Source: a virus
Direction: 5' to 3' (one strand)
Length of the DNA stretch: 20,990 bases
Virus record (IMG/VR): IMGVR_UViG_3300025131_000516
Shown: piece after piece, positions 1 through 20,990 of the stretch
Layout of the letters: every line of letters begins with the position of its first letter
Numbering within the stretch: the stretch's first letter is position 1
Made by a program: the position numbers and the translations under genes
The notes under the pieces: generated by a model
Databases searched by the model: none
Told to the model about the DNA's origin: nothing
Seen by the model: only the letters and a program-made list of their open reading frames with translations

Positions 1-792
1 GATATGACACATTCTGATTTAAGACATAGCTTTGGACTTATGGCAATTACTGCCCATGTGACTGCTAAAGATATTGTAAGGGGTAAGGATAACCAGGCTT
101 TCTCAGAGCTAGACTTTGTAGATAAATCTGAAATGTTGATAAGTGGATTAAATGCAGAAGGTTTTCAAGCCAATCAGTTGGTAAACCAGAATAGGGCTAG
201 AAGAAAGGAAATTTATACAAGAGCTAAAACAAAATCTCAGAGACTTATAGATGCTCATATGAGAGAGTGGGCTTTTGACGGCAAGGCCTTTGACCAGGAT
301 ATGGTAGAGCAAGTTGTAAAATATTTAATAACACCAAGAAGCGTTGAGGGATTTACCACTGTGAATGTAGAAGGTGGCAAACGAATTGATTTTCCTACCT
401 TTAAAATAAATAGAAGGTTATTCACAGAACTATTTGAGTGGATGGATAACAATGGAATGGGATATGTTAGTGAAGGAGATAAAGGATTAACTGGTAGAAT
501 AGTTGAAGAGTGGAATGCTTCTAGTAGAGGTGAAGGCGCTGAGTTTGAAATGGATAGAAAGATGTATAACAAGGGATTTAGCACAGATTATAATGCCTTA
601 AGTACTGAAGATGCTAATATGGCTGGAACATTAGTCGGTTATACTGACCCAATGATTAGAAAATTCTTTGATAATCAAGGTATGATAGTACCAACTAGTA
701 GGGTTGAGTACCAAAATGCAGAGGGAGCAAGAGGTTTTATAAGATTTTTGAAAAGAGGAACTATTGAGAAACCCTGGTGTAAGGGGGGTTAA
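1..792 (+). CDS. C-terminal part of a probable virion structural/internal protein, truncated at the window edge
   Basis: The frame is open from base 1 (GAT ATG ACA...) to TAA at 790-792 and lies co-directional with the 922-aa ORF, 9 nt upstream. No recognisable motif; the product is inferred from position only. Confidence 0.6.
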   Translation, partial: DMTHSDLRHSFGLMAITAHVTAKDIVRGKDNQAFSELDFVDKSEMLISGLNAEGFQANQLVNQNRARRKEIYTRAKTKSQRLIDAHMREWAFDGKAFDQDMVEQVVKYLITPRSVEGFTTVNVEGGKRIDFPTFKINRRLFTELFEWMDNNGMGYVSEGDKGLTGRIVEEWNASSRGEGAEFEMDRKMYNKGFSTDYNALSTEDANMAGTLVGYTDPMIRKFFDNQGMIVPTSRVEYQNAEGARGFIRFLKRGTIEKPWCKGG

Positions 793-801
793 GGAGATAT
801 T

Positions 802-3570
802 ATGGCATTAATTAATGGATGTAATTATATTGGGACACCTGGAGAGAAGAGCTTTGGGGAAAAAAATCATGAGAAGCATTTTGACAATATAACTAAAATT
901 CAAAATAAGTGGAATAGTAGTAAAGCTATACAGGAGTTTCACGGGCCAATGGAGGTATCCTCAAATAGCCATGATTTTGGAGGTTCTTATAGGATGATAG
1001 ATAAAATATTAAGAGCAAGAATTAATCCAATGAAGAGATTTCATCCAGATTTTGTATTATCAGAACATGAAGTTGCTAGGCTGGCGAGAGAAATTGACCA
1101 ATATGAAGCAAGGTTAAGAAAGAAAGGATTTGTTAATCCATTTGAAAATATTATTGGAGTACCTCAAGATATAGTTTCAAGAGACCCACTAGCTCTTGAG
1201 TTCTATGAAAATATAGATAGAGCTGTTGCGTATGAGAGAAATCAAATAGCAAAAGTTAAAAATAGGGGTAGGGTTGTTGCTTCTGCTTTAATGGGTGCTT
1301 ATAAGGACATAGCTAAGGCTGGTATATTTGGCAGTAACATGATAAAGGTTTCCAGTGATATAGCAAGGCTAGAACAAGATATGGCTACAGCTCCCACGGA
1401 GGGCAAAAGAGCTTCTTTGGAGGCTAAGATGAAGCAATTAATGGAATCAGATGACGGTCTTATTATTAGTCAATTTAGAGATTTAATACAAACCTCTAGC
1501 TCTGATGGTTCGTTTACAAAGAAAGCTGCTAATTATCATAATGGAGTTGTAAAAGCCGCTAAAGTTGCTAAAGAATATTTTAAAGAGATGGGACAAGTTC
1601 TTGATAACAGTTTAGATACATTGATAGATAATATCTTACTTTCAAATGGAGTTTCCAGTAGAAAGGATGTATCTTATACGGTAAATAAGAGACTGAAGAA
1701 TCAGGTTGAGAAAATACAGTACGCTCAGAAGGCAATACGAGATAATGATGCATATTACCCACAATATATAATAGAAGATTTAGCCTCACTAAGAAAAAAG
1801 GTTGATTCTATATATGCAAGAAATATAACTGAGTATGATGCGAAGAAATCTAGAATTGGTGAAAAGGAAATAAATGATTTATTGCCGCTCATTGAAGACT
1901 TTGGTCAACATAAGCATTCTAAAAAAAGATTAGAAAATATAGATTTATATTATCAGCAAGACCCTTTGGCAGTGATGAGAACTTATGGATTTGATGTTAT
2001 TACATTTAATAAACAACAAAGACTTAAATCAAGTTATACAAAATTTTTAAGAAAACTTCCAAAAAATAAAAAAATAACTGGTGATTATACTCAGAGTATG
2101 TCTGATTATTTAGAAGATATTTACACTGTGTCTACAAGAGGATATGCAGATAGACCTAAATGGATAAACGATTTAACATATACTATAGGGGCGACAACAG
2201 CTATTAGGACTATGGGTTTAGGGTTTACTGGTTCTGTTAGAAACTTGGCATCTGCTGGGTTCTATTATTCTTATTATGGGCATAAGGCAATGAAAAGTGC
2301 GAAGGAATCACTGCAAAGCAAAGAACTATCAGATATGGTAGATAGCGCTGAAAAGGAAACTGGTTTCGCCTTTAACGAGGCTGAGGGAGCTAGGGAATTA
2401 ATCACTCAAGGTTTATTGCCATCAGAGGGTATAAAGGTTCAAGATATTAAATTTAATGAAGCTACTGGCTCTTTTGAATATAAAGATGGGTCTGGGATTG
2501 GCAAGGTTTTAAAGCAGGGAATGAATTGGACTGTTGACAAGTCTCTAGTATTTCATAGAATTACTGAAAATATGCAAAGAAGATATATGTTCAGAAGGTC
2601 TATGGCTCTCTATTACGATACTATGATTAATAATGGTAACTATATGAAGGGTCTTGAAAGACAATTTGGTTCTAATAGAGCACCTAAGATAATTGAACAA
2701 GACGCTAAGAATTTTGCTCTTAAAGCAGTTAATAGTTGGGCTTATGAATATGCTCCACATGCTAAATCAAAATTTATTAGAGGAGTCCCTGGAGAATTAG
2801 ATTCAGCTGGTAATCCAATATATTCTGGAAAAGTTGCAGCTGGTGCTGTATCTTCTTGGTTTAATATGTTAATGCATTACCCTCATTCATTAATATCTAC
2901 ACAAGCTAAAATGATAAGGGGTGCGAAAGAATCTGTTATGGTTGGGGATTGGACATCTCCTGAGATGATGTATCACTATAGATATGGTGCTATATATGCT
3001 ATGGTTGGATTGTTAAGTGGAATATTTAATGTTAATGCATATAATATTTATGAAAATGATACCATTGAAAAAATAAAAGGGTTGCATGAAACTATAGTTG
3101 ATAGAGATGACACTGATAAAATAACAAGAGGAATTGTAGGTGAGTTCCTCGGGCCATTACCTGATGATATTAGATATGCTTTTGAAGCTTCAGGATTATT
3201 AAATGGAACAAAATCAGACTTATATAAAATAAGCTTTGGTAACCTTGATTATTCTAGAATGACTAAAGACAAGGAAGCAGAATCTAGGTGGTATAAGATT
3301 AATACAATGGCAGGTCAATTACAGTCTAAGATAATACCATCTATAGTAGAGGGAAGAGGATATGATATGATAAGACATCTATTTAAAGCATATCCTTCTG
3401 AAACTACTAAAGAAGTCAATAAGGGATTAAGGTCGATGATTGGTGTTCCAACTAAAGGAAATAAAATGTACGACCCAAGAGCTGATAATAAGACTAAGAT
3501 GAAGAATCTATCTAATATTATACAAAAGCAGAAGTCTCGAACTGACTATGAAAATTTAATAGAATATTAA
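802..3570 (+). CDS. Large (922 aa) helical protein, probable internal virion/DNA-ejection protein
   Basis: Strong RBS AAGGAG just upstream of the ATG; long ORF; last gene of the + strand block. The segment 'AIRTMGLGFTGSVRNLAS' resembles the LG-x-N/S-x-S-A-x-x-N pattern I associate with large podovirus-type internal proteins. The CDS is certain; the function is inference. Confidence 0.55.
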   Translation: MALINGCNYIGTPGEKSFGEKNHEKHFDNITKIQNKWNSSKAIQEFHGPMEVSSNSHDFGGSYRMIDKILRARINPMKRFHPDFVLSEHEVARLAREIDQYEARLRKKGFVNPFENIIGVPQDIVSRDPLALEFYENIDRAVAYERNQIAKVKNRGRVVASALMGAYKDIAKAGIFGSNMIKVSSDIARLEQDMATAPTEGKRASLEAKMKQLMESDDGLIISQFRDLIQTSSSDGSFTKKAANYHNGVVKAAKVAKEYFKEMGQVLDNSLDTLIDNILLSNGVSSRKDVSYTVNKRLKNQVEKIQYAQKAIRDNDAYYPQYIIEDLASLRKKVDSIYARNITEYDAKKSRIGEKEINDLLPLIEDFGQHKHSKKRLENIDLYYQQDPLAVMRTYGFDVITFNKQQRLKSSYTKFLRKLPKNKKITGDYTQSMSDYLEDIYTVSTRGYADRPKWINDLTYTIGATTAIRTMGLGFTGSVRNLASAGFYYSYYGHKAMKSAKESLQSKELSDMVDSAEKETGFAFNEAEGARELITQGLLPSEGIKVQDIKFNEATGSFEYKDGSGIGKVLKQGMNWTVDKSLVFHRITENMQRRYMFRRSMALYYDTMINNGNYMKGLERQFGSNRAPKIIEQDAKNFALKAVNSWAYEYAPHAKSKFIRGVPGELDSAGNPIYSGKVAAGAVSSWFNMLMHYPHSLISTQAKMIRGAKESVMVGDWTSPEMMYHYRYGAIYAMVGLLSGIFNVNAYNIYENDTIEKIKGLHETIVDRDDTDKITRGIVGEFLGPLPDDIRYAFEASGLLNGTKSDLYKISFGNLDYSRMTKDKEAESRWYKINTMAGQLQSKIIPSIVEGRGYDMIRHLFKAYPSETTKEVNKGLRSMIGVPTKGNKMYDPRADNKTKMKNLSNIIQKQKSRTDYENLIEY

Positions 3571-3628
3571 GGGCAATACCCCGATTTACCTTCATCGGTT
3601 AAGGTTCGCGAGCCAAAATATCGCCCTC
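3569..3628. terminator. Structured element at the convergent gene junction, possible bidirectional terminator/processing site
   Basis: Closing inverted repeat AAGGGCAATA (3569-3578) / TATCGCCCTC (3619-3628) around an internal CCGAT/ATCGG hairpin. No clear U-tract on either side. Confidence 0.4.
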
Positions 3629-3646
3629 GTTGTTGAATGGAGATAA

Positions 3647-3829
3647 TCATTCAAATTTAAATGTTTTTGACACTCCTACATCAAGACAAATACTAAAAAA
3701 TGTTATACTTATCCTTATTGACCTAGGTGTAGCTGCGAATGATAATACAAATGGGAAAAATCCTATTGAAAATATATTGTTTGTAAGATGAATCCCTGCG
3801 TATTTATTCCCTAATTTAAAGTTTTTCAT
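3647..3829 (-). CDS. Small hydrophobic hypothetical protein (60 aa, MKNFKLGNK...)
   Basis: ORF track gives 3647..3862. The internal ATG at 3829 overlaps the end of the resolvase gene, as expected for coupling. Rich in F/I/L. Confidence 0.55.
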   Translation of the reverse strand: MKNFKLGNKYAGIHLTNNIFSIGFFPFVLSFAATPRSIRISITFFSICLDVGVSKTFKFE

Positions 3830-4292
3830 AGCCAAAGCCCTTTCTTTTGTAATATTTAGCAATTAAAATAGCATCTGCAGTTGCAAATGTAACGTTGAAC
3901 GTACTTTTAGAATTATTAACATATCTTTGAGCGAATGTTTTTAATTTGTTTTTTCTTTCTTTGCCTTGAACTGTTAATTTATATTCTTTTTGCCATTCTT
4001 TAGGACTAATCTTTATCCACTTTATATTTAGTGTTGATAGGATACCCTCCCAAACACCTAAATTTCTACCAAAAGTAAAAGTTCCCTTAGCTGACGAACC
4101 TCTCAATGCATGAACATCTTCTATCATCCAACATTCTTTAAATCCTTCTACATGACAATGATTTTTAATAGACAGTAATATTTTAGGAAGTTTGTATAGT
4201 TTAGCTGGGAATCTATAAGCATCAATAGTTCTATCTGGCCACACAACTGATATACCACCGTTATAACCAGGGTCTATTCCTATGTATGCTAT
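3816..4292 (-). CDS. RuvC-like Holliday junction resolvase (about 158 aa; N-terminus extended beyond the ORF-track start)
   Basis: The in-frame sequence upstream of the track's GTG reads IAYIGIDPGYNGGISVVWP, supplying the catalytic GIDPG motif. Also present: MIEDVH, FTFGRNLG, SPKEWQK and ADAILIA, all typical of phage RuvC-type resolvases. Confidence 0.85.
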   Translation of the reverse strand: MAYIGIDPGYNGGISVVWPDRTIDAYRFPAKLYKLPKILLSIKNHCHVEGFKECWMIEDVHALRGSSAKGTFTFGRNLGVWEGILSTLNIKWIKISPKEWQKEYKLTVQGKERKNKLKTFAQRYVNNSKSTFNVTFATADAILIAKYYKRKGFGYEKL

Positions 4293-4489
4293 ATCAGTTC
4301 GCCGTGGAATAGGTCTACAATCCTTTCTACAGCTGGGTGATGAGGTATTGATTCAACTTTAGACACTCTATGCTTACATCCTTTCGAGAATACTTCATGA
4401 GGTATACTTTTGGGTCTTGCAAACCACAAACAGTCACCGCGCTGTTGATAGCTACAACCTCGGCAACTGATGTGTTTGCTTATTATCAC
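4289..4489 (-). CDS. Small Cys-containing hypothetical protein (66 aa)
   Basis: GTG start overlaps the DnaB stop (GTGA). CxxC...C...C pattern (CRGC, GDC, GCKH) suggests metal binding. Confidence 0.65.
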   Translation of the reverse strand: MIISKHISCRGCSYQQRGDCLWFARPKSIPHEVFSKGCKHRVSKVESIPHHPAVERIVDLFHGELI

Positions 4490-5802
4490 TTTTTAGATTC
4501 AAGTAAAGCTTTCGATTCTGTATTATAGAATCTACACTTATTCCCATTAAAACCTAAAGTGCTTTCTCCAGTTAATCCATATCTAGATTTAGCAGCTATT
4601 ACGCTAATAGAATATGGACTAAATTTTTCATCATCATACTGGTAGGGATAGTATACGAACAGCGCGGATTCAGCACACTGTTCTATAACTCCACTTTCAG
4701 CAAAATCACTAAGCTTAGGTTTTGGGTCGAATCTTCTTTCTATCTCTCTGTTTAACTGACTTACTAGGATAGCAGAACAGTTTTCCTTTTTACAAATCCA
4801 TTTATAATCATTCATAATCTTTTCCAACTGGAATCTTCGTTCTAAAGAAGCACTCCCAACTGAAATCAATTGAATGTAATCATCTATAATCACATCTGGT
4901 TTAAACTTAGTAATCTCACCGAGGGATTCTTCCAATGAGCGTATATCTTCATACATTACTAAATTGGCATACTTATCACTCACAGTGGATGAAACTCCGT
5001 TTAACAATTTTTCTTCAACTTTTTTAGGAATCACATTTTTTCTTACATCGTCATATGTTATATCTTTAGATTCCATCACTATTACTTTTCTCATCATTTC
5101 AGTATTACTCATTTCACGATTGAATAGCAATACTCGCTTACCATCTTCAACTAATTTTCTAATAAGGTTAACTACAAGAGTAGTTTTGCCATGTCCTGGT
5201 CTGCCGCCTAGTACGGTTATTTCACCTCGCGTCATTCCGCCTGAAAATTCATCTAATGGTTTAAAATTAAAGGGTATCATAGCGTTTCCTTTGATAATCT
5301 TATCTACTGTCTCTTTAATTATCGTACCTATATCCCCATTCCTGGAAGGCAGGAGAGCCCTTAAGTCATCTACATACCTGCCATGTTCTTCTAAGATAAC
5401 ACGAGTAGTGTCTATATTAGAGAAACTTGCGTTATATAGTTTGTAAGCGGTCTTTCCAACTTGTCGTTGAACGAATTTTTCCCAAACCATCTTAGCATGC
5501 TGTTTTGCCATCGCAGCCCCGACAACCTTTTCAGGTAGCCCAGTCATCCAATATGCAGTAACGGCATTATTCTTCTTTTTGGTTTCGTTTAACAGTGTCA
5601 GAGGTTCTATTACTTGTTCAGCTCTTCTAAGTCTTCCCATAGCTCTCCAAGTATGTTTAGTTAAATGGTCATAGAAAGCTTCATCATCTTGTATGATTGC
5701 TGAAACTGCATCATATGTATCCCATCCTCCTAATAGTATAGCACCAAGTACACATTCTTCTGCTTCCATATCGTTTGGGGGAAGTTTGATATCTGTTTTC
5801 AT
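4486..5802 (-). CDS. dnaB: DnaB-family replicative helicase
   Basis: N-terminal 'PPNDMEAEECVLGAILL', Walker A GGRPGHGKT, NREMS, Walker B IIDDYIQL, SQLNR, LSDFAESGVIEQ and KSRYG. Start placed at ATG 5802 (MKTD), which has GGAGG 5 nt upstream. Confidence 0.95.
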   Translation of the reverse strand: MKTDIKLPPNDMEAEECVLGAILLGGWDTYDAVSAIIQDDEAFYDHLTKHTWRAMGRLRRAEQVIEPLTLLNETKKKNNAVTAYWMTGLPEKVVGAAMAKQHAKMVWEKFVQRQVGKTAYKLYNASFSNIDTTRVILEEHGRYVDDLRALLPSRNGDIGTIIKETVDKIIKGNAMIPFNFKPLDEFSGGMTRGEITVLGGRPGHGKTTLVVNLIRKLVEDGKRVLLFNREMSNTEMMRKVIVMESKDITYDDVRKNVIPKKVEEKLLNGVSSTVSDKYANLVMYEDIRSLEESLGEITKFKPDVIIDDYIQLISVGSASLERRFQLEKIMNDYKWICKKENCSAILVSQLNREIERRFDPKPKLSDFAESGVIEQCAESALFVYYPYQYDDEKFSPYSISVIAAKSRYGLTGESTLGFNGNKCRFYNTESKALLESKK

Positions 5803-5803
5803 A

Positions 5804-6634
5804 TTATCCTCCATCGAATAAGGTTTCTTGATAAGCTACTTTGTCATAATTAGTAATAACTAATTCGTTTTTGTATTCTCTTTTTTGCGTTTGACCAGCG
5901 TATTTAACTGGAATAGCCTCTATTACATAATCTTTATAAAGTTCATGGACTTCAGGTTTATCATCATAGCTTACCATAAAATTACCACCACTATCATCTA
6001 TAACTTTACAAATGTTGCGCAAGTCAATATGGTCTTGTTCGCCAAGAGAGTGTATGTAGTAATCATTTCTAGTTCCTGCCACAATATATGGTGGGTCTAA
6101 GTACCAAAAATCTCCTTTATTAGGAGGATACCTATCCACCAATGTTCTGAAATCTAAATTTTCAATTAAAACATCATTAAGATATTTTCTTGAATACTTT
6201 AAATCTTTAATTAAGTTATCAGTATTCCAGTCAGCTGAGTTTTTACTAAATGTCCCTTGAGGATTATTATTAAATGAACAACGAATTAAATAGTAATATC
6301 TAGCTGCTCTTTTAGCGTCTGGTATGACTTCAACTTTTGTGCTTTTAATGTACTCTTTAAGTATTTCATGTAAACTCCTGCTCTTAACATACCAGCTTAT
6401 ATGATGAACAAACTCATCAAATTTTTCAGCTAAAACAGTATATAAGTTTACTACATTTTTATCTAAATCGTTAACTACATTCCACCCTACTTTCTTTTTC
6501 CTAAAGAACATTGAGAGACCCCCAGCAAACATTTCTATGTATTTATCGTGAGCTGGAATCATAGGAACTAGCTTTTGACTTAGATAATATTTTCCACCAT
6601 AATAAGGTATTATTACAGGACAATCTATGTTCAT
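5804..6634 (-). CDS. Dam/D12-class N6-adenine DNA methyltransferase (276 aa)
   Basis: PYYGGKYYL, YIEMFAGGLSMFF (SAM motif I), VVNDLD and catalytic YLDPPY, in alpha-class order. Start at ATG 6634 has a GAGGAG RBS and a TAATG overlap with the upstream gene. Confidence 0.92.
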   Translation of the reverse strand: MNIDCPVIIPYYGGKYYLSQKLVPMIPAHDKYIEMFAGGLSMFFRKKKVGWNVVNDLDKNVVNLYTVLAEKFDEFVHHISWYVKSRSLHEILKEYIKSTKVEVIPDAKRAARYYYLIRCSFNNNPQGTFSKNSADWNTDNLIKDLKYSRKYLNDVLIENLDFRTLVDRYPPNKGDFWYLDPPYIVAGTRNDYYIHSLGEQDHIDLRNICKVIDDSGGNFMVSYDDKPEVHELYKDYVIEAIPVKYAGQTQKREYKNELVITNYDKVAYQETLFDGG

Positions 6635-6855
6635 TATTGCTCCTCTGGTTTCTTTTGACCCCACCACCAGCCGTTACCGTTCTCTTGAAAAAGTTTAGAC
6701 CTTGCTTTTAAATATTCAGGGTCATCAACGTCTCCTTTGAACGGCCAACTGGTTTTATTTTTCCAATCGTAAACAGAACTAAGGTACTTTTTTGGTTTAT
6801 GCTCTCGCTTCTTCATTTGTCCATCTAGTAATGGTTGGAAATATTTGAGATTCAA
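6634..6855 (-). CDS. Hypothetical protein (up to 73 aa; the true start may be ATG 6816)
   Basis: Fills the gap between DUF932 and the methyltransferase; its stop is coupled to the MTase ATG. Confidence 0.65.
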   Translation of the reverse strand: MNLKYFQPLLDGQMKKREHKPKKYLSSVYDWKNKTSWPFKGDVDDPEYLKARSKLFQENGNGWWWGQKKPEEQ

Positions 6856-7573
6856 ATTGATGAGTAGAGTTATAAGCTCTATTCATGTGATGAGTATTAA
6901 CCCATGTAGCAGCATTGATTAAATCCCAATAATTATCTGGATTATGGGACATTAAATACTGAATAAATGGCTCCATTACGTTAGTAGGAATCATTTCTAT
7001 GAGTTTTTGTACGTGGTCTTTATTCACTTTTGTGTCAAGCATTAATGCAAAATCATCTTTGAATACACTTGCAGTTGTTTCAATAGTTTCTGTAATTAAT
7101 TCAGGTAGCTCTGATATTCTAGGGTTATATATTGAGTGCTTATTTGACTTTTTAGACAAGACAACACCAATAACCATCCCATTGGAACATACTAAACGAT
7201 ATGCTCCTGCTTGAATACCTATCTCCCATGAGCCATCATAACTGTTTTTTAACATTATTTCAGGATTTACTATATCATCCTTTGAAACTTTTACTTTAAC
7301 ATTTGGTATTACATATCTCATAATAGAACGCTTACCGTCAGCTAACACTTTTACTTCCCTCTCTACTGCTCCTACTTTTCTTAATGTGTCAATAGACGCA
7401 TCATACAACTGTTGATTGGTTACTAATTGATATTCGTTAGTCATACAACTAAGAATTTCACCAGTATCTTCTCTCATAATGAATTTATATCCTGTGCTAT
7501 CTATTTCTTTTCCATTTTCAGGGATACCAACAGCTGGTACCTCTGTTACTGGAAACAATGCTTTATTTATCAT
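6797..7573 (-). CDS. DUF932-family phage/plasmid protein (258 aa)
   Basis: Characteristic 'LKNSYDGSWEIGIQAGAYRLVCSNGMV' and upstream 'YQLVTNQQL' motifs; GGAG RBS. Confidence 0.85.
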   Translation of the reverse strand: MINKALFPVTEVPAVGIPENGKEIDSTGYKFIMREDTGEILSCMTNEYQLVTNQQLYDASIDTLRKVGAVEREVKVLADGKRSIMRYVIPNVKVKVSKDDIVNPEIMLKNSYDGSWEIGIQAGAYRLVCSNGMVIGVVLSKKSNKHSIYNPRISELPELITETIETTASVFKDDFALMLDTKVNKDHVQKLIEMIPTNVMEPFIQYLMSHNPDNYWDLINAATWVNTHHMNRAYNSTHQFESQIFPTITRWTNEEARA

Positions 7574-7961
7574 ACCCCAACTCCTTCCTTTTTATTTTAA
7601 GTGATTTGGGTGTTTTACCTAATTTTTTTAACTCTGCTTTTTCTAATGCTTTTCTATCTTTAGCATGATTTTGGATAATCGCTCTTAAGAAAGCGAATCC
7701 CTTTGCTGACAGATGCATATTACTGCTTATATATACTTTTATACCCCACAGTATGACCTTATTCTCGATATCTTTTAATCCCCATAAGAACTTGTGGGTT
7801 TTATCATCTGTGTCCTCTGAGGGGATATTTTCTCTTATTAATCCAATAACTTTCTTTAATGTTTTCTTTGTATCTTTATCTCTTTGAAATAATAAGTCTC
7901 TTATTTGTGTTGCTTTTGGATATCTATTGTATTTAAAACCACACGCTGGACATTTATCCAT
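7563..7961 (-). CDS. Hypothetical protein with N-terminal CPAC knuckle (132 aa), possibly replication-initiation related
   Basis: ATG 7961 (MDKCPACG) overlaps the upstream stop. The C-terminal 'KGFAFLRAIIQN' loosely resembles the DnaD-like Y/F-x-x-x-I-L motif (weak). Confidence 0.6.
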   Translation of the reverse strand: MDKCPACGFKYNRYPKATQIRDLLFQRDKDTKKTLKKVIGLIRENIPSEDTDDKTHKFLWGLKDIENKVILWGIKVYISSNMHLSAKGFAFLRAIIQNHAKDRKALEKAELKKLGKTPKSLKIKRKELGYDK

Positions 7962-8124
7962 TTTTTTCTTTTTTCTTTTCATCTTCCTTAATTTCATTAG
8001 CAGCTTTTAAGAATTCTTTTGCAGCATAATCTGGTTTTTTAAATCCTTTTCCTGCTAAAAACTCTATTAAGCCCTTCTCATCTTGCGTATCTACTAAATG
8101 CGCTAACCAAGACATTTGTCCCAT
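7954..8124 (-). CDS. Small hypothetical protein (56 aa, MGQMSW...)
   Basis: AAAGGAGG RBS before ATG 8124. Confidence 0.7.
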   Translation of the reverse strand: MGQMSWLAHLVDTQDEKGLIEFLAGKGFKKPDYAAKEFLKAANEIKEDEKKKEKNG

Positions 8125-8134
8125 AATTCCTCCT

Positions 8135-8371
8135 TTAAACAATTATAATCTTTGCATCTTCTTTTATAACCTTAGAAACTAGCTGTGTTATTCTTTTTTC
8201 AGCCTTCATTAATTTTTCACTGGGCATGATTGCCCAGTCAATAGAAACGACTTCTCCCATTTCATTATTCCAATTTACTTGAAAAGGATAATTTTTTCCC
8301 GTTATTTCTACCTCTCCCTCGTATCTATAAATGATAGGTTCTTGAAAATCTAATGTTACTCTCATACTCAT
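8135..8371 (-). CDS. Hypothetical protein (78 aa, MSMRVTLDF...)
   Basis: ATG 8371 is coupled (TAATG) to the stop of the 31-aa upstream ORF, so the longer track start at 8437 is unlikely. Confidence 0.7.
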   Translation of the reverse strand: MSMRVTLDFQEPIIYRYEGEVEITGKNYPFQVNWNNEMGEVVSIDWAIMPSEKLMKAEKRITQLVSKVIKEDAKIIIV

Positions 8372-8466
8372 TAATATTCCTTCCTTGCTTCTTTTAAAAG
8401 TTCTTCTAATTTTTTCCATATAAGAACAAGAAACCATACTTGTGCTATATCTAATAATATACTCAT
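8371..8466 (-). CDS. 31-aa putative single-pass membrane peptide MSILLDIAQVWFLVLIWKKLEELLKEARKEY (not in ORF track)
   Basis: GGAGGT 6 nt before the ATG; ATGA overlap upstream and TAATG overlap downstream; hydrophobic stretch followed by a charged tail. Confidence 0.75.
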   Translation of the reverse strand: MSILLDIAQVWFLVLIWKKLEELLKEARKEY

Positions 8467-8759
8467 TTTAGTACCTCCGTTTTATTCCCTAGCAATTGCT
8501 TGCCTAAATAATAATTAACATCTTCCTTTGCCATTTTAATATCAAGTACAATAACTTTTGTACCCATATTCCCAGTCTCTATTTTAATACCTTTTAAACG
8601 GCCTGTGTTAAAGTATTCCCCATCTTCCACATCTTCCAAATACATATGATTACGAGATGGTATAGCCTTAAAGCCATTCTTTAAGGCCTTCTTTACCATT
8701 CTATCAATCACATGTTTCGCAGTCAATATTCCTGAGTTTTTCTTCTTTTTTCTTATCAT
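8463..8759 (-). CDS. Hypothetical protein (98 aa)
   Basis: ORF in the continuous - strand operon, coupled to the downstream gene. Confidence 0.7.
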   Translation of the reverse strand: MIRKKKKNSGILTAKHVIDRMVKKALKNGFKAIPSRNHMYLEDVEDGEYFNTGRLKGIKIETGNMGTKVIVLDIKMAKEDVNYYLGKQLLGNKTEVLK

Positions 8760-8946
8760 TTATAATATTCCTTCTTTCTTCTTGAATACCGTCTCTTATT
8801 TTTTCTAAATCTTTCAATAAAGCTTTATAAGGTTTTTTCCATTCAGGTTCTACAGGCAACCTAATCGTTTTGATGGCATTAAGAGACCATATTAAACATT
8901 TAAGTTCAGATTCAGTCGCTTTTATTGTCACTATTGCTTCGTTCAT
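8704..8946 (-). CDS. Hypothetical protein (80 aa, MNEAIV...)
   Basis: GGAG 7 nt before ATG 8946; coiled-coil-like C-terminus. Confidence 0.65.
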   Translation of the reverse strand: MNEAIVTIKATESELKCLIWSLNAIKTIRLPVEPEWKKPYKALLKDLEKIRDGIQEERRNIINDKKKEEKLRNIDCETCD

Positions 8947-9223
8947 TATTTTTCTCCAATTCATCGCCTCTGTCTATAACTCTATAAATAAAGCCTTCAT
9001 TCATAATTTTTCTAAATATTGCGACACCTAAGTTATATCTAAATGTTTTTGAACGCAAATCACCTTCTTTATATTTTTCACAAATCTCTTCTATTATATC
9101 ATATATAGCAACCTTAGCTAATTCTAAATTCATATCTTCAGGCATATCACCTAAGTCTATTGGTTTTTTGTTTTTGATAATTGGGGGGTTGTTTAATCTA
9201 TCGATTGTTTCTTTGTTCTGCAT
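8912..9223 (-). CDS. Hypothetical protein (103 aa)
   Basis: AAAGGAG RBS before the ATG. Confidence 0.75.
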   Translation of the reverse strand: MQNKETIDRLNNPPIIKNKKPIDLGDMPEDMNLELAKVAIYDIIEEICEKYKEGDLRSKTFRYNLGVAIFRKIMNEGFIYRVIDRGDELEKNNERSNSDNKSD

Positions 9224-9241
9224 ATAATCTCCTTTTAACAG

Positions 9242-9270
9242 AATTTAAGGGATTATTAAGTCTTTGCCAA
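9242..9270 (-). promoter_or_regulatory. Putative sigma70-type promoter TTGGCA-17-TAAATT
   Basis: Same -10 hexamer as two other candidate promoters; lies just upstream of the RBS of the 103-aa gene. Confidence 0.35.
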
Positions 9271-9509
9271 CCAAGTATATCAACCTAAAGAACACTCAGT
9301 ACGCTCAATAATCCCCTAAGTTAAAATTTGAGCGGCTCACTTTTGAGGAGGGTATTGTGGAAGGGGTAAGCTAATCCGAGGTGTGATTAAAGCAAACCGC
9401 TCGTCTTAATTTAAGCAAAATAAGGATAGAGCCATAACATATTCTATCACGACACTTGTGTTATTGTTTAGGTTAACCTTTGTGGGAATACTGGCAATGC
9501 CTATCCTTA
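9246..9509 (-). ncRNA. Three tandem stem-closed structured RNA cassettes (73, 73 and 89 nt)
   Basis: Terminal inverted repeats 9246-9260/9304-9318 (15 bp), 9330-9337/9395-9402 (8 bp) and 9421-9429/9501-9509 (9 bp), separated by AT-rich linkers. The imperfect pairs are G-U on the - strand. Confidence 0.5.
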
Positions 9510-9516
9510 CTTTAAT

Positions 9517-10062
9517 TTAGAAAGGTACGTCAGATTTCATTTCTTCAGCTGACATAATACTGACTTTCCATGCAGTCTTTGTTTGTCCATCTTTGGTATA
9601 CTCCTCTTGTCCTAATTTAATAAGAACAGGTTTTCCAACTACATCATTCTCTTCTATTTCTCCAAGAATGGTTTCACCGTCATCGTTTGTATCAAATACA
9701 ATTCCCATATTTTCACAATGTTGTTGGTACTTTTTATTCTTCCAACCTTCACCTTGTCCTGGACTTGGTGTTAACCAAACTCCACCGCCCTTAAAAGGCT
9801 TTCCAGACATATATGATGCACTTATCATAACATCTGCACCTTCAGCGTCTGTCGTTTTAACTAATTGACCATCATCAAGAAACATTTTATTTATTTCTAA
9901 TTGACTGGCCTCAGTTGCTATAACATAGGTTAAATTGAAAACGATACTATCATTATATTCCATAGAAGCAAATTCGCTCACATGAGCAGGATATGTTCCA
10001 GGAACGATAGGTAATCTAGCAGAATCAGATTTACTGACTATTGTGTTTTCTAGACTTTTCAC
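9517..10062 (-). CDS. DUF669-like phage single-stranded DNA-binding protein
   Basis: 'LPIVPGTYPAHV' N-terminus, 'VVGKPVLIKL' strand and SSB-type C-terminal tail '...SDVPF'. GTG start with AAGGAG RBS; located in a recombination module. Confidence 0.65.
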   Translation of the reverse strand: MKSLENTIVSKSDSARLPIVPGTYPAHVSEFASMEYNDSIVFNLTYVIATEASQLEINKMFLDDGQLVKTTDAEGADVMISASYMSGKPFKGGGVWLTPSPGQGEGWKNKKYQQHCENMGIVFDTNDDGETILGEIEENDVVGKPVLIKLGQEEYTKDGQTKTAWKVSIMSAEEMKSDVPF

Positions 10063-10075
10063 TTTTACTCCTTAT

Positions 10076-10354
10076 TTATTGTTTAATTGTTGAGCGTTCA
10101 GTTGTATACTTTTTTAACAAAGTATTAAACTCATCTCTAAACTCAATCATTCGTTTACTATATTCACTATTATTCAATCCTTGAAAATATAACTGGGGAC
10201 ATACCCAATTCCCATCAGCAGTTTTCATATATTTTCTTACACCTCTTTTACGAGTACCAATTAATCCTGACTTTTGCATTTCTGCAACAGCTTTTTTAGA
10301 TAAGATACCTTTCTCTTTTAGCTCTTCGGCTTCTTTTACAGTTAGTTTACCCAT
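10076..10354 (-). CDS. Basic hypothetical protein (92 aa)
   Basis: TAATG-coupled to the upstream gene. Confidence 0.75.
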   Translation of the reverse strand: MGKLTVKEAEELKEKGILSKKAVAEMQKSGLIGTRKRGVRKYMKTADGNWVCPQLYFQGLNNSEYSKRMIEFRDEFNTLLKKYTTERSTIKQ

Positions 10355-10659
10355 TAATGGTTAACTCCTTCTTGGTTTGCAATCTCAACTTCAAGTAAAG
10401 CATCTGTATCAAAATCTCCTATTATAAACTCAGGTTTATATGGGTCTTCTATTACAAATGATTGATAGCTGGGATTGACAGTTAATCGTCTTTCGTCATT
10501 AGTCTTAAATACCATCATAGATTTTCCATGATATAACTTAGTTCCAATAAACTCAACCTGTTTAAAGTGAGCACCATCATTAGTACCCACGGTATAGATA
10601 ACACCCTTCTTAAAAAGGGCATCATCCCAAGCGTCATTATCTATCTTTAGATTTTTCAT
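10354..10659 (-). CDS. Hypothetical protein (101 aa)
   Basis: ATGA overlap with the DUF1071 stop; coupled downstream. Confidence 0.75.
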   Translation of the reverse strand: MKNLKIDNDAWDDALFKKGVIYTVGTNDGAHFKQVEFIGTKLYHGKSMMVFKTNDERRLTVNPSYQSFVIEDPYKPEFIIGDFDTDALLEVEIANQEGVNH

Positions 10660-11237
10660 GATTTGCCTTCTTTCATCATTCTTTTTAACTTTGATAGTGA
10701 ACCTTTGTAGTTAGTTCTGTTTACACTACCATCAGTTAAAGAAGTAGATACCTGTTCTTCCATTTCTTCAGAAATAGCAGCAGCTACTGAAATTAATTCA
10801 TCTTCTTCTGCTCGAGAAATTGGGTCTTCATGAGGCAAGTCTTCACCTGCATAAATATATAATCCCAATCCGTGCAGTGCTATTGCTTTAGCCAAGCATC
10901 TTTGTATTGATGTATTAACTTGAAATGCATTTGGTTTTTCTATTGTTTGATTACGATTATCTAATACTGGATGTACTTGAGTTCTATCTATACCATTAAC
11001 TGTTACGGTAACTTGAACAAAACATCCTGCTTCTGTTTGCATATACGGTTGGCAACTTACACCATCATAACCAAATTGGTGTATTTTCCATGTAGCATCT
11101 GGGGATACTTTTAATAACTCCCTAACTGCCCAGGCCCAACTTAGATAAGTAAATTGACCTTTCTTTTGTGTGTAATTATTTACATTTAAAGAATTAAGTT
11201 CACTAAATATGACATCAATCTCTTTTATATTACTCAC
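10656..11237 (-). CDS. DUF1071 / Sak3-like single-strand annealing recombinase
   Basis: 'KKGQFTYLSWAWAV', 'PVLDNRN', 'NTSIQRCLAKAIALHGLGLYIYAGEDLP', the hallmark motifs of this family. Confidence 0.88.
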   Translation of the reverse strand: MSNIKEIDVIFSELNSLNVNNYTQKKGQFTYLSWAWAVRELLKVSPDATWKIHQFGYDGVSCQPYMQTEAGCFVQVTVTVNGIDRTQVHPVLDNRNQTIEKPNAFQVNTSIQRCLAKAIALHGLGLYIYAGEDLPHEDPISRAEEDELISVAAAISEEMEEQVSTSLTDGSVNRTNYKGSLSKLKRMMKEGKS

Positions 11238-11460
11238 TCTTTTCCTCCTTTGGTGGTATTTTATTAATTAAATATCTGTTTAAAGGGTCTTCGCTATTCA
11301 TTGGATACAGGGTATAAACCTTTCTTCCATCCAATAATTGACCTTCAGCGAACTGTGGAGCAATATCTCCATAGCTATTACCTTCTTCATCAGAAGACAT
11401 ATCAACAACCGCATCAGGTTCAAAATGCATAAGATACCCCATTAATTCAGCAGCTGTCAT
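11230..11460 (-). CDS. Acidic hypothetical protein (76 aa)
   Basis: Overlaps both neighbours. Confidence 0.7.
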   Translation of the reverse strand: MTAAELMGYLMHFEPDAVVDMSSDEEGNSYGDIAPQFAEGQLLDGRKVYTLYPMNSEDPLNRYLINKIPPKEEKSE

Positions 11461-12173
11461 ACACCCTCACAGGCTGTCCCTTTATATGGACAATAATTAC
11501 ATTCCCAATTATATACAGGAGCATTGGTGCTTCCTGGACTAGGAACGGAATCTGCTAATGTTTCATTTAACTCTACCCAATATTCATAAGCATTATCTAA
11601 CCACATACTATCTATGGTTTGTAATTTCATACGAGAATCATCCTTTTTATACCAAAGGAGACATAACTCTACGTCTTCACATTCAAGCTCTCTTCCCAAG
11701 CCCATGCCATAAGTACCCAACTGCAATTGATAATTAACAGATGGTTTTGGGTCTATATTTCTTCCAAACACTTTTTTCCATTTAAATGAATGAGCAGTCT
11801 TTAAATCATACACAAAAAGTTTATCTTCTATTAAAAGATGTACACCTATGTCAAGATGACCAACTACATTCACATCAGGTAAAGTAATTCTCTTTTCTGA
11901 ATACAACTTTACTTGACTTTTATCAATATTTTTACTTTCTTCAGCTAACGCTTTTTCAATATCTGAATGAACAATTGTTCCCAGTCTAAGAACCCTCATT
12001 GTGCGTTCATCCATAGGTTTTTCATCTGTTCCTTTAGATTTTAAATGCTGTTTTATGAAGCATGAACCAGCTGAAGAAGCACTGTACCAACCCTTATAAT
12101 CTTTATATTTTTTAATATGATTTTTAGATTCGGACAGTAAATAGTCATGATATATTTGTTCTACATTTATCAT
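11457..12173 (-). CDS. Cas4-like PD-(D/E)XK exonuclease with probable 4Fe-4S cluster
   Basis: SASSAGSC, GTIVH, GHLD, YDLKT, YQLQLGTY and C-terminal WECNYCPYKGTAC, i.e. the 1+3 cysteine arrangement of Cas4/AddB-type nucleases. Confidence 0.85.
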   Translation of the reverse strand: MINVEQIYHDYLLSESKNHIKKYKDYKGWYSASSAGSCFIKQHLKSKGTDEKPMDERTMRVLRLGTIVHSDIEKALAEESKNIDKSQVKLYSEKRITLPDVNVVGHLDIGVHLLIEDKLFVYDLKTAHSFKWKKVFGRNIDPKPSVNYQLQLGTYGMGLGRELECEDVELCLLWYKKDDSRMKLQTIDSMWLDNAYEYWVELNETLADSVPSPGSTNAPVYNWECNYCPYKGTACEGV

Positions 12174-12198
12174 TTGCTTACCTTATTTAACCCTTCTA

Positions 12199-12228
12199 AA
12201 TTTAATAATATACGAAGATAGAAGTCAA
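12199..12228 (-). promoter_or_regulatory. Putative promoter TTGACT-18-TAAATT driving the recombination module
   Basis: Near-consensus -35 in the intergenic gap upstream of the Cas4-like gene; same geometry as 17011-17040. Confidence 0.5.
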
Positions 12229-12294
12229 GGGTAGAATTTGGCATGACGTATTATTGTAGTAATTTAACAATATTTATCTATCTACCCCAACTTC
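12221..12294 (-). other. 74-nt stem-closed intergenic RNA structure
   Basis: On the - strand GAAGUUGGGGUAGA pairs with UCUACCCUUGACUUC (about 14 bp with G-U pairs and one bulge). Confidence 0.5.
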
Positions 12295-12301
12295 TCTAGC
12301 A

Positions 12302-12541
12302 CTACTTTTGAGACGGTACTAAATCGTCATTTAATTTGTAGGATGCAAACGATTTGCCATATTTACTTATTACTGTCTTAGTAACAATTTTATGACCCTC
12401 ATCCCTTAAATTCCATATGATAGCAGCTAATCTGAAGCAACCATATTGTTCTAAGGCATCTAAAGAATTAATTTCTCTTCCACTTCTTAAATGCTTTAAT
12501 ACGTTATCTTTTTGAGTATGTATTTCTCTTATCTTTAACAT
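12302..12541 (-). CDS. Winged helix-turn-helix protein (HTH_39-like)
   Basis: 'QKDNVLKHLRSGREINSLDALEQYGCFRLAAIIWNLRDEGHKIVT' matches the phage HTH_39 pattern (Q..IL..L..G..IT..EA...G..RL.A.I..LR..G..I.T). Confidence 0.8.
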   Translation of the reverse strand: MLKIREIHTQKDNVLKHLRSGREINSLDALEQYGCFRLAAIIWNLRDEGHKIVTKTVISKYGKSFASYKLNDDLVPSQK

Positions 12542-13167
12542 ATTTCAAATCCTCCACTCTGTTGACAAAATGTAGCAAATGCTTTAACATTATCTACATT
12601 AAATGGATAGTGAGATATCCAGTTTTCTTTACTCTGAGCTGTTTCCCATTGAGTACGATATGGTTCTGGATAATCAGCAGGTACTAAGTCATCACCATGT
12701 TTAGCTTTGCAATTTTTACTGATTTTATCCATTTCTTTTTTAACTTTTTTATTATGAACATCTGCTTTTGCTTTTGCTAATTCATATCTTCTATATACCA
12801 TATGAACAGTCCCATCAGCTAGATTTTCAGACAGTCTTTTTCCGATTTTTATAGCTTTATATTTTGCTATCTTTCTACCATCGTTATAATTTCCACCTTC
12901 CATATCTTTTTCACTCAAGAAATCATCACAAGTATTACATACAAAGTCCCATAACGGTCTCCACCACCATACATTGTTTCTAAAGTATCCACCTGGATTA
13001 TCTTCTTTAACTTTATCATCCAACTTAAAGTATAGATTCCTTTGCTTTTCAGTCATTTTATCATATTGCATCCAACCATCTTGTTCAAACTCTGATTTAA
13101 GTTTAGTCAACTGTAAAGGTTCTTTCTTATTATGTTGCGGATTTAATCCGTAAATGTCAAAACCCAT
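12535..13167 (-). CDS. Conserved-looking phage hypothetical protein (210 aa)
   Basis: AAGGAG RBS; motifs 'MGFDIYG', 'YFRNNVWWWRPLW' and 'NVKAFATFCQQSGGFEIC' that I recognise from uncultured phage proteins. Function unknown. Confidence 0.75.
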   Translation of the reverse strand: MGFDIYGLNPQHNKKEPLQLTKLKSEFEQDGWMQYDKMTEKQRNLYFKLDDKVKEDNPGGYFRNNVWWWRPLWDFVCNTCDDFLSEKDMEGGNYNDGRKIAKYKAIKIGKRLSENLADGTVHMVYRRYELAKAKADVHNKKVKKEMDKISKNCKAKHGDDLVPADYPEPYRTQWETAQSKENWISHYPFNVDNVKAFATFCQQSGGFEIC

Positions 13168-13358
13168 TGGTCTTTCTCCTTTTCATCGTTATATTTTTTA
13201 GATAATCCACTATAATTTTTTATTATCTTTGAATATATCTCTTCTTCTAATCCAGTGGCAGCTCGTGCTTCACTAGATAACATATTCCATGCTCCATAAT
13301 TTTGAACATCTAGATAAGATTCAAAATCATCTCTTGATACTTTTACGGCTTTAGCCAT
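13143..13358 (-). CDS. Small hypothetical protein (71 aa), possibly DUF5049-related
   Basis: AAGGAGG RBS; 'FESYLDVQNYGAWNML...TGL...IIKNY' pattern. The family assignment is tentative. Confidence 0.7.
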   Translation of the reverse strand: MAKAVKVSRDDFESYLDVQNYGAWNMLSSEARAATGLEEEIYSKIIKNYSGLSKKYNDEKEKDQWVLTFTD

Positions 13359-13385
13359 AATATTCCTCCTTATTAATTAAAGTTA

Positions 13386-13416
13386 GAACAGGGTCACCCC
13401 CACGGCAACCCTGTCC
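13386..13416 (-). terminator. 13-bp hairpin after the ParB-like gene (terminator/attenuator or processing stem)
   Basis: On the - strand GGACAGGGUUGCC-GUGGG-GGUGACCCUGUUC (3 G-U pairs), followed by UAACUUUAAUU, a weak U-tract. Confidence 0.5.
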
Positions 13417-13427
13417 CTTCGCATCAC

Positions 13428-14204
13428 CTAGACGAAACGTATGTAATCACCAGTAGAGTTAAAGTTATACAATTTCTCTAAAAGCAAGACATACGTTGTT
13501 GCATCAGGGCATTTAACTAATTTTTCACTCAAGTATTCCATCTTAGCCATCATTCTTTTATGGTTATAATTTTCTACCCTAGTGATGATTCTAAGCATAG
13601 CAAGCACAAAGCTTCGTGCCTTATAATACTTAAAATGACTTCCAAAGTCAGTAATCATTTCAATAATGTTATTAGCATCGGTAATGCTTCTTTCAATTTT
13701 AAAATGACCTTCTTTAAATGATGCCACAGCGCCTTTAGTGTTACTAACTAATAAAGCAATAACACAGTTGTGACTCCATCCACTCTTCCGTTTAAAACCA
13801 TCATAAATCTTATAATCATCATAAGTTCCTTTGCCTATTGTATTGGCTAAAGAACAATATTTATTTAGATAATTATCTAAGTTCCATGATTTAGATGTCT
13901 GAAGATATGCTAAATGTTCGGGCTGCAATACATCTTCTTCATCAATCATATAATATATAAAACTATCCTTATTTCTAGCAGTTACAAATCTATGCTGTCC
14001 GTCCCATATTTCGTGCTTTCCATTTGGATATGCTCCACTCGCATACTTCTTTTTAAGTGGCTTCACAATAATCGGGTACATATCTAACCTTTCACCAACA
14101 ATATTAAATGATTTATTTAAATTGTTAACATGAGTAGTCATAATATCTCGATTAATTTTGATAAATACAAATTTATCATAGTCTTTGGTCTTTTTAATTT
14201 TCAT
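13428..14204 (-). CDS. ParB/Srx-like N-terminal domain protein with DGQHR motif (258 aa)
   Basis: 'YPIIVK...HEIWDGQHRFVTA' is the ParB-N-like nucleotide-binding signature; preceded by 'KINRDI...HVNNL'. Confidence 0.75.
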   Translation of the reverse strand: MKIKKTKDYDKFVFIKINRDIMTTHVNNLNKSFNIVGERLDMYPIIVKPLKKKYASGAYPNGKHEIWDGQHRFVTARNKDSFIYYMIDEEDVLQPEHLAYLQTSKSWNLDNYLNKYCSLANTIGKGTYDDYKIYDGFKRKSGWSHNCVIALLVSNTKGAVASFKEGHFKIERSITDANNIIEMITDFGSHFKYYKARSFVLAMLRIITRVENYNHKRMMAKMEYLSEKLVKCPDATTYVLLLEKLYNFNSTGDYIRFV

Positions 14205-14326
14205 TATTTTAAACCTAACCTTTCTAGAAGTCTATAAATCCATGAAGTTCTACAATAGTTTTTCCATGCATTTAATATGACTTCAGCTTTTACATGTCTT
14301 TGACTTTGACATTTTTTAACAGTCAT
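14204..14326 (-). CDS. 40-aa protein MTVKKCQSQRHVKAEVILNAWKNYCRTSWIYRLLERLGLK (not in ORF track)
   Basis: ATGA overlap with the upstream stop and TAATG overlap with the ParB-like start; fills the gap exactly. Confidence 0.7.
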   Translation of the reverse strand: MTVKKCQSQRHVKAEVILNAWKNYCRTSWIYRLLERLGLK

Positions 14327-14601
14327 TCTTCATCATCCACTTCTTCTCCACAATCTTCACAGATATAATAAGTGGTGTACTGATGAACTTCGCTTCCATA
14401 GTACTCTTCAGCAACTTCCTTATTTCCAGTGTGTTCACACTTTTCATCCTTGATATCATCAGTATAAGAGGAGGAAGCTGCCCATCCAATTAAACTAAAT
14501 AATGATTGTATTTTATTATCATTTAAACTATCAAGCAATTGTTTATAAATGCCAACAGAATGAAGGGCATCTATCATAGTTATTCTATCATTTTTATCCA
14601 T
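14323..14601 (-). CDS. Hypothetical protein with C-terminal Zn-finger-like motif (92 aa)
   Basis: CEH...YICEDCG; acidic tail. Confidence 0.7.
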   Translation of the reverse strand: MDKNDRITMIDALHSVGIYKQLLDSLNDNKIQSLFSLIGWAASSSYTDDIKDEKCEHTGNKEVAEEYYGSEVHQYTTYYICEDCGEEVDDEE

Positions 14602-14603
14602 AA

Positions 14604-14888
14604 TTATACTTTCTTACTTTTATTTGGATTAGGATTAGGAATGAATCCTATAATTAATCTAATGGTTCTATATCCTTTATACTTTGCTCTAACCATTCTT
14701 TGCATAGCCTTCATAATATCTTCTTTGGTGATTTTTTTAAATCTTGGTATTTCCTTGAAATATTTACTTATTTCATACTTATGCTGATTACCATATATTT
14801 TATTTAACTTTATACCTCTTTGGATATATCCAATTATGTTAGGAGATTGTACTCTGTCATTGTTTTTTGTTACTTTAAAACTATACAT
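14604..14888 (-). CDS. Basic hypothetical protein (94 aa)
   Basis: AAGGG upstream of the ATG; 2 nt from the next gene. Confidence 0.65.
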   Translation of the reverse strand: MYSFKVTKNNDRVQSPNIIGYIQRGIKLNKIYGNQHKYEISKYFKEIPRFKKITKEDIMKAMQRMVRAKYKGYRTIRLIIGFIPNPNPNKSKKV

Positions 14889-14945
14889 TAGAAATTCCCT
14901 TTTTGTTAGTTAAAAAATGGTGCTTTGTTCATTGGCTTTGTACAT

Positions 14946-16487
14946 ACTCATGCCTCCGAGCTATACCGTATAGCTTGTCGTCTCCAAGACGCAGGTGACC
15001 TTTTTACTTTATTCACGCTAAATAAAGGTAGTCTAACTTCGTTCATTAGTTCTATGAGTTAGAACTGATTGCTTATGGGTATGTAAAGACGGTTTGCTCA
15101 CACTTACACCCTTATACTTCTCATATCATCTTAATTGCTGTAAATATCACCCTGAGACTACAGGTTGATGCGATAAGTCTTTGAGAGGATTATTGTTTCC
15201 CTCTTTTGTCCACTAATCTTGCGACTAGTATCCTATCAGACACAATGAGTAACGCTCATCACTCGTAACGGTTAAGTTGTATACACAGTTAATAACTGCA
15301 GTGCAGGTCTGCCGACCGCCTAATGACTTATAAAGCCAACCTGAGCTTTCACCATGAACACCGAGCCTTTCGAGCCCAGATGCACCTCATTGTTTCAGAG
15401 GTAGAGTGTCCTATGCTCTTAACCGTCAACAGACTGTTGATTTTCTTTATTATTATGAATATAGCAGGTATAGCCCGCCAATCTTAATTGGTAAAGAAGG
15501 GTATGGTGAAGGTTGTGCTGTTGATTGTAGACCTCACTCTTTCAAGCAAGTATACTACGACAACCTCCTATACCTATGTTTTGCGACAAACATAAAAATA
15601 TGGTCTTGACAACTATCATCTTATTCTTTCGATAAGATAACATATATCGACTATAAACAGCAACTGCTCGCACACTTATGCCATTTACTATGAGTTCTCT
15701 TATTGGTATTGCTACCTCATCGTACTTTACCCAAGCACAAATACAAGACTTAGCCGCTCAGAGAGACTTAACCGTAGACTTGTACATAACTCATTTGCAT
15801 ACTTAAATACTATAAATAGTATCGCTTATAACACCTCTTTGAGATGCTTCCACTTTATACCTATTTCTAGGTTTATCTAACGACCATATGCGGCCGATTA
15901 CCCGAAGGTAAAACTTGGAAATTTAATACAATGAATGATAATAACCAATGCCCATGATTTATGCTGGTAACTATGACCTAATCAGCGGTTACTGAAGGTT
16001 ACTTGTATTTCTACTCGTATTTCTACTCATTTCACCTTCAGCATACTTACATGGTTATTCCATTCAATGATACTATCATGAGCGGTCTGGTGATAAAATC
16101 ATTATCAACATAGCCTACCCATATAATAAATTTTTTTGGGCAAACTGCGGAAGAGACAATCTGCCCTAAAATGCTTCAACTGATGCAACTGGATGCGCCT
16201 TCACGATGGATAGGGTTTCCCAGGGGTCAAGATGATGCGAAAAATATCACTTAGCACTCTAATGTGTGGAAACAGGGCTATGTACGGGGTTTCCAATTCC
16301 GACTTCACCACCCACACTAAAGTACTAAGATTTTAAACTTTTCCTGGTATTTAAGTTAGTGCCCAGGTTCTATTAAAAGGTATATATATTAGAGATGAAT
16401 GTATGCTCGTATCATATACTCATTTTATGCTCATCTTATACATGAATATGTACTGAATATATATATAGCAGCATTGCTGCTGTCTGT
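14946..16487 (-). ncRNA. Candidate giant structured non-coding RNA region (about 1.55 kb)
   Basis: No credible long ORF in an otherwise gene-dense genome; more than 20 helices, with several GNRA and one C(UUCG)G tetraloop and G-U pairs reading on the - strand. Boundaries are approximate. Confidence 0.6.
16005..16028. repeat. 12-bp tandem duplication GTATTTCTACTC x2
   Basis: Read directly; on the - strand each unit contains GUA-GAAA-UAC. Confidence 0.85.
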
Positions 16488-16862
16488 TTAACCAGACAAC
16501 AGCTTTGCTTTCTTGGACATTTTGCGGTTCATGCCGTAAGACTCACGTGCGTTCTGAATAACTTCCATATCAGCATATAAATCCTTGAAGTCGTCTTGAA
16601 TAGCGTCTTCTAGTGCTAATGCGTCATCTCTGTTCATTTCAGTATGAGCTTGAATCATCACGTTCTCTAGGAATTGCAATACAGCTTTAGCTATCTGCTC
16701 TTCATCCCACGCATACCTGTCTTGCTTACGTACAGCTAGGGCTTGTATGCCTACGCCTAACGCTTGCTTTAAGGACTCAATGCTTATGACTCTGGGAGCA
16801 CGCCACCGCTTAAGAGCACGACCACCCTTGTAGTCGAATGCTTTAAACTTGATTATTGCGAT
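16488..16862 (-). CDS. First early gene, about 124 aa, probably with a non-AUG start (IAIIKFKAFDYKGGRALKRW...)
   Basis: The frame of the track's 63-aa ORF stays open 61 codons further, up to an in-frame TAA at 16865-16863. The first codon ATC lies 8 nt after GGAG. Protein-like composition throughout. Confidence 0.65.
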   Translation of the reverse strand: MAIIKFKAFDYKGGRALKRWRAPRVISIESLKQALGVGIQALAVRKQDRYAWDEEQIAKAVLQFLENVMIQAHTEMNRDDALALEDAIQDDFKDLYADMEVIQNARESYGMNRKMSKKAKLLSG

Positions 16863-17010
16863 TTAATCATCTCCATTTCTGTATAATTATCTATACAAAT
16901 ACTTTTAAAAAACATAAACTACGTTTTAACGTAAATTCTATTTACGAAAAACCACTTTTAAGTGGTGTACCCCCAAAACAAGAGTGTCTTTCAAAATGCT
17001 ACAATTTTTC

Positions 17011-17040
17011 TTGAAAAGAACCTGGGGATACCCTTAAATT
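17011..17040 (+). promoter_or_regulatory. Putative late promoter TTGAAA-18-TAAATT giving a probably leaderless mRNA
   Basis: The -10-like hexamer ends 6 nt before ATG 17047; no SD sequence in between. Confidence 0.5.
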
Positions 17041-17046
17041 AGATAC

Positions 17047-17253
17047 ATGAAGGACGGTTACATAACATCAAAGCAATTATCTGGCAAAGAAGGTTTAACT
17101 GGAGTAGCTGCTCGTGAGGCTGAGCAAGAAGACCGTGAATTTGATAAAGTTATCCTAGAAATGGCTGCTGAAATACTAAAAGAAAAGAAAGAAAAGAAAG
17201 AAAGTAATATAAAGAAAGAAAAGAAAGAAAAGAAAACAGTTGCTAACAGTTAA
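17047..17253 (+). CDS. Highly charged hypothetical protein (68 aa) with KEK repeats
   Basis: First ORF of the + strand block; C-terminal KEKKEKKESNIKKEKKEKK. Confidence 0.6.
   Translation: MKDGYITSKQLSGKEGLTGVAAREAEQEDREFDKVILEMAAEILKEKKEKKESNIKKEKKEKKTVANS
17178..17235 (+). repeat. Purine-rich low-complexity repeat (AAAG/AAAAG units in two blocks)
   Basis: Two A/G-only blocks separated by TAATAT. Confidence 0.8.
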
Positions 17254-17268
17254 ACAGTTATATGCCTT

Positions 17269-17475
17269 ATGTCTTCAATTTCAATAGAGTGGTTAGCCCA
17301 ATTGCCTTATGAAGAGCAAGAGCGAGTACTCTCTAGGTTAGCTTCTGCGGATGAAGAACTATCCCCAATTGAGATTAATGGTAAAAGGTTTTATATCCCC
17401 ACCGAGGTTATAGGATTGATTGATTCTCTCTGGGCTCAATTAGGAAATACAGACCCCTTCCCTCAATCAGGATGA
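17269..17475 (+). CDS. Hypothetical protein (68 aa)
   Basis: ATGA overlap with the TerS-like start. Confidence 0.7.
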   Translation: MSSISIEWLAQLPYEEQERVLSRLASADEELSPIEINGKRFYIPTEVIGLIDSLWAQLGNTDPFPQSG

Positions 17476-18239
17476 AGTCAAATACCATCAAAAAAAAGGA
17501 ACATTTTGTTTATGAACACATTTCTGAATTTTATAAAGACCATCCTGATATCACCCCAGTAGAGGACTGGAGAGATGGCAAAGAGGGAGATTGGGTATGG
17601 AGTGACGATGGGAATATCCTTCAATTACTCAAAGTGAATAGCATCTCTCATCCAAAAGATTCAAAAAATTATAAATATGCAAAGGGGTATGTTAGGACTG
17701 TTGTGGGTACTTTTATTATAGATTCTAAGAATTTCATGGATTCCGATTTTACAAGACATCCGAATAGATATACTTTCTCTAGAACTATCACTAATCCTAA
17801 TAAAAGAGTAAAAGAAAGAAAGAGCGTTACTAATAAAGAAAAGTTATTTGCTACAAATGTAGCCGTAGGGATGGGTGCAGTTAAAGCTTATATGGATGCC
17901 TATGAAGAGGATTCCCCAGATAAAGCAAAAAGAAAAGCAGTCGTCCTTTTAAAACAGGAGCGTGTAATGAAAGAAGTTGAGAGGGGTGTACAGGATATTG
18001 CTAAATCTTTAGGGATAAACCATGAGTACATCTTAAATAATCTAAAAGTCTTAGCTGAAACATCAGCTGATGAAAATATTGCCCTTCAATCCTTAAAAGA
18101 ACTAGGTAAGGCGATAGGGACTCTAGGAACTGGCGTTAAGAAAATAGAGCAGGGAATTGTCGGAATGTTTCAAGGGTTCTCCCCTGAGCAAATAGAAAAA
18201 GCGGAGAGAAAGATTCTTAGCTCAGGGAAGGAGGTATAA
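17472..18239 (+). CDS. terS: Terminase small subunit-like protein with N-terminal extension (255 aa)
   Basis: 'TNKEKLFATNVAVGMGAVKAYMDAY...AKRKAVVLLKQERVMKEV...GINHEYILNNLKVLAE' follows the Terminase_2 HTH + helical pattern; upstream of TerL. Confidence 0.65.
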   Translation: MKSNTIKKKEHFVYEHISEFYKDHPDITPVEDWRDGKEGDWVWSDDGNILQLLKVNSISHPKDSKNYKYAKGYVRTVVGTFIIDSKNFMDSDFTRHPNRYTFSRTITNPNKRVKERKSVTNKEKLFATNVAVGMGAVKAYMDAYEEDSPDKAKRKAVVLLKQERVMKEVERGVQDIAKSLGINHEYILNNLKVLAETSADENIALQSLKELGKAIGTLGTGVKKIEQGIVGMFQGFSPEQIEKAERKILSSGKEV

Positions 18240-19123
18240 TGGTTTGTCCACATTGTACTTCTATGTACACCAAAAAAGATGGTAAGGGGAAAAGCAAAGA
18301 CAAGATTTTCCAAAAGTTCAAATGTAATTCTTGTCTAAAGTATTTTTCTATAGTCATAGATACTGAAGTAAAAGAATATAATAATCCGACTATTAAGCCT
18401 GGTGAGATTTTTTCGTATGCTTCAGAGGGTGTAATTCGTGTGCATTGCCTTACTGATATCCACGTAGGGGCTCATGAGTTTGATTTCAAGAAGTTTAGTG
18501 AGGCTGTCTCGATAATATCTAAAGACCCAAATGCGGTTTGGTTTGGTAACGGAGATTTAATTGAATTGATTCCTCCTCACTATAAAATATCTCAAAGAGG
18601 ACAAGCAATCCTTCCTGATGACCAGTATCTTGCTTTTCTGAGATTGGTTGCTCCAATCAAAGATAAATGCTTATTTATCCGTGGGGGCAATCATGATTTT
18701 CTCCGTAGTTTTAACATACTAGATTTTGATGTTTGTAAGACTCTTGCGGCTGAATTGAACGTACCTTACTATCAATATCCAGGGTATTCAAGAATTAAAG
18801 TTAAGGAAAAGGAATGGTTTCTTGTTAGTGGACACGGTAAAAGCTGTGCAAAAAATGGCGACCTCGAATTGGATAAATTGGCAGCTGTTTACTCCGAAGG
18901 TGATGTATTTGTACTCGGTCATAATCACCAGCTCTATGCTAAACCTGTTGATTCGATTATGGTTGATGGCGATGAAGAAGCTCTTAAGCGTCGTTGGTAT
19001 GTAAGGGGAGGTTCTTTCTTGCGATACGCTGAGTATGCACGATATTCGATGTATCCTGTCATAAGAACTGGATGGATTACTATGGAGTTTTCTGAGGGTA
19101 AGGTGAAGTGCTGGGAAAATTAA
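18239..19123 (+). CDS. Calcineurin-like metallophosphoesterase with N-terminal Zn ribbon
   Basis: CPHC...CNSC, then LTDIHVG (DxH), GNGDLIE (GD), GGNHD (GNH), SGHG and GHNH. Confidence 0.85.
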   Translation: MVCPHCTSMYTKKDGKGKSKDKIFQKFKCNSCLKYFSIVIDTEVKEYNNPTIKPGEIFSYASEGVIRVHCLTDIHVGAHEFDFKKFSEAVSIISKDPNAVWFGNGDLIELIPPHYKISQRGQAILPDDQYLAFLRLVAPIKDKCLFIRGGNHDFLRSFNILDFDVCKTLAAELNVPYYQYPGYSRIKVKEKEWFLVSGHGKSCAKNGDLELDKLAAVYSEGDVFVLGHNHQLYAKPVDSIMVDGDEEALKRRWYVRGGSFLRYAEYARYSMYPVIRTGWITMEFSEGKVKCWEN

Positions 19124-19255
19124 ATGTATCTTAATGATGAGTACAAGCCTAAGAAAAATGGGAAAAAGACTAGGCAAGGAGAAGGAAGATGTTCAAAGTT
19201 TGGTATAAAAGGAAGTAAGAAGTATTATCGTAAAAAGAAAAGAGGACAAGGATGA
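19124..19255 (+). CDS. 43-aa very basic protein MYLNDEYKPKKNGKKTRQGEGRCSKFGIKGSKKYYRKKKRGQG (not in ORF track)
   Basis: Starts directly after the phosphoesterase stop and ends in an ATGA overlap. The KKTRQG...RGQG pattern resembles a small protein family I recall from aquatic phages. Confidence 0.75.
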   Translation: MYLNDEYKPKKNGKKTRQGEGRCSKFGIKGSKKYYRKKKRGQG

Positions 19256-19485
19256 GTAAACATCCAAATAGAAGCCCTATAACAAAACATCATCTTATAC
19301 GTTCAATAAAGGGTTTGGTGAATTGGTCTCAAGTATCAAGTTTAAGACAAGATGATTTAGAGAGGGTCTTCGAGGATTATATCGAGTATAAAAAGGATAT
19401 GAAGGGTTTTAAGAAATTCATAGATGGCAAATATAAACAGCCAAAACGTAAACGAAGCCGAAAAAGCACTACTCCTAGCGAGTAA
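19252..19485 (+). CDS. Basic hypothetical protein (77 aa)
   Basis: Coupled to the upstream gene; overlaps the TerL start by 62 nt. Confidence 0.65.
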   Translation: MSKHPNRSPITKHHLIRSIKGLVNWSQVSSLRQDDLERVFEDYIEYKKDMKGFKKFIDGKYKQPKRKRSRKSTTPSE

Positions 19486-20986
19486 AGATTTAATAGCGTT
19501 TGGTAAACTATTCTTACCAGATGACTTTATGCGCTCTGAGACTCCAGCCTTTCATTACGAGATGGCTGATTCTATTGATGATAAAGAGGTGAAGCAGCTT
19601 GCTATTATCTTACCCAGAGGGCACGGTAAAACTGTCCTAACCAAATGTTCAATCATTAAAGATTTTGCATTTTGCCCTAAAGATGATATGCATTTCTATG
19701 CTTGGGTGTCTGCTACTCAGAAATTGTCAGTAGGCAATATGGATTACATCAAATATCACTTTGAATACAACGAAAGAATAAAGTATTTCTTTGGAAATTT
19801 AAAGGGTAGAAAATGGACAGAGGAAGATATAGAGTTAGAAAATGGCTGCAAACTTATTTCAAAATCTAATGTCGCGGGAATTCGTGGAGGAGCGAAACTC
19901 CATAAACGGTACGACCTCATATGCCTTGATGACTTCGAGCACGAACAAAACACTATCACAGTTGATGCTAGAGCTAAAAATGCTAATCTGGTCACTGCTG
20001 TTGTATATCCCGCTCTTGAGCCTCATACTGGTAGGCTCCGTGTTAACGGTACTCCTGTTCATTATGATTCCTTTATCAACAATCTTATCATTAATTTTGA
20101 ACGTAATAAAAAGAAAAAAGAAGAATTTGCATGGAAGGTAGTCACATATAAAGCCATACTCCCAAATGGGAGTGTGCTTTGGCCTTCGTTTTTTCCATCT
20201 AGTAAGTTAGAAGAGAAGAAGAAGTTTTACAGAGATTCAGGACAACCTGCGAAGTTCTTCCAAGAATATATGATGGAAGTTCAATCAGAAGAGGACTCTG
20301 TATGGAGAAGACAACATATAAAATATTGGGAGGGATTTTATGAAAACGAAGAAGGCGTTAACTATATACATATCGACGGGGAAAAGATTCCTGTTAATAC
20401 GTTCATCGGTTGTGACCCTGCTACTGATATTGACACTAAAGACTCTGATTTTAGCGTTATTATGGTTATCGCTGTGGACGTTAATAATAATCTATATGTC
20501 CTAGAGTATGAAAGACATCGTTCTATTCCAACCATAGGGGCAAAGGGACAAGATGGGGAACCTATAGAAAAGAAAGGTGTAGTAGATTATATTATAGAAC
20601 TTTATAACAAATATCATTGTACATCTGCTACGGTTGAAGATGTGGCTATGAACCGTTCAATTTTCCAGGCATTAAATGATGAAAGAAGACGTATAAATCG
20701 TTTTGATATTGCTGTAATTCCTGAAAAACCAGGGGGGACTAATAAAAGAAACAGAATTTATAGTGGTTTAAGTGGTAGATTCAGTATGGGAACAGTACAT
20801 ATAAGAGAGAATATGTTTGATTTAAGCAACGAAATACTTACTTTCGGCCCTAGAATGGCTCACGATGACACCATTGAAACACTTTATTACGCAAATTTGC
20901 ACTCATTTCCACCTAATTATTCTCAGAATAAAGAGAAAAAGTGGTTTAAACCAGTAAGAAAAGCAAAGAATTGGATAGTAGCATGA
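19424..20986 (+). CDS. terL: Terminase large subunit (complete, 520 aa)
   Basis: Walker A LPRGHGKT, Walker B LICLDDFE, motif III NGTP, FFQEYM, nuclease IGCDPA / DFSVI and HDDTIET. Confidence 0.93.
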   Translation: MANINSQNVNEAEKALLLASKDLIAFGKLFLPDDFMRSETPAFHYEMADSIDDKEVKQLAIILPRGHGKTVLTKCSIIKDFAFCPKDDMHFYAWVSATQKLSVGNMDYIKYHFEYNERIKYFFGNLKGRKWTEEDIELENGCKLISKSNVAGIRGGAKLHKRYDLICLDDFEHEQNTITVDARAKNANLVTAVVYPALEPHTGRLRVNGTPVHYDSFINNLIINFERNKKKKEEFAWKVVTYKAILPNGSVLWPSFFPSSKLEEKKKFYRDSGQPAKFFQEYMMEVQSEEDSVWRRQHIKYWEGFYENEEGVNYIHIDGEKIPVNTFIGCDPATDIDTKDSDFSVIMVIAVDVNNNLYVLEYERHRSIPTIGAKGQDGEPIEKKGVVDYIIELYNKYHCTSATVEDVAMNRSIFQALNDERRRINRFDIAVIPEKPGGTNKRNRIYSGLSGRFSMGTVHIRENMFDLSNEILTFGPRMAHDDTIETLYYANLHSFPPNYSQNKEKKWFKPVRKAKNWIVA

Positions 20987-20990
20987 CGCA

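Follow-up and report, generated by a model that had tools for sequence, protein, structure and literature searches.

A long gene-free stretch in a phage genome raises the question of whether it encodes a structured RNA and, if so, whether this is one molecule or several, and of a known class or a new one. We addressed it in the window, i.e. the whole 20,990 nucleotides of DNA analysed (IMG/VR record IMGVR_UViG_3300025131_000516), for which a preliminary description had proposed a non-coding RNA of large size and ornate structure, encoded on the minus strand and possibly of an undescribed class. The overall explanation reached here, in which we place high confidence, is headed by a full-length GOLLD RNA at 15897-15149 (minus strand), carried as an accessory cassette; it is a known RNA class and not the discovery of a new giant RNA.

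The window originates from a marine tailed phage, relatives of which have genomes of ~50-60 kb. Its leftward arm carries ParB-like, Cas4-like, Sak and DnaB genes, and the latter two together with terS and terL (Table 1) place this RNA, as expected for GOLLD, in a phage or prophage. The RNA libraries containing the region were mostly labelled as marine. Searches among cultured phages returned nothing close at the DNA level, a single 67-nt match being due to chance, and only matches of <25% identity with the terminase. The genome-collection search gave one match, a contig of phage origin in the bin of a Dehalococcoidia MAG, with a terminase identical to that of viral contig L034 and without GOLLD; it does not establish the host. 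As the Rfam model of GOLLD represents the 3' half only, homologues were collected in two sets, 80 terminase loci and 110 loci carrying the GOLLD 3' motif.

Inspection of positions 14889-16487 confirmed the lack of any credible gene (the longest start-codon ORFs were of ≤67 aa), and the five hairpins and both 7-mers cited earlier are present on the minus strand as quoted. It should be added that an in-frame ATG is missing from the first leftward gene in the window, L004 and L005; GGAG is located 8 nt ahead of an ATC codon and homologues were called at 125-140 aa, which leaves either a non-canonical start or a shared frameshift.

The Rfam cmscan search assigned 15568-15149 (minus strand) to GOLLD, RF02032, over the whole model (1-416) with 187.7 bits and E 9e-52, at a gathering cut-off of 150 bits. 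The idea of an undescribed class was thus overturned by the very check suggested along with it. Relatives matched the same model, and distant family members aligned to the window over ~15936-15141 only. The profile of the family's 5' half matched 38 other, unrelated GOLLD loci, nearly all of which begin at one model position corresponding to the hairpin 15896-15881. The env-38 construct used for cryo-EM (PMC12286853, supplement) opens, as compared by eye, with the same two hairpins. Based on the Rfam match, the 5' start common to 38 loci and the start of env-38, we assign ~15897-15149 as the full-length GOLLD RNA gene, its boundaries being set by comparison. The length of ~750 nt compares with 724-835 nt in 43 homologues and falls within the typical total of ~700-850 nt; GOLLD therefore accounts for about half of the stretch, which disagrees with a single 1.55-kb molecule. 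As stated before, group I/II introns, RNase P RNA and tmRNA gave no covariance-model or ARAGORN match at E up to 5-10, and neither ROOL nor OLE had a covariance-model match in the window within that range. No conserved sigma-70 promoter was found directly upstream of 15897. Linker and trailer are complementary over 11 bp, a pairing that was dropped from consideration due to a mismatch in L005.

Covariation was evident in both halves of the RNA. In the 5' part, 25 of 31 consensus pairs showed double-sided changes across 26 sequences. Within the phage family, 84% of cells in the 3' domain were paired, a value reached by none of 500 shuffles and exceeding the 38-49% of slid controls, and double-sided change affected 33 of its 54 pairs. 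The collection of homologues proposed earlier as a check, together with the covariance-model match, has thus upheld a large structured RNA on the minus strand. Folding excess over dinucleotide shuffles was confined to two minus-strand blocks, 15525-15897 (z -4.0) and 15930-16345 (z -4.4), and was absent at 16345-16487 (z -0.5), 14895-15148 (z +0.1) and 15149-15524 (z -0.95), the last being the 3' domain, whose pseudoknotted fold escapes energy-based folding. The argument from G-U pairs pointed at the right strand, but through an unspecific bias: 13 coding control windows from the same arm averaged z -1.7 on the minus and -0.8 on the plus strand, one of them reaching -3.7. Since coding controls likewise fold better on the minus strand, this argument is weak on its own, and it is the covariance-model match and covariation, not G-U counting, that fix the strand.

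Table 1. Coordinates of window features, with strand and basis or remarks.
Feature	Positions	Strand	Basis or remarks
Full-length GOLLD RNA, ~750 nt	15149-15897	-	Rfam match, 5' homology to 38 loci, env-38 start
GOLLD 5' cap region, compact env-38 type	15569-15897	-	Covariation; z -4.0; without GGUGG P11b-like hairpin
GAAA hairpin near 5' end	15859-15872	-	Corresponds to bridge B1 donor A34/A35 of env-38; by eye
L10 loop UGCGA	15668-15672	-	Half of L10-L12 kissing pair (bridge B4)
GAAA hairpin, L11a position	15620-15636	-	Alignment; PMC12286853 text
L12 loop UCGCA	15582-15586	-	Partner of L10 (bridge B4)
First arm of Rfam model	15506-15568	-	Loop at B6 donor position
Variable linker, ~60 nt, poorly matched by model	15445-15505	-	No embedded tRNA
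P21a loop (AU in UUAUAA palindrome) and P21b loop GGCA	15310-15338	-	B8, B9 positions; alignment and by eye
GCAA hairpin, L24 position (B10 donor)	15211-15230	-	Rfam alignment, bridge list
Trailer 3' of GOLLD, ~250 nt	14895-15148	-	No folding excess; otherwise only in close relative L005
UUCG hairpin just outside GOLLD 5' end	15898-15911	-	Compensatory changes; L001, L005, L007 only
Module E/F, small closed multi-stem element, optional side hairpin	15935-16060	-	No Rfam match
Window-only segment	16060-16125	-	Replaced in close relatives; in L001 by ~480 nt with 91-aa ORF
Module C, helix around invariant AAACC/GCAUC internal loop, then hairpin	16138-16245	-	No Rfam match
Module B, long irregular hairpin	16250-16329	-	z -3.7
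Module A, AT-rich TATATA tract and invariant 10-bp motif	16360-16391		No folding excess
First leftward gene	16488-16862	-	Stop-to-stop frame of 124 codons; a real protein family without assigned function
Second, divergent copy of 10-bp motif	17017-17026	+	In spacer of sigma-70-like promoter before terminase operon
terS	17472-18239		Window gene
terL	19424-20986		Window gene

By analogy with the solved GOLLD structures, the 5' part of the RNA would fold into a cap and the 3' part into a ring, and roughly 10-14 copies would self-assemble into a hollow, protein-free cage via kissing loops and A-minor contacts; we consider this folding and assembly highly likely. Like other GOLLDs, the window RNA has a variable linker between its 5' and 3' domains. 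Contacts were placed using the published bridge list, with positions mapped by eye onto a machine-read env-38 sequence. Loops aligned and mapped in this way to the B1, B6, B8, B9 and B10 positions are present in the window, and both P21 loops retain self-complementary dinucleotides. Four of the five hairpins exemplified earlier proved to be such GOLLD loops, one of them at L11a and the others at the donor positions of B1, B6 and B10, and the UUCG hairpin lies just outside; the long irregular arm reported at 15500-15574 corresponds to the first arm of the Rfam model. Furthermore, the L10-L12 kissing pair changes on both sides among seven subtypes, the loops being complementary inside each subtype and far less so between different ones (1 of 5040 permutations), so that a contact known from cryo-EM covaries over several sequence versions. 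The fold is thus under selection, as is one contact of intermolecular type, L10-L12.

The GGUGG motif of the P11b-like hairpin (bridge B5), present in standard-type homologues, was absent in all eight family members examined (the window and seven relatives). Such an absence agrees with the variation known for GOLLD, as the RNA of S. agalactiae has no P11a-c and still forms a dodecamer. Bridges B2, B3 and B7 were not located in the window. As judged by alignment, the window RNA has retained the loops by which the published cage is held together, B5 excepted and B2, B3 and B7 not located, and for these same reasons the stoichiometry may differ. Five relatives scored below the Rfam cut-off and are still GOLLD by homology, the loss of a P21 hairpin explaining part of the deficit. 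Natural variants with a single P21 hairpin and scores below the cut-off were seen in L048, L039, L044, L058 and L068; counts based on Rfam consequently miss such members.

The block of excess folding upstream of GOLLD bears on whether the locus encodes one giant RNA of 1.3-1.5 kb, with modules B, C and E/F forming a large 5' extension of GOLLD. The excess folding of this block is on the GOLLD strand (z -4.4, as above), the modules adjoin GOLLD in the window, L001, L005 and L007, and one RNA-library contig spans the 5' end of GOLLD and module E/F. Against this, the modules change places between relatives, occur in duplicate, are split up by an ORF-bearing insert and turn up where GOLLD is missing, whereas six GOLLD-bearing relatives lack them. 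In close relatives the upstream ~500 nt are a mosaic, and modules C and E/F recur without GOLLD and in changed order: the helix of module C, in five sequence variants, occurs in nine distinct relatives, six of which are GOLLD-less, and module E/F is also found in the GOLLD-less L009, L014 and L262. Module B exists in one copy in the window, as two tandem paralogues in L005 and as the second type alone in L007. The 7-bp long-range helix proposed between 16079-16085 and 15754-15760 is a real complementarity, but one at chance level (107 long-range 7-mer complementarities in the region vs 91 in shuffles) and not conserved, its upstream arm being missing in the close relatives L005 and L007. A giant molecule is therefore very improbable. 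It is highly likely that positions 16390-15900 are not part of GOLLD and consist of a site in the DNA with, behind it, structured modules that are small and independent of one another; of the two options in the preliminary description, a cluster of RNAs suits this upstream part. Covariation in module E/F was modest (double-sided change in 4 of 18 pairs). Rfam yielded nothing credible for modules B, C and E/F or for the alternative tenants of the slot described below, and pattern scans for modules C and F gave matches outside the phage family that were mostly due to chance.

Module A is probably a site acting at the level of DNA (operator, promoter or origin). The 10-bp motif forms a divergent pair in ~20 family members, has 39 matches in 59 kb of the region vs 9 in 402 kb elsewhere, and its two copies usually change together between subclades. 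Co-transcription of the RNA with the first leftward gene, as previously suggested, is uncertain, the conserved motif and AT-rich tract intervening between them. In L039, L048, L058, L061 and L068, the leftward copy (e.g. L048 4265-4245, minus strand) coincides in part with 9-mers resembling DnaA boxes; a locus has as many as three or four of these, and an AT-rich tract is adjacent; a replication origin at the motif is possible in this subclade. At the other end of the locus, the trailer contains a near-perfect palindromic hairpin (14967-14951, minus strand) retained in L005.

Transcription might start from the site at 16390-16360, with a longer transcript being trimmed near 15897, to yield an abundant and stable RNA made in lytic growth. 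In each of four studies, contigs of RNA libraries cover parts of 15170-15897; two of the contigs end at 15896-15897, one of these with adapter sequence ten letters beyond, which is a weak hint in agreement with the comparative 5' boundary. One contig reaches 14920 and runs from inside GOLLD through module E/F, and hence a longer precursor is possible. It should be noted that strand, level, timing and ends are not readable from these contigs, that they may contain DNA and that the runs were selected for the region; the little or no cover at 16060-16510 and 17012-18347 is, given this selection, not evidence of silence.

The distribution of GOLLD among relatives is patchy. On the terminase tree it occurs in 9 of 25 family members, which forces at least four gains or losses. 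In L048 and L043, flanks are 94-99% identical on both sides, and the same breakpoints enclose 800 nt of GOLLD in the former vs an unrelated 230-nt element in the latter. As judged from these aligned loci, GOLLD is an accessory cassette gained, lost or swapped at one locus. The leader of the L048 cassette is only ~30 nt long, so the upstream modules of the window are not needed. Such patchiness and clean swaps would also suit a nearly neutral mobile passenger moved by recombination at a hot spot; we find this improbable, since dense compensatory change, including that in loops of intermolecular contact, indicates selection on the fold, and no mobility protein is encoded nearby. The neighbourhood of the terminase genes raises, moreover, a structural role in DNA packaging or assembly like that of phi29 pRNA: GOLLD, a class of multimeric RNA, is located ~1.5 kb from terS, and the 10-bp motif is common to its locus and the promoter region of the terminase operon. 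However, 16 of the 25 sampled relatives, with terminases 79-100% identical, are without GOLLD, which already suggests normal packaging without it, and GOLLD is on the strand opposite to the packaging genes; a packaging role is accordingly quite improbable.

Other elements occupy the place of GOLLD in GOLLD-less relatives. The 230-nt element, with a long terminal closing stem (L043 1965-1735, minus strand; also in L035, L050, L052 and L061), has a multibranched consensus with little variation and no Rfam match in L043. An ORF-free element of ~410 nt was found in the slot in L310 (2830-2410, minus strand) and L314 (2990-2570, minus strand), as well as in L009, L012, L017 and L323; it is 87-90% identical between lineages, has eight double-sided pairs in a two-sequence alignment and no Rfam match. 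In addition, L014 (~730-490, minus strand) and L005 (~6590-6350, minus strand) share a 244-nt non-coding module at 89% identity, followed by a further common stretch of 500 nt in L014 and L306. It is possible, if rather doubtful, that the slot alternates GOLLD with uncatalogued structured RNAs (modules B, C and E/F, the 230-nt element and possibly a ROOL-like 410-nt element) behind a shared DNA motif. If true, its tenants would be new RNA classes doing the job of GOLLD, and natural plus/minus phage pairs and simpler stand-ins would be at hand to study GOLLD without tRNA. Near-identical phages with GOLLD or another RNA at one site mark GOLLD as accessory, and its uncatalogued neighbours merit a separate look.

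What the RNA does was considered in relation to tRNA. Many GOLLDs are flanked by tRNAs or have a tRNA in the linker (PMC12990946), and 37 of 83 motif-matched GOLLD loci in our data have a tRNA nearby. In other phages (L099, L102, L105, L110, L112, L123, L174 and L185), a tRNA ~390-415 nt before the GOLLD 3' end is at the linker position. These associations suit a cage that holds or shields small RNAs, tRNA among them; in this phage the cargo would be host tRNA or the neighbouring modules, which occupy the place of tRNAs in other GOLLD loci. Nevertheless, no tRNA was found in the window or its GOLLD linker, the latter only ~60 nt long, or in the complete genomes of four GOLLD-bearing relatives, where the control was detected in 14 of 14 cases; moreover, the six GOLLD-bearing relatives mentioned above have no modules to store. 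Such genomes are not unusual, since 29 of 38 homologues of this 5' type likewise had no tRNA within ~2 kb. The GOLLD of this family is independent of phage tRNA genes, and its structural selection in phages devoid of these genes weakens phage-tRNA storage as a core role; a cargo function is thus rather unlikely. We tentatively favour, as the leading but far from secure option, an RNA of the lytic phase that would affect the host by drawing off RNA-binding machinery (ribosomes or anti-phage RNases) as a multivalent decoy or sink, and would not serve as a store of phage tRNA. This preference derives from the lysis-linked expression and ribosome pull-down reported for GOLLD (PMC12286853) and from the accessory pattern observed here.

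Among known systems, ROOL (Rfam RF03087) is, like GOLLD, a large cage-forming phage RNA. The 410-nt element of L310 and L314 has four short motifs, in the same order, in common with ROOL env-120, as found by eye. No ROOL match was obtained in the window, L310 or L314. The ROOL family search hit nothing anywhere, not even its controls, and is therefore uninformative, and a pattern search with the ROOL motifs hit the L009 contig only. The GOLLD of Streptococcus agalactiae, a 700-nt dodecamer (reviewed in PMC12990946), is compact like the window RNA and has kept the L10-L12 kissing loop in the absence of some P11 and P21 branches; in contrast, the window RNA retains the P11a GAAA hairpin and both P21 hairpins, and part of its family (the five single-hairpin variants named above) has one P21 hairpin. 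The env-38 14-mer nanocage (PMC12286853, PDB 9MEE) differs from the window RNA in its length (833 nt vs ~750 nt), in possessing the P11b hairpin with bridge B5, in its B8 dinucleotide (GC or CG vs AU) and in having a tRNA-Met upstream, whereas no tRNA is found in the window or the complete relatives. The B4 loops differ in sequence from those of env-38 and yet are complementary. Both RNAs share the same 3' model, 5' start, cap hairpins and marine phage origin, and have in common the loops at the B1, B4, B6, B8, B9, B10 and L11a positions.
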